Shown one piece after another: positions 1 through 64,000 of a stretch of 64,000 bases of DNA; the first letter of the stretch is position 1, and each line of letters starts with the position of its first letter. Under the pieces are notes generated by a model that worked only from the letters and a program-made list of their open reading frames with translations, was not told the origin of the DNA and searched no databases. The stretch comes from Promethearchaeota archaeon (GTDB taxonomy: Archaea > Asgardarchaeota > Lokiarchaeia > Sigyniarchaeales > SOKP01): positions 1-64,000 of the forward strand of contig JBHLNZ010000007.1 in the NCBI GenBank assembly GCA_048941015.1, given 5' to 3'. A program made the translations under genes and the position numbers.

Positions 1-314
1 GATTATGTTGCCGATTTTAGAAATAATCTTATTTTATCCTTTAATAAAATTTTTTTAAAATTTATATTTCACTGAAATTTTCAAGAAATTTTGAATAAAA
101 GAAAGTAAGATTCAAAAAATTTTTTAACTTTGTTACATTCTAGTTCTCACTAAGTAGAAAATATAATTCTAAAAGACTTAGGACGCAAATTAAAGCGGTT
201 TCAATATAGTATAGATATTGAAATGAATTTAACATCCATTAACCTTAATTTCGCATTCTTAGCCTTTAGAATATATTTTTAATTAAAAAATATAAGACAA
301 TACGGTGAAAATAT

Positions 315-841
315 GTGAGCGAAAAAGGAAAAGTTGTCGTAAAGGCTCTCGTGACAGGTGGAAGTGCTTCAGGTGGACCACCTATAGGTCCGGCTGTAAA
401 ATAATTCGTCTAGAATATTTAGTTAAAGGACCTACAGGTATCAATATTAAAGATGTGGTCGACGCAGTTAACGAGAAAACTATGATCTTTAGAGGTTTGA
501 CCGTTCCAGTTAGAATTGAGTGTGATCCTGAAACAAAAGGATTCGAGATTTTTGTTGAAACTCCTTCTACTGCATCATTGCTTCTCAAGGAATTAGGTGC
601 TGAAAAGGGAAGTGCTGCTTCTTCAGAAACAAAGGTGGGTAATTTAACATTAGACCAAATAATGAATGTTGTTGAAGCTAAAAAAGATACCTTTTTAGAA
701 AAAACGTACAAAGCTGCAGTTAAAACAGTGTTAGGTACAGCATTATCAATTGGAGCTACTGTTGAAGGCGAGGATCCACGTAAAATTCAAAAAATGATTG
801 ACGATGGAGATTATGATGATAAAATTAAGGGGGAGATATAA
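315..841 (+). CDS. rpl11: 50S ribosomal protein uL11, spliced: join(315..397,427..841), 165 aa
   Basis: GTG at 315 (after SD-like GGTGA at 304-308) reads MSEKGKVVVKALVTGGSASGGPPIGPAV, then TAA at 402-404. The L11 remainder (GPTGINIKDVVDAVNEKT...GNLTLDQI...GTALSIG) continues in another frame from 428. First gene of L11-L1-L10-L12. Confidence 0.93.
398..426 (+). other. 29-nt bulge-helix-bulge (BHB) intron in rpl11 mRNA
   Basis: Exon helix TAGGTCC(385-391)/GGACCTA(428-434); central helix GGCT(392-395)/AGTT(421-424); 3-nt bulges GTA(396-398) and AAA(425-427); intron helix AAATA(399-403)/TATTT(416-420). Cutting after the second nt of each bulge restores the frame. Confidence 0.88.
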
Positions 842-844
842 ATT

Positions 845-1573
845 ATGAAAATCGATGATAAATTGTTAAAAAAGTCTGTAAATGCTGCTATACAAATGTC
901 TGTAATCAAAAAAAAAGGATTAAAAGATAAAATAAGAAATTTTGATGAAACTATTGATTTCATAGTTAATTTAAAAGATCTCAATTTGAATGATCCAAAA
1001 CAAAGAATTGACAAAGAAATAATATTACCTTACAATGTTGTGTCAAAAAATCTACCAAATTTATGTGTTATCGCTTCTGATGAAATTTTATTGGAAGCTA
1101 AAAAGCTTGGTCTCGACACCCTTGATGAGGAGGGTTTAGTTAAACTTAATAATGAAGAGAAAAAATATAAGAAAAAATTTGTAAAGAAGTATGATTATTT
1201 TGTTGTAGAAGATAAAATGATGCCAAATGTGGCTCGATATCTAGCAAGATTCTTAGGTCCTATTGGAAAAATGCCAAAACCTTTTCCAAGTGGATATGGT
1301 ATTATTTCAAATCCTGAAGATCTAAAGGTTGCTATAGAAAGGTATTTAAAAATAGTTCGCATTCAATTGAAGAAATCTCCACAGGTACAAGTTAAAGTTG
1401 GAAAAAAATCAATGGAAAATGAAAAAATTTTCGAAAATACGAAAGCAGTTGTAGATTATATTGCTGATCAAATGCCTCATAAATATAATAATATTAAGTC
1501 GATGTTTTTGAAAACAACAATGGGTCATCCAATAAAAGTGGATGAGCAATATTTAAAGAGTATAGAGGTGTAA
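845..1573 (+). CDS. rpl1: 50S ribosomal protein uL1
   Basis: RNFDETIDFIVNL, LGPIGKMPKP and KTTMG motifs; operon context. Confidence 0.96.
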   Translation: MKIDDKLLKKSVNAAIQMSVIKKKGLKDKIRNFDETIDFIVNLKDLNLNDPKQRIDKEIILPYNVVSKNLPNLCVIASDEILLEAKKLGLDTLDEEGLVKLNNEEKKYKKKFVKKYDYFVVEDKMMPNVARYLARFLGPIGKMPKPFPSGYGIISNPEDLKVAIERYLKIVRIQLKKSPQVQVKVGKKSMENEKIFENTKAVVDYIADQMPHKYNNIKSMFLKTTMGHPIKVDEQYLKSIEV

Positions 1574-1577
1574 AAGA

Positions 1578-2546
1578 TTGATTGGAAAGAAAGATATACC
1601 TCAATGGAAATCAGATGAAGTAGCTCAATTGGTTGATTTATGTAATCAATATAAAACTATAGCTATTATAGAGGTTGCAAAATTAAATGACAAACAAATT
1701 CAAGAAATGCGAAAAATTTTACGAGGAAAAGCAATAATAAGAATGTCTAAAAAGAATCTACAATTAAGAGCTATAGAAAAGTTTAAAAATGAGTCTAAGA
1801 AAAAGAATTTAGAAGAATTAGAAAGAAATATCCCTGGACAAGCTGCACTTTGTTTTACTAACATGGATATCTTTGAATTAAAACAAGTGTTTAATAATAA
1901 CCTCAGGATGGTCCCAGCTAAGCCTGATGAAATTACACCTGTAGATATATGGGTTCCTGCTGGTGACACAGGTTTACCAACAGGTCAAGTTATATCTGAG
2001 TTAAATATGACTTTAAGATTACCAACACGGATTCAAAACGATACAATTTGGGTTAGAGAGGACACTCAAACTCACAAAGCGGGAGATTTTGTAAACGTTA
2101 AACAAGCGGCAGTATTAAAAAAATTAGGAATAAATCCAATTAAATCTTTAATAAGAATAAAATTTGCATGGAGCGATGGAGATATATTTTCAGAAGATAT
2201 AATCTACATGGATATTGAAGAATTACAGAAAGATTTTATTTTAGCTTATAGTTCTGCTCAGAAACTTGCTTTAGAAATAGGAATAATTGATGATGAAACT
2301 ATAAAACCCTTAATGCAAAAGGCTTATAGAGAAAGTTTAGCTGTTCTTTTTGAATTGCCAATATATTTCGAAGAATTGAAGAATGAGTACTTTGCAAGAG
2401 CAATTGCTAATGCAAATCTTTTAAATTCAATGATTTTTGGAGAAGGTATACAAGCAACGTTAAAAAAAGAAGAAAAACAAGAAAAAGGAAAAGAAGCAAA
2501 AGAAGAACCTGAGGAAGAAGTTGGGATAGGTTCATTATTTGGATAA
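1578..2546 (+). CDS. rpl10: 50S ribosomal protein uL10 (P0), TTG start
   Basis: IPQWK N-terminus, VPAGDTG, acidic C-terminus ending GIGSLFG. Confidence 0.96.
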   Translation: MIGKKDIPQWKSDEVAQLVDLCNQYKTIAIIEVAKLNDKQIQEMRKILRGKAIIRMSKKNLQLRAIEKFKNESKKKNLEELERNIPGQAALCFTNMDIFELKQVFNNNLRMVPAKPDEITPVDIWVPAGDTGLPTGQVISELNMTLRLPTRIQNDTIWVREDTQTHKAGDFVNVKQAAVLKKLGINPIKSLIRIKFAWSDGDIFSEDIIYMDIEELQKDFILAYSSAQKLALEIGIIDDETIKPLMQKAYRESLAVLFELPIYFEELKNEYFARAIANANLLNSMIFGEGIQATLKKEEKQEKGKEAKEEPEEEVGIGSLFG

Positions 2547-2625
2547 TAAAAATTAATATACTTTTTTGAAGATATAAAGAAAATTAAAAATTAATAATTA
2601 AAAATGAGAAAAAGAGGTTAAAAAA

Positions 2626-2922
2626 ATGGAAAATGTTTATGCTGCTCTCTTACTTCATAAATTAGGTGGCAAAATCACTGAAGCAAACTTAGAAAAAGTT
2701 TTAAAAGCAGCGGGTGCAGAAGTCGATAAAGCGTCATTAACAAAGTTAGTTGCTGGCTTAAAGGGAGCTGATATCGATAAGATACTTAAATCTGCTGTAA
2801 CTCCAGTAATGACTGCTCCAGCAATTAGTGGAGAAGCTGCTAAAGTGGCACCAAAAGAAGAAAAGAAGAAAGAAGAGGAAACAGAAGAAGAGGAACCTAC
2901 AGGTATTGGAAGTTTGTTCTAA
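2626..2922 (+). CDS. rpl12: Ribosomal stalk protein aP1 (L12p)
   Basis: MENVYAALLLH start, Ala-rich hinge, EEEEPTGIGSLF end. Confidence 0.96.
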   Translation: MENVYAALLLHKLGGKITEANLEKVLKAAGAEVDKASLTKLVAGLKGADIDKILKSAVTPVMTAPAISGEAAKVAPKEEKKKEEETEEEEPTGIGSLF

Positions 2923-3022
2923 ATGGATTATCATTTTCATCATGTTTTGCACGACTCCCTCATACCATCTCAAACTTTGAATTTTATATTAAAAGTGCGA
3001 TGATTTGTAGGAAAAAAATTAA

Positions 3023-3042
3023 TTTTTTATTTTTTATTTTTT
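3023..3042 (+). terminator. Oligo-T tract, likely terminator of the L11-L1-L10-L12 operon
   Basis: Repeated T6 runs about 100 nt after the rpl12 stop. Confidence 0.4.
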
Positions 3043-3234
3043 AGTAACTTATAAAATCAATCAAATGGAATAAAATTTGAATTTGTTAATCATAAAATTA
3101 TTTAAACAAATAGAAGCTTAAATCAAAAACTTTTTTTTGAAATTCAAATTTTTTTTAGTTACATTCATCTATTTTAAATACTTAAAAATAACATAATTAT
3201 TAACAATTCAGAATTAGTTTAACAGTGAGCTCCC

Positions 3235-4692
3235 ATGGCTGGTAAGTTTCTAAAATTTTTCGCTCCATTTGTTCGTGTAATGCCTGAAATTAAACAACCT
3301 CAAAGGGAGGTAAGTTTTAAAGAGAAATTTATATGGACCGCTGTTGTATTAATTGTTTACTTAATAATGTCAAATATCCAATTGTTTGGAGTCAATGTAG
3401 CAGATACAACTGATTATTATTACTGGTTAAGAGTAATTTTAGCGAGTCAGAGAGGTACCCTTACAGAATTAGGTATTGGCCCTATTGTTACAGCAGGACT
3501 AATTATGCAGTTATTATTGGGTTCAAGGATAATAAAAGTTGATATGAGCGATCCTTACGATAGAGCTATGTTTAGTGGAGCTCAAAAAGTATTTGCAATG
3601 ATATTAACGATTATTAATACCGTGTCTTATCTTTTAGGAGGTGCTTTTGGAGCTTTAGATCAATTAGGTATAGTAAATGCCACTTTTATCTTCCTGCAAT
3701 TACTTTTTGCAGGTTTAATTATTATTCTTTTAGATGAGCTATTACAAAAAGGATGGGGTCTTGGAAGTGGCGTCTCTTTATTTATAGCAGCAGGAGTTTC
3801 AGGTCAAATATTCTGGAATAGTTTTAGTTTTATACAGGGTCCTGATGGTGCCGCAAGAGGAATTCTAGTTGCATTCATTCAAGCCTTTACTGATCCTGAT
3901 GTAAATTTGGGAGATTTGTTCTTAAGACCAGCTTTACCATCAATATTAGGAAGTATTACAACGCTACTTATTTTCACTATTGTTATCTGGTTTGAATCTA
4001 CTCGAGTCGAAATCCCATTGACATATAGAGGTTATCGCGGTTTTAAAGGTAAATATCCAATGAAACTATTATATGTATCTAACATTCCTGTTATTCTTGT
4101 GAATGCTTTGTATGCTAATTTTCTATTCTTTGGTCAATTAATTGCAGGTCCAAATTCAGGTTTACGCAATTCGAATACAGAATTTTGGCTTGATTTACTG
4201 GGTAAGTTTGAACAATCATCTGCTGGTGTTTCTCAGGGTAATTATCTTGTTCCAACTGGAGGTTTACTCTATTATCTCTCACCACCTCAGGGAATTGAAG
4301 CGTTATTAAACGATCCTTTGAGAGGAATCATATATTTAGTCATATTCATTTTTCTCTGTGTAATGCTTGGCCGAGTATGGGTTGAAGTTAGCGGACTCGC
4401 TCCAAGAGATATTGCAGGTCAAATAATTGATTCTGGAATGTCTGTACCAGGATTTAGGACCTCTGAAAGAATAATTGAAAGAATTTTAAAAAGATATATA
4501 CCAACTTTGGTAATCTTGAATGGTATTATTATAGCAGTAATGAGTTTCTTTGCAGATTCTCTAGGAGCATTAACTTCAGGTACAGGACTTTTAATTGCTA
4601 TCGGGATTGTACATCAGTATGCTGAAACAATTAGTAAAGAGGTCGCAGCGAGTCAATATCCTGGCATGAGAGCTTTTCTTGGATTAGATTAA
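3235..4692 (+). CDS. secY: Preprotein translocase SecY/Sec61-alpha
   Basis: GTLTELGIGPIVTAGLIMQLL, GLGSGVSLFIA, YPMKLLYVSNIP; about 10 TM segments. Confidence 0.97.
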   Translation: MAGKFLKFFAPFVRVMPEIKQPQREVSFKEKFIWTAVVLIVYLIMSNIQLFGVNVADTTDYYYWLRVILASQRGTLTELGIGPIVTAGLIMQLLLGSRIIKVDMSDPYDRAMFSGAQKVFAMILTIINTVSYLLGGAFGALDQLGIVNATFIFLQLLFAGLIIILLDELLQKGWGLGSGVSLFIAAGVSGQIFWNSFSFIQGPDGAARGILVAFIQAFTDPDVNLGDLFLRPALPSILGSITTLLIFTIVIWFESTRVEIPLTYRGYRGFKGKYPMKLLYVSNIPVILVNALYANFLFFGQLIAGPNSGLRNSNTEFWLDLLGKFEQSSAGVSQGNYLVPTGGLLYYLSPPQGIEALLNDPLRGIIYLVIFIFLCVMLGRVWVEVSGLAPRDIAGQIIDSGMSVPGFRTSERIIERILKRYIPTLVILNGIIIAVMSFFADSLGALTSGTGLLIAIGIVHQYAETISKEVAASQYPGMRAFLGLD

Positions 4693-4893
4693 GGCAAATC
4701 ATTTTATACTTTTTATATTTATTTCTTAATCATTACGAAAAATACTTTATATATTCAACTTCCTCTCTGTTTTTATGTTTTAAAAAAACAAAGTCTCAAA
4801 AATATCTATAAGCTATCGCAGAAATAATTAATTATAAATCTATAAATTAATATGAAACATTTAAAATTGTATTAAAATTATCTAAATATAAGT

Positions 4894-5580
4894 ATGTTTT
4901 TTATTATTGCGCAAGGAGCAAATGCTTTCGTAGAATGGATTACATATCCGCCGGGTTCAATGATATTCATCCTTCTATTAGCTACAGGTACTGCGCTCAT
5001 TAGTACTGGTTTAACAAAATGGCTTGTTGATACCGATGAGATTAATAGAAAACAGGTTTTGATGAAAGCACATCAAGAGGAAAAAGCCAAAATAATTGAA
5101 ATTGCTGAGATAGACCCAGAACGTTATAGAAAATTACGGAAGAGATGGGAACGTAAAGATGAAATGTTTAAGCAAACACAACAAAAAATGGGTCTACAAA
5201 GATTAAAACCAACATGTATAACGTTCCTTCCTATGATTATTATATTTGGAGTATTAAGATCAATATATTATCCTGGAGGACTTCCTTACCCTGTTGCTTT
5301 ATCACCAATGAATGCAAATGATGTACCCCTAATTGGACAAATGTTGTCAGCTCGAACTGGTAATAATATTTTTCCTTGGACATTATTCGTTTATGGAATT
5401 GAATTAATCATTACAATAGATTTTGGATGGATAAATTTTACAGCATGGTATTTTCTTTGTAGTTTTGGTATCAACACACTTATCCAGAGACTTTTAAGAT
5501 TACAAACCCAAGCAGTTGGTAGTATGGAACAGATGATGGGAGGAACACGAGCAAAAGCATTAGAATTTCCTAATATTTAG
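4894..5580 (+). CDS. EMC3/TMCO1 (DUF106, Oxa1-superfamily) membrane insertase
   Basis: TM, coiled coil, LKPTCITFLP, and WYFLCSF motif; follows secY as in other archaea. Confidence 0.85.
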   Translation: MFFIIAQGANAFVEWITYPPGSMIFILLLATGTALISTGLTKWLVDTDEINRKQVLMKAHQEEKAKIIEIAEIDPERYRKLRKRWERKDEMFKQTQQKMGLQRLKPTCITFLPMIIIFGVLRSIYYPGGLPYPVALSPMNANDVPLIGQMLSARTGNNIFPWTLFVYGIELIITIDFGWINFTAWYFLCSFGINTLIQRLLRLQTQAVGSMEQMMGGTRAKALEFPNI

Positions 5581-5667
5581 TATTTTTTTTGTAACCTAGA
5601 TCTATATTATCTATTTCTTAAATTTAGGATTAATAGTAATTATAAGGAATAGAAAAAGTTAAAAAAG

Positions 5668-5795
5668 CGCAACGGGAGGGACTTTCGAGTGTCACGTAGT
5701 GTGATTATTTTCGAACCCCCGAGTGCAAAGCACACGGGCTTTCTGGAAGAATAATAACTCCAAGCCCGCGCCGTACCAGGCTAGGCAACCGTTGC
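5668..5795 (-). tRNA. tRNA-Ser(GGA) with two introns (37/38: 5757-5741, 17 nt; 59/60: 5709-5682, 28 nt)
   Basis: Acceptor GCAACGG/CCGTTGC with G73, anticodon stem CGGGC/GCCCG, spliced loop TTGGAGA, long variable arm GTGC-TTT-GCAC; 4-bp central helices TTGG/CCAG and TTCG/CGAA. Confidence 0.92.
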
Positions 5796-5839
5796 ACTTC
5801 AATTTATTAATTTTTATTTTTAAATTACAGATCTTCTTG

Positions 5840-6127
5840 TTATTTAGTTGGGATGGGAACAGTTTCATTCATTTTTTTTTCTAATTTTGCTTTTTTGATT
5901 GCTGCTGTTATATCATTATGAGAGGCTCCTTTTTTTATAGCAACTGTTTCTTCTATTGGTTCAATATGCTTATAATTTGCTCTTCTTCTTCTCACTTTTA
6001 AGCCATCTATCAAAATGTAATTTTTATCAATGATATCTACAACAACACAATAATGTCCTGCTTCTCTTCCCATTGTTTTGACACAAATCCTTCCTATATC
6101 ATAAACGCTCATATAATTTGTCACCAA
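5840..6127 (-). CDS. rpl14e: Ribosomal protein eL14 (likely start ATG 6112)
   Basis: IGRICVKTMGREAG and RRRANYKHIEP; follows cmk. Confidence 0.93.
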   Translation of the reverse strand: MVTNYMSVYDIGRICVKTMGREAGHYCVVVDIIDKNYILIDGLKVRRRRANYKHIEPIEETVAIKKGASHNDITAAIKKAKLEKKMNETVPIPTK

Positions 6128-6221
6128 ATTATCTAAATAAATATATACTTACTGATTTTTTTAGTCAGTAAAAATGAACATATCTTTAGTAAATTAAGAA
6201 ATAAATTTAGAAATAAATTTT

Positions 6222-6782
6222 TTATGGTTTTTTATTCTTAGCTTCTTTAAAAATAGAAATAATTTTTTCTAATACTTCTTCAACAGTTAAATTTTCAGTA
6301 TCAATTACTAAATCGTGTAATGCATATATAGTATTAATATCACTTAAATCTATATTATATAATTCTTTGTAACGCTTTAGTTCTGAAGTTTCTCTAAGTA
6401 ATGTTTCCTTTAATTTTTTTTGAAAGGAACTCTCATCTCTGTCAGTCATTCTTTTGACTCTTGATTCTATAGAACATTTCAGATGAATTTTAAAATCAGC
6501 AATGGAATTTAGGATATGACCACTCAATTGACTATCAATTATTATGTTATCTTCTTTTGCTTTCTCAATGGTCTTTTCATCCAATTCTCTATCGATTTCA
6601 GGATGGTTTTCAACATATTTTGAGAATTCTTCTAAACTCATGTTTTTTTTCTTTGCAAATTCTCTAAATATTTCTCCAGTGGAGTAATATTGTAAGCCAA
6701 ATTTTTCTGCAAGTAATTTTGCAATTGTTGATTTTCCAGTCCCATGGAGTCCTGAAATTGCAATAATCATTTTTGAATTCAA
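6222..6782 (-). CDS. cmk: Cytidylate kinase, archaeal type
   Basis: ISGLHGTGKST P-loop, GEIFREFAK, HPEIDRELD; lies between L34e and L14e. Confidence 0.92.
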   Translation of the reverse strand: MNSKMIIAISGLHGTGKSTIAKLLAEKFGLQYYSTGEIFREFAKKKNMSLEEFSKYVENHPEIDRELDEKTIEKAKEDNIIIDSQLSGHILNSIADFKIHLKCSIESRVKRMTDRDESSFQKKLKETLLRETSELKRYKELYNIDLSDINTIYALHDLVIDTENLTVEEVLEKIISIFKEAKNKKP

Positions 6783-6875
6783 TACTATTGAATAATTTCT
6801 AAAAGAAAAATCTAAGTTTTTTTATATATAAAAAACTATTATACCAAATTTTTTTAAAGAAAATTCAGGGAATCG

Positions 6876-7151
6876 TTAAATTTTTGTACTCCAAACCTTT
6901 TCTTTAATAAGATTTTGTAAGCATTTAGAACAGTACTTTCCACTTTCTATACGATTAGCTCTTCTAGAAGTAAGATTTGTTTGTTTCATCCTACGTGTTT
7001 TCAATCTTGGGATTGATTGGAGAGGTTTTTTACAAATAGAACAGTGGGCTTTTTTAGGTTTCCTTCTCCAATAATGCGTTACATTTTTATTTCCAGGAGT
7101 CTTTAAACCTTTTCGAGCTTGTGCCTTTGATCGTAAACCTGGTCTTGGCAA
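6876..7151 (-). CDS. rpl34e: Ribosomal protein eL34, TTG start
   Basis: MPRP start, KTPG, CxxC...CxxC. Confidence 0.94.
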   Translation of the reverse strand: MPRPGLRSKAQARKGLKTPGNKNVTHYWRRKPKKAHCSICKKPLQSIPRLKTRRMKQTNLTSRRANRIESGKYCSKCLQNLIKEKVWSTKI

Positions 7152-7238
7152 AAAAAACTACCTTCTATTTCGTGTTCGAAGCAACTTTTATTAATTAAGA
7201 TTTCAAATAAATAAAACTTAATTAATTTTATGATTTTA

Positions 7239-7961
7239 CTAAATCTTCATATTTAATTTATTTATAAATTCTTTATAGATTTGGTACAAATCATTTCCTA
7301 TAGAATCTCTTAATTTTTGGCTTTTTTCAAGTTTATGAATATTCTTTGTAATATTTTTATCGATTTGTTTTACTTTAAAAGTAATTTGCTCCAAACCAGG
7401 AAATTTCTCCAAATTATTTATTAATTCTTTAGATAAATTTGTGATTAAATTGCTATTGATTACTTCTAATTTTAGAGCATCCAATAATGTGATAAAAGAA
7501 GATGTTATTTTAGAAGTAATTCCTGGAAGCTCAAACATGGAAGAGTTGAGACTTTTTGCGGGTTTTAATTTTATAATATAATTAGATTCTATAAAATCAT
7601 TATCAAAATTTACTGATGTGTAATTATTTATGATGTCTAGTGCTTCATAATATTTCTCTTTAAAATTCATTCTTTCTAACAATTCTAAAAGGAGCAAATT
7701 ATTCTCTTTCAAATTAAAGTTGATTCTCAATAAATCATTAAAAGAATTCTTAATAGATTTTTGAAAAAAAGAGTTTTTTAACTCACCATTTTGGAATTTT
7801 TGAAATAAGTTCAATATCAGATTTACGACGGCATAAATTTCGGACTCAATTTCTGAAAAGTTAGGAGTATGTATGTTTTTATCTTCGTTCATTTGAAGGA
7901 AAAAAGAAGAATTGAATATAATTATATAAAAAGAAGAGTTGGAGTTAATAAATTTATCCAA
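7239..7961 (-). CDS. Vps28-like ESCRT-I subunit (likely start ATG 7892)
   Basis: FITLLDALKL and terminal DLYQIYKEF match the Vps28 C-terminal four-helix bundle as recalled (FITxMDALKL...DLExAYxxF); N-terminal SEIYAVV helix. Confidence 0.75.
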   Translation of the reverse strand: MDKFINSNSSFYIIIFNSSFFLQMNEDKNIHTPNFSEIESEIYAVVNLILNLFQKFQNGELKNSFFQKSIKNSFNDLLRINFNLKENNLLLLELLERMNFKEKYYEALDIINNYTSVNFDNDFIESNYIIKLKPAKSLNSSMFELPGITSKITSSFITLLDALKLEVINSNLITNLSKELINNLEKFPGLEQITFKVKQIDKNITKNIHKLEKSQKLRDSIGNDLYQIYKEFINKLNMKI

Positions 7962-8862
7962 TAATAGTCGGACGTAAAAAATAAAATAATATAGCTACTA
8001 AAACTCCTATAATTAAAGATGAAATCAAAACTCTGAATGTAGAGGAATTTGATAGTTCTCTTATAGAGAGGGCGATCAAAAAGGGTACCCAGATAGCTAT
8101 CGTGAGCGCATCAATGATATGTAAAATGGTCCAAGTTGGGGAATTAAACATCGGATAGAATACTGATGGATTAAAAAAGCTACCATCTATAGATACAGTA
8201 GGAAATGCTGCTAATACAATTAAGATCTCTATTAAATTGATCAATAAAAAAGGAGTAAAAGCACAAAACATCATTTTATATTTATGTGCTTGTTGTTGTT
8301 GTAAAGTGCCTCCTCTATAAATACTAAAGGGACTCATTTCTTCTTCTCGATACTTTACTTCTTGTTGTCCTACTCCAAACCTTGCCTCTAATCTTTCAGA
8401 AAAATTCACTGCGATATTTGCTCCTCTTGAAAATAACCATATCATAATTACTCCAAAAATAAAATAAAAAATTGCTCCAAAAATAAAGAATGCTAAAAAA
8501 ATTGATAGATTATATAATAAAATAATGGGAGGAAAAGCAATATTAACTACATTAAAATGGGAGAAAAAAGCTAGTCCTAATAATCCATAAAGTAATGAAT
8601 TAAATAATAAAATATAATAACCAGGAGATTTTTCTCTTTTATGATTAATATCCCAAAAGGCTCTATTTGGTTTTATGAATAACCAAAAAACTTTTATATA
8701 CCATGGAGCTGGATTTATCCATTCAGATTCTATTCTTTTAAAAATCGAATAATTTTCTATTTTTTCAGTCCTTAATCTTTTACCACAGAAAGCACAAACA
8801 AAAGAATCTATTCGATTATCATTTCCGCATCTAGGACATCTATTGATTGCGGTCGAGGCCAT
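7954..8862 (-). CDS. Zinc-ribbon plus Yip1-like multi-pass membrane protein
   Basis: CPRCG...CAFCG at N-terminus; LFIKPNRAFWDI motif followed by about 5 TM helices. Confidence 0.6.
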   Translation of the reverse strand: MASTAINRCPRCGNDNRIDSFVCAFCGKRLRTEKIENYSIFKRIESEWINPAPWYIKVFWLFIKPNRAFWDINHKREKSPGYYILLFNSLLYGLLGLAFFSHFNVVNIAFPPIILLYNLSIFLAFFIFGAIFYFIFGVIMIWLFSRGANIAVNFSERLEARFGVGQQEVKYREEEMSPFSIYRGGTLQQQQAHKYKMMFCAFTPFLLINLIEILIVLAAFPTVSIDGSFFNPSVFYPMFNSPTWTILHIIDALTIAIWVPFLIALSIRELSNSSTFRVLISSLIIGVLVAILFYFLRPTIIG

Positions 8863-9019
8863 TTTAATTCAGTACTTTTTAAATTTTTATATAAGTCATA
8901 TAAATTTAATCATTTAAAAATTTCTTCAATAACTTAATTTTTAGTTTAGTGTATTATAAAACTCTTTTAATTTATTATATTATTATGAAAAAAGTATGAA
9001 TTCTATTTTATAGTACCTA

Positions 9020-18575: not shown

Positions 18576-18598
18576 CAATTTATTAAGAACTTAAATTT

Positions 18599-18724
18599 TT
18601 ACGGGATTAATGTCATTTGTTCATAAATTGCACCAAATATCGTGTATTCACCATTAATTAATCCCAATGTTAATAAGGATAATGCAATTAAGAGAATTAT
18701 AAAACCTATTAACTTTTTTCTCAT
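18599..18724 (-). CDS. 41-aa single-TM membrane protein (not in ORF track)
   Basis: MRKKLIGFIILLIALSLLTLGLINGEYTIFGAIYEQMTLIP: basic N-terminus plus hydrophobic helix, filling the intergenic gap. Confidence 0.6.
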   Translation of the reverse strand: MRKKLIGFIILLIALSLLTLGLINGEYTIFGAIYEQMTLIP

Positions 18725-18774
18725 TTAAACCAAATTATATAATAATCTATTAATATTAAAATTTTAGATTTGAA

Positions 18775-19671
18775 TCATTTCGTAAGTTTTTCTAATGTCT
18801 CAATTTTTAAATCAATTTTCTTTAACTTAAGTTCAAAATCTTTACCTTTTTCTTTATAAACTTCTTCTGAAATTTCTTTAGCAGAATATCGTCCTTTGTT
18901 TAAATTTTTTTCTGCAGATAACTCCGTTTTTTCTAATTTTAATTCTTTGATCCATAATTTCATCCCCTCAATTAAATCTATTCTCTCAGTTTCTAAATCT
19001 TCTTTCTCCTGCTTGTATTTGTCTCTTAATTTCTCGAAAGATTCTTTATCAACCTTGTGAAGCTTAAATTCTTTTGTTAAGTTTTTAAGTTGATATATTT
19101 TAGTATCGATATCATTTTTAATTCTCTGGACAATAAATGGTTTCTCCATCTTTTTATCAATATCTACTTCTTTTTGTTTGAGTTCATTAATCAAAGTCTT
19201 AATAGCATCAAGCTTTACATTAATAGATTTATTATACTCCTCGTCGTATTCATATTGTGAATCTTTTAATTCTTTTTGAAGATCCTTGAGTTTATCAGAC
19301 AGAATCTGTTTATTTAATTGGATATCGTTATATTCGATATAAAGAATCATTTGTTCTTTTACTTCGAAAGGAAGGGGTTTTTCATATTTTTCTTGTTCTT
19401 TTTTAGCTTTCTTCCTTTTTTCTTTCTTTTCAACGAATATCTCCTCTTCTGATTCTTCTTCTTCTTGTTCTTCAATAGAAAGTGCTTTTTGGGGAACTTT
19501 TTGTTTTATACGTTCTTTTGGGGTTTTTGTTGTTTCTGTTGTATCTGTTTGCTTTGACGGTGACGGCTTTTCGGATTTAGATAAATCTCTAAGGACAGGC
19601 TTTCCACATATAATGCAAAATTTATCAGTTTCTTTTAAAGGATTGCCGCAATAAACACAGTATTTAGCCAT
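18775..19671 (-). CDS. Zinc-ribbon protein with CdvA-like coiled-coil C-terminus
   Basis: CVYCG...FCIICG; repeated helix-turn motifs HKVDKESFEKL and KEISEEVYKEK. Confidence 0.6.
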   Translation of the reverse strand: MAKYCVYCGNPLKETDKFCIICGKPVLRDLSKSEKPSPSKQTDTTETTKTPKERIKQKVPQKALSIEEQEEEESEEEIFVEKKEKRKKAKKEQEKYEKPLPFEVKEQMILYIEYNDIQLNKQILSDKLKDLQKELKDSQYEYDEEYNKSINVKLDAIKTLINELKQKEVDIDKKMEKPFIVQRIKNDIDTKIYQLKNLTKEFKLHKVDKESFEKLRDKYKQEKEDLETERIDLIEGMKLWIKELKLEKTELSAEKNLNKGRYSAKEISEEVYKEKGKDFELKLKKIDLKIETLEKLTK

Positions 19672-19887
19672 ATTAAATCCTACTTTTTTTAATTTATTTA
19701 ATAAAATGGTCTTATAATTTAAATAAAATATATTTAATTAAACTTTACTGGAGTCCAATTTTTAGAGTTTTTATAAAGAAATATTGAAGATATTTATTAA
19801 CTTGATTCTTTCTAACCTTAAATAAAGTTAATTTGAAATAAATTATTAATCATATTAAAACCCTTATTTAAGAAATAATACATTTCA

Positions 19888-21336
19888 ATGGCAGAACTAA
19901 AAGATAAGATTCCTGTTCATTTAGGATTATTTGGGCATATTGATTCAGGAAAGACAGCTTTGGCTGCAGTTTTAAGTGAGATAATATCAACAGCAGGTAT
20001 TGATGCTCATCCACAAAGTAAAGAAAGGGGTATCACAATAGACTTAGGTTTTACGAGTTTTTTATTAGAAGATTATCTAATCACTCTAGTGGACGGACCG
20101 GGTCATGCAGATTTGATTAGGATTAGTGCATCCTCAGTTGAAATAATTGATTGTGCAATTATTGTAATTGATATAAACAAAGGACCCCAAATTCAAACTG
20201 GAGAACATTTAATCATGATAGAATCTCTTGATATTAAAGATCTAATAGTGGTTCTTAATAAAATTGATTTATTTACAGGGAATATTGGGAAATCTATTGA
20301 AAAAACGAGAGAGTTCTTTAGATCAACATCATATGGATTTGAAGTTCCGATATATGCTGTTTCTGCTAAGAAAAAAATTGGTTTCGAAGAACTAAAAGTT
20401 GGAATTTTAAATAAAGTAAAAGCTATAGATATTAAAAGAGATATAGAAGGTACATTTATTATGCCCATTGATCACCACTTTTCAATAAAAGGAAGAGGGG
20501 CAGTAATTACAGGAACTATCTTAAAAGGAACTTTAAAGCTAGATCAAAAAGTTGAAGTAATTCCAATAAATAGTTCAGGAAGAGTAAAATCGATTCAAAC
20601 CTTTCACCACAATGTAGATACAGCTAAAGCTGGTGACAGAGTTGGCTTAAACATAAAAGCTTTAGACGTAAAAAAGATATATCGAGGTTGTTATATTACA
20701 GATAATAAAAATGTTTTTGAATTCTGTGATTTAATAGAGATTTTTGTTAAAGATAACAAATTATTTAAACCAGAAACTCATTTTGGAAGTCAAGTCCATG
20801 TAACCATAGGAATGGTGACAATCGCAGCTACAATATATCCTTTCTATGAATTAGATGAAAAAAGGGTTCAAACGAACATTAAAGACCATGGATTAGGATT
20901 TAAAGCATTCCTATATTTAAATACACCAGTAATTATTAGTAAACAAAAAACAACTATATTAATGAGTCGTCTAGATTTACCTCCAACAACTCTAAGAATA
21001 CTAGGGTCTGGTAAGTTAATTAAAATCCATAAAGATCCACCATTAATGTACAAATTTAAAATTAAAAAGGGCAAGATTCAAAATCTTGATCATCCTCAAG
21101 GAATAATAGCCTATGGATTAGCCCAAAGTCTTAATGGTGCTAGGAAAATTACAGGTCGAAATTTAGAGACACCTTTTTCTAAAATCCTTGGACCCTTTGG
21201 GACTAAAGGAGCAGTAATTGTAGGTATTGAAGCTAAAAGGAATAAAAGTGAAATAAAAAAGGGAGATACTGTTATTTTAAAAGAATTAAGAAGTTTTCGG
21301 TTAAAACGCAAAAAAGATTTAAATGTTCAAAATTAA
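19888..21336 (+). CDS. selB: Selenocysteine-specific elongation factor SelB/EFSec
   Basis: GHIDSGKT, PQSKERGITIDLGF, DGPGHADLIR, NKID, IDHHFSIKGRG, RLDLPPTTLRI, GPFGTKG. Confidence 0.94.
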   Translation: MAELKDKIPVHLGLFGHIDSGKTALAAVLSEIISTAGIDAHPQSKERGITIDLGFTSFLLEDYLITLVDGPGHADLIRISASSVEIIDCAIIVIDINKGPQIQTGEHLIMIESLDIKDLIVVLNKIDLFTGNIGKSIEKTREFFRSTSYGFEVPIYAVSAKKKIGFEELKVGILNKVKAIDIKRDIEGTFIMPIDHHFSIKGRGAVITGTILKGTLKLDQKVEVIPINSSGRVKSIQTFHHNVDTAKAGDRVGLNIKALDVKKIYRGCYITDNKNVFEFCDLIEIFVKDNKLFKPETHFGSQVHVTIGMVTIAATIYPFYELDEKRVQTNIKDHGLGFKAFLYLNTPVIISKQKTTILMSRLDLPPTTLRILGSGKLIKIHKDPPLMYKFKIKKGKIQNLDHPQGIIAYGLAQSLNGARKITGRNLETPFSKILGPFGTKGAVIVGIEAKRNKSEIKKGDTVILKELRSFRLKRKKDLNVQN

Positions 21337-21362
21337 TTATATAATTAAGTGAGGTTATAAAA

Positions 21363-21803
21363 ATGGAAAGATTGCATGCTTCTGAAATAAATATCGATCA
21401 AGAAGTATTATCCGAATTAATGCGTAATTTAGAACATTTAGAAAGTTCAACAGATTTAGAAGGAACAGCGATCGTTTCAAAACAGGGATTGAGAATTGCT
21501 AGCTCTGAAACTGCTGATGTTGTGGCAGATATTTATAGTGCTAGTCCTGCTACCTTAATTTCTTTAGGAGAGAAAATAAGTACTGGTTTAGGACAAGGAG
21601 AATTGAGAGAGATTGTTATTAGAGGAGTAAAAGGTTACACGATAATTTTAGTTGGTTCTTCTGATAATAACTTTATGCTTTTTACTAATTGCAAAAAGGG
21701 CTATAAATTAGGATATTATTTTCACAAAATCCGAAAAGCTTTTAAAGAAATGGAACCTGTGTTAAAACAAATTCCAACCCAGGAAAGTGGTCCTAATTTT
21801 TAA
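21363..21803 (+). CDS. Roadblock/LC7 (MglB-like) protein
   Basis: LEGTAIVSKQGLRIAS...LGQGELREIVIRGVKGY. Confidence 0.85.
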   Translation: MERLHASEINIDQEVLSELMRNLEHLESSTDLEGTAIVSKQGLRIASSETADVVADIYSASPATLISLGEKISTGLGQGELREIVIRGVKGYTIILVGSSDNNFMLFTNCKKGYKLGYYFHKIRKAFKEMEPVLKQIPTQESGPNF

Positions 21804-21839
21804 CTTAAAATATTAATGTATTCTTTAAATAATATTATT

Positions 21840-22265
21840 TTATACATGTTTCCATTTTATAGTATCATTGTTCATTAAGTAAAAAAAATTTACAGGTATA
21901 CTTGGAGGGGGATCATTATTAACACTATATACCCATCCAGGACCAACATTATTAATTTCTATAACAAACAAACCCCATCCATAATCTTGAATTTTAACGT
22001 CGCAACAATTTAACAATGCGTGATATGCCGTAGTTTCATAATTTATTAAATTAATATTTTCATATCTTTCATTATCTTTAATACCAGAGTAATCTATCAA
22101 TACAGTAATATTTTCAACCATATACAGTTTTTCGTTTCTATTTTCATTGGTTTGATTAAGATTTGGTTGATAGTTTTGCAAAACAATGAAATTGAATAGA
22201 ATTAGTAAAAAGAATGCGGAAAATCCTATGAATCCGATTATAATGAATTTCTTTTTATTTTCCAT
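21840..22265 (-). CDS. Membrane-anchored DUF4430-like (transcobalamin C-terminal-like) protein
   Basis: N-terminal TM; TAYHAL, GLFVIEINNV, WVYSVN, DTIKW. Confidence 0.7.
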   Translation of the reverse strand: MENKKKFIIIGFIGFSAFFLLILFNFIVLQNYQPNLNQTNENRNEKLYMVENITVLIDYSGIKDNERYENINLINYETTAYHALLNCCDVKIQDYGWGLFVIEINNVGPGWVYSVNNDPPPSIPVNFFYLMNNDTIKWKHV

Positions 22266-22303
22266 TATTTAAATTCAAGCTTTAAAAAAATGTAATTAAA
22301 TTA

Positions 22304-23116
22304 TTATTTCGTTTTTTCTTTTAATTTAAAATTTATTTTCAGCGATAAGAATGGTATTATAATAAATATAATAGAAGCCATTATTAGGATATTATAGGAT
22401 GGGATCAAGGGGGTGTCTGTTAAATCGGGAAGATTCGTTAATCTCATCTCAAGAGTATAATTGCCGACACTAGTATTGGTGTAAACTAATAGTCCAGAAA
22501 TTTTATCGTAACTTGATGTCGTATTCTGAAAAAATGTTTCTTGCTTAAAATCAAATGTAATTTTATCATTAATTTCCCGAATAGAAATAGTAGCATTCAT
22601 GGGAGGCTGATCTTGAGCATATGCCTGTTCTTTTAAATAGGTAAAATTATCAATAGGAAGTAAAAATCCAGATTGAAAATAATTATACCCAATAGCTAAA
22701 TTCATAGCAGCTTCTCCGTTAGAAACATTGTAAAAAGTAGTATTGGTGACTAGTGTACCATTTCTATTTTCAATAAATTCTATGCTCATATAAGGTATAG
22801 GACTTTCAAAGAGGTTAAAAAAATCATTAGGATCTTTTTCGTAAAATCCGGTAAAGTTTACTTTAATTTGACCTCCTGGTGTTGTATTTGCAAATCCTTT
22901 TGATGGTGCTAAATAATCTACATCTAACCATTCGAGAGATTTACTAGTATTAAAAGCACTAACATTATATATGTAAATTGTGTCTAAATTTAGCTGTTTA
23001 TTAAATTTACTTGGAATTGTTGAATTTGCTTTAACAATTGGGACTGTAAATAAGAAAAAGGCAGAGTTTAAAACTAAAAAGATAAAGAGTTCAGCCAAAT
23101 AATTTTTAGTTCTCAT
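22304..23116 (-). CDS. Secreted/surface protein with Loki-CTERM-like sorting tail
   Basis: Signal peptide, many NxS/T sequons, C-terminal IPSY then TM helix then basic tail. Confidence 0.7.
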   Translation of the reverse strand: MRTKNYLAELFIFLVLNSAFFLFTVPIVKANSTIPSKFNKQLNLDTIYIYNVSAFNTSKSLEWLDVDYLAPSKGFANTTPGGQIKVNFTGFYEKDPNDFFNLFESPIPYMSIEFIENRNGTLVTNTTFYNVSNGEAAMNLAIGYNYFQSGFLLPIDNFTYLKEQAYAQDQPPMNATISIREINDKITFDFKQETFFQNTTSSYDKISGLLVYTNTSVGNYTLEMRLTNLPDLTDTPLIPSYNILIMASIIFIIIPFLSLKINFKLKEKTK

Positions 23117-23241
23117 AGTTTAATAGAAATTTTATTTTTATTTTAATAAATAAAATGAAACATTATATAAAAAGAATAGGATAAGTTTCCTATAAATATA
23201 TTTTGTTTTAATACCTAATTAGATTATAAATCCAAAAATGG

Positions 23242-23586
23242 TTGAAAAATGAGTGGTTCATATATATATCGTTGCATAATTATGATGTGAATAAAGATTT
23301 TGATAAGAAACTATTTAAAGCAATTATTGACAGCTATTTAAAACATTTTAATAACAAAAATGAATTAAATTTATGGTTATGCGAAACACTAATTAAATTA
23401 ATGAATCTACTAAAAGCAATAAAAAATAAAGCATTAATTAAAGATGCGTTGATTATAGTTTTAAATTTAACACGAGATATGCCTTTAAATAACTATAATA
23501 TGCATTTGAAAAATTTTAAGAATATATCTTTAAATAATAGTATAGAAGCTAAGCATCTGCTAAAAAAAGTATGGGGATTAAATTAA
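23242..23586 (+). CDS. Hypothetical helical protein
   Basis: ORF only; start uncertain. Confidence 0.45.
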   Translation: MKNEWFIYISLHNYDVNKDFDKKLFKAIIDSYLKHFNNKNELNLWLCETLIKLMNLLKAIKNKALIKDALIIVLNLTRDMPLNNYNMHLKNFKNISLNNSIEAKHLLKKVWGLN

Positions 23587-23680
23587 TATGATAAGAAATT
23601 TCTAAACTTTCAGAGTCATTTCAAATTTTAATCAAAATTTTTATGTTCAGTAGTGAATTTAGTTAGAAAATAATTATTAA

Positions 23681-23950
23681 TTGGATTTTAAAAAAATGAG
23701 TTCAGGAACAGCCCAAAAAGAAAGAACAGACCTTATTGATATACAATTAGAAAATGAAAAATCTTTTACAGAGATAATTTCTGATATCAGTATCCCTTTT
23801 TCTGAAATTTTAAAGAGAGAAGAACCTAACTTTATATATTCTGGAAGTGAAAAGATGCGATTTAATGAACGTCATCCAATATTTAAGGCTCTTTTAAAAA
23901 TTGAATTTGAAGAAGCAGTACTACAGTACTTACACAAAATACAAGCATAA
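23681..23950 (+). CDS. Hypothetical protein
   Basis: ORF with plausible composition; start probably at the internal ATG (MSSG). Confidence 0.55.
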   Translation: MDFKKMSSGTAQKERTDLIDIQLENEKSFTEIISDISIPFSEILKREEPNFIYSGSEKMRFNERHPIFKALLKIEFEEAVLQYLHKIQA

Positions 23951-24271
23951 TTCACTAAATAGTTAAATTACTACTTATTATTCTATTAATTACTTTAAAA
24001 ATAGTAGATTTTTTCTAAATTGAAAGTAATTACATAAATGAAATTGAAAAAAATCAAAAAAAGAATAAAAAGCAATAATTCAAGGATTTATATAAAGAAT
24101 TAAGAAAAAGTTAAGTTATGTTAATTTATATACATTTGTGTCTAATTTTTATTGTTTTAATTTTAAGATCAAATAGGAAATTTATCCTATAACTTTATAA
24201 TAATTCTTAGATTATTAAACTTAATAAAAAAAAGAATAGTTAATTCCAATCTATACATTTTTTAAGAAATT

Positions 24272-24928
24272 ATGGAAAAAGTAAAGCACAATAATGCTAA
24301 ATTACCCATTAAAGTTGCGTTTAAGGAGCATTCTAAGCTAAATCGTGAAATTCTAAATCATAATGTATGGATTGAAAAAACATCATATCGTATTGCTTTA
24401 ATAAGTATTTTTTCTGCCTTAGCAGTAGTATTAGGATATATGTTAGCGTATATCCCAAACATAGAAATGTTTACACTTACTATATTTTTATCTGGATTTA
24501 TTTTAGGTAAGAAGGAAGGGATTATAGTAGGATTATTAAGTTCATCGATATTTACTTTTTTTAATCCTTTAGGAGCTTCACCAGCGCCACTTTTTATTTA
24601 TCAAATAATTCATTATTCTTTAACGGGTTTAGCTGGAAATATTACAAGAAACTTTTTAATTAAAAAAAATTATTTTGGAGCAAAAGAAGACTTATATGTT
24701 TTTCCAATATTTTTGATTTTTGGCTTCACGGGAGCATTAATTACCTTTATATATGATGTAATAAGCACTACTATTAGTGCTTTTTTGGTCTCAATTACTT
24801 TTAAATACTTTATCGTGACATATATGACAGGTATCATTTTCACAACTATTCATCTAATTGGAAATGTACTCAGTTTTGTATTCTTATTACCTGGTTTAGT
24901 CTTAGTAGTACAAAAAATATTAGATTAA
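24272..24928 (+). CDS. ECF transporter S component (CbrT-like, probably cobalamin)
   Basis: IALISIFSALAVV...IPNIE...GFILG, about 6 TM, HLIGN. Confidence 0.75.
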   Translation: MEKVKHNNAKLPIKVAFKEHSKLNREILNHNVWIEKTSYRIALISIFSALAVVLGYMLAYIPNIEMFTLTIFLSGFILGKKEGIIVGLLSSSIFTFFNPLGASPAPLFIYQIIHYSLTGLAGNITRNFLIKKNYFGAKEDLYVFPIFLIFGFTGALITFIYDVISTTISAFLVSITFKYFIVTYMTGIIFTTIHLIGNVLSFVFLLPGLVLVVQKILD

Positions 24929-24967
24929 TAAATTAATAGAAATAATAAACTTCTTCAGAATTAGGGT

Positions 24968-25459
24968 CTATTTCGCTTCAGATAAAACTGTAACTTTTCC
25001 TCCTGCTGATTCTATTTTTTCTACAGCTCGTTTTGAAGCCTTTTTGACTGTGATATTAATCTTTTTATTTATTTCTCCTCGACCTAAAATTTTTTGAATA
25101 TTAATATCATTTAAATTAATGGTGTATGTATTTCCAGATTTAGTTGCTTTGTTTTGTTTAGCTAAATTCTCGATTTGGTGATCTAAATCCTTTATATTTA
25201 AGCTATTAACTTTATAAATACGAACAATATCTTGAGGTCTTTTAAAACCTTTCTTACCGATATCCCAATCCGGATCAGGAAATCCTAATTCTTTTTGTTT
25301 AAGGTAATAAGACTTTTTGCTCTTTTTCCATTGAGTAGTTTTTCCTTTTCCCGCTCTTTGTCCAGTTTTGCGATGCTGTCCTACTCTACCATAGCCACAA
25401 GTACGAGTTCCTCTCTTTTTTCTTATCTTTCTTGGATATTTTCTCATTTTTTTCACCAA
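24968..25459 (-). CDS. rpl15: Ribosomal protein uL15
   Basis: RGTRTCGYG, GKKGF, KILGRG, AVEKIESAGG. Confidence 0.95.
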   Translation of the reverse strand: MVKKMRKYPRKIRKKRGTRTCGYGRVGQHRKTGQRAGKGKTTQWKKSKKSYYLKQKELGFPDPDWDIGKKGFKRPQDIVRIYKVNSLNIKDLDHQIENLAKQNKATKSGNTYTINLNDINIQKILGRGEINKKINITVKKASKRAVEKIESAGGKVTVLSEAK

Positions 25460-25463
25460 GCGA

Positions 25464-26009
25464 TTAAATCATTTTATGGATTAATTCATTTATATAATTC
25501 TCAACATAACCAAGAGTTCCGCCTTCTTTATAATGTTTCTTTATAGATCCCTTGTATCCTGTCTTTGGTGGGTGTAGTCGAAAGACTGGTTTTATTTTAT
25601 CAATGTCTTTTGTTCTATATTGAATTTTACCATTCATTAATGCTTTTGCAAATTCTTTAATATTTTGATATTGTGTTAAATTTTTTATATGTATGTCTGT
25701 AAGTGGTTTATTACCTTCTACTTTACCTCTAGCTCTTAATAATCTAATCAAAGTTTTTTCGTCTATTTCACCATAAGCAATATAATCTTTACATTTATTC
25801 AGCATCCCCATATAACTTGGTTCACCCCATATTAAAACTCCGTGATTTACTTTATGCATTCTTAACATTTTAAGAGTGTCGTTAATTATATTTCTCATTC
25901 CTGGAGCGCCCCTAATTCTTATAGCAAAATATAACTTAGGTTCCTTAAACTTCTTTAATTTATATTTTTTTCTTACTATTATTTCATTCTCAGCCATCAT
26001 ATACACCAC
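25464..26009 (-). CDS. rpl30: Ribosomal protein uL30
   Basis: AIRIRG, DTLKMLRM, FRLHPP. Confidence 0.95.
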   Translation of the reverse strand: MVYMMAENEIIVRKKYKLKKFKEPKLYFAIRIRGAPGMRNIINDTLKMLRMHKVNHGVLIWGEPSYMGMLNKCKDYIAYGEIDEKTLIRLLRARGKVEGNKPLTDIHIKNLTQYQNIKEFAKALMNGKIQYRTKDIDKIKPVFRLHPPKTGYKGSIKKHYKEGGTLGYVENYINELIHKMI

Positions 26010-26016
26010 TCATAAA

Positions 26017-26631
26017 TTACAGGTTAAAATTATATTTATGGGCATTCTTAAGTGCATTAAAGGTTGCTTTCACGAGATTTTCACTTGTTCTTGTATCTCC
26101 AAAAGTCTTACTCCATATATCTTCTATTCCTGCTAATTTTAATACTTGTTTGACTTTGTCTGCACAAGCTAGTCCAACTCCTGCTGGTGCTGGTATCAAA
26201 CGTATTCGTATTGAACCACACTTTCCATCTACTTTGAAAGGTACGCTATGAGTTCCCCCACATCCACATTCTCTGCTTCCACAACCTCTTAATACAGGTA
26301 TTACAGATAATTTTGCTTTATCAATTGCCTTTCTTATTGCTGGTCCTACTTCTCTACTTTTTGCTGAACCAACTCCAATAAATCCATCAGTTCCCACTAT
26401 AACAACAGCTTTGAATTTGCTCCTTTGACCACTAGCAGACATCTGTTGTACCATGGAAATTTTTATGACATCTTCAGATAATTGAGGTAAAAGAATATCA
26501 ATAATTTCTTTTTCTTTAACAACTAGATTATTAGCAAAAATCTTATCAAGGGTTATTAGTCCTTGTTGAACTAGTTCACCTAGTCGTGTTCTTGGAACCC
26601 ATGTTTCTTCAATATTTCTTAATCGACTCAA
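26017..26631 (-). CDS. rps5: Ribosomal protein uS5, TTG start
   Basis: WVPRTRLG, HSVPFKVDGKCGS, PAPAGVGL. Confidence 0.96.
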   Translation of the reverse strand: MSRLRNIEETWVPRTRLGELVQQGLITLDKIFANNLVVKEKEIIDILLPQLSEDVIKISMVQQMSASGQRSKFKAVVIVGTDGFIGVGSAKSREVGPAIRKAIDKAKLSVIPVLRGCGSRECGCGGTHSVPFKVDGKCGSIRIRLIPAPAGVGLACADKVKQVLKLAGIEDIWSKTFGDTRTSENLVKATFNALKNAHKYNFNL

Positions 26632-26646
26632 TATTATTCACTTTTA

Positions 26647-27240
26647 TTAAGCTTTATTTTCAATAGTTTTAATTGTGTCTGAAAAAATTTGACTTATTTT
26701 TAACGGATTAATTTTATTTTTCTTCAAATATCCTGAAAATATTTTCTCATATTTTTCCGGATCTTCCGCTTTCAATCGTTTGGCAAACTCTTCTATATGA
26801 GAGCCCTTTATCCTCGAATTTAAACTCTCTGGAAAAAATTCTTCATTATAGGGAATTTCCATTCCAGCATCTATTACACCTTTACAAGCTGCTAAGACTC
26901 TATTTCTATGATAAAAAATACCTAAATCAAAAATAGCTTCTTGAATTTTCTTACTTTTAGCTCTCAATCCAACTAAATATCCAGTTAAATAAGCAGCAGG
27001 GATATTACCGGTACTTGCTTTCCATCCATATTTAGTTATTAACTCTTTAGAATGTGCTGAAACTAAAATTTTATCCCCACCAATATTAGATTGAATGATC
27101 TGAATAGTAATATGATTATTTGAAGATCTTATAGCCACTCTTAGTTTTTTTGATTTAAGTAACTTTAATCTTCTATGATAATTCGTTTTACCTTCTTCTC
27201 TTCTTCGAAAAGATCTCCTATATCTCGGTCCTTTAGCCAT
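26647..27240 (-). CDS. rpl18: Ribosomal protein uL18
   Basis: MAKGPRY, RRREEGKTNY, NIPAAYLTG. Confidence 0.96.
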   Translation of the reverse strand: MAKGPRYRRSFRRREEGKTNYHRRLKLLKSKKLRVAIRSSNNHITIQIIQSNIGGDKILVSAHSKELITKYGWKASTGNIPAAYLTGYLVGLRAKSKKIQEAIFDLGIFYHRNRVLAACKGVIDAGMEIPYNEEFFPESLNSRIKGSHIEEFAKRLKAEDPEKYEKIFSGYLKKNKINPLKISQIFSDTIKTIENKA

Positions 27241-27243
27241 AAT

Positions 27244-27699
27244 TTATCTACCCCTTCTCATTAATTCATTTTCTTTAATATAACGATGCATTTGTGAAAC
27301 ACTATTAAACATCCCGCCTTTTGCATTTTTATATAATTTTCTGTAAGTAGCTGTCGTAATTAATTTGCGATCTCTCAATTTTTTCAATTCTCGCCTCTGA
27401 GGTCGAATTTTTCTTATCCATGCAGTCTTTTTAGGCGTTCTAGCATGTTTCTTTCCTTTTCTTTTTCCAAGTCCTCTAGCTCGTCCTCTCTTTTTTCTTT
27501 CATGGTTAATTGTTTTTCGATATTTTGAAATTCCTTTCTTATATTTCTTCTTTATAACCCCTTCTTTAATTAAATTACGTATATCTTCGCGTGTGATTGC
27601 CATTTGAATATCTTCTATTAGATACGGATCGAAATAAATCCTATTTTCTCCACATTTCAGTATTTCTGCTGCTATCCTTTTTTGGGCTTTTAAACTCAT
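27244..27699 (-). CDS. rpl19e: Ribosomal protein eL19
   Basis: LKAQKRIAAEIL, YKNAKGGMF. Confidence 0.96.
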   Translation of the reverse strand: MSLKAQKRIAAEILKCGENRIYFDPYLIEDIQMAITREDIRNLIKEGVIKKKYKKGISKYRKTINHERKKRGRARGLGKRKGKKHARTPKKTAWIRKIRPQRRELKKLRDRKLITTATYRKLYKNAKGGMFNSVSQMHRYIKENELMRRGR

Positions 27700-27721
27700 A
27701 AATTATCACTTACTTATTTAA

Positions 27722-28201
27722 TTAATCCTCATCAATTAAATCTTCTAAATCTTCAGTATCTATATATTCTTCATCCTCAATAGAAGATTCTAACATAGAT
27801 TCTAAACTTGCTAATTCCTTATGTGATATTCCTACATTAAGGACCTTAAAACCTCTATTTTGAACGTAATCAATCAAAGATATTCTTTTTTTAGCACCTA
27901 ACTTACCTGCTATTCTTATTGCATGTTTTTTATTATTTAGACCGATTAAATCTTTTTTATTGAATATTCTAACTTCTTCATAACCCGATGGATGTAAACC
28001 CCTCACTTTTTTAGGATTTCTATAACCCACTGTTGGAGATTTTACACCAGTTTTTGTCTTTTTTCTGGTTTGAGAATCAATTCCTCTTGATTTTCTCCAA
28101 GAATCTTTCACTCTTATATATCTCCAAGATTCTACTCTCTTAAAAGAAGGTCTTTTCTTATTATTTCTTTTTCTAATTTCTAATAGCCTTTTTTGATTCA
28201 C
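27722..28201 (-). CDS. rpl32e: Ribosomal protein eL32, GTG start, acidic tail
   Basis: WRKSRGIDS, VRGLHPSG. Confidence 0.95.
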   Translation of the reverse strand: MNQKRLLEIRKRNNKKRPSFKRVESWRYIRVKDSWRKSRGIDSQTRKKTKTGVKSPTVGYRNPKKVRGLHPSGYEEVRIFNKKDLIGLNNKKHAIRIAGKLGAKKRISLIDYVQNRGFKVLNVGISHKELASLESMLESSIEDEEYIDTEDLEDLIDED

Positions 28202-28213
28202 AGTTTATCACCT

Positions 28214-28792
28214 TTATTTTATTTGCCATAAAATTTCATTTTCGAGTTGAATTTTATATAAATAAACCCCATCTTGAAAAACCCTTGGATCTTTCTTCCT
28301 TATTCTACAACATCTTTTAAGATTTGCAGCAGTTTGACCAAGAGTTTCTTTATCCGGTCCAATTAAAACAATATCATCTCCATCGATCTGAACAGAAACG
28401 TTATTTAAACATTTTGTAATTCTTGGTGCTCTTTCTCCTAAGAAATTCACAATATGTATTTCACTTTTATCTTTTTTTACCTCCGCGTTGAAAGGAAAAT
28501 GACTATAACAAATTTTACAATAATATTTATAATTTTTTTGAACTCCGATGATTAAATTCTTAATTAAATTGTATATTGTTTTTATTAATGCTAAGGTATT
28601 ACCTTTAGGGAAATATGTTGAAAAAATAATCTTATTATCTTTTATTAAAACTTTTATTCCTTTAATATGAGAGAAATCTTTTGTAATTTGACCATTTGGT
28701 CCTTTAACTGTTATATGGTGATTTCCATCTAAAGTCACTTGAACACCTCTAGGAATCTCTAATTCTTCCTCAACAAATGCCGTTTTTACCAT
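28214..28792 (-). CDS. rpl6: Ribosomal protein uL6
   Basis: YSHFP, NFLGERAPR, KDPRVFQDGVY. Confidence 0.96.
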   Translation of the reverse strand: MVKTAFVEEELEIPRGVQVTLDGNHHITVKGPNGQITKDFSHIKGIKVLIKDNKIIFSTYFPKGNTLALIKTIYNLIKNLIIGVQKNYKYYCKICYSHFPFNAEVKKDKSEIHIVNFLGERAPRITKCLNNVSVQIDGDDIVLIGPDKETLGQTAANLKRCCRIRKKDPRVFQDGVYLYKIQLENEILWQIK

Positions 28793-28814
28793 TATATACC
28801 ACCTAATAATTTTA

Positions 28815-29213
28815 TTAATAAATATAACACAAGGTCATTCCACCAATTTGTTTTTCTTCTGCTTCATTGATGGTCATTATTCCTTGATTCGTCGTTAATA
28901 TTATAGTACCTAATCCTGGAGCAGGAAGTAACTTACGTTCCAACGTTTCAAATTGAGAAACCTTATAATTTAAACGCATAAGTCCTCTACATTCATTTAT
29001 TTTTCCCAATAAAGCTATCTTAAACTTTCCTTGACGTCCATCATCATATCTTTCAAATTCTCCTATGTATGCCTTTTGCTGAAATATTCTTAAAACTTTT
29101 TGAATTAGCGTACTAGCTGGACTGATAATCACTTCCTTTTTTTTTGCCTTTTCAGCGTTTTTTAAAATATTACAAGCATCATTTAATGTATTTGTCATAT
29201 TTTTCACTCTCAA
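28815..29213 (-). CDS. rps8: Ribosomal protein uS8
   Basis: YIGEFE..DDGR, LLPA, TTNQGIM. Confidence 0.95.
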   Translation of the reverse strand: MRVKNMTNTLNDACNILKNAEKAKKKEVIISPASTLIQKVLRIFQQKAYIGEFERYDDGRQGKFKIALLGKINECRGLMRLNYKVSQFETLERKLLPAPGLGTIILTTNQGIMTINEAEEKQIGGMTLCYIY

Positions 29214-29224
29214 ATTATTTTTAT

Positions 29225-29383
29225 TTACTCATATCGATGAAAACCAATTTCTTTTCCTATTTCATAGAAACATCGACGACATATATATAAGCCATACCTT
29301 CTGATAACTCCTCTATGGGTTCCACATCTCCTACATGATCGTTGCCCTTTACCGCTATTTTTTCCTTGTGGCAATAAAATCAT
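29225..29383 (-). CDS. rps14: Ribosomal protein uS14 (not in ORF track; start ATG 29383 or TTG 29374)
   Basis: [48 protein letters not shown], between L5 and S8. Confidence 0.95.
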
Positions 29384-29418
29384 CCTTTTTTCTTAAATTA
29401 TTTTTTAAATTTTTAAAT

Positions 29419-30024
29419 TTACAAAAATTCTAAATCAAGTTTATCAACAATTTTAACTCCAAAATTTTTTTCTAAAAAATATTGGGCTTCTATGCGAGAA
29501 ATATAATGCTCTTTTGAAATTTTTGATCTCCCTTTTTTTCGATACTTAATTCTCATCCCTGGTCGAGCAATTCGACCAACTACATCCAAACCCCATATAC
29601 CAATTAAATTGTCGTAATCGATTCCTGGTATGGTTATATGTTCTGTAATTCCAAACCCGAAATTACCATAATTATCAAAACTCTTACGTAAAATTTTATT
29701 GTTATTTACTATTAGAAGTCTCTTTAATAACTTTTCAGCTTCTTTTTTTCTTACGGTCACCTTGGTTCCGATGGGACGTCCTTTACGTAGATTAAATTCT
29801 TTGACATTTTTCTTAGAAATTGTTTTTATAGGTTTCTTGCCAGTAATAGTTTCTAAAACAGTTGAAGCTCTTTCGAGTTCTTCACCTCCTGCACCCACAC
29901 CAATATTTAAAACTAATTTCTCCAAAAAGGGTCTTTTCATTGGATTGCTCCAAATTTCATCAAACTTTTTTGCTTGAATCCGTTGAATTTCTCCCTTAGC
30001 CTTAGTTGACATATTAATAATCAC
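29419..30024 (-). CDS. rpl5: Ribosomal protein uL5
   Basis: NPM, LNIGVG, PIGTKVT, FDNYGNFGFGITEH. Confidence 0.96.
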   Translation of the reverse strand: MIINMSTKAKGEIQRIQAKKFDEIWSNPMKRPFLEKLVLNIGVGAGGEELERASTVLETITGKKPIKTISKKNVKEFNLRKGRPIGTKVTVRKKEAEKLLKRLLIVNNNKILRKSFDNYGNFGFGITEHITIPGIDYDNLIGIWGLDVVGRIARPGMRIKYRKKGRSKISKEHYISRIEAQYFLEKNFGVKIVDKLDLEFL

Positions 30025-30041
30025 ATAAAATTTATCTATTT

Positions 30042-30797
30042 TTAATTCTTAACTTTAGGTATATTAATTTCTGATTGATCTTCTCCAATTATGAATGTAT
30101 AATCATACAATGTTTCAGTATGTTCTGAATTATGTTGAATGGAAACTGTACTTGCCTTAGGTCCGAATCGCTTTAAAATGTTAACTATTTTTCCTATTTG
30201 ACCGATATTTTTTCCTGACATGATAATGGCTAAGTTTCCTTCTTTAAATTTTAATAATTTAAGAACTTCCTGTTCGGGTATAGAAATTTTCAATACATCC
30301 ATTCTTTTATAAATATCTTCTTTTGGATTTTTTGGATCTTTTATTTGAATAAGAATATTTCTTCCATCATGTAAATTTAATTGAATATTTCCTCCTTTAA
30401 TTGAAGTTTTTTGATTGATCCTACATAATTTAAAATTACTTTCCTTTTCAGATATCTCGTTTAAAATTAATCCATAATGAGAATCTGGAAGAACTCTGTA
30501 ATACTTCTTCATTTTCTCTATACTCAATACATCCATTAAACCTACGGGATATGATTTATCCGTGATAACTTTTCCGTCTATTTTAAAGTAGCCTAAACCA
30601 ATTAATTTCTTTGCTTCTCTATGATTATCAACAATTCTAAGAAGATCTCTAACTATATGGAGTAATGGTAAACAAAATCGGCTAGCATGTGGCCCTGGTG
30701 ATGGTTTAACAAAAAATTTACCATGTTTTTTTCTAATTTGTAAATACTTCGGAGTATTAAGACGTTTTAAAGTTTTTTGGCCGCCATGTCTTGTCAT
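30042..30797 (-). CDS. rps4e: Ribosomal protein eS4
   Basis: PSPGPH, PVGLMDV, LHDGRN. Confidence 0.96.
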   Translation of the reverse strand: MTRHGGQKTLKRLNTPKYLQIRKKHGKFFVKPSPGPHASRFCLPLLHIVRDLLRIVDNHREAKKLIGLGYFKIDGKVITDKSYPVGLMDVLSIEKMKKYYRVLPDSHYGLILNEISEKESNFKLCRINQKTSIKGGNIQLNLHDGRNILIQIKDPKNPKEDIYKRMDVLKISIPEQEVLKLLKFKEGNLAIIMSGKNIGQIGKIVNILKRFGPKASTVSIQHNSEHTETLYDYTFIIGEDQSEINIPKVKN

Positions 30798-31229
30798 TTA
30801 TTTCTCACCTTCTTTTTTTAATTTTTTTGGTGCCTCAATGAGTTCTTCTTTAATTCCATATATTGCTTTTCTCTCAATAACACTTGCTCGCCAAGGGTCC
30901 ATTTTTTTCTCATCTTTAAACTTAGTTATCACTAAATTTGAGATATGAATAGCGGGGTGAAATTGAGTACCATCTACCTTCTCAAAAACAGCTTCTTTAA
31001 TCTTAGCTCTTTGATTCTTAAGAATTTCTGTAACTTCCCCTTCAAAATCCTTAAATTCTCCTCTTACTACTCTAACTTGATCCCCAACCCTGAGCGGAAG
31101 AGTTTTAATTCCATAGTCTTCTCTTAAAAAATCCGCTACTCTTGTTGATAATAATTTAGATCTTTGATGATTTCTATAATTAAATAATGCTTTCCTTTGC
31201 ACCCGAGGGCTTTTTGATCTAATTTTCAT
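30798..31229 (-). CDS. rpl24: Ribosomal protein uL24
   Basis: SKSPRVQRK, VGDQVRVVRG, IHISNL. Confidence 0.95.
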   Translation of the reverse strand: MKIRSKSPRVQRKALFNYRNHQRSKLLSTRVADFLREDYGIKTLPLRVGDQVRVVRGEFKDFEGEVTEILKNQRAKIKEAVFEKVDGTQFHPAIHISNLVITKFKDEKKMDPWRASVIERKAIYGIKEELIEAPKKLKKEGEK

Positions 31230-31253
31230 AACATTTACACATCCTATTTAGCT

Positions 31254-31679
31254 TTATATAATTAAGGAGGATATTGAGGCTAATCGAGGGAATAGTTCAG
31301 CGGCTTCTCTAGCAATTGGTCCTCTAATTTCAGTACCTTTTGGATCTCCTTCTTTTGTAATTATAACTCCTGCGTTATCTTCAAAACATAGTCGAGTACC
31401 ATCGATGCGTTTATAGATCATTTTCTGACGAACTATTACTGCTTTCATAATATTACCTCTTAACTCTGGGCGACCCTTCTTAATTGTGACAGAACATACT
31501 GAACCTACAGTAGCTTTAGGCAGTCTTCTTAATCTTGTTTTTGCGTGATCAACGTTAATAATTTGAGCTATTTTTCCTCCAGAATTATCAGTTATAAAAA
31601 TTCTTGTTCCATTTTGTAATCCATAGCTCGTCCTAGGTTTTACCATTTTTTTACGTCCTGTCTTTCTACGAGTTCCCAT
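31254..31679 (-). CDS. rpl14: Ribosomal protein uL14
   Basis: DNSG, FEDNAGVI, KGTEIRGPIARE. Confidence 0.96.
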   Translation of the reverse strand: MGTRRKTGRKKMVKPRTSYGLQNGTRIFITDNSGGKIAQIINVDHAKTRLRRLPKATVGSVCSVTIKKGRPELRGNIMKAVIVRQKMIYKRIDGTRLCFEDNAGVIITKEGDPKGTEIRGPIAREAAELFPRLASISSLII

Positions 31680-32030
31680 TTACTCTCCCTCCCGTGAAAT
31701 TTTTTCTAATACTATAAAAGCTTTAGATTTTGAAATTTTTCTACTTTCTCCTACTCTAACTAAATCTCCGATATTAATCTCATTTCTTAAACATTCTGGT
31801 AAATGAGATGGAAGACGTGAATTGCGTCTTTCGTATCTTTGATACTTTTTTACAAATTGAACATAATCTTGTCTAATAATAACGGTATTCCTTGATTTTT
31901 TGCTCACAACAACACCTTTAGTAATTTTTCCCCTTATTCTTGTCGTTCCATGAAAAGGACAATTTTGATCGCTACATTCCTTTGCTTTTGGGGGATTCAC
32001 TCCAGGAATACCAATATTTCGAACACTCAT
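31680..32030 (-). CDS. rps17: Ribosomal protein uS17
   Basis: CPFHG, KYQRYERR, RKISKSKAF. Confidence 0.96.
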   Translation of the reverse strand: MSVRNIGIPGVNPPKAKECSDQNCPFHGTTRIRGKITKGVVVSKKSRNTVIIRQDYVQFVKKYQRYERRNSRLPSHLPECLRNEINIGDLVRVGESRKISKSKAFIVLEKISREGE

Positions 32031-32031
32031 T

Positions 32032-32325
32032 TTACTTTTTCAACCACTTTTTCTTTTTTAGGCTTCTAAGTCTATTTTCTGGAAGCCCTACGATTTTCAA
32101 ACCATTTACTTCCAGATTTTCTCCATTTAATTTGAATCTGAAGATATAATTTTTCTTTACATACTTTCTTATGATATTTCTTTTTTTAGTAACCAACATA
32201 TTTTGAGTTTCATCAATAATGATACCGATATCTCGAAAATTTGAGTCTTTTGTTTTTGATCTAAGTCTTGCGTAAACTTGGAAACCAATTAAATCATGAT
32301 AGATCAAATATTTCGGACTTATCAT
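32032..32325 (-). CDS. rnp1: RNase P protein component 1 (Rpp29/POP4)
   Basis: HDLIG, GIIIDETQNML, PENRL; canonical position before S17. Confidence 0.9.
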   Translation of the reverse strand: MISPKYLIYHDLIGFQVYARLRSKTKDSNFRDIGIIIDETQNMLVTKKRNIIRKYVKKNYIFRFKLNGENLEVNGLKIVGLPENRLRSLKKKKWLKK

Positions 32326-32525
32326 CTTCTCTCCTCGTTTTTAACTGTAAGAATTCGGGCAATTTGCTTCTTTATTAATTTTGCTTTTGCGGGATTATCA
32401 GATATACCTCCTCCTGTTTGCATGCTATATAATAACATCAATTCTTCTCTTAAATTAATTAATGTACGTTCTCTTTCTCTCTCATCCATTTTTCGTACCT
32501 TTTCAGCAGTTATGATATCTACCAT
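32322..32525 (-). CDS. rpl29: Ribosomal protein uL29
   Basis: NPAK...KKQIARILTV. Confidence 0.93.
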   Translation of the reverse strand: MVDIITAEKVRKMDERERERTLINLREELMLLYSMQTGGGISDNPAKAKLIKKQIARILTVKNEERR

Positions 32526-32544
32526 CTTTAATCATACCTTTTTA

Positions 32545-33360
32545 TTACTTTTTCTTCTTTTTTTCTTTCTTTGAGTCTTTCTCAATTTCTTCATCTGGTT
32601 CAAGAGATATTTCTGAAATATCTTCTTCATCTACTTCATCTAATAGTTCTCTATCCTCATCACTGAGTTCTCCTTCTTCTGTAATTTCGTAATCTTTTTC
32701 TACAATTTCCTCTATTCTAGTTTTGGTAGTTTTAGCCTCCGCTTTTGCTTGAGCTTTACTCAATTTTTCATCGAGGACTGTTATATCATCACCCATTTTA
32801 GTATCAGCACTCATAATTTTTACTATAACACCTAAAACACCTGATTTTTGAATACATTGTGCTACTCCTTTATCTACTCCTACTTGAGCTGGTTGACCTG
32901 ATTTGGACATAGTTCCTGCGCGGAATATCTGAGTACGTGCACGTTGTGAAGTCACTTTCCCAGATATTATTATTTCAACACCTCTAGCTCCTGCATCCAT
33001 AACTTTTCTTAAAATATAATATCCTGCTCGCCTATAGTGGCGACCTCTGTCTAGGGAGTAAGCTAATCTTTCAGCCATTATTTGAGCATCTAAATCTGGA
33101 TTGCTAACTTCTTCCACCTCAATTTGTGGCATTTCTAAGCCGAATCGATCTTGCAGTACGTCGGTAATTTCTTGTATTCTTTTTCCTCCTCTGCCTATTA
33201 CGAGTCCTGGGCGTGATGTTTTCAAAGTAATTCTAACACCAAGTGGAGTCTTTTGTAAGTCAACACCAGCAAATCCTGCTCGAATCAATTCAGATCTCAA
33301 ATATTCATTAATTTGCATTAATTTTATACCCTGCTCAATGAAATGTTTCGATAACGGCAT
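32545..33360 (-). CDS. rps3: Ribosomal protein uS3 with acidic C-terminal extension
   Basis: RPGLVIGRGG, GARGVEIIISGK, RAR. Confidence 0.96.
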   Translation of the reverse strand: MPLSKHFIEQGIKLMQINEYLRSELIRAGFAGVDLQKTPLGVRITLKTSRPGLVIGRGGKRIQEITDVLQDRFGLEMPQIEVEEVSNPDLDAQIMAERLAYSLDRGRHYRRAGYYILRKVMDAGARGVEIIISGKVTSQRARTQIFRAGTMSKSGQPAQVGVDKGVAQCIQKSGVLGVIVKIMSADTKMGDDITVLDEKLSKAQAKAEAKTTKTRIEEIVEKDYEITEEGELSDEDRELLDEVDEEDISEISLEPDEEIEKDSKKEKKKKK

Positions 33361-33406
33361 TGTTGATAACTTTATTATTATTATTTTATTATTATTTTTT
33401 AATTAC

Positions 33407-33886
33407 CTAACTTGGAAATTCATATATGATAATTTCAACGTGGCTTAAATACTTGAATTTTGCTGATGAACGCCCGTGGGCGCGTTGAATATATCTTTTT
33501 ATGATTCTTCCTCTATGAGTCGCTGCATGAATAATTCTACATAATTCTATATCTAAACCCTTATATTCTGCATTAGATTCAACAGAGGTAAGAATTTCAT
33601 ATATACGGGCTGCTGTTTTTTGAGGAAATCTTCCTGCATACCACTTAAATTGCTTTAAATCTTTCCTGTGTGCCTGTTTTTTTTTATATTTTCTGAAGGG
33701 AACAGATTGTTTTAATTGTATAACTTTTTCTAAAAAATTTTTAGCTTGCTCTACTTTCATTCCCTTTATTACAGCACAAATTTCCCTAGCATGCTTTGGT
33801 TTTATCCTTAAATCTCTACCTGATGCTTTAGCTAATCTATCAGCATCATATTTTTGTTCTGTGAATGAATATCCCCAGTTTGGCAT
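33407..33886 (-). CDS. rpl22: Ribosomal protein uL22
   Basis: KHAREIC, VPFRKY, GRFPQK, RAHGR. Confidence 0.96.
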   Translation of the reverse strand: MPNWGYSFTEQKYDADRLAKASGRDLRIKPKHAREICAVIKGMKVEQAKNFLEKVIQLKQSVPFRKYKKKQAHRKDLKQFKWYAGRFPQKTAARIYEILTSVESNAEYKGLDIELCRIIHAATHRGRIIKRYIQRAHGRSSAKFKYLSHVEIIIYEFPS

Positions 33887-33924
33887 TTTATTACATCTCA
33901 GTTATTTATTTTTATATTAATTAC

Positions 33925-34458
33925 TTACTTCAATGGAACATATTTACTCGATCGTGTTGCTCCTATACCAGGACTTCCATGTTGCACCCTTCTTCTTGTT
34001 AAAGAAAACTCGCCTAAGTAGTGTCCAATCATTTCTGGCTTAACCTCTAATGTTTCAAAAGATTGGCCATTATAAACACCTATTTTTAATCCCACCATCT
34101 CTGGAAAGATTAACATGTCGCGGACATGTGTTCGGGTGAGGAGATCTTTGCCTCTTTTTTTAGCTCGATATGCTCTTCTTAGTCTTTCAAGTAATTTTTT
34201 TTGTCTTGGAGGTAAACCGCGCCTCAAAGATCTTCTTGCTCTTGCAGGAAGCAATTGTATAAATTGATCCATATTCATCTTTTTTAATTCATCAATAGTA
34301 TAGCCGCGATAATGAAAACGTAATCGATCTAATTCTTTTTCGGCATCTAATTCTTCCGATCCTTCTTCTTCGTCAAGTTCTTCGATAATTTCTTCAGTTT
34401 GTTCTTCCTCTTCCAATTCTTCTAATTCTTTTTCATCAGGTTCTTCATTAGGAGCCAT
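33925..34458 (-). CDS. rps19: Ribosomal protein uS19 with acidic N-terminal extension
   Basis: [32 protein letters not shown]. Confidence 0.96.
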
Positions 34459-34683
34459 TTTTCCACCAATCTATTTGTTCCATTTATTATATTTTGCTTA
34501 ATTTTTACACTTTTATTATGACGTGTAAGAGGATTAGTTATCTATTAAATTTTAATTTTATTAAAACGAGAGAACTAAAAAACATAAAATTTAAAAGGTT
34601 GGCAGTTGAGTTCAAGTTTTTAGCGATGATCTTAGAAGTAACAATTTTATCGATTAAAATGAGTGTTTAGACTTCTTTTTTTT

Positions 34684-35364
34684 TTAATAATTATGATAAT
34701 TGTTCGGATTATAAACTCTTTCTATATCATTTTCGTCAAAATTACCTTTCCATTCTTCCTTTATTAATGTGTATTCGTCCGGACTTTTATTTGGATTTAT
34801 AATTGAATGATACATTAGTATATTATTTTTAATTGTTCTACCTTTTTCAACGAAATAATATATTCGGTTTCCATTAATAATTATAGGATTGCCTCCCAAT
34901 ATTTCCCATTTTTCGCTTCTGTTTTTATGGATTTGTATAGAAATTCCCATTTCAGGTTTAATGTATATTAAATTATGCTTTGGATAGGTAAATTTTATGC
35001 TATACCATTTAGATAGAATGTCAATATACCCTTTCGGAACATTTTTTTTTCTTATAAATTCTTGGGAGTTGATTGCTTTTTTTTCTAAAAATTCATATTT
35101 ATAAGGATTATAAATTGTTTTATGATTCGAAATGTTATGGCTATAGTTAATTTTAATTGTATCGTTTTTTTTATTTATTATCATATAAAATTGATTAGGC
35201 TTAATGATAAAGTCCGTTTGCTTTAAATTTTCAGTTAAAAAATTTATCCCATTAATTATAAAGATATTACTTATATTATTTTTATTAACTGAAATTATCA
35301 AATCTTGTTTTCCATTTTGTCTTAAGAGTGTCCCTCTTCCTGATTTTATAGATTCTTCAAACAT
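34684..35364 (-). CDS. Cupin-domain protein (mannose-6-phosphate isomerase type II C-terminal-like)
   Basis: SIQIHKNRSEKW, HSIIN, ENDIER. Confidence 0.65.
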   Translation of the reverse strand: MFEESIKSGRGTLLRQNGKQDLIISVNKNNISNIFIINGINFLTENLKQTDFIIKPNQFYMIINKKNDTIKINYSHNISNHKTIYNPYKYEFLEKKAINSQEFIRKKNVPKGYIDILSKWYSIKFTYPKHNLIYIKPEMGISIQIHKNRSEKWEILGGNPIIINGNRIYYFVEKGRTIKNNILMYHSIINPNKSPDEYTLIKEEWKGNFDENDIERVYNPNNYHNY

Positions 35365-35369
35365 AATAA

Positions 35370-36344
35370 TTATTCCAAATTGAATGATTTAATATATTTT
35401 CTATAACGTTCCTCAATCTCGTTAAAAAAGGGCATTGATTCTTGAGCTCCTTTCCTTGTTACTGCAATAGATGCAGCAGAAATAGCATATTTTACAGCAT
35501 CAACTATATTTATCCCCTGATTAAGTTTACTTGCTAATACGCCATTAAAGCAATCACCCGCTCCGACTGTGTCAATTGCTTGGACTTTATAAGCTGGGAG
35601 TAGAATTATTGAATCCTCAGTAGATTGATAAATAGCAGCGCCTCTAGCACCTAATGTAGTTATAACAGTTTTAACTCCAGTAGTTGTGATATCTTTGGAA
35701 ATTTGTTTTATCTTATTTAATCCGTTAATGTGGACTTTTTTAAATCCTAATAAAGAATGTAATTGATATAATTCCCCTTCATTTGGAACAATGATATCGA
35801 TATTTTTTAAGTTGTTGGATGTTAAGGGTTTTAAAGGCGCAGGGTTCAAAATCTTTATTAGATTTCCTATAGAAGCGATATTGTATATTTCTTGAATAGT
35901 TTCAAGGGGAATTTCCATTTGAACCATCAAGACTTTTGCTTTTTCTATAAGATCAGCACTTTTTTGTATATCTTCGACAGATAATTTCACATTTGCTCCT
36001 GGGGCCACACTAATCATATTTTCTCCATTTTCATCGATAATGATAAAAGCTATTCCACTTGCTTCTTTGGAATCTCTTATTATATTCTCAATATTAATAC
36101 TTTCTTCTTTTAATTTAGAAAGCATTTCATCCCCAAAAGTATCGATTCCCAGTTTTGCTATAAATTGTGTTTTTGATCCGGATCTAACAGAAGCAACTGC
36201 TTGATTAGCTCCTTTTCCTCCTAAAAATTGTTTAAATTTTCCTCCAGTGACAGTCTCTCCTGGTTTTGGGAGCCTTTTTATGTAGATATTGAGATCCATA
36301 TTGCTTGAACCAATTATCAAAACATAACCATCATGGTTTAACAC
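35370..36344 (-). CDS. rbsK: Ribokinase (PfkB family)
   Basis: GSSNMDL, GGKGANQAVA, NPAP, DTVGAGDCF. Confidence 0.92.
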   Translation of the reverse strand: MLNHDGYVLIIGSSNMDLNIYIKRLPKPGETVTGGKFKQFLGGKGANQAVASVRSGSKTQFIAKLGIDTFGDEMLSKLKEESINIENIIRDSKEASGIAFIIIDENGENMISVAPGANVKLSVEDIQKSADLIEKAKVLMVQMEIPLETIQEIYNIASIGNLIKILNPAPLKPLTSNNLKNIDIIVPNEGELYQLHSLLGFKKVHINGLNKIKQISKDITTTGVKTVITTLGARGAAIYQSTEDSIILLPAYKVQAIDTVGAGDCFNGVLASKLNQGINIVDAVKYAISAASIAVTRKGAQESMPFFNEIEERYRKYIKSFNLE

Positions 36345-36530
36345 ACCAAAACAACTCTTTTAATAAGCATTTATATTAGATTTTCTATTCTAATATACTA
36401 TTTGTGGATCATCACAATTAAAATCATTTGATTTGTATCGAATGGTTTTAATTGAATCATTTTTTAAATAGAAATATTAAGTAATTTTAAGTTACATCTA
36501 ATCTTATAAAAGTTACAAAAACAGAAAAAA

Positions 36531-36866
36531 GTGATTAGAATGGCAAAAGATAAGATTATTGGACTAATAGTTATGATTGTCGGCATCCTTATCGCCATTG
36601 TTTATACTATGGGAAGCATCATTGACTTATGGTTTGAAACTCTAGGAGGCAATCCTGATTGGGATAATATTTTTATGGTATTCAATCACGATTGGCTTGA
36701 TTGGAGATTATTTGTAGTACTTCCATTGTGGCTAATCGTTATTTTGATTTCCATTATCGCGATTTGGATTGGATATAGCATGCTCACCACTCCTGCTCCC
36801 GTTCCTTTAGAAGAACTTGAGGAAGAACTTGCCGCCGAAGAAGAAGCAGAAGAAAGCAGAGAATAA
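36531..36866 (+). CDS. Small two-TM membrane protein with acidic tail
   Basis: Two hydrophobic helices; WIGYSMLTTPAP then E-rich tail. Confidence 0.75.
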   Translation: MIRMAKDKIIGLIVMIVGILIAIVYTMGSIIDLWFETLGGNPDWDNIFMVFNHDWLDWRLFVVLPLWLIVILISIIAIWIGYSMLTTPAPVPLEELEEELAAEEEAEESRE

Positions 36867-36898
36867 AATAACGTTAATTAAAAATTCTTTTTATTTTT

Positions 36899-37669
36899 TT
36901 ATTTTAAAATTCTTGTTTTTGAGTTTAAATTCATTAATTTATGTATTTTTAGTGCAAGATCTTTCAATTTAATTTGAATTAAGGATTTATTTGGAATTTC
37001 TTTAGTTTTTTTTATTATAGGAGAAGTAGAAACAAATATTTTAGATTTGCTTTTAGAAATGAATAAAGCATGATGTCTACCATTAAAATTGGTGTTATGA
37101 TAGTTTATTACATTACATTCAACGGAGTTAAATAAAAATGCATTTGCTCCAGCTCCTAATTTTAAGATTTTGAAAATATATTCCAAGGTATTTTTTAAAT
37201 TATGCTTTTGTTTTAATTGATCTAAAATGAAGCAAAGATATTTCCTTGTATCAAGATTGGTTGAAGAATTAATAATTTCTAGTTCAGGATTATTTAATTT
37301 AGGAAAAGATGAATTCTTTATTACCCCATTATGGGTTATTAAATATTTTCCTCCGATATTGATTGGATGGATATTAAAATTATTTTTTTTCCATGGAAAT
37401 GATTTTCTAGCATGTACTAGAAGAAATTTTGTATATAATTTTGATAAGCTTTCCCAATCTGAATGATAAATTGGATTTATATCCCTTTTTATAATAAGTT
37501 TATTAGTATCATCTTCAGGGATATATGCAAAGCCCCAACCTAATCCATGGTGCCCAAATACGTTATATTTTCGAAAATATTGCCAATGACAGGAATCAAT
37601 AAATTTTTTAAGAAGATTGTATTCAATTGTAAAAGGTTCAGTTGAACATTGAAAAAACATTCTACACAT
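36899..37669 (-). CDS. Class II glutamine amidotransferase-like Ntn hydrolase
   Basis: MCRM start (Cys2), GWG, HARK, HP, HNG. Confidence 0.85.
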   Translation of the reverse strand: MCRMFFQCSTEPFTIEYNLLKKFIDSCHWQYFRKYNVFGHHGLGWGFAYIPEDDTNKLIIKRDINPIYHSDWESLSKLYTKFLLVHARKSFPWKKNNFNIHPINIGGKYLITHNGVIKNSSFPKLNNPELEIINSSTNLDTRKYLCFILDQLKQKHNLKNTLEYIFKILKLGAGANAFLFNSVECNVINYHNTNFNGRHHALFISKSKSKIFVSTSPIIKKTKEIPNKSLIQIKLKDLALKIHKLMNLNSKTRILK

Positions 37670-37712
37670 TGTAATTTAATTAATACATAATAAGTCATAA
37701 AGATAAGTACTT

Positions 37713-38825
37713 TTAACTAATATTATAACTATAAATATAACCATTATCATGGCATAAAATTAGTTGATTTGATTCTGAGATGAATTCAAAATCATTTATA
37801 CTAAATTTGTTGTTAATTTGTGCTAATATTTCACCACTCTTTTCATTTATTATTAAAAATCTTCCTTTTGTTGTTCCAATTCCTATAAAGTTCTGTTTGG
37901 GAGTTTGAATGTATTTTAAAAGTTCAGAGTTAATATTTTTTTTTTCCCAGATTATATTTAAATATTCATTCAAACAAACTACTTTTGATTGAAATTCAAT
38001 ATCTTCTATGGGAATTGAATCAATCAAGAAATCAAAAGAATAAGAACTAATTATTATAAAATTATTCCTATCTGGCGGAAAAGAAATAGATTTCCAAACA
38101 ACATTATTCATAGCAATAGTTTTTATCTCTTCTCTCTTTCTTTTATCAATTATATGAATTAATTTATCATCACCCCCACAGATGATATATTTATCGTGAA
38201 TTGATCTGATATAAGATATACATCTCACTTTATCAGTAAATTTCTTAAACCAAATTAATTCCCCGTTATTAGCATTAAAAATCCTTACCGTTCCGTCATT
38301 ACCACATGCAATTATTTCTATATCTTTTGGATTGTTTGAATTCCTCCATAGAATGGCTTCCCCTATTCCTTCTTCAAAAACTTGGCCCCATATCAAGGAG
38401 CCATCTACAGGATTTATAATCCTTAAACTTTTATCTAATGAGTAAGCTACAATTTCTACTTTTCCATCATTATTTATATCATCTATAAAGAATCCACTTA
38501 TAGATGAGCCAAATTGATGTGCCCAATAAAATTTTAATGAAAAATCAGGATTTAGTTTAAAAACCCTCAATAAGCCATCTAAACCACCCAAAAGCAACTC
38601 ATAATTGCCATCATCATCGATATCAAAAAATTTGCAGCACCAAATCGGAGAATTTTGAGTTATATTATCATCATATAATCTTAAACCCTCTAAATTAAAG
38701 ATCCATAATTTACCCGATTTTGAATATGTAATTAATAATTTTATATTTTGCTCAAGTAAAAATCCTAATTCTAATCCTAATAATTGTTCCTTAGCGTTGA
38801 ATTCCCATACTTTTTTTATTTTCAA
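37713..38825 (-). CDS. Beta-propeller protein (WD40/FG-GAP-like)
   Basis: DIDDDGNYEL, DINNDGKVEI, GNDGTVRIF, GGDDKLIHI repeats. Confidence 0.8.
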   Translation of the reverse strand: MKIKKVWEFNAKEQLLGLELGFLLEQNIKLLITYSKSGKLWIFNLEGLRLYDDNITQNSPIWCCKFFDIDDDGNYELLLGGLDGLLRVFKLNPDFSLKFYWAHQFGSSISGFFIDDINNDGKVEIVAYSLDKSLRIINPVDGSLIWGQVFEEGIGEAILWRNSNNPKDIEIIACGNDGTVRIFNANNGELIWFKKFTDKVRCISYIRSIHDKYIICGGDDKLIHIIDKRKREEIKTIAMNNVVWKSISFPPDRNNFIIISSYSFDFLIDSIPIEDIEFQSKVVCLNEYLNIIWEKKNINSELLKYIQTPKQNFIGIGTTKGRFLIINEKSGEILAQINNKFSINDFEFISESNQLILCHDNGYIYSYNIS

Positions 38826-38926
38826 AAATGTTCAATTTTGTTTTTGTTATGAAATATTATCACTAATAATAAAAAAGAAAACCATTTATTTACTTTTAAA
38901 ACCTATTTAATTCTAAAAATAATTTT

Positions 38927-39370
38927 GTGAATAAAATGTCTTCTGAACGAAATTTTGATATTTTTTCAGTAGGTGTATTAATACTTAGTGTCATTGCCTT
39001 AGTAATGGTTATCATTGGACCATTCGCTGAAGCATTTATTGGAGGATATACCTATTACTATTCCTGTTTAGACTGTGAAAATAGTACCCCACTGGATTAT
39101 GTCTCGCAGATATTTATCATAATTCTCTTGATAATTCAGATCATTATCTCGATAAATAACTTACTTCCAAACAAATTTATTCCAAAAGATACTACCAAGC
39201 TTGGTTTAATTTTCTCAGGATTAACATTTATCTTTACAATTATTGGACTTACATCTTTTGGAATAGGTTATATCGCATATGATTGGTGGCCGGATATAGG
39301 CTTTTATGGACCGTTAGTTGCTGGGCTACTTAATACGATTTTATTCTATCTCAAACTGAGAAATCAATAA
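38927..39370 (+). CDS. Four-TM membrane protein
   Basis: Four hydrophobic segments; CLDC in loop 1; WWP.IGFYG. Confidence 0.7.
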   Translation: MNKMSSERNFDIFSVGVLILSVIALVMVIIGPFAEAFIGGYTYYYSCLDCENSTPLDYVSQIFIIILLIIQIIISINNLLPNKFIPKDTTKLGLIFSGLTFIFTIIGLTSFGIGYIAYDWWPDIGFYGPLVAGLLNTILFYLKLRNQ

Positions 39371-39541
39371 TTTTTTTTTATTTTTTATAACATCAATATA
39401 AAAAATTATTGGCGTTAGATTTTAGTCAAATTATTATTTTAATATAACTCAAAATAAAAAAGAAATTTAAATTTTTTACTTTATTCTGTTAATTACTGAT
39501 AAAATCTTTTATGTAATAAATAAAAAAGAGAGATAAAAAAA

Positions 39542-39739
39542 ATGAGTTTCGTAATTGAGATAGATTTAGATGCTTGCACTGGTTGTGGAACTTGTTATGA
39601 AGTATGTCCAAGTGAATGTTTTGGGGAACCTGAAGGCGGAAAAGTTAATGTAATCGAAGAAAATAGAGACGATTGCGTAGGATGTAGAGCTTGTGAAACC
39701 CAGTGCCCAGAAGAGGCAATAACTATCACTGAAGAATAG
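39542..39739 (+). CDS. 2[4Fe-4S] ferredoxin
   Basis: Two CxxCxxCxxxCP motifs. Confidence 0.95.
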   Translation: MSFVIEIDLDACTGCGTCYEVCPSECFGEPEGGKVNVIEENRDDCVGCRACETQCPEEAITITEE

Positions 39740-39797
39740 AATATCTGATAGTGCTAAAGAACAGACTTTAATATTACTTTTTTTTATTTTTATTATC

Positions 39798-40145
39798 TTA
39801 TTTTAGAATCTCAACATTCTCTAAAGGTATCCACCCATATTTTCCATTTTCAGATGTTACCCATAACCATCCACTTTCTTCATGTTCAATTAGAAATTTT
39901 TGGCCTATAGATGCATTTAATTCTGTAGCATCATAATCTCTTAATAAAACCGCAGTATCCTCACTTATTTTAAGATAGTTATTAGGAATCCATCCTGATT
40001 GACCTGAATCCGTAATGCTCCATGTCCAACCAGACCATTCGCATTCTTTTTCTTCTATTTTTAATACTTCTCCTTTCTTTAGGATTAATGGATCAGGAAA
40101 AGGGGATTTATAGTCTTTTATTACCCTACAATATCTTTTTTTCAT
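39798..40145 (-). CDS. Tandem SH3-domain protein
   Basis: VIKDY...LILKKGE...GW...GWIPNNYL and LRDY...ELNASIGQ...GW...GWIPLENV. Confidence 0.85.
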   Translation of the reverse strand: MKKRYCRVIKDYKSPFPDPLILKKGEVLKIEEKECEWSGWTWSITDSGQSGWIPNNYLKISEDTAVLLRDYDATELNASIGQKFLIEHEESGWLWVTSENGKYGWIPLENVEILK

Positions 40146-40223
40146 ATTTCATTCTTATTAATTCTTTATAATATTCTAAAAAATGAATCATGATAATTTA
40201 AATCTTTAAAGAGAATTAATTCT

Positions 40224-40245
40224 TCGTGAAACCCCCCTTTCACGA
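40224..40245. repeat. Perfect inverted repeat TCGTGAAA-C6-TTTCACGA
   Basis: 8-bp arms with 6-nt spacer; abuts palindrome AGAATTAATTCT (40212-40223). Confidence 0.7.
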
Positions 40246-40355
40246 TTTAATATATTTATCTATATAATATCTTAATATATTACTAAATATTATTTTTAAC
40301 CTCGATCAGGTCCAGCAATAGCTATCATACCATTATATAATTATAATGAAACTGA

Positions 40356-41645
40356 TTATATATCAACACATAAAAATACGATTAGTTCTTTTATGTAGGT
40401 TCGGACATCTTTCAATTTAACGTATTCGTTAACTCCATGAGAATTAGAACCACCATTTCCTACTCCATGGAAGATTATATCTTTTGTCCCCAAAATTTCT
40501 GAAACATAACCCATATCAGTACTGCCCGCAAGACCGATAACCATTATTTTATCTTCAGGGATATTTTGGACTATTTTCATCACTTTTTTCATCCTTGTAA
40601 TATCAGGTGCATTTGGATCTGCAACCATCGGAGGATAATCGTAGATAAATGTAATTTTAACATCCAATAGTTTGCTTTTTGCTTTACCCCTCTGTATGGC
40701 ATCCGAAATTTCTCTCTTAGCATCTTCTAGTTTTTCATCGGGAATAATTCTTCTATTTATTGTAAAAGTACAATAACCGGGAACAATATTAGTTTTAGTT
40801 CCAGATTTGATTATGTCCAAATTAAACATAGGAGTCATATTTCTTTTTTCTCCTGTTCCAAGACGAGGAAATCCTGGAATATCTTTGCTTTCACGGGATT
40901 CAACAACTTTTTTTAGTTTCATCAATTCAACAAGTATAGGTATTGTTTCTTCTAATGCATTGATTCCCAAAAAATTTGTTCCAGAATGACAACTTCTACC
41001 AAAAGTTTCGACAATAACGTTTAAAGCCCCTGCAGTTCCTATTGGAATTATAGGATTTATAACTCCTTCCATACAAAAAACTGTTCCTTTAACATAACCT
41101 TTTTCGGCTAAATAACGTACTCCTGGCCAAATTCCTATTTCTTCATCTGTACAATTTAATACATTTATATTATATTTTGGTTTTAGTTTTAGTTTATCAA
41201 TTATTTGAAAGGCAAGAATTAAACATACCATTGATCCTTTCATGTCTGACGTTCCTCTACCGTATATTTTTCCACTTTTGATCATAGTTGCTTCAAATGG
41301 AGGAAATCTCCATTTTTTCTCTCCTTTATTAGGCGCAGGTACAACATCCATATGTCCATAAAAGCTTACATCCTTTTCTTGTCCAAAATTTTTTGAAGCT
41401 ACTAAATTTATTCGAGGTCCTTCTAATGGATAAGGGATTTTTTTTACAAGTTCTTCAGGAACAACAACTTCCTCTAATGAAAACTTTAAGTTTCTAAAAT
41501 AAGGAGACAACACATCCACATACTCACGATAAGTATTAGCAGGAGGGACTGAAGTATTAATATTAATCAAACTGCGAAATACTTCCATAACTTTATCTCT
41601 GCTTAAATTTTCAACTTCTTCATGAATTTTTTCTAAAATAACCAT
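40356..41645 (-). CDS. M20 metallopeptidase (ArgE/DapE family)
   Basis: GHMDVVP, GRGTSDMKG, DEE, SHGVNE. Confidence 0.92.
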   Translation of the reverse strand: MVILEKIHEEVENLSRDKVMEVFRSLININTSVPPANTYREYVDVLSPYFRNLKFSLEEVVVPEELVKKIPYPLEGPRINLVASKNFGQEKDVSFYGHMDVVPAPNKGEKKWRFPPFEATMIKSGKIYGRGTSDMKGSMVCLILAFQIIDKLKLKPKYNINVLNCTDEEIGIWPGVRYLAEKGYVKGTVFCMEGVINPIIPIGTAGALNVIVETFGRSCHSGTNFLGINALEETIPILVELMKLKKVVESRESKDIPGFPRLGTGEKRNMTPMFNLDIIKSGTKTNIVPGYCTFTINRRIIPDEKLEDAKREISDAIQRGKAKSKLLDVKITFIYDYPPMVADPNAPDITRMKKVMKIVQNIPEDKIMVIGLAGSTDMGYVSEILGTKDIIFHGVGNGGSNSHGVNEYVKLKDVRTYIKELIVFLCVDI

Positions 41646-41772
41646 TGTTATAAACTAATAGATTTTATTCAATTATAAGAGAAAAACACAATATGAAATA
41701 AATTAATTGTTAAATAACAATAAAGAAGTTATATACAATAGAGTTAAGATAATTAAAAGAAACAAGCAGTAC

Positions 41773-42885
41773 TTACCACAATAAAATTTTACCACATTTT
41801 TTGCAAATTCCTTCATTTACTTGCATCTTTAAGCAGTTGTCATGATATTGTGTACCACAATCTTGACACATATAAATCTTTCCTGTGTATTCACTAAAAT
41901 CATAACCACAATACCCACATTTATTAGCATAAGAAAATGAGGTACTATTTACATCAACTTCAATAATTTGTGATGTCCCAGTCAATATACTTTCAGATTG
42001 TGTTGGTGTTATGTAATTTGATTGATGAGTTGGTGTAACCCACTGTTGATTTTGCTGTTGAATTTGTGGATTTTCCCAATTAGATACATATCCTTGAGCA
42101 GGTCCTTTTGAAATTCCCATTTTTTGGGAAACTTTTTCATCTAAAATATTAGTTAATATTAAAGCAGAAGCGTATTTTCCTTTTGCTCCTCCTTTTTGTA
42201 GATGAGTGTGAGAGATCATATGTATAACACGACCACCACTATTGCCATAATCAAAATAACAAAAAACAGGAGCTTCGCCCCACTTTTTCTGAATCTGATA
42301 AGAAGATATTAAAACATGGACTGCTGGGTTTAAGACAGTTATAGGAAATGATCGTGTTTCTAGCCACCAACGGAATTCTGTACTTTTTGTATCTTTAATT
42401 GTCATTTTTTGCCACTTTTGTTGTTGAATTTCACTTAAAACCCCTTCCATAAAAGGATGATTAGGTTCAAGAATTTGGCATGCAACAACTGCATCTGATG
42501 TTTTATTCCCATTCCATCTTATATATCCAGGAAAAATCACTTCAGTTATGTGTTTTAAAGCCCAATCTGTTGTTATTAACCACCCGCCATTTAATGAGAC
42601 ATACTCACTTATTTTAGGAAATGCAGAATGAGGGATTTTATCTCCTGGACAACCAATTAAAACTACATCATAATCAGTTAGATTATATTTTAAAATGTCT
42701 TTAGGTTTGATTGTGAAAGCTTTAGCAGCATACATATGGCTAATAACTTTTTCAGGTTTTTCAAAACGGCCTTCTACAGCAAGGATTTTTCCATGCGTCT
42801 CGACAGCTTTAACTACATCTTTTTTATTAAGAGCTTCCATTTTCCTACGCTTAACTTCAGAGTAAAGATCCTTCCAGCTACTCAT
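41773..42885 (-). CDS. GATase1-like domain plus C-terminal C4HC3 (PHD/RING-variant-like) zinc finger
   Basis: YDVVLIGCPG...GGWLITTDWA; Q-rich linker; CGYC...CQDCGTQYHDNC...CKKC. Confidence 0.65.
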   Translation of the reverse strand: MSSWKDLYSEVKRRKMEALNKKDVVKAVETHGKILAVEGRFEKPEKVISHMYAAKAFTIKPKDILKYNLTDYDVVLIGCPGDKIPHSAFPKISEYVSLNGGWLITTDWALKHITEVIFPGYIRWNGNKTSDAVVACQILEPNHPFMEGVLSEIQQQKWQKMTIKDTKSTEFRWWLETRSFPITVLNPAVHVLISSYQIQKKWGEAPVFCYFDYGNSGGRVIHMISHTHLQKGGAKGKYASALILTNILDEKVSQKMGISKGPAQGYVSNWENPQIQQQNQQWVTPTHQSNYITPTQSESILTGTSQIIEVDVNSTSFSYANKCGYCGYDFSEYTGKIYMCQDCGTQYHDNCLKMQVNEGICKKCGKILLW

Positions 42886-42967
42886 TTATTAATCAACCAA
42901 ATAAAATTATAAGCGATTTAATGTTATTTTTATAATTAATAAAAATTAATTCATATATATATTTTCA

Positions 42968-44488
42968 TTGAGAACAGTAAATATGGAAAATTTAACAGAT
43001 TTGTGTGATCCACCAGAGTTTTGGGAATATTTTTATAAAATTTCTAGAATACCAAGATGTTCTGGTAATGAAGAAATGATCAGAAAATTTATTGTAGATG
43101 AAGCAAATACTATAGGCTTTCAGACAGAATTAGACAGCGTTAAAAATTTAATGGTAAAAATTCCATCAAAAAATAATGAAGCTGATAAGAATTTCATTGT
43201 TGTTTTACAGAGCCATTTGGATATAGTTTGTGAAAAAAATCAAGAAATAAAACATGATTTTACTAAAGATCCATTAAAATTGAAAGTTGTAGAAATAGAA
43301 AACGAAAAATGGGTAACTGCTGAAGGTACTACTTTAGGTGCTGATAATGGTGTGGGAATCTGTTATCAATTAGCATTAATGAAAAAAATCAGCAATGGAG
43401 ATCTTGATCTTGGGCCTTTAAATATAAAATTATTATTTACTGTTGATGAAGAAGGTGGTCTATTAGGAGCAAGTCATATTAGAAAAGAAATGGCTCAAGG
43501 TACATATTTACTTAATTTAGATTCTGAGGAAGATAACAAATTTACCATAGGATGTGCGGGAGGAAATAGATATAAAGTAGAAATAAAGATAGAAAAAGAA
43601 ATTTTAAATCAGAAAAGCAAAAATTATATCCTTGCGAGAATTTCAGTTAGAGGATTAATGGGAGGGCATTCAGGTACAGATATTAATAAAGGAAGAGCAA
43701 ACGCATTAAAAATTATTTCTGAACTTCTTTGGAAATTAAATAGAAAATTCGATATAAAAATAAATTCTATAAATGGAGGAAATTTATCAAACGCAATTCC
43801 CCGAGAAGCAGATATTAAATTCTTTTTGATTGAAAAAGATTTTTCTAATTTAGTTGACGAACTCAATAAAGACCTAATAGAAATTAGAAAGATTTTTGAA
43901 GGAATAGAAAAAAGTATTGATCTTAAAGTAGAAAGATTGGAAAATTTATTAGATAATACGTACATCAAAAAGGAAATTCAAAATAGATTACTTGATCTTC
44001 TATACTTACTGCCAAATGGTCCAATTATATTTCATCCAAAAATAAATAATTTAGTACATACTTCCTCTAACTTCGGAACCATAAAAACAAATAAGGGAAA
44101 TATAGAATTTATTTTAAGCCAAAGAAGTTTTACAGATTATGATAAGGATGTACTGCATGATAAAGTAATCACTTTATTGGAACTCTCTAAATTGAATTAT
44201 AGAACATATGAATATGTGAGATATCCCGGTTGGTCGCCTAATTTTGATTCAAAAATTTCAAAAATTGCTAAAGAAATTTATTTAGAGTTATTTAATCAAG
44301 AAGTAATGATTCAAGCAATACACGCTGGTTTGGAATGTGCTTATTTCAACTATTATTATCCACAGATGGAATTAATATCTTTTGGACCAGATATTATTGG
44401 AGGGCATTCTCCTGATGAACGTTTGAGAGTTAAAAGTGTTGAAAAGATTTGGAAATTCTTAGTAAAATTACTTAAGAATTTAATTTAA
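42968..44488 (+). CDS. pepD: Aminoacyl-histidine dipeptidase (PepD)
   Basis: LQSHLDIVCEK, TTLGADNG, VDEE, GGHSG, IHAGLEC, HSPDER. Confidence 0.93.
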   Translation: MRTVNMENLTDLCDPPEFWEYFYKISRIPRCSGNEEMIRKFIVDEANTIGFQTELDSVKNLMVKIPSKNNEADKNFIVVLQSHLDIVCEKNQEIKHDFTKDPLKLKVVEIENEKWVTAEGTTLGADNGVGICYQLALMKKISNGDLDLGPLNIKLLFTVDEEGGLLGASHIRKEMAQGTYLLNLDSEEDNKFTIGCAGGNRYKVEIKIEKEILNQKSKNYILARISVRGLMGGHSGTDINKGRANALKIISELLWKLNRKFDIKINSINGGNLSNAIPREADIKFFLIEKDFSNLVDELNKDLIEIRKIFEGIEKSIDLKVERLENLLDNTYIKKEIQNRLLDLLYLLPNGPIIFHPKINNLVHTSSNFGTIKTNKGNIEFILSQRSFTDYDKDVLHDKVITLLELSKLNYRTYEYVRYPGWSPNFDSKISKIAKEIYLELFNQEVMIQAIHAGLECAYFNYYYPQMELISFGPDIIGGHSPDERLRVKSVEKIWKFLVKLLKNLI

Positions 44489-44577
44489 ATATTCTAACAC
44501 CATATTTCCAATTTAACAAAAATTAAAATTCGAAAAAAATTTATTATATAAATAAAAACTTAGATTATTATAAAGTT

Positions 44578-45108
44578 ATGAAAAATTCTGCAAAGGCTAA
44601 ATTTAAGTCGAATAAAGAAGATATAAGTGGTTCAGAAACGGTATTGGAGTTAATTAGAGGAAAAACTCCTTGGATCTTTGGAAAATCGTTGAGAAAGCCT
44701 AAGATTATTTTTCCAAAATTAAAACTTCCTAAAATGGACATGCCAATGCCAGGAAGATCTATTTCTGTAATAGTAATCTATGTTATTTTATTTCTTCTCC
44801 AAATGGGAATCATTTATTTAATTTATACACAACCTCCAGCATTAGGTGGAAACCCAAACACCAATGAACCGATGTTTTTATATCCAAGTATTCATGATTC
44901 TTTCATCATTGAGGGGATAGTAGCATCAATTCTAATATTTTTATGTTCGACAGGTTTTGTTTTGTTATATCAAGCATCAAAATATGTTTATAATAAGAGT
45001 ATAGCAGTTAGAATATTGGTTATTGGAATTATATTTGTTTTAGTCACTTTCGCAGCATTACAGGCAATGATAACTATTAAACTTGGAGAAACACTTTTTA
45101 ATGTCTAA
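44578..45108 (+). CDS. OSTC/DC2 (OST3/OST6 family) oligosaccharyltransferase accessory-like protein
   Basis: GIIY..QPPALG...FIIEGIVAS...GF, three TM helices, terminal KL; same pattern as eukaryotic OSTC as recalled. Confidence 0.78.
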   Translation: MKNSAKAKFKSNKEDISGSETVLELIRGKTPWIFGKSLRKPKIIFPKLKLPKMDMPMPGRSISVIVIYVILFLLQMGIIYLIYTQPPALGGNPNTNEPMFLYPSIHDSFIIEGIVASILIFLCSTGFVLLYQASKYVYNKSIAVRILVIGIIFVLVTFAALQAMITIKLGETLFNV

Positions 45109-45239
45109 AATCTTTCGAAATTCTTTTTAAAATATAGAAATGAATAAGAGTATGCTTTTCTTTTACTTATTCGCAATTTTTAAGTATAAAAAAATAAAAA
45201 ATTAAAGAATTTAAGATTGTGATTTAATAAATTACTCTA

Positions 45240-45638
45240 TTATAATGTTGCAATAAAAGCATCATAGGCTGCTTTATCTAATAGATTTGCTTTTTCGGAA
45301 TCCCAGTTTGATGGCTCAACCTTAAATAACCAAGCAGAAAGTGCATCTTCATTAATTTTTTCAGGTTCATCCATCAAATCACTGTTTACAGCAGTAACAT
45401 TTCCCGAAACAGGACTATATACATCTCCAACTGCTTTGCTAGATTCTACAGTGCAATCTAAGGGATCACTAGAAGGTTCATCTCCATCCATTTTGACTTG
45501 TTCAATTGTAGCTCCTTCGAGTGCTTCTACATCTACGAAGGAAATCTCTCCTAATTGTTCAGCAGCGTAGGGAGTAATTCCTACTTCACCATTAGCATCA
45601 TTAAACCATTGATGGGTTTTTGTATACCAAATAGTCAT
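45240..45638 (-). CDS. gcvH: Glycine cleavage H-like lipoyl carrier protein
   Basis: YTKTHQW, VGITPYA..QLGEI, VESSKA, SPVSG. Confidence 0.9.
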   Translation of the reverse strand: MTIWYTKTHQWFNDANGEVGITPYAAEQLGEISFVDVEALEGATIEQVKMDGDEPSSDPLDCTVESSKAVGDVYSPVSGNVTAVNSDLMDEPEKINEDALSAWLFKVEPSNWDSEKANLLDKAAYDAFIATL

Positions 45639-45693
45639 ATTCTTTCAAACTCCTTGTTTATGATTTTATGAAATATTATTATGTTGAATTTAA

Positions 45694-46614
45694 GTGTATG
45701 ATAAAATTAATTATATCAGAAATATAAAATTTTTTCATTCAATTCATTCTAAACTTAGTTGCATAAAAATGGCGTCTTCCTTAATAAATGAAATCAATTT
45801 TTTTAGTGAGTTTAAAGCTTGGTATCTTAAGATTATGGAAGATTTTAATTTCGATTACGAAAATGATCTTAAAGCTAGGAACTATTTAAGTCAAATTTTA
45901 AGAACAAAGAACAAAAGCTGGGATTTAGAAGAAATTTTAGCTACTTTTAAAGAACTTATTCAAAGTAAAAAGATTATTTTAATTTATGGATGTGGCCCTT
46001 CATTAGAGATGACTCTAGCTAATATTTTAAATGAATTCGGGATAGAAATTTTTGATAAATGCTTAAATTTGGCTGCGGATGGTGCTGTAAGATTGCTTAG
46101 AGAGAAGATAATTCGTGTAGATGGAAACTTTACTGATCTAGATGGTATAACTAAAAAGGATTTTAGATATTCTACCTTTAATATTGTTCACGCTCATGGT
46201 GATAATATTAAGAAGTTAACTTATTTTAGAGAAGAGATTAAAAAATTTAAAAAATTAATTGCAACTTCTCAAGTCGAGCCGATTGAAAACGTTATTAATC
46301 CTGGAGGTTTTACTGATGGAGATAGGATTTTATTTTTCTTAAAATCATTTTTATTACCTAATCAAGAAATATTTTTAATCGGGATGGATTTCAATAATAT
46401 GGTCGGTAAATATAGTAAGCCCAAAATGATTGGAGATGAAAAAGCAAATCCAATTAAAAAAAAGAAATTGAAATATGCAAAAGAACTAATTGAATGGCTC
46501 GCTTCTAAGATTGAAAATAATATTTTCTTTATAAATTCGAATATATCATCAAAATTTATCAAATCTATATCATTAGATTATTTAAAAGAATTAATTCTTA
46601 ATCAATTAGATTAG
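45694..46614 (+). CDS. mptE: 6-hydroxymethyl-7,8-dihydropterin pyrophosphokinase (DUF115)
   Basis: GCGPSL, AADGA, TDLDG, VHAHGDN, GGFTDGDR, GMDF. Confidence 0.88.
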   Translation: MYDKINYIRNIKFFHSIHSKLSCIKMASSLINEINFFSEFKAWYLKIMEDFNFDYENDLKARNYLSQILRTKNKSWDLEEILATFKELIQSKKIILIYGCGPSLEMTLANILNEFGIEIFDKCLNLAADGAVRLLREKIIRVDGNFTDLDGITKKDFRYSTFNIVHAHGDNIKKLTYFREEIKKFKKLIATSQVEPIENVINPGGFTDGDRILFFLKSFLLPNQEIFLIGMDFNNMVGKYSKPKMIGDEKANPIKKKKLKYAKELIEWLASKIENNIFFINSNISSKFIKSISLDYLKELILNQLD

Positions 46615-47399
46615 ATTTTATAATCTTCAATACCTTTATTAGAAATTTTATATAATATTTTTTTTTCAGGAAATAGAGACGAATTTATTAAATGTGCATA
46701 AACAGCTTCTTTTTCTTTATGACTTAGGTAAATATATTCTGAAAAGTAATGATTTAAGTATTGTAATCCTACAGGATATTCACGTAAAATACTATTATCA
46801 TCAAAATTAGGAGTGATTTGCGCTGTTGCTAAAGTAATTAGATTAAATCTTTTTGTAAGGTCATTTAGAATTTCTAATATTTTTAGAAATGTGTTTTTAA
46901 CTTGATGAAATGGTTTAGTTTTATCCCCAGATTCTACTCGAAAATGATTATTAATAGAATCTATGATAATTATTTCATTTTTATTTGATTCAAGCATCTC
47001 ATTAACCTCATTTAATTTTAATAACAGTGATGAACTACTTAATATTTTTGATACTAAAATTTTTTTCAACACATTATCAGAATCTAAAGATTGAGAAATT
47101 GCTAACTCTCTTATTCTTTCAGGTCTAAATGTATTTTCAGTATCGATAAAAATAGTACCAAATTTTTGTTTAAATGCTTGAATACACATCTGATGACAAA
47201 TCTGAGTCTTACCAGTCTTATTAGCTCCAAAGATTAAGTGCATATGTTTCGATAGAAAGCCACCATTAAGAATTTTATCAAAATTTCTCGATCCTGTGCT
47301 AAATTGATAACTTATATCTCTCCCATATTCTAAAATTTTTTGTAGAGTTAATATCTTTACACTTTTCAAATGTTTTGTTTTAGTAATATCTAATTCCAT
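46611..47399 (-). CDS. RadA/Rad51 paralog lacking the N-terminal HhH domain
   Basis: STGSRNFDKILNGG, GANKTGKTQ, FIDTENTFRPERI, IIDS. Confidence 0.85.
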   Translation of the reverse strand: MELDITKTKHLKSVKILTLQKILEYGRDISYQFSTGSRNFDKILNGGFLSKHMHLIFGANKTGKTQICHQMCIQAFKQKFGTIFIDTENTFRPERIRELAISQSLDSDNVLKKILVSKILSSSSLLLKLNEVNEMLESNKNEIIIIDSINNHFRVESGDKTKPFHQVKNTFLKILEILNDLTKRFNLITLATAQITPNFDDNSILREYPVGLQYLNHYFSEYIYLSHKEKEAVYAHLINSSLFPEKKILYKISNKGIEDYKI

Positions 47400-47581
47400 A
47401 TTTGGTTTTTTTAATTATGTTTTAAATCATAAAGACGATGTACATTAATAAAATTTTATTAATTATTGGATTGCATAAATAGAAAAATTAATTTTTAATT
47501 GAGTATAAATTATTTATTGCATATTTCTGGAAGATATTTTTTAAAAAATATTAATATAATATTGTAAATAGATCGTTAAAA

Positions 47582-48193
47582 ATGGCTAAGAAAAAAAAAG
47601 AAGTTTGTCCTTACTGTGGGAAATCTTTTGCCTATTTAAGTCGCCATAAATGTAAAGTAAAAGAACGAATGGAAGGTATTGAAGATACTGATAAATCGGT
47701 TGTAGAAAGGAGAATGGAAAGAATTGAGGAGAGAAAGAAAGATTTTACCCGTACTCTAAAAAAGGATGAAAAGTTCATCCTAGAAATAATCAATAAAGAA
47801 AAGCAAATTTACTTCAATGAATTATTAAAATTATCGAATAAAAAGAGAAGTGAATTAGATGATATTCTAGACTTATTGGCTTTGCAGTCAAAAATTAAGA
47901 TAAAAAGGGAGCTTATAGATGCAGCATGGACAAAATTTATATCTGCAATTGAAGATATTGAGGTATCGGTTAAGGAAATTAAAATTGACTTTGATAAAAA
48001 AGATTTTATCCTTGAGATTTTCTCATATCAACCTTGTTTAATTTGTCCGTTCGCTAGCAAATGTAATGAAACAAATTTAGATCAATTCAATCCACATCAC
48101 TGTCCATGGTTAACTGATTGGATTAATGCTTCATTAGAAGGAAAAACATATAAAGTGAATTTTGATGAAATTGCATCAGAAATATTAGAATAA
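47582..48193 (+). CDS. TFE-beta / RPC34(C39)-like protein with N-terminal zinc finger
   Basis: CPYC...H.C N-terminus; winged-helix-like middle; PCLICP...C...PHHCPWLTDW FeS-type motif. Confidence 0.72.
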   Translation: MAKKKKEVCPYCGKSFAYLSRHKCKVKERMEGIEDTDKSVVERRMERIEERKKDFTRTLKKDEKFILEIINKEKQIYFNELLKLSNKKRSELDDILDLLALQSKIKIKRELIDAAWTKFISAIEDIEVSVKEIKIDFDKKDFILEIFSYQPCLICPFASKCNETNLDQFNPHHCPWLTDWINASLEGKTYKVNFDEIASEILE

Positions 48194-48814
48194 CTTGTTT
48201 AATCCAATAAGATAAATTTCATTACTTTTCTTTTTTGAAGATTTTGGTTTAAAGCTCTTCAAAATATTGAAATTTTTTTTCATATCTGCATAAAATTTGT
48301 CAAAATCTGTTCCTTGAAATACTTTTATGATGAAATTACCTTTCTTTTTGAGAAATTTTTTAAATTCAAGGATATTATAGCAAAGATTGAACTGCATGGC
48401 TTGATCACTAAATTTATTTCCAGATTTCTTAATACTAGCGTCTGAGATAATAAGATCTAATTTCTCTCCTTTAAAAAAAGAAGATAATTCTTTATGAAAA
48501 TCTGGGACAGTAAAGTCCATCTTTATTATTTCTATATCTTCAATTGGAGCTAAACTTTTGATATCAACTCCCAATATTTTAAAGTGATCGCGATGGTAAT
48601 ATTTATCTTTATATTTTTCTAAATTTTCAGAAGCAAATTTTTTTGCAACTTGTAACCATGAACCGGGAGCACTTCCTAAATCTAAAATATAGAAGGATCT
48701 CTTAAAGATATTAAATCTTTTTTGAATTTCTAACAATTTATAAGCAGAACGAGCCCTATAGCCTTCCTTTTTAGCCATTTTATAGTAAGAGTCTCTACTA
48801 TGTTCATCTGACAT
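48185..48814 (-). CDS. rlmE: 23S rRNA 2'-O-methyltransferase RlmE/FtsJ
   Basis: GYRARSAYKL, LDLGSAPGSWLQV, KVFQG, SNEIY. Confidence 0.93.
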   Translation of the reverse strand: MSDEHSRDSYYKMAKKEGYRARSAYKLLEIQKRFNIFKRSFYILDLGSAPGSWLQVAKKFASENLEKYKDKYYHRDHFKILGVDIKSLAPIEDIEIIKMDFTVPDFHKELSSFFKGEKLDLIISDASIKKSGNKFSDQAMQFNLCYNILEFKKFLKKKGNFIIKVFQGTDFDKFYADMKKNFNILKSFKPKSSKKKSNEIYLIGLNKLF

Positions 48815-48824
48815 AATTTTTCGG

Positions 48825-50060
48825 TTAATTAGTTATTTTCTGTAAAATTTTTTCTAATTTATCTATAGATAAATCTGTTTTAATTGCTAAAAAATCAAAA
48901 TGAGTTCTAGATGCCTTATATCCTTCTTGTTTTAATTTATTAATAATAATATTAATTTTAGGTATTGAAGATAATTTTAATTTTTGACTTAATTTATGAA
49001 TATTAAAATATGTTAGAGGCATATCTATTTCTTCTAAGGCAAATTGAACAATCTTATTGATTTTATTTTTATTATTTGAATCAATTTCTCTATTTAAGTT
49101 GTCAATCTTTTCTAAGAATGATCTATTATGTAATTTACTAATCCAAAGTGGGCCAGCATATTCAATCTTTTTACTTTCTCCACAAATAGGGCAGCAATGA
49201 GATATTTTTAAGATATTACTTGGAAAAGAGAAGCGATGTCCACAATTCATGCAGTGTATAATATATCCATAATTCTTAGTACTTTTCAATATTTTTTCTT
49301 TACTCGTAAAGGTTATAATAAAGACTCTGATAAAATGATTTGAGTAAAGTGTAAATAATGGGAGTATTCCGAGATTATTAATATTAGCAATTCTTGATAT
49401 GAAATATAATAAAATTCTCGCTCCTATTTCTTTACAGTATTCTGAATGCAAAGGTTTAGCCATATACTTCCTAATACATACACCTGGTTTAATGCCAAAT
49501 AAAACAGCTGTGTCGGTTGCTGTAACACACATGAATCCATTTTTTCTTTTAATTGCTTTAAATGCGGAGTCGACATATAAGTTTGGAGTACCATATGGAT
49601 CAATTGAAATAATATTTGGTTTTACATAGGCATTAATAGATTTAAGATATGACCCCTTGGCTAATTCTAAAAAGAGAAGATTAGCATCTTTATTCGAGAT
49701 TTCAATTTTAGAGTTTAATTTGTTTAATCGATTCAATTTTAAGTTTTTTCTTATAAATTCAACTGCAGATGGATCTATATCATTAATATAAATTCTTTTA
49801 ATATTATCACATTCTTTTAACATTCTTATTGAACTTATTCCTGAAGCAGCCATTGAATCAACGATAATCAATGATATTTGATTTTTAAGACATAAATTTT
49901 GATAAGCAATTATAGCTAAATTGGTAAAGTCTCGGTTTAATTCCATTTTTTTATTATAAAAAACATTCATAGATTTTGAAGGAATTGAATCTTTATCACG
50001 TCTATGAATGAAAATTTTCGCTGAGCCTTCCTCAATTATAACTAGTTCATTATCTTTCAT
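48825..50060 (-). CDS. trm1: tRNA (guanine26-N2)-dimethyltransferase
   Basis: VFYN..MELNRD, IDPYGTP, VTATD, GPLW, ASRTHF. Confidence 0.94.
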   Translation of the reverse strand: MKDNELVIIEEGSAKIFIHRRDKDSIPSKSMNVFYNKKMELNRDFTNLAIIAYQNLCLKNQISLIIVDSMAASGISSIRMLKECDNIKRIYINDIDPSAVEFIRKNLKLNRLNKLNSKIEISNKDANLLFLELAKGSYLKSINAYVKPNIISIDPYGTPNLYVDSAFKAIKRKNGFMCVTATDTAVLFGIKPGVCIRKYMAKPLHSEYCKEIGARILLYFISRIANINNLGILPLFTLYSNHFIRVFIITFTSKEKILKSTKNYGYIIHCMNCGHRFSFPSNILKISHCCPICGESKKIEYAGPLWISKLHNRSFLEKIDNLNREIDSNNKNKINKIVQFALEEIDMPLTYFNIHKLSQKLKLSSIPKINIIINKLKQEGYKASRTHFDFLAIKTDLSIDKLEKILQKITN

Positions 50061-50113
50061 GTTCTTGTAAAGATTTAAGATAAAAATTAATTTTTTGTAT
50101 AAAATTTATAAAC

Positions 50114-51100
50114 TTATAAAAATAAGTTAACTAGCTTTCTACTTCCTAAAATTCCTCCACATGTTGTTGCATGAATCTTTTCAATACTATTCTTCTTTAA
50201 CGGTTGAATTTCTTCTATTGTTTTAGTTTGATCAAGATTCTCTCCTTCACCTATTGTTAAAAATTCCCCACCAAGCAATTTCACAATAAATGCTAATGGA
50301 AGCCATTCATAATATAACCTGATTTTCCCTTTTGGTGAAGGAAAATATGCATATACTCCCCCATAATGAGTGATTGCATGAAAATCTCCCACAAGACTTC
50401 CTGAATATCTATCTTTAGTGTGTTTTTCTATTAATAATTTCTCATAAGTCTTGCATTTCTGAGACCACTTCCTAGGATCACCACCTAAGCATCTAATCCC
50501 CCCTTCTTCTTTATCTGGCATCATAATTTTATTATGAAAAACATAATGATAAAATGTGGTACTATATGGTACAGTATCAAGTAAAAATTCAGCCACTTTT
50601 CCATCAATTGCAAGAATTAAATTAGTAAAAATACCATATAAAACATAAAATCCACAAATAATCTTACCATTTTCATTAAATATACCCACTATTGTTCCTA
50701 CAGTTCTATTTACAGCTACATTTGAAGATCCATCAACAGGATCTGTAGTAATACCAAATATTCCTTCCCCTAAAACTGGAGCTGATTCCTCAGAAGCTAT
50801 AAATGCAAGATCTGTGTCAGTCTCCTGAAGTGTTTTAAGAATAATGCTATGGGTCAATAAATCTTCATGGATTTGCTCTTCATCATAAATATTTTTAGAA
50901 TCTTTTTTAGGTTTCATAATATTCATCCTTTGTTCAATTTCCCTTGAAGTTATACCCCGTTCCAGCAAGCCTCGAATCGGTATGGTTGCTTCTGCAATCG
51001 TTTCAATAATATCAATTATTTCTTCTTTATGTGGGAAATTTTGACGGATATTTTTTTCAAGCCACCGTGATAATTTTAATCTTTCAGTTTTTTCGCTCAT
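50114..51100 (-). CDS. fbp: Fructose-1,6-bisphosphatase class I
   Basis: ASEE, DPVDGSSN, VGTI, RYSGSLVGDFH, GKIRLYYE. Confidence 0.88.
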   Translation of the reverse strand: MSEKTERLKLSRWLEKNIRQNFPHKEEIIDIIETIAEATIPIRGLLERGITSREIEQRMNIMKPKKDSKNIYDEEQIHEDLLTHSIILKTLQETDTDLAFIASEESAPVLGEGIFGITTDPVDGSSNVAVNRTVGTIVGIFNENGKIICGFYVLYGIFTNLILAIDGKVAEFLLDTVPYSTTFYHYVFHNKIMMPDKEEGGIRCLGGDPRKWSQKCKTYEKLLIEKHTKDRYSGSLVGDFHAITHYGGVYAYFPSPKGKIRLYYEWLPLAFIVKLLGGEFLTIGEGENLDQTKTIEEIQPLKKNSIEKIHATTCGGILGSRKLVNLFL

Positions 51101-51315
51101 TTTATTGAATATTAAATCTATTTCATTTAATTTAATTAAAATAATGACATATGGTTGATAACTCTTTTTAAAGCTCTTTCTATTTTATTAAATTATATAT
51201 AAAATATTTTTTCTATATAAAATACATAAACAATATTTATAATTTCTAATCAAACTATAATAGAGAGATTAAGAAAAAAGGTGAGAAAGCTATAAGATCA
51301 AAGAAAATAATCAAG

Positions 51316-52407
51316 ATGAAAAGTGTTATTAAACAAAACTCTTTTGCGTTTTCTATTGTATTAATTTGGTTTTTGGGTAATTTTTTATTTTTTCTATGGG
51401 TCACAGCAGATTTCTCAGATACATTATTAATATTATTCTATTTTAAAGCTCATGAAAGCCTATATGGGAACTTTTATGCAAATTTTTCTGAATTTATAAT
51501 ATTTGGAGTACTTTTTTCTTTAATAACAATCGACTTATTTAGAAAATATAATCCCGTTGACACTTGTCGAAAATTGGCTAACAGTTACGGTAATCACATC
51601 GTTATTATTGGTTATAATCACATTGGTAAAAGAATCGCAGAACATCTGAAAGAGATTGGAGAAAGTTATGTCATTATTGAAAAACGTAAAGATGCTATTC
51701 AAGATTTAATAGATAATGAGGAACCTGTAGTAAATGATGATGCTTTAAGTTTCGATACTCTATTAGATGCAGGAGTTGATAAAGCTAAAGCAGTTATGAT
51801 AATGAGTGACAATTTAGAAGTCCAATTTGTATTGAATGCGGACGTAAGACAATTAAATAAAGGATGTAAACTAATTTGTAGAATCTTCGAAGACGATATA
51901 GGAGAATTAATCTCAAAAACATATAATGCAAAGATTATTTCAACTTCAAAGTTCACGGCTGATATAATCTATGATAAAGTCATAAAGAATAGGTATAGGA
52001 ATATTTTATTGATTGGAATGAATCATATTACTGCAAGATTGATTGAAAAATTTCAAAGAATGCCTAACCTTAAATATCAAATAATTGAGGAAAATGAAGA
52101 AATTATCGAGGATATTGCATTTGATAAAGAACCAATAATAATTGGTGACCCAAAAGATTATACTTTATTAAAGAAAATTAGTGTTCAGGATTTTGATTAT
52201 ATTATAAATTTAATACCTAATGTTACAGATTCAATTCTAATAATAAAACGCATCAGAGAATTAAATAAATCATGCAAAATACTTGCTAGGTTCTTTAATG
52301 ATAACGTTGCTGATATACTTGAAAAACCTCCATTTAATACAAAAGTCATATCTTCATCTAAATATACTTTGAAGAATATGATTAAGAAAGGAATGATGAA
52401 TTTCTAA
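51316..52407 (+). CDS. Membrane protein with two RCK/TrkA-N domains
   Basis: Two TM segments then HIVIIGYNHIG and NILLIGMNHIT Rossmann-like repeats. Confidence 0.8.
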   Translation: MKSVIKQNSFAFSIVLIWFLGNFLFFLWVTADFSDTLLILFYFKAHESLYGNFYANFSEFIIFGVLFSLITIDLFRKYNPVDTCRKLANSYGNHIVIIGYNHIGKRIAEHLKEIGESYVIIEKRKDAIQDLIDNEEPVVNDDALSFDTLLDAGVDKAKAVMIMSDNLEVQFVLNADVRQLNKGCKLICRIFEDDIGELISKTYNAKIISTSKFTADIIYDKVIKNRYRNILLIGMNHITARLIEKFQRMPNLKYQIIEENEEIIEDIAFDKEPIIIGDPKDYTLLKKISVQDFDYIINLIPNVTDSILIIKRIRELNKSCKILARFFNDNVADILEKPPFNTKVISSSKYTLKNMIKKGMMNF

Positions 52408-52421
52408 AAATAAGATATTAC

Positions 52422-53108
52422 TTATTGAAATCCTTTTTCTGAGAAAATTGAATAATACTCTTCGGAAGTTTTTTCTTCTTTTCTTGATAAGATTAATCTT
52501 CTATGATTCAATTTTTCAGTTCTTTCTATTTTTAATGAATAATTGATCCAATACTCCATAATTTTACCACCAGCTTGAATTTGAATAGTTCGACCATTAA
52601 TTTTTGTCTGGCTAACTTCAGTTGTAATCAAGATTTCAGTTTTATAATTCCAATTTAAAATGTAAAGATTGGCTAAAATTTGATTTAACTTATAATTAAG
52701 TATAAAATTCTTTTCTTTTTTGTCTCTATTTAATTCTAATCGATATAAATCAGTTATAGAATCAACAACTATTAAGTATATATTATTAGCTTTTAAATTC
52801 TTTAAAACATCAAATTCTAAATTAAATATTATTGTGTATAAGTCATCATAATCTAAAACCTGAATAAACAAAATTTTATCAAGTATCTTTTTCGAAGAAG
52901 GTTGAATAAAATTTTTTATTTTTTCAAATGGAAAATTAGGTTTACTATATATGAAAATGACATTTTTTCCGTTTAAAGCATTAATAATAGCTGTTTGTAA
53001 GGCAAAAGTAGTCTTTCCAACTCCTATCTCACCCCAAATAGAAAAAATTCCCTTAAATGGCTCTTTAGTGTTTACTTTTTTATTAAGTTGGAAAATTGGA
53101 AAATTCAT
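52422..53108 (-). CDS. RadB-like RecA-family ATPase
   Basis: GEIGVGKT, LIVVDSITDLYR, AGG..MEYW. Confidence 0.8.
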   Translation of the reverse strand: MNFPIFQLNKKVNTKEPFKGIFSIWGEIGVGKTTFALQTAIINALNGKNVIFIYSKPNFPFEKIKNFIQPSSKKILDKILFIQVLDYDDLYTIIFNLEFDVLKNLKANNIYLIVVDSITDLYRLELNRDKKEKNFILNYKLNQILANLYILNWNYKTEILITTEVSQTKINGRTIQIQAGGKIMEYWINYSLKIERTEKLNHRRLILSRKEEKTSEEYYSIFSEKGFQ

Positions 53109-53149
53109 AATTTAAAATTTTAATTTTATAGTTAATTTATATAACTGAT

Positions 53150-54001
53150 TTGAAAAAAAAATTTTTGTATATTTTAACTGAGAATCTGAACTTTTTCTAT
53201 AAATTAAATAAAATTTTAACTGAGAAAAAAATAAGCTTTAAAGTTTTAACACTTGGAAGTAAAATACCAAGTATAGCTTCCTTAATACTCACAACATCGG
53301 AAGAAGTCCCAAAGTTTGAAACCAAAAATAACAACGTAAAGTTTCTAATTTATTCTCCTGAAATTTTTTTTGAGGATTATATTCTTAGAGTTATCGCAGC
53401 ATATAGAATTGAATATAAAGAGCATTATTCGAAATTAACATTTTCAATAGATCCAGGAAAAAGAATTGGATTAATGGTTTTCTTAGATAATTATTATTTA
53501 GATTCCTATTGTTGTTATAAAATGGAGGAATTAATAGAAAAAATAATAAAAATTATAAAAATTTTTCAAAAAAATAATCCGTATTTAATTGACGTAGATT
53601 TTAAATTTGGAAGAGGGGTATTATCAATAACTTATGAATTAGTAAAAAGGATTTATAAAATCTTCAAGAATCGGCAGAATATGAGAGTCTATTTAATAGA
53701 TGAATCTAGAACTTCGAAAATTAAGAATTTAAATAAATTTAAAGGAAAGAAATTATCTAAGGATGAAATCTCTGCGTTAATTTTAGCAATGAGGGAAGGG
53801 ATGGAAGTCACACATGAAAATTATATTAAGATTTTTAATAAAATAAAATCTAAAAAATTAAAACTAAATCCTATAAATAAGAGAGATTCTGAAAGTAATA
53901 ATGGAGCTTCATTCAAAATAGAAGATATTATAGAAAAAGTCTTAAGCGGTGAATATTCATTAATCGAATCATCGCAATTAATAAAAAATGATGATATTTA
54001 A
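53150..54001 (+). CDS. Hypothetical protein with RNase H-like (YqgF-type) motifs
   Basis: SIDPGKRIGL, IDESRTS, DEISA. Confidence 0.6.
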   Translation: MKKKFLYILTENLNFFYKLNKILTEKKISFKVLTLGSKIPSIASLILTTSEEVPKFETKNNNVKFLIYSPEIFFEDYILRVIAAYRIEYKEHYSKLTFSIDPGKRIGLMVFLDNYYLDSYCCYKMEELIEKIIKIIKIFQKNNPYLIDVDFKFGRGVLSITYELVKRIYKIFKNRQNMRVYLIDESRTSKIKNLNKFKGKKLSKDEISALILAMREGMEVTHENYIKIFNKIKSKKLKLNPINKRDSESNNGASFKIEDIIEKVLSGEYSLIESSQLIKNDDI

Positions 54002-54153
54002 ATTCAAAAAGAATTAACTTTTTTTAACAGATAGAATTTAAGTATTCAAATTAGGCTAATTTAATAAAAAAAATTTTTACAAATATTTTTAATTCTACAA
54101 AGAATTGGAAGCCTTTTAAGTTAGCTTATTTTGAAATTGGGATAATATTAATT

Positions 54154-55275
54154 ATGAAACGATTCATAGCTATCGATATCTTTCGAGGACTCTGCATTTT
54201 TTATATGACATTTGGACATATGGTATATTGGGGGGTTTCATCTGCAAACTTTTGGCTTTATGAAATCATTTGGAATTTTGGGGCACCGATTGGTGGAGGT
54301 GGATTTTTATTAGTATCAGGTATGAGCGCATCTCTTTCTTATAGAAACAGAGTAAATAAAGCTAAAATTTCTGGTGATATTAGACTGAAAAATATAAGAA
54401 ATGAGTATCTGTTAAGAGCTTTAATTATTCTTTTAATATCAACTGTATGGAACTTTATAGGAACTTTGTTTATGAATCTTCCAGGAATTTGGTTATGGTT
54501 TGTTATACAAACAATTTCATTCTCTTTATTAATGGCATGGCCTCTTTTTAGAGTATCAAAATTTCTTAGATTAATATTATGTTTTTCCAGCTGGATTGGT
54601 AATGAATTGATATTCTTTTGGTTAAGCCCTTATTATGGGCAACAAAATATTTTTGGAATTTTATTTTATATCCTATATAATACTCCTGAACAAAATGTCA
54701 TTTTAGGATACTTTCCTTTTCTTCTGTTAGGGACTGTCCTTGGTGATTTATTTTTTGAATCCAGCTTACATCAAGAATTAAACGAGCAGAATAATTTTCT
54801 TAAAGAAAAACTTATAAAGCCAAGTATAATTGGAGGTTTTATTTTAATAGTATTCGGGTTATTATTTCGTTTTCCTGATTTTTCTAATAAAGAAACCTTT
54901 TCATCTCATATGTTTATTGTGGGAATTGAGCTCATTTTAATCTCAATTTTAACTTATTTAAAGGATATTAAAAAAATCCATTTTAATAAAAGATACCGAG
55001 TATTTGAATATTATTCGTTTTATTCTTTTACAATATTTCTTGCTCATAATCTACTCTATTTTCTATTTCAACCTAGATTAAATTTTATTGAAATTTGGTT
55101 ATATATTGTTCCAATAATGGTTTTATGGACTTTACTATTTAGATTTATTTATAAGAAATGGGGAAAATATGTTTCATTAAAATTTTTAATTAACAAATCA
55201 GCAGTTTATATTAGTGATAAATTAGAACTAGCTCATACTTCAGGAGAAAAAATAAGGTTAATTAAGAGAAATTAA
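54154..55275 (+). CDS. Membrane acyltransferase-like protein (DUF1624/HGSNAT-like)
   Basis: RFIAIDIFRGL...M..GH; multi-TM; HN motif. Confidence 0.8.
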   Translation: MKRFIAIDIFRGLCIFYMTFGHMVYWGVSSANFWLYEIIWNFGAPIGGGGFLLVSGMSASLSYRNRVNKAKISGDIRLKNIRNEYLLRALIILLISTVWNFIGTLFMNLPGIWLWFVIQTISFSLLMAWPLFRVSKFLRLILCFSSWIGNELIFFWLSPYYGQQNIFGILFYILYNTPEQNVILGYFPFLLLGTVLGDLFFESSLHQELNEQNNFLKEKLIKPSIIGGFILIVFGLLFRFPDFSNKETFSSHMFIVGIELILISILTYLKDIKKIHFNKRYRVFEYYSFYSFTIFLAHNLLYFLFQPRLNFIEIWLYIVPIMVLWTLLFRFIYKKWGKYVSLKFLINKSAVYISDKLELAHTSGEKIRLIKRN

Positions 55276-55292
55276 GAAAGTAGCAAATAATT

Positions 55293-56369
55293 ATGAAACG
55301 TATAAAAGCAATTGATACTTTTCGTGGTTTAAGTATGTTATGGATGTTTTTTGGACATCTTCAAGCTTGGTGGTTAAGAGATACTGATTTATGGCTTTAT
55401 AATTTAACCTTTAAAATAGTTGATCCCATAGGTTCATCTGCATTTATTTTTATTGCAGGAATAACGACAGTAATTTCAATAAGAGGAAGATTTGTAAAAG
55501 CAAAAATATCAGAAAATTATAATTATCGAGTTATAAGGAAGGAATATTTTTATAGAGCAACAATAATATTTATAATCGCAATTTTGTATAACAGTAGTAT
55601 TGCATTAACAATTATGAATCCAATATGGATATGGACTTGGTTTGTGTTGTTAACTGTATCAGTATCACTTTTTATGGGCTGGTATCTGATGAAATTACCG
55701 ATTTTGTATAGAATTATCATTGGAACATTGATATGGATTATAAGCCAGGCTATTTTATCATCTTTATATCCTTATCAAAACCAAATCAACATTTATGGTG
55801 TAATTTTTCATATTTTTTTTCATAGATTAGAATTAGATGTAATTCTCTACTTTTTTCCATTTTTCTTGTTTGGGACAGTTGTAGGAGATCTTTTATACAA
55901 GTATTATAACATTGAGAATAAATATAAAAGGAGGAAAATAATTGTTAATAAAGTTATTTTACCTATATTCTGGGTTGGAATATTATTAATAATTTTTGGA
56001 ATCCTTTTTCAATTTCCTAAATTTTTTATTAATAGGAGTTTTCCATGGTTATTCTATACACTAGGTATTGATTTAACACTACTAGCAATTCTTATCATAT
56101 TTGAGGAGTTTCCTCTAATTAATACTAAAAAAGGACTACATTTTCTTTTTTATTTTTCTTATTATTCACTAACAGTATATCTAGCTCATAATATACTTTA
56201 TTTCATATTCTTCAATAAATTAAATATATTTAATATTTGGATCTTCATTCTAATCACATGTATCCTAACGGGAATAATATTAAGATTGATTTATAAAAGA
56301 TTTGGGTCAAAATTATCTTTAAAGGTCCAAATCGGTAGGTTGGCTTACTATTTGGCGAAGAAAAAATAA
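55293..56369 (+). CDS. Membrane acyltransferase-like protein, tandem paralog
   Basis: RIKAIDTFRGL...M..GH; FFPFFLFGT; SLTVYLAHN. Confidence 0.8.
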   Translation: MKRIKAIDTFRGLSMLWMFFGHLQAWWLRDTDLWLYNLTFKIVDPIGSSAFIFIAGITTVISIRGRFVKAKISENYNYRVIRKEYFYRATIIFIIAILYNSSIALTIMNPIWIWTWFVLLTVSVSLFMGWYLMKLPILYRIIIGTLIWIISQAILSSLYPYQNQINIYGVIFHIFFHRLELDVILYFFPFFLFGTVVGDLLYKYYNIENKYKRRKIIVNKVILPIFWVGILLIIFGILFQFPKFFINRSFPWLFYTLGIDLTLLAILIIFEEFPLINTKKGLHFLFYFSYYSLTVYLAHNILYFIFFNKLNIFNIWIFILITCILTGIILRLIYKRFGSKLSLKVQIGRLAYYLAKKK

Positions 56370-56372
56370 TTT

Positions 56373-56891
56373 TTACTCCTTTTTTATTGTCTCACATCTA
56401 ATTTCCATCGGAATCTTCATATGTATATTATTGTAATATCTGAAATTAATATAGTTGTTAAATAAGAAATTAATTGTTTTTATATAGACTCCATTATTCC
56501 CAATAGCAATAGCTCGATCTTTGTTTATACAATATAGTATTCTTACTAATTTTTTATCTGAATTTCCATGCTGACCTAATATTATATCATAAATATTAGT
56601 ATCTTGGAAAAAGCTGAATAATAACCGTATTAAAGTTGATTCTTCTCTCAGAATTATTATCTTCTTATTTTTTAACATGGATCTTAATTTTCTTATATAC
56701 TGTTTAGATTTAAAATAATCTTGGTTATTGACGAAAAAGAATATATAGGCTTCTTTAATGATTATATTGACTGGAAAGGTTTTGGTTATTTTATAAAATA
56801 ATTGATAAAATTTTAATTCCGTATTTGAGAATTTTTTTTTAATGTCAATAATCTGCCAAAAGAAAAAATAATCTTCAATAATGCTATACAT
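56373..56891 (-). CDS. Divergent NusA-like KH-domain protein
   Basis: DRAIAIGNNGVYIK KH-like loop. Confidence 0.55.
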   Translation of the reverse strand: MYSIIEDYFFFWQIIDIKKKFSNTELKFYQLFYKITKTFPVNIIIKEAYIFFFVNNQDYFKSKQYIRKLRSMLKNKKIIILREESTLIRLLFSFFQDTNIYDIILGQHGNSDKKLVRILYCINKDRAIAIGNNGVYIKTINFLFNNYINFRYYNNIHMKIPMEIRCETIKKE

Positions 56892-57021
56892 TAAAATATA
56901 ATTTTAATTCAAAGATTTAAAATTCGATAAATTTATTTTTATTTAAATTTAATAAATTTAGCTCATAAATAATTTTATTTTATGCTTAGGTCAAAATTTT
57001 AGGTTAAAAAGATAAACTGAA

Positions 57022-57822
57022 ATGAAAGAAAGATTGGACTTACTTCTAGTAGAAAGAAGATTTGTTGAAAGTAGGACAAAAGCACAGTGGTTGATAAAAA
57101 ATGGTTTTGTATATGTGAATGGGAAAAAGGTATTAAAACCTGGAAAAAAGGTGGATAATTTTAATGAGATATTATTAATAGAAGAATTTCCATATGTTGG
57201 TCGAGGTGGGTTAAAATTAGAAGCCGCCCTAAAGTATTTTTCAATTGAAGTTAAAGAGAAAGTCTGTGCTGATATTGGAGCAAGTATAGGTGGATTTACA
57301 GATTGCTTATTAAAACACGGAGCGAGAAGAGTTTATGCAATTGACACAGCAACAGACTTATTACACCCTTCTTTAAGATGTAATAAAGTTAAGGAAAAAG
57401 TAATTCCTTTATTAGGCGTTGATGCACGCACTTTAGATACATTAAATGAAAAGATAGATGTAGTTACAATTGATGTCACTTTTGCTACAATAAAAAGTAT
57501 TCTTCCAAATGTAAAGAACTATTTAAAAGAGAATGGAGATATCATCGTTTTAGTAAAACCTATTTTTGAAACAGATTTTTATCAAGAGGTTAAATTGGAA
57601 ATAATAAGAGATTCAAAAAAATTATACGATATATTGATAGATTTATTAGAATGGTGTTGGAATAATGGATTAATTCTATATAAGATCTTAAAATCCCCAC
57701 TTTTAGGAAAAGGAGGATCTATTGAATTTTTAATTCATTTAAAGATAAAAGGTCTAGATAAAATTAACTTTCATTCTCAAAAGCAATTAATCGAATTAGA
57801 ATTTCAAAATGAAAAAAAATAA
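57022..57822 (+). CDS. tlyA: TlyA-family rRNA methyltransferase
   Basis: ERLDLLLV S4 domain, YVGRGGLKL, DIGASIGGFTDCLL, LVKP.FE. Confidence 0.92.
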   Translation: MKERLDLLLVERRFVESRTKAQWLIKNGFVYVNGKKVLKPGKKVDNFNEILLIEEFPYVGRGGLKLEAALKYFSIEVKEKVCADIGASIGGFTDCLLKHGARRVYAIDTATDLLHPSLRCNKVKEKVIPLLGVDARTLDTLNEKIDVVTIDVTFATIKSILPNVKNYLKENGDIIVLVKPIFETDFYQEVKLEIIRDSKKLYDILIDLLEWCWNNGLILYKILKSPLLGKGGSIEFLIHLKIKGLDKINFHSQKQLIELEFQNEKK

Positions 57823-57837
57823 TAATGTTCTAAAAAT

Positions 57838-59010
57838 TTAGGATTTTGGATATTCTTTAAATAGATTACCCCAATCAGTAAGCATAAATTTATTAATTCT
57901 TCGTTTTCCAATTGTAGGGTACCAAATCATATCATGATATATTTTAGATGCATAAGTAGGACCTAAAAAAAAGAGTTCACTTCGAAATAACGGATATAAA
58001 AATTGAAGAGGCCCCTTTCTTACCATTTGATCCCCCCATATGACCAAACTGCGTCTAACTTTAAAATTCCAATCTATGTTTGAAACATCTTCTCCAATAA
58101 TCTCAATTTGATCAACATCACCACAACCTAATCCCTCATCATGAGCCATTTTTATCGCTGGTAATTTTAAAGGTTCAAAACCCATCAATTTTGCTACAAT
58201 TGCATCAACAGCGACTTGATCATATCCAGCAAGTAAATAATTTTTAATTCGGGGAATCATTGTACGTGGCCCAGCTCCATCTCCACATACAGTTCCATCA
58301 ACAATTGCCAATATAGATGGATGAATTTGTTTTTGAATAATTAATAAATCGACTAGTACTTCAGACATAAATTGGTGTGAAAAATGTCTCCTTTTGGTTA
58401 AGAGCCCTCCAAATGCGTTTTTCATCGCACAAGTGATTCCTCCATGCTTAAGTACTCCTTCTGTATGTTTCAATGAACCTCCAATTGCACCTGTATGTCC
58501 ATGTGTTTTCATTGTAGGCAAATGTATAATAGGTTTCCCCACATAGAATTTAGGGATATTAAACCCTTCGGGAAATATTTTAGTATCAAGAGCAAATAAT
58601 CGCTTATTTTTCAAATTTAAAAATTTTGATCTAAGAGATTCATATGGGACAAATGGAATTCGGGTTAATGGTAGAAACCATACACCGTATTTTTTAATAA
58701 TTGGAGCCCATTTATTTCCCTTTAAACCCATTTCGATATTGGTGACAACAGTCCTATTTTCCGCTGTAAAAAGATTTTTTGGTTTATAATCATCATCTAT
58801 CATAGTTTTAATTACTCCTTCCAGCTGCCAAGGAGGACTAGAACATGCGGGAAAGAATTTTGACCAACTTAAATTAAGTTTAATAATAATTTTGTTATTA
58901 TGATTATAATATTGTTGATAATCTGCTAAATGCATTAATCTACTATAATCTTTTAAAATGCTAATAGGTGAAGTTTTAACAACAAAAATGTTTGGTTTAT
59001 TTCTTCTCAT
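57838..59010 (-). CDS. DUF362-domain protein
   Basis: KLNLSW, LPTMKTH, AMKNAFGG, DG..CGDGAGP, DQVAVDA. Confidence 0.85.
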   Translation of the reverse strand: MRRNKPNIFVVKTSPISILKDYSRLMHLADYQQYYNHNNKIIIKLNLSWSKFFPACSSPPWQLEGVIKTMIDDDYKPKNLFTAENRTVVTNIEMGLKGNKWAPIIKKYGVWFLPLTRIPFVPYESLRSKFLNLKNKRLFALDTKIFPEGFNIPKFYVGKPIIHLPTMKTHGHTGAIGGSLKHTEGVLKHGGITCAMKNAFGGLLTKRRHFSHQFMSEVLVDLLIIQKQIHPSILAIVDGTVCGDGAGPRTMIPRIKNYLLAGYDQVAVDAIVAKLMGFEPLKLPAIKMAHDEGLGCGDVDQIEIIGEDVSNIDWNFKVRRSLVIWGDQMVRKGPLQFLYPLFRSELFFLGPTYASKIYHDMIWYPTIGKRRINKFMLTDWGNLFKEYPKS

Positions 59011-59122
59011 TGAAGTTTAAAAGATTTAATTATTTATCATTTTATCGGAATTTATTGAAAATAAAATAAACTATAAAAAGATTGAAAATAGAAAATTTAA
59101 GAGATTTTATATTGAAAGGAAT

Positions 59123-60193
59123 TTAATCTGAAATAAATTCCATTCCTTCATATGATTTCTCTTCATCTGCAAAAGGAAGGCAATACATATAATGTTCTCC
59201 TGTTTCTCCTCCTAAGGGGATTCTTACTGGATCTTCTATACCGCATCCCTTATGTTTATCTTTTTCTGGACATCTTGGATGAAAAGGACATCCAATTGGA
59301 GGATTAATTGGACTTGGAACCTCGCCTTTTAAAATAATTCTATTTTTTCTTTGTGAAGGATCAAATGTAGGACGTGCAGATAGTAGAGCTTTTGTATATG
59401 GATGAGACGGATTCCTAAAAACATCTTCAATAGTACCACCTTCAACAAATTTACCCAAATACATTACTGAAATTTTATCAGCGATATGTTGAACAACACT
59501 TAGGTCATGAGTGATGAACAAATAGGATAATCCAAATTCTTGTTGTAAATCCCTTAATAGATTAAGAATCTGGGCTTGTACTGATACATCAAGAGCAGAT
59601 GTAGGCTCATCTAAAATAATTATTTCAGGATTACAAGCTAATGCTCTAGCAATTACTATTCTTTGCTTTTGTCCACCTGAGAATTCATGCGGATATCTAT
59701 CTAGATGTTCGTTCTTCATTGATACGGTTTCTAGAAGTTCAAGCACTCTTCTTCTAATTTCTCTTCTCTTTTTCATTCCTTGTAATATTCTGAGAGGCTC
59801 TCCTATTATATTAACCACTTTCCAACGTGGGTTAAGAGAAGAATCAGGATCTTGAAAAACCATCTGAATACTTTTTCGTAATTTGTGAGTAAAATTCTCA
59901 TCTATTCTTTTGCCCCTATAATATATCTCACCTGATGTGGAGGGTACTAAATTCAAAATAGTATTTCCAATTGTCGTTTTACCACATCCACTTTCTCCAA
60001 CTAAACCTAATGTTTCTCTTTTTCTAAGTTCAAAAGAAACTCCATCTACAGCTTTAACTTCACCAATTTTTCGTTTAAAAATACCGCCTAGGATTGGATA
60101 ATATGTCCTTAAGTTTTTTACGGTTAGAATAGTCTCTTTTTCACTGTCCATATCACTTACTTTTTCTTTAGAAATAGTCATTTTTTTTATCAT
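59123..60193 (-). CDS. dppF: Peptide ABC transporter ATPase (DppF/OppF)
   Basis: GESGCGKT, FSGGQKQR, DEPTSALD, HPYT, CPFHPRC. Confidence 0.92.
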   Translation of the reverse strand: MIKKMTISKEKVSDMDSEKETILTVKNLRTYYPILGGIFKRKIGEVKAVDGVSFELRKRETLGLVGESGCGKTTIGNTILNLVPSTSGEIYYRGKRIDENFTHKLRKSIQMVFQDPDSSLNPRWKVVNIIGEPLRILQGMKKRREIRRRVLELLETVSMKNEHLDRYPHEFSGGQKQRIVIARALACNPEIIILDEPTSALDVSVQAQILNLLRDLQQEFGLSYLFITHDLSVVQHIADKISVMYLGKFVEGGTIEDVFRNPSHPYTKALLSARPTFDPSQRKNRIILKGEVPSPINPPIGCPFHPRCPEKDKHKGCGIEDPVRIPLGGETGEHYMYCLPFADEEKSYEGMEFISD

Positions 60194-60211
60194 TCCTCAA
60201 TATTTAAATAA

Positions 60212-61483
60212 TTATACTTTGTATGATTCAAGATCTTCCTTTTTCTCCCATTCATATTTTGGTGAATCTTTATATTCGGGATCAAACAAATGACAAGCAA
60301 CAAAATAATCTTCTCCAATTTCATTAAGTTTAGGTTTTACTTTATCGCAAATTTCGAGTCGATAATCGCATCTTGGATGAAATCTACAACCTGATGGAGG
60401 ATATATTAAATTAGGGACCATTCCTCTGATAGTTAGTAGTTTTTGGTTTTTCTTTTCAATACTTGGAATAGCTCCAATAAGACCTTTTGTATAAGGATGC
60501 CTTGGATTTTTAAATAGGTCATTAACGTAAGCATATTCTACAATATTTCCACTATACATAACAGCAACACGATCGCAAATATCAGCGATAATACCTAGAT
60601 CATGAGTTATCATAAGAATTGAGGTTTTGAATTTCCTTTTCAAATTTCTCATTAATTCAAGAATTTGAGCTTGAATAGTGACATCTAATGCTGTTGTTGG
60701 TTCATCTGCAATTAGTAAAACTGGATTGCAAGAGAGAGCCATAGCAATCATAACTCTTTGTCGCATGCCTCCACTTAATTCATGTGGATATCGTTTTAAG
60801 ATTCCTTCGGCATCAGCAATACCAATTTCCTTTATAATTTGGGCTGATTTTTCTAAAGCTATAGATTCTATGTTTGGTTTATGAGATGTTGCTTTTTTTA
60901 ATTCATGGATTTTACGTGTAAATTCCTTTTTTTCTTTCTCTGAGAGTGTGTTATTTTCTTCGCTTTCCTTTAATTCTTGCTCCAAATCTTTATATTCTTG
61001 AATGAGTCTCTCTCGCTCCATTAAGCGACTATCTAAAACGCTCTGAAGTTCTTCCTTCTGATGCAGGTAAAATACTTCAGATACTTGCTTTCCTACACTC
61101 AATACCGGATTAAGAGAGTTTAAAGGATCTTGAAAAATCATTGTAATTCTACTACCACGATTTAATCGCATTTCTTCATCCGTTAAATCAAGTAAATTCA
61201 CGCCTCTTAGCAATACTTTTCCTTCTATAATCTTTCCAGGAGCTCTAACAAGTCTTATTATTGATAAAGCTGTTACTGACTTTCCACAACCAGTTTCACC
61301 AACTAGACCAAGGACCTCATCTTCAAAAATTGTAAAAGATACCCCATCAACTGCCTTAACAACCCCTTCTTCAACAAAAAAATAAGTTTTAAGATTTTCT
61401 ATTTTTAACAATGCTTTTGATTGTTTTTCAGGTGAGATTTGATTGTTTTTTTTTGGAAGTATCTGTTCTTCTTCTATAGTCAT
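60212..61483 (-). CDS. dppD: Peptide ABC transporter ATPase (DppD/OppD) with coiled-coil insert
   Basis: GETGCGKS, LSGGMRQR, DEPTTALD, CRFHPRC. Confidence 0.92.
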   Translation of the reverse strand: MTIEEEQILPKKNNQISPEKQSKALLKIENLKTYFFVEEGVVKAVDGVSFTIFEDEVLGLVGETGCGKSVTALSIIRLVRAPGKIIEGKVLLRGVNLLDLTDEEMRLNRGSRITMIFQDPLNSLNPVLSVGKQVSEVFYLHQKEELQSVLDSRLMERERLIQEYKDLEQELKESEENNTLSEKEKKEFTRKIHELKKATSHKPNIESIALEKSAQIIKEIGIADAEGILKRYPHELSGGMRQRVMIAMALSCNPVLLIADEPTTALDVTIQAQILELMRNLKRKFKTSILMITHDLGIIADICDRVAVMYSGNIVEYAYVNDLFKNPRHPYTKGLIGAIPSIEKKNQKLLTIRGMVPNLIYPPSGCRFHPRCDYRLEICDKVKPKLNEIGEDYFVACHLFDPEYKDSPKYEWEKKEDLESYKV

Positions 61484-61547
61484 TTTTATTTTTTCCTACA
61501 GTATTAATATTCTTAATTCTAATAATAAAGAAAATAAAAAAAAATAA

Positions 61548-62558
61548 TTAAAGGTTTTTCAATCGTGGATCTAACGCATCCCTTAATCCATCGCCAACTA
61601 ACATAAAACCTAAAACTGTTATTAAAATCATCATTCCTGGCCAAAATGCTGCCCAAGGTGCATCATACATACGAAGTCTTGCTTGATTTATGTCATTTCC
61701 CCATTCTATTAAAGTTGGATCGCTATATCCAAGAAATGCTAAACCTGCTAAGCTCAATATTATTCCTCCAATATCAAATGTAAATGAAATTATAATTGGT
61801 TGAATACAATTCGGTAATACATGTCTAAACATTATTCTCCAATTTCCCGCACCAGCTACTTTTGCTGCTTCTACATAGGGTAATTCTCTTGCTTGAATTA
61901 CTGATCCTCTAATTAATCTGGAATAATAGGGCACCCCAAGAATACCATATGCTAACATGATATATTCCATTCTCTGGCCTAAAATCGCAACAAATACTAA
62001 AGCAAGAATCAATCCAGGAAAAGCAAGAAACACATCCATAATTCTCATTATTACAGAATCTATCCATCCTCCATAAAATCCTGCAATTATGCCAAATATT
62101 ACTCCTACTACTACACTGAATCCAATTGCGGGTAAAGCTATCGTCAGCGAAGATCTTGCTCCGTAGATCATTCTTGATAAAACATCTCTTCCAAATTTAG
62201 TTGTACCAAGCAAGTGTTCGGGAGAAGGAGGATCAAAAGTTCCAGGAAAAACTCCTGTTGCTTGACCTTCGTAATTGTAGGGAGCAATCCACTGGCCAAA
62301 AACTGCAAATGATATTACCACAAAAATAATGGCAATTCCTATAATTGTAAGAACAGATTTCAGCCGTCTAATAAATTTTCTTTTACTTATTGTTTTTTCA
62401 TATTCAAATTCTCTTCTTGATAGTTCTTCTAATCGAGAACCAGGAATAAAAAGAAATTTTAAATTTTTTACTACCCACAATAACACTTTTTTAATTAAAC
62501 TTTCCTTTCTTTCTTCTTCTTCATAAGCTTCAAGTTCAATTTCTTTTAGTTCTACCAT
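61548..62558 (-). CDS. dppC: Peptide ABC transporter permease (DppC/OppC)
   Basis: HLLGT..GRDVLSR, YVEAA..AGA, GDGLRDALDPR. Confidence 0.93.
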   Translation of the reverse strand: MVELKEIELEAYEEEERKESLIKKVLLWVVKNLKFLFIPGSRLEELSRREFEYEKTISKRKFIRRLKSVLTIIGIAIIFVVISFAVFGQWIAPYNYEGQATGVFPGTFDPPSPEHLLGTTKFGRDVLSRMIYGARSSLTIALPAIGFSVVVGVIFGIIAGFYGGWIDSVIMRIMDVFLAFPGLILALVFVAILGQRMEYIMLAYGILGVPYYSRLIRGSVIQARELPYVEAAKVAGAGNWRIMFRHVLPNCIQPIIISFTFDIGGIILSLAGLAFLGYSDPTLIEWGNDINQARLRMYDAPWAAFWPGMMILITVLGFMLVGDGLRDALDPRLKNL

Positions 62559-62577
62559 AAATATTCACCATTTATTT

Positions 62578-63600
62578 TTAATATCTTATTCTTGGATCTA
62601 TAAGACCATAAATAAGATCAGTTATTAAATTAATAATTATGAAAGTGATAGTTGTTACGAATACAATAGCATTGAGAACCCAGTAATCTGTATTTTGAAT
62701 TGCTGAAACTAGTAATTCCCCAATAGCATGTAAATTAAAGGTGGTTTCAGTGAGTACCGCTCCTGCTAATAATCCTCCAAAATTTAAACCTATTACTGTG
62801 ACAGTGGGAATTAAAGCATTTCTACGGGCGTGAGAATTAATCACATCTTTTTCTTTACAACCTTTTGCTCGAGCGGTTCTGACATAATCTTGTTCTAATA
62901 CCTCAAGCATACTCGAACGTGTCTGTCTCGTGATAGATGCTAGCGTAATAAAAGATAAACACATAATCGGTAAAAATAAATGATATAAGTAATCAAAAAG
63001 CAGATCAAACCTACCTGTTAATATGCAATCAATTATTCGAAAATTAGTAATTACGGTTGGGTCACCGATACCTGCTGTTTTAAACCCTACAGCAGGAAAA
63101 AGGTCAAGTCTGTATCCTAAAAAGTATTGAAGCAGCATTCCTAACCAAAATACAGGAATAGAAACACCTACAAGTGCAAATCCTCGAAAAATTGTGTCTT
63201 TAGCTTTATTTCTATGAGTAGAGGAAATGACTCCTGTTTTTATTCCAACTAAAGATGCGATGATAATGGCAAATATAGCAATATCAAAAGTTCTTGTAAA
63301 TCGACCCATTACTAAATCCCAAACGGGTGCACCTCTGGCATATGAAACCGATACACCCCAATTACCTGTAAACAAATTTTGCAAATAAATAAAATACTGT
63401 TCAATAATCGGTCGATCCAGACCAAGCTGATGTAGAGCAGCAGCGTATTGTTCTGCAGTAAAGCCATGTGATTCTCCGAGATATGCTACTACTGGATCAC
63501 CGGGCATTAGTCTTGAAAGAATAAAGGTTAAAGTTAATACTCCAAATAGTACAGGAAGCAAAGCCAACAATCGTCTAAATATGTATTTTAATAAACTCAT
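62578..63600 (-). CDS. dppB: Peptide ABC transporter permease (DppB/OppB)
   Basis: PGDP, DYVRTARAKG, IDPRIRY. Confidence 0.93.
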   Translation of the reverse strand: MSLLKYIFRRLLALLPVLFGVLTLTFILSRLMPGDPVVAYLGESHGFTAEQYAAALHQLGLDRPIIEQYFIYLQNLFTGNWGVSVSYARGAPVWDLVMGRFTRTFDIAIFAIIIASLVGIKTGVISSTHRNKAKDTIFRGFALVGVSIPVFWLGMLLQYFLGYRLDLFPAVGFKTAGIGDPTVITNFRIIDCILTGRFDLLFDYLYHLFLPIMCLSFITLASITRQTRSSMLEVLEQDYVRTARAKGCKEKDVINSHARRNALIPTVTVIGLNFGGLLAGAVLTETTFNLHAIGELLVSAIQNTDYWVLNAIVFVTTITFIIINLITDLIYGLIDPRIRY

Positions 63601-63681
63601 ATCCTATTTTATCACTTCAATTTATTTTATTTTCTGGTAAGAAAATTAAACTTTTAAGATTTTTGTTAATTTCAATAAAAA

Positions 63682-64000
63682 TTACACTTTTTTTATTCTC
63701 TCTAAGTATCTTTTATATTGTTCTTTTGCATATGATGCTAAAATTGCTGTAAATAAATTAATCCCGAAGAGGGTTAAAATTGTGATATATCCTTCAATCC
63801 GGATAAAATATCCTCCTATTATTGTGATATCAAATCCATTTAAGAACCAATACCATATCCAGGACATAATAATAATAATTGGAGTAAGCCATATGCTATT
63901 TCTTATTCCATATTCAAAAAAATTTTCTCTGAAAACCATAATAAATACTATAAGAATTAAAATAATTAGAGATAGATATGAGGAAGGACTAAATAAGACT
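63682..64000 (-). CDS. Membrane protein, 5'-truncated by the window edge
   Basis: Frame stays open upstream of ATG 63939 to the edge (VLFSPSSYLSLIILILIVFI-M); hydrophobic. Confidence 0.7.
   Translation of the reverse strand, partial: VLFSPSSYLSLIILILIVFIMVFRENFFEYGIRNSIWLTPIIIIMSWIWYWFLNGFDITIIGGYFIRIEGYITILTLFGINLFTAILASYAKEQYKRYLERIKKV

What the first reader, a model, noticed from the sequence alone, without database searches (positions are those of the whole stretch)
315..841. tRNA-type (BHB) intron inside the mRNA of ribosomal protein uL11
Seen: the conserved L11 N-terminus (GTG 315; VKALVTGGSASGGPPIGPAV) stops at TAA 402, and the rest of L11 resumes in a different frame after a 29-nt AT-rich insert. 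The junctions fold into a complete hBHBh' motif. The exon helix is ACCT-a-TAGGTCC(380-391)/GGACCTA-c-AGGT(428-439). The 4-bp central helix is GGCT/AGTT, with opposed 3-nt bulges GTA and AAA, and the intron hairpin is AAATA/TATTT plus TTC/GAA. Cutting after the second nt of each bulge (397|398, 426|427) gives GCT GTA GGA CCT (PPIGPAVGPTG), 498 nt, 165 aa. Known: EndA cuts BHB motifs at exactly these positions and RtcB ligates; the well-established archaeal mRNA case is crenarchaeal cbf5. Inference: this Asgard-like archaeon splices an essential mRNA with its tRNA machinery. I know of no report for uL11 but cannot search the literature.
Basis: partly seen in the sequence, partly recalled or inferred. 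Interest (0 to 1): 0.95.

Follow-up and report, generated by a model that had tools for sequence, protein, structure and literature searches.

The report
tRNA-type mini-intron in Asgard rpl11
The only gene for ribosomal protein uL11 in this Loki-type Asgard archaeon is broken by a 29-base insert shaped exactly like a tRNA intron, so its mRNA almost certainly has to be cut and rejoined by the tRNA-splicing enzymes, which the papers I could search report inside a coding sequence for only one other archaeal gene (cbf5).

Summary
uL11 is encoded in two frames, 315-397 and 427-841, separated by a 29-nt insert (398-426). The junctions form a strict helix-bulge-helix-bulge-helix (BHB) motif. Cutting after the second base of each bulge gives a 165-aa uL11, and the two halves abut exactly on the Pfam model (positions 1-20 and 21-53). 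It is the genome's only L11 gene.

DNA contigs from three independent studies hold the insert without gaps, and their differences fall mostly on third codon positions. So this is neither an artefact nor a decaying gene.

In congeneric Promethearchaeota MAGs, rpl11 carries zero to about three such inserts at four nearby sites. Three other species share the window's site. At every site, one frame-restoring register coincides with the BHB. Pairs covary, and insert lengths at a single site cover all three residues mod 3, which rules out frameshifting as the general mechanism. EndA, RtcB and archease are all present.

Two more genes of this genome, PFK and dnaG, pass the same test. No RNA data were available, so splicing itself is inferred.

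The scan had already noted rpl11 BHB introns in other genomes and similar inserts elsewhere in this genome.

Kind: new member of a known kind. Interest is high.

The parts
315..397 (+). rpl11 exon 1 (GTG start; 27 codons plus the first 2 nt of the Val codon)
   Evidence: Residues 9-28 match Ribosomal_L11_N profile positions 1-20. Relatives have ATG at the homologous position.
380..391 (+). 5' strand of the exon-exon helix (h), made of the PPIGP codons
   Evidence: Pairs with 428-439, 11 of 12 positions. Four pairs change on both sides among the four site-C carriers. A 7-bp run is found in 4/4 carriers against 4/74 non-carriers.
392..395 (+). 5' strand of the 4-bp central helix (H), GGCT, exonic
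   Evidence: Pairs with 421-424. 100% paired in all four site-C carriers, with G-U/G-C and U-A/U-G changes.
396..398 (+). 5' bulge GTA; predicted cleavage between 397 and 398
   Evidence: Geometry. Invariant in the site-C alignment.
398..426 (+). 29-nt intron, with an in-frame TAA at 402-404
   Evidence: Present without gaps in contigs of three studies. Orthologous introns of 28, 28 and 30 nt in L078, L087 and L092.
399..420 (+). Intron hairpin (h'): 399-403 with 416-420 and 405-407 with 413-415; loop 408-412
   Evidence: The counted pairs are conserved.
421..424 (+). 3' strand of the central helix (H), AGTT, intronic
   Evidence: AGTT, GGCT or AGCC in carriers, always pairing with GGCT.
425..427 (+). 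3' bulge AAA; predicted cleavage between 426 and 427
   Evidence: The 3' bulge is AA^N, TA^A or CA^A in nearly all rpl11 introns.
428..439 (+). 3' strand of the exon-exon helix (h), made of the GPTG codons
427..841 (+). rpl11 exon 2 (third base of the Val codon, 137 codons, TAA 839-841)
   Evidence: Ribosomal_L11_N positions 21-53 and Ribosomal_L11 positions 2-69. 24 of 28 listed differences of a 93%-identical strain are at third codon positions of this frame.

Best explanation
The 29 nt at 398-426 are an archaeal bulge-helix-bulge intron inside the coding sequence of the single uL11 gene. In the pre-mRNA, the Gly/Pro-rich codons on either side (PPIGP and GPTG, which are GGN/CCN-rich and therefore self-complementary) pair into an exon-exon helix. 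The last four exon bases before the 5' bulge (GGCT) pair with the intron's AGTT. An AT-rich hairpin closes the intron. The tRNA-splicing endonuclease EndA cuts after the second base of each 3-nt bulge (397|398 and 426|427). RtcB, with archease, joins the exons, giving GCT GT|A GGA (..PAVGP..) and a 165-aa uL11. The 29-nt intron is released, probably as a circle. Unspliced mRNA ends at TAA 402 after 29 residues.

Shown: the anatomy, the register, conservation, covariation, the single copy, DNA reality, and presence of the enzymes.

Inferred: the cleavage and ligation themselves, and which enzyme performs them.
For: (1) Strict hBHBh' geometry occurs at the only frame-restoring register that has it, and the fold recovers h and h'.

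(2) The exons abut exactly on the Pfam model, positions 1-20 and 21-53. The spliced peptide equals the uninterrupted sequence of intronless congeners.

(3) This is the only L11 gene in a 95%-complete genome.

(4) The insert lies without gaps in contigs of three independent studies, with 0, 14 and 43 differences. 24 of the 28 listed differences of the 93% strain are third-codon positions of the exon-2 frame.

(5) The same site carries introns of 28, 28 and 30 nt in L078, L087 and L092. There, 95% of cells are paired against 18-52% when slid, four exon-helix pairs change on both sides at synonymous positions, and H is 100% paired.

(6) Three further sites in the same 60 nt of rpl11 carry 28-38-nt inserts in congeners. 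Each has H 4/4 at a frame-restoring register in all but a few instances, which keep 3 of 4 pairs (L014 and five others at site B, L078 and L087 at site A). Compensatory changes include AU:7/GC:7 and GC:10/AU:6.

(7) Lengths at one site cover all residues mod 3. L092 at site C and eight site-B introns are multiples of 3 with an in-frame stop, so only excision explains all cases.

(8) A 7-bp exon helix is found in 4/4 site-C carriers against 4/74 non-carriers, 64 of which encode the same peptide.

(9) EndA catalytic subunit, RtcB and an adjacent archease are present.

(10) PFK and dnaG of this genome pass the same register test.
Against: There is no RNA evidence, because no RNA run holds the locus. 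The central helix has two G-U pairs and is not in the minimum-energy fold. Only one EndA subunit gene was found, and its closest solved relative is the narrow-specificity M. jannaschii enzyme, so the enzyme's type and specificity are open. The intron lies only 83 nt into the coding sequence, so splicing must compete with coupled translation. My generic genome-wide screens showed no excess of BHB hits that fuse open frames over slid controls, so geometry alone is common in this AT-rich genome and the case rests on the comparative evidence.
Confidence: 0.85

Rival explanations
1. Translational recoding. The ribosome shifts -1 on A-AAA-TAA (398-404) and reads through the insert in the frame of 305/428, adding about ten residues (..AVK IIRLEYLVK GPTG..). 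Alternatively, it hops from GTA 396 to GTT 422.
For: The exon-2 frame is open through the insert (ORF 305-841). An A-run followed by a stop codon sits at the junction.
Against: It would place about ten unconserved residues in the most conserved loop of the L11 N-domain. The orthologous inserts at this site are 28, 28 and 30 nt, so they need different shifts, and the 30-nt one has an in-frame stop. Eight site-B inserts are multiples of 3 with in-frame stops. What is conserved is RNA pairing, not a peptide. L078 and L087 have no matching landing codon.
Confidence: 0.05
2. The insert is removed from the RNA, but by something other than EndA/RtcB, such as another structure-specific nuclease and ligase.
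For: No enzyme assay exists. Only one EndA subunit was found, and the type of the enzyme is unknown.
Against: The geometry and cut register are exactly those of EndA substrates at all four sites. EndA, RtcB and archease are all present. No Rfam family or ribozyme is found there, and 29 nt is far too short for a self-splicing intron.
Confidence: 0.05
3. A broken gene: either a decaying pseudogene, or uL11 made as two pieces or lacking its N-terminus (translation from GTG 305).
For: The unspliced reading stops after 29 residues. An annotator would call a 178-aa ORF from 305.
Against: It is the only L11 gene. Both exon frames are conserved, with changes at third codon positions. The same interruption persists in diverged strains and species. 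The out-of-frame N-terminus from 305 has no L11 similarity, whereas exon 1 matches the profile.
Confidence: 0.03
4. An assembly or sequencing artefact.
For: The source is a metagenome-assembled genome, and the window starts at a contig end.
Against: Contigs assembled independently from runs of three studies span the insert with no gaps. Two of them are from diverged strains.
Confidence: 0.01

Closest known systems
cbf5 pre-mRNA intron of Crenarchaeota (Watanabe 2002; Yoshinari 2006; Yokobori 2009, PMC2738675)
   Same: A short BHB intron inside a protein-coding sequence, cut by the tRNA-splicing endonuclease. It is present or absent among related species. Annotation pipelines miscall the gene.
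   Different: The gene here is an essential ribosomal protein, in a different phylum (Promethearchaeota/Asgard). The gene has four alternative sites and up to about three introns per gene. Turnover is much faster, with near-identical genes differing in intron state. cbf5 splicing is shown experimentally, whereas this is not.
Non-canonical BHB introns of archaeal tRNA and rRNA genes, including the heavily interrupted tRNA genes of Asgard archaea (bioRxiv 10.64898/2026.10.13.758758; PMC5829648)
   Same: The same motif, size range (about 28-38 nt), AT-rich hairpin and cut register. The same enzymes are expected.
   Different: The host is an mRNA, so the exon parts of the motif are built from codons, and the reading frame adds a constraint. 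That preprint does not mention mRNAs.
BHB intron in the 5' UTR of Haloferax volcanii HVO_1309 (PMC7714728)
   Same: EndA acts on an mRNA.
   Different: That intron is in an untranslated leader and does not restore a reading frame.
HAC1/XBP1 unconventional mRNA splicing in eukaryotes (IRE1 plus tRNA ligase/RTCB)
   Same: It works alike: protein-only excision of a very short intron from an mRNA, a frame change, and ligation by the tRNA ligase (RtcB in animals).
   Different: The nuclease is different (IRE1) and so is the recognition motif (twin stem-loops). That splicing is a regulated stress response, and no regulation is known here.

Membership tests
Archaeal BHB (EndA-type) intron | Two 3-nt bulges on opposite strands, separated by a 4-bp helix | tested here: met
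   GTA 396-398 and AAA 425-427 flank GGCT/AGTT.
Archaeal BHB (EndA-type) intron | Flanking helices h and h' (strict hBHBh') | tested here: met
   h is 7+4 bp and h' is 5+3 bp.
Archaeal BHB (EndA-type) intron | Cutting after the second bulge base yields a functional product | tested here: met
   It restores PPIGPAVGPTG and a 165-aa uL11. The exons abut at Pfam positions 20|21.
Archaeal BHB (EndA-type) intron | Structure conserved with covariation among homologues | tested here: met
   Power at the window's own site is limited (4 sequences from two lineages).
Archaeal BHB (EndA-type) intron | Splicing endonuclease and RNA ligase encoded in the genome | tested here: met
   EndA at C37:4485-5099, RtcB at C58:70506-71813, archease at C58:71833-72252. 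No beta subunit was found.
Archaeal BHB (EndA-type) intron | Spliced exon junction and excised (circular) intron seen in RNA | not testable with these tools
   No RNA run holds the locus.
Archaeal BHB (EndA-type) intron | Cleavage by EndA in vitro at the predicted bonds | not testable with these tools
   This is a bench experiment.
Ribosomal protein uL11 | Ribosomal_L11_N plus Ribosomal_L11 domains, in the rpl11-rpl1-rpl10-rpl12 context | tested here: met
   L1, P0 and P1 ORFs follow at 845-2922.
Programmed -1 ribosomal frameshift | A slippery site and frame relation conserved among homologues | tested here: not met
   Insert lengths of 28, 29 and 30 nt at the same site, and multiples of 3 with in-frame stops.
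Self-splicing group I/II intron or other curated RNA family | A ribozyme core | tested here: not met
   The insert is only 29 nt, and there is no Rfam match in the region.

The most novel reading that the evidence does not exclude
This Loki-type Asgard genus has a population of small, fast-turning-over tRNA-type introns that colonise protein-coding genes. They occur in several genes per genome (uL11, PFK and dnaG tested here, others noted) and up to about three per gene. Exon codons are co-opted and synonymously tuned to build the splicing motif. This would be a genuine intron-exon gene architecture, served by protein enzymes, in the closest prokaryotic relatives of eukaryotes.
Probability: 0.6. 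Interest if true: 0.9.

Novelty: new member of a known kind. Interest (0 to 1): 0.78.

Why it matters
In the papers I could search, archaeal mRNA splicing rests on one coding example (cbf5) and one UTR example. Here an essential, single-copy ribosomal protein gene depends on it, in Asgard archaea. Congeners differ in which of four sites are occupied, so gain and loss are recent and can be studied directly.

It also has a practical side. Gene callers mis-annotate such genes: here they would call a 178-aa ORF with a false N-terminus. Marker-gene sets that use uL11 will therefore be affected in this lineage.

The observation that synonymous codons track intron presence gives a direct handle on how an RNA-processing signal and a coding sequence share the same bases.

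Tried and rejected
- **RNA evidence.** No RNA holder is listed for the locus.
- **Metagenome contig scans.** The exact spliced junction gave 0 hits. A degenerate site-C intron pattern gave 79 hits, none in an rpl11 context, so all are chance matches.
- **Genome-wide screens.** I looked for BHB geometry that fuses broken open frames. The loose version gave 8169 hits against 8290 and 8703 when slid. The stringent version gave 312 against 299-329. With a long intron stem plus a codon-usage score it gave 107 against 83-103. There is no enrichment, so I cannot estimate how many genes are affected. BHB geometry alone is common in this AT-rich genome.
- **Copies of the intron elsewhere in the genome.** Only AT-rich noise turned up. 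The best hit, on C3, is non-coding and restores no frame.
- **EndA beta subunit.** Not found. The weak C133 hit is a class II aminoacyl-tRNA synthetase.
- **Script problems.** Two scripts timed out. My 'intronless' label missed genes with only a site-A intron (L006, L008, L038, L046). The tree's count of changes is therefore approximate, and the extra site-A registers are loose.
- **Rejected on evidence.** Artefact, pseudogene and frameshift, as set out under the rival explanations.

Full report
**What is there.** The window is contig C119 of a 3.59-Mb, 95%-complete genome. From GTG 315 the + strand reads the conserved start of uL11 (..KALVTGGSASGGPPIGPAV) and stops at TAA 402. The rest of uL11 (GPTGINIKDVV..) runs in another frame from 428 to TAA 839-841. 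It is followed by the L1, P0 and P1 genes. Between the two parts lie 29 AT-rich bases.

A script tested every cut pair that restores the L11 peptide. Two registers do so. Only 397|398 with 426|427 has the canonical geometry:
- a 7+4-bp exon-exon helix, 380-391 with 428-439;
- a 4-bp central helix, GGCT with AGTT;
- 3-nt bulges GTA and AAA on opposite strands;
- a 5+3-bp intron hairpin.

The minimum-energy fold recovers the outer and inner helices but not the weak central one. Exon 1 matches positions 1-20 of Pfam Ribosomal_L11_N and exon 2 matches positions 21-53, so the halves abut exactly. Family searches find no second L11 gene.

**Is it real DNA, and is the gene alive?** No RNA run holds the locus. 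Contigs assembled from runs of three independent studies do cover it. One is identical, one has 14 differences and one has 43 (about 93% identity), and all have zero gaps across the insert. Of the 28 listed differences of the 93% strain, 24 fall on third codon positions of the exon-2 frame. None of the listed ones lies in 392-439. An assembly artefact and a decaying gene are therefore both excluded.

**Relatives.** Whole-genome searches and a scan of species-representative genomes gave about 95 loci. All come from MAGs that submitters mostly call Promethearchaeota. Other families of the order, including closed genomes, have an uninterrupted gene. In the window's genus, about half of the named loci (36 of 73) have at least one insert.

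The inserts sit at four sites within about 60 nt:
- A, in GG|SA (32-38 nt);
- B, in PPI|GP (30-36 nt);
- C, in PAV|GP, the window's site (28-30 nt);
- D, in TGI|N (28-29 nt).

Some genes have two inserts, and L081, L099 and L100 apparently have three. At every site, one frame-restoring register has the 4-bp helix between two 3-nt bulges. That helix has all four pairs in all but a few instances, which keep three: L014 and five other site-B introns, and the site-A introns of L078 and L087. Site C is shared by L078, L087 and L092.

**Structure is what is conserved.** At site C, 95% of pair cells are standard pairs, against 18-52% when the partner is slid. The central helix is always paired (AGTT, GGCT or AGCC against GGCT). 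Four exon-helix pairs change on both sides, all at synonymous third positions. At site D the central helix is paired in 18 of 18 sequences and one stem pair is AU in 7 and GC in 7. At site B one stem pair is GC in 10 and AU in 6.

All four site-C carriers have an unbroken 7-bp exon helix next to the BHB. Only 4 of 74 genes without an intron there do, although 64 of those encode the same peptide. The carriers form only two lineages, so this is supportive rather than a formal statistic.

**Against recoding.** In the window, a -1 shift on A-AAA-TAA could in principle read through the insert. But the inserts at this one site are 28, 28, 29 and 30 nt, and the 30-nt one has an in-frame stop. Eight site-B inserts are also multiples of 3 with in-frame stops. 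Only excision explains all of them.

**Machinery.** The genome has one EndA subunit with N-terminal and catalytic domains, plus RtcB with archease next to it. I found no beta subunit. The literature infers an (alpha-beta)2 enzyme with a specificity-broadening loop for Asgard archaea (PMC5829648). The type of enzyme here is undetermined. The window's motif is strict enough for any EndA type.

**Evolution.** On an exon-2 tree, intron states need at least about 26 changes over 79 tips. Near-identical genes differ in state. The window (site C) is sister to L035 (site D only), while the other site-C carriers form a separate clade (some site-A-only genes were mislabelled as intronless). The site-C introns are alike in sequence, so common descent with many losses, or exchange between species, seems likelier than independent origin. 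This is inference.

The clustering of sites fits the codons themselves. Gly-Pro codons (GGN CCN) are self-complementary and supply ready-made exon helices. This too is inference from the sequence.

**Wider pattern.** Earlier notes of this scan named other interrupted genes in this genome. I tested two with the same register test:
- PFK has a 31-nt insert, central helix GCGG/CCGT and a 9-bp intron stem. Excision restores GIMTGGG|DCPGLN.
- dnaG has a 38-nt insert and central helix GGCC/GGCT. Excision restores GAIFGQ|TEGLL.

My generic genome-wide screens showed no excess over slid controls, so the number of affected genes is unknown. The scan has also reported rpl11 BHB introns in other genomes, in agreement with what I derived independently.

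**Literature.** Searches and readings found only two cases. One is cbf5 of Crenarchaeota, a BHB intron inside an archaeal coding sequence. The other is the 5' UTR of Haloferax HVO_1309. A 2026 preprint on Asgard tRNA introns does not mention mRNAs. Subscription journals are not covered by these searches.

**Verdict.** This is a new member of a known kind, a BHB intron in an mRNA. It is well supported by comparative evidence, and splicing itself remains to be shown.

Noticed in passing
window 177-226 (+), upstream of rpl11: A conserved two-hairpin element lies about 90-140 nt before the start codon (..GGACGCAAATTAAAGCGG.. then TTTCAATAT..ATATTGAAA). It is present in congeners with compensatory changes visible by eye (CGC/GCG vs CGT/ACG; TTTCAATAT/ATATTGAAA vs TTTCGATAT/ATATCGAAA vs TTCCAATAT/ATATTGGAA) in the output. 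It could be a leader or regulatory RNA of the rpl11-rpl1 operon. There was no Rfam hit.
   Followed up: partly
window 16590-16682 (-): A tRNA-Sec gene (anticodon TCA; Rfam RF01852, 61 bits), so this archaeon uses selenocysteine.
   Followed up: no
G000 contig C58 (-), around 125495-125548 on the reverse strand; contig C115 (-), around 9663-9720: Phosphofructokinase and DnaG are each interrupted by a BHB-shaped insert (31 and 38 nt). Excision restores conserved motifs.
   Followed up: partly
loose ends at window 361 and 388 in runs X1 and X4: The same sediment samples hold congeners whose rpl11 diverges exactly at site A (an intron beginning GAGAGTTTTTATTTAATATTCATTTAGAAT) or runs on without the B and C introns into a site-D intron. 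Species with different intron sets therefore co-occur.
   Followed up: no
L026 and L031 (intronless rpl11 of other families): The uninterrupted PPIGPAVGPTG coding sequence itself can adopt BHB-like geometry (6-bp outer helix and 4-bp central helix, enclosing 30 nt of exon). If it were ever cut, it would delete 10 codons in frame. This is probably a by-product of the GGN/CCN palindromes.
   Followed up: no
G000 C58:70506-72252: RtcB and archease are adjacent on opposite strands (RtcB on +, archease on -), ends 19 nt apart.
   Followed up: no
rpl11 introns of all sites: The first in-frame stop begins at intron nucleotide 5 in the window, in L092 and in 15 of 16 site-B introns. Many introns carry a TTCG or ATCG loop. 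Whether the early stop is selected, to end translation of unspliced mRNA quickly, is unknown.
   Followed up: no
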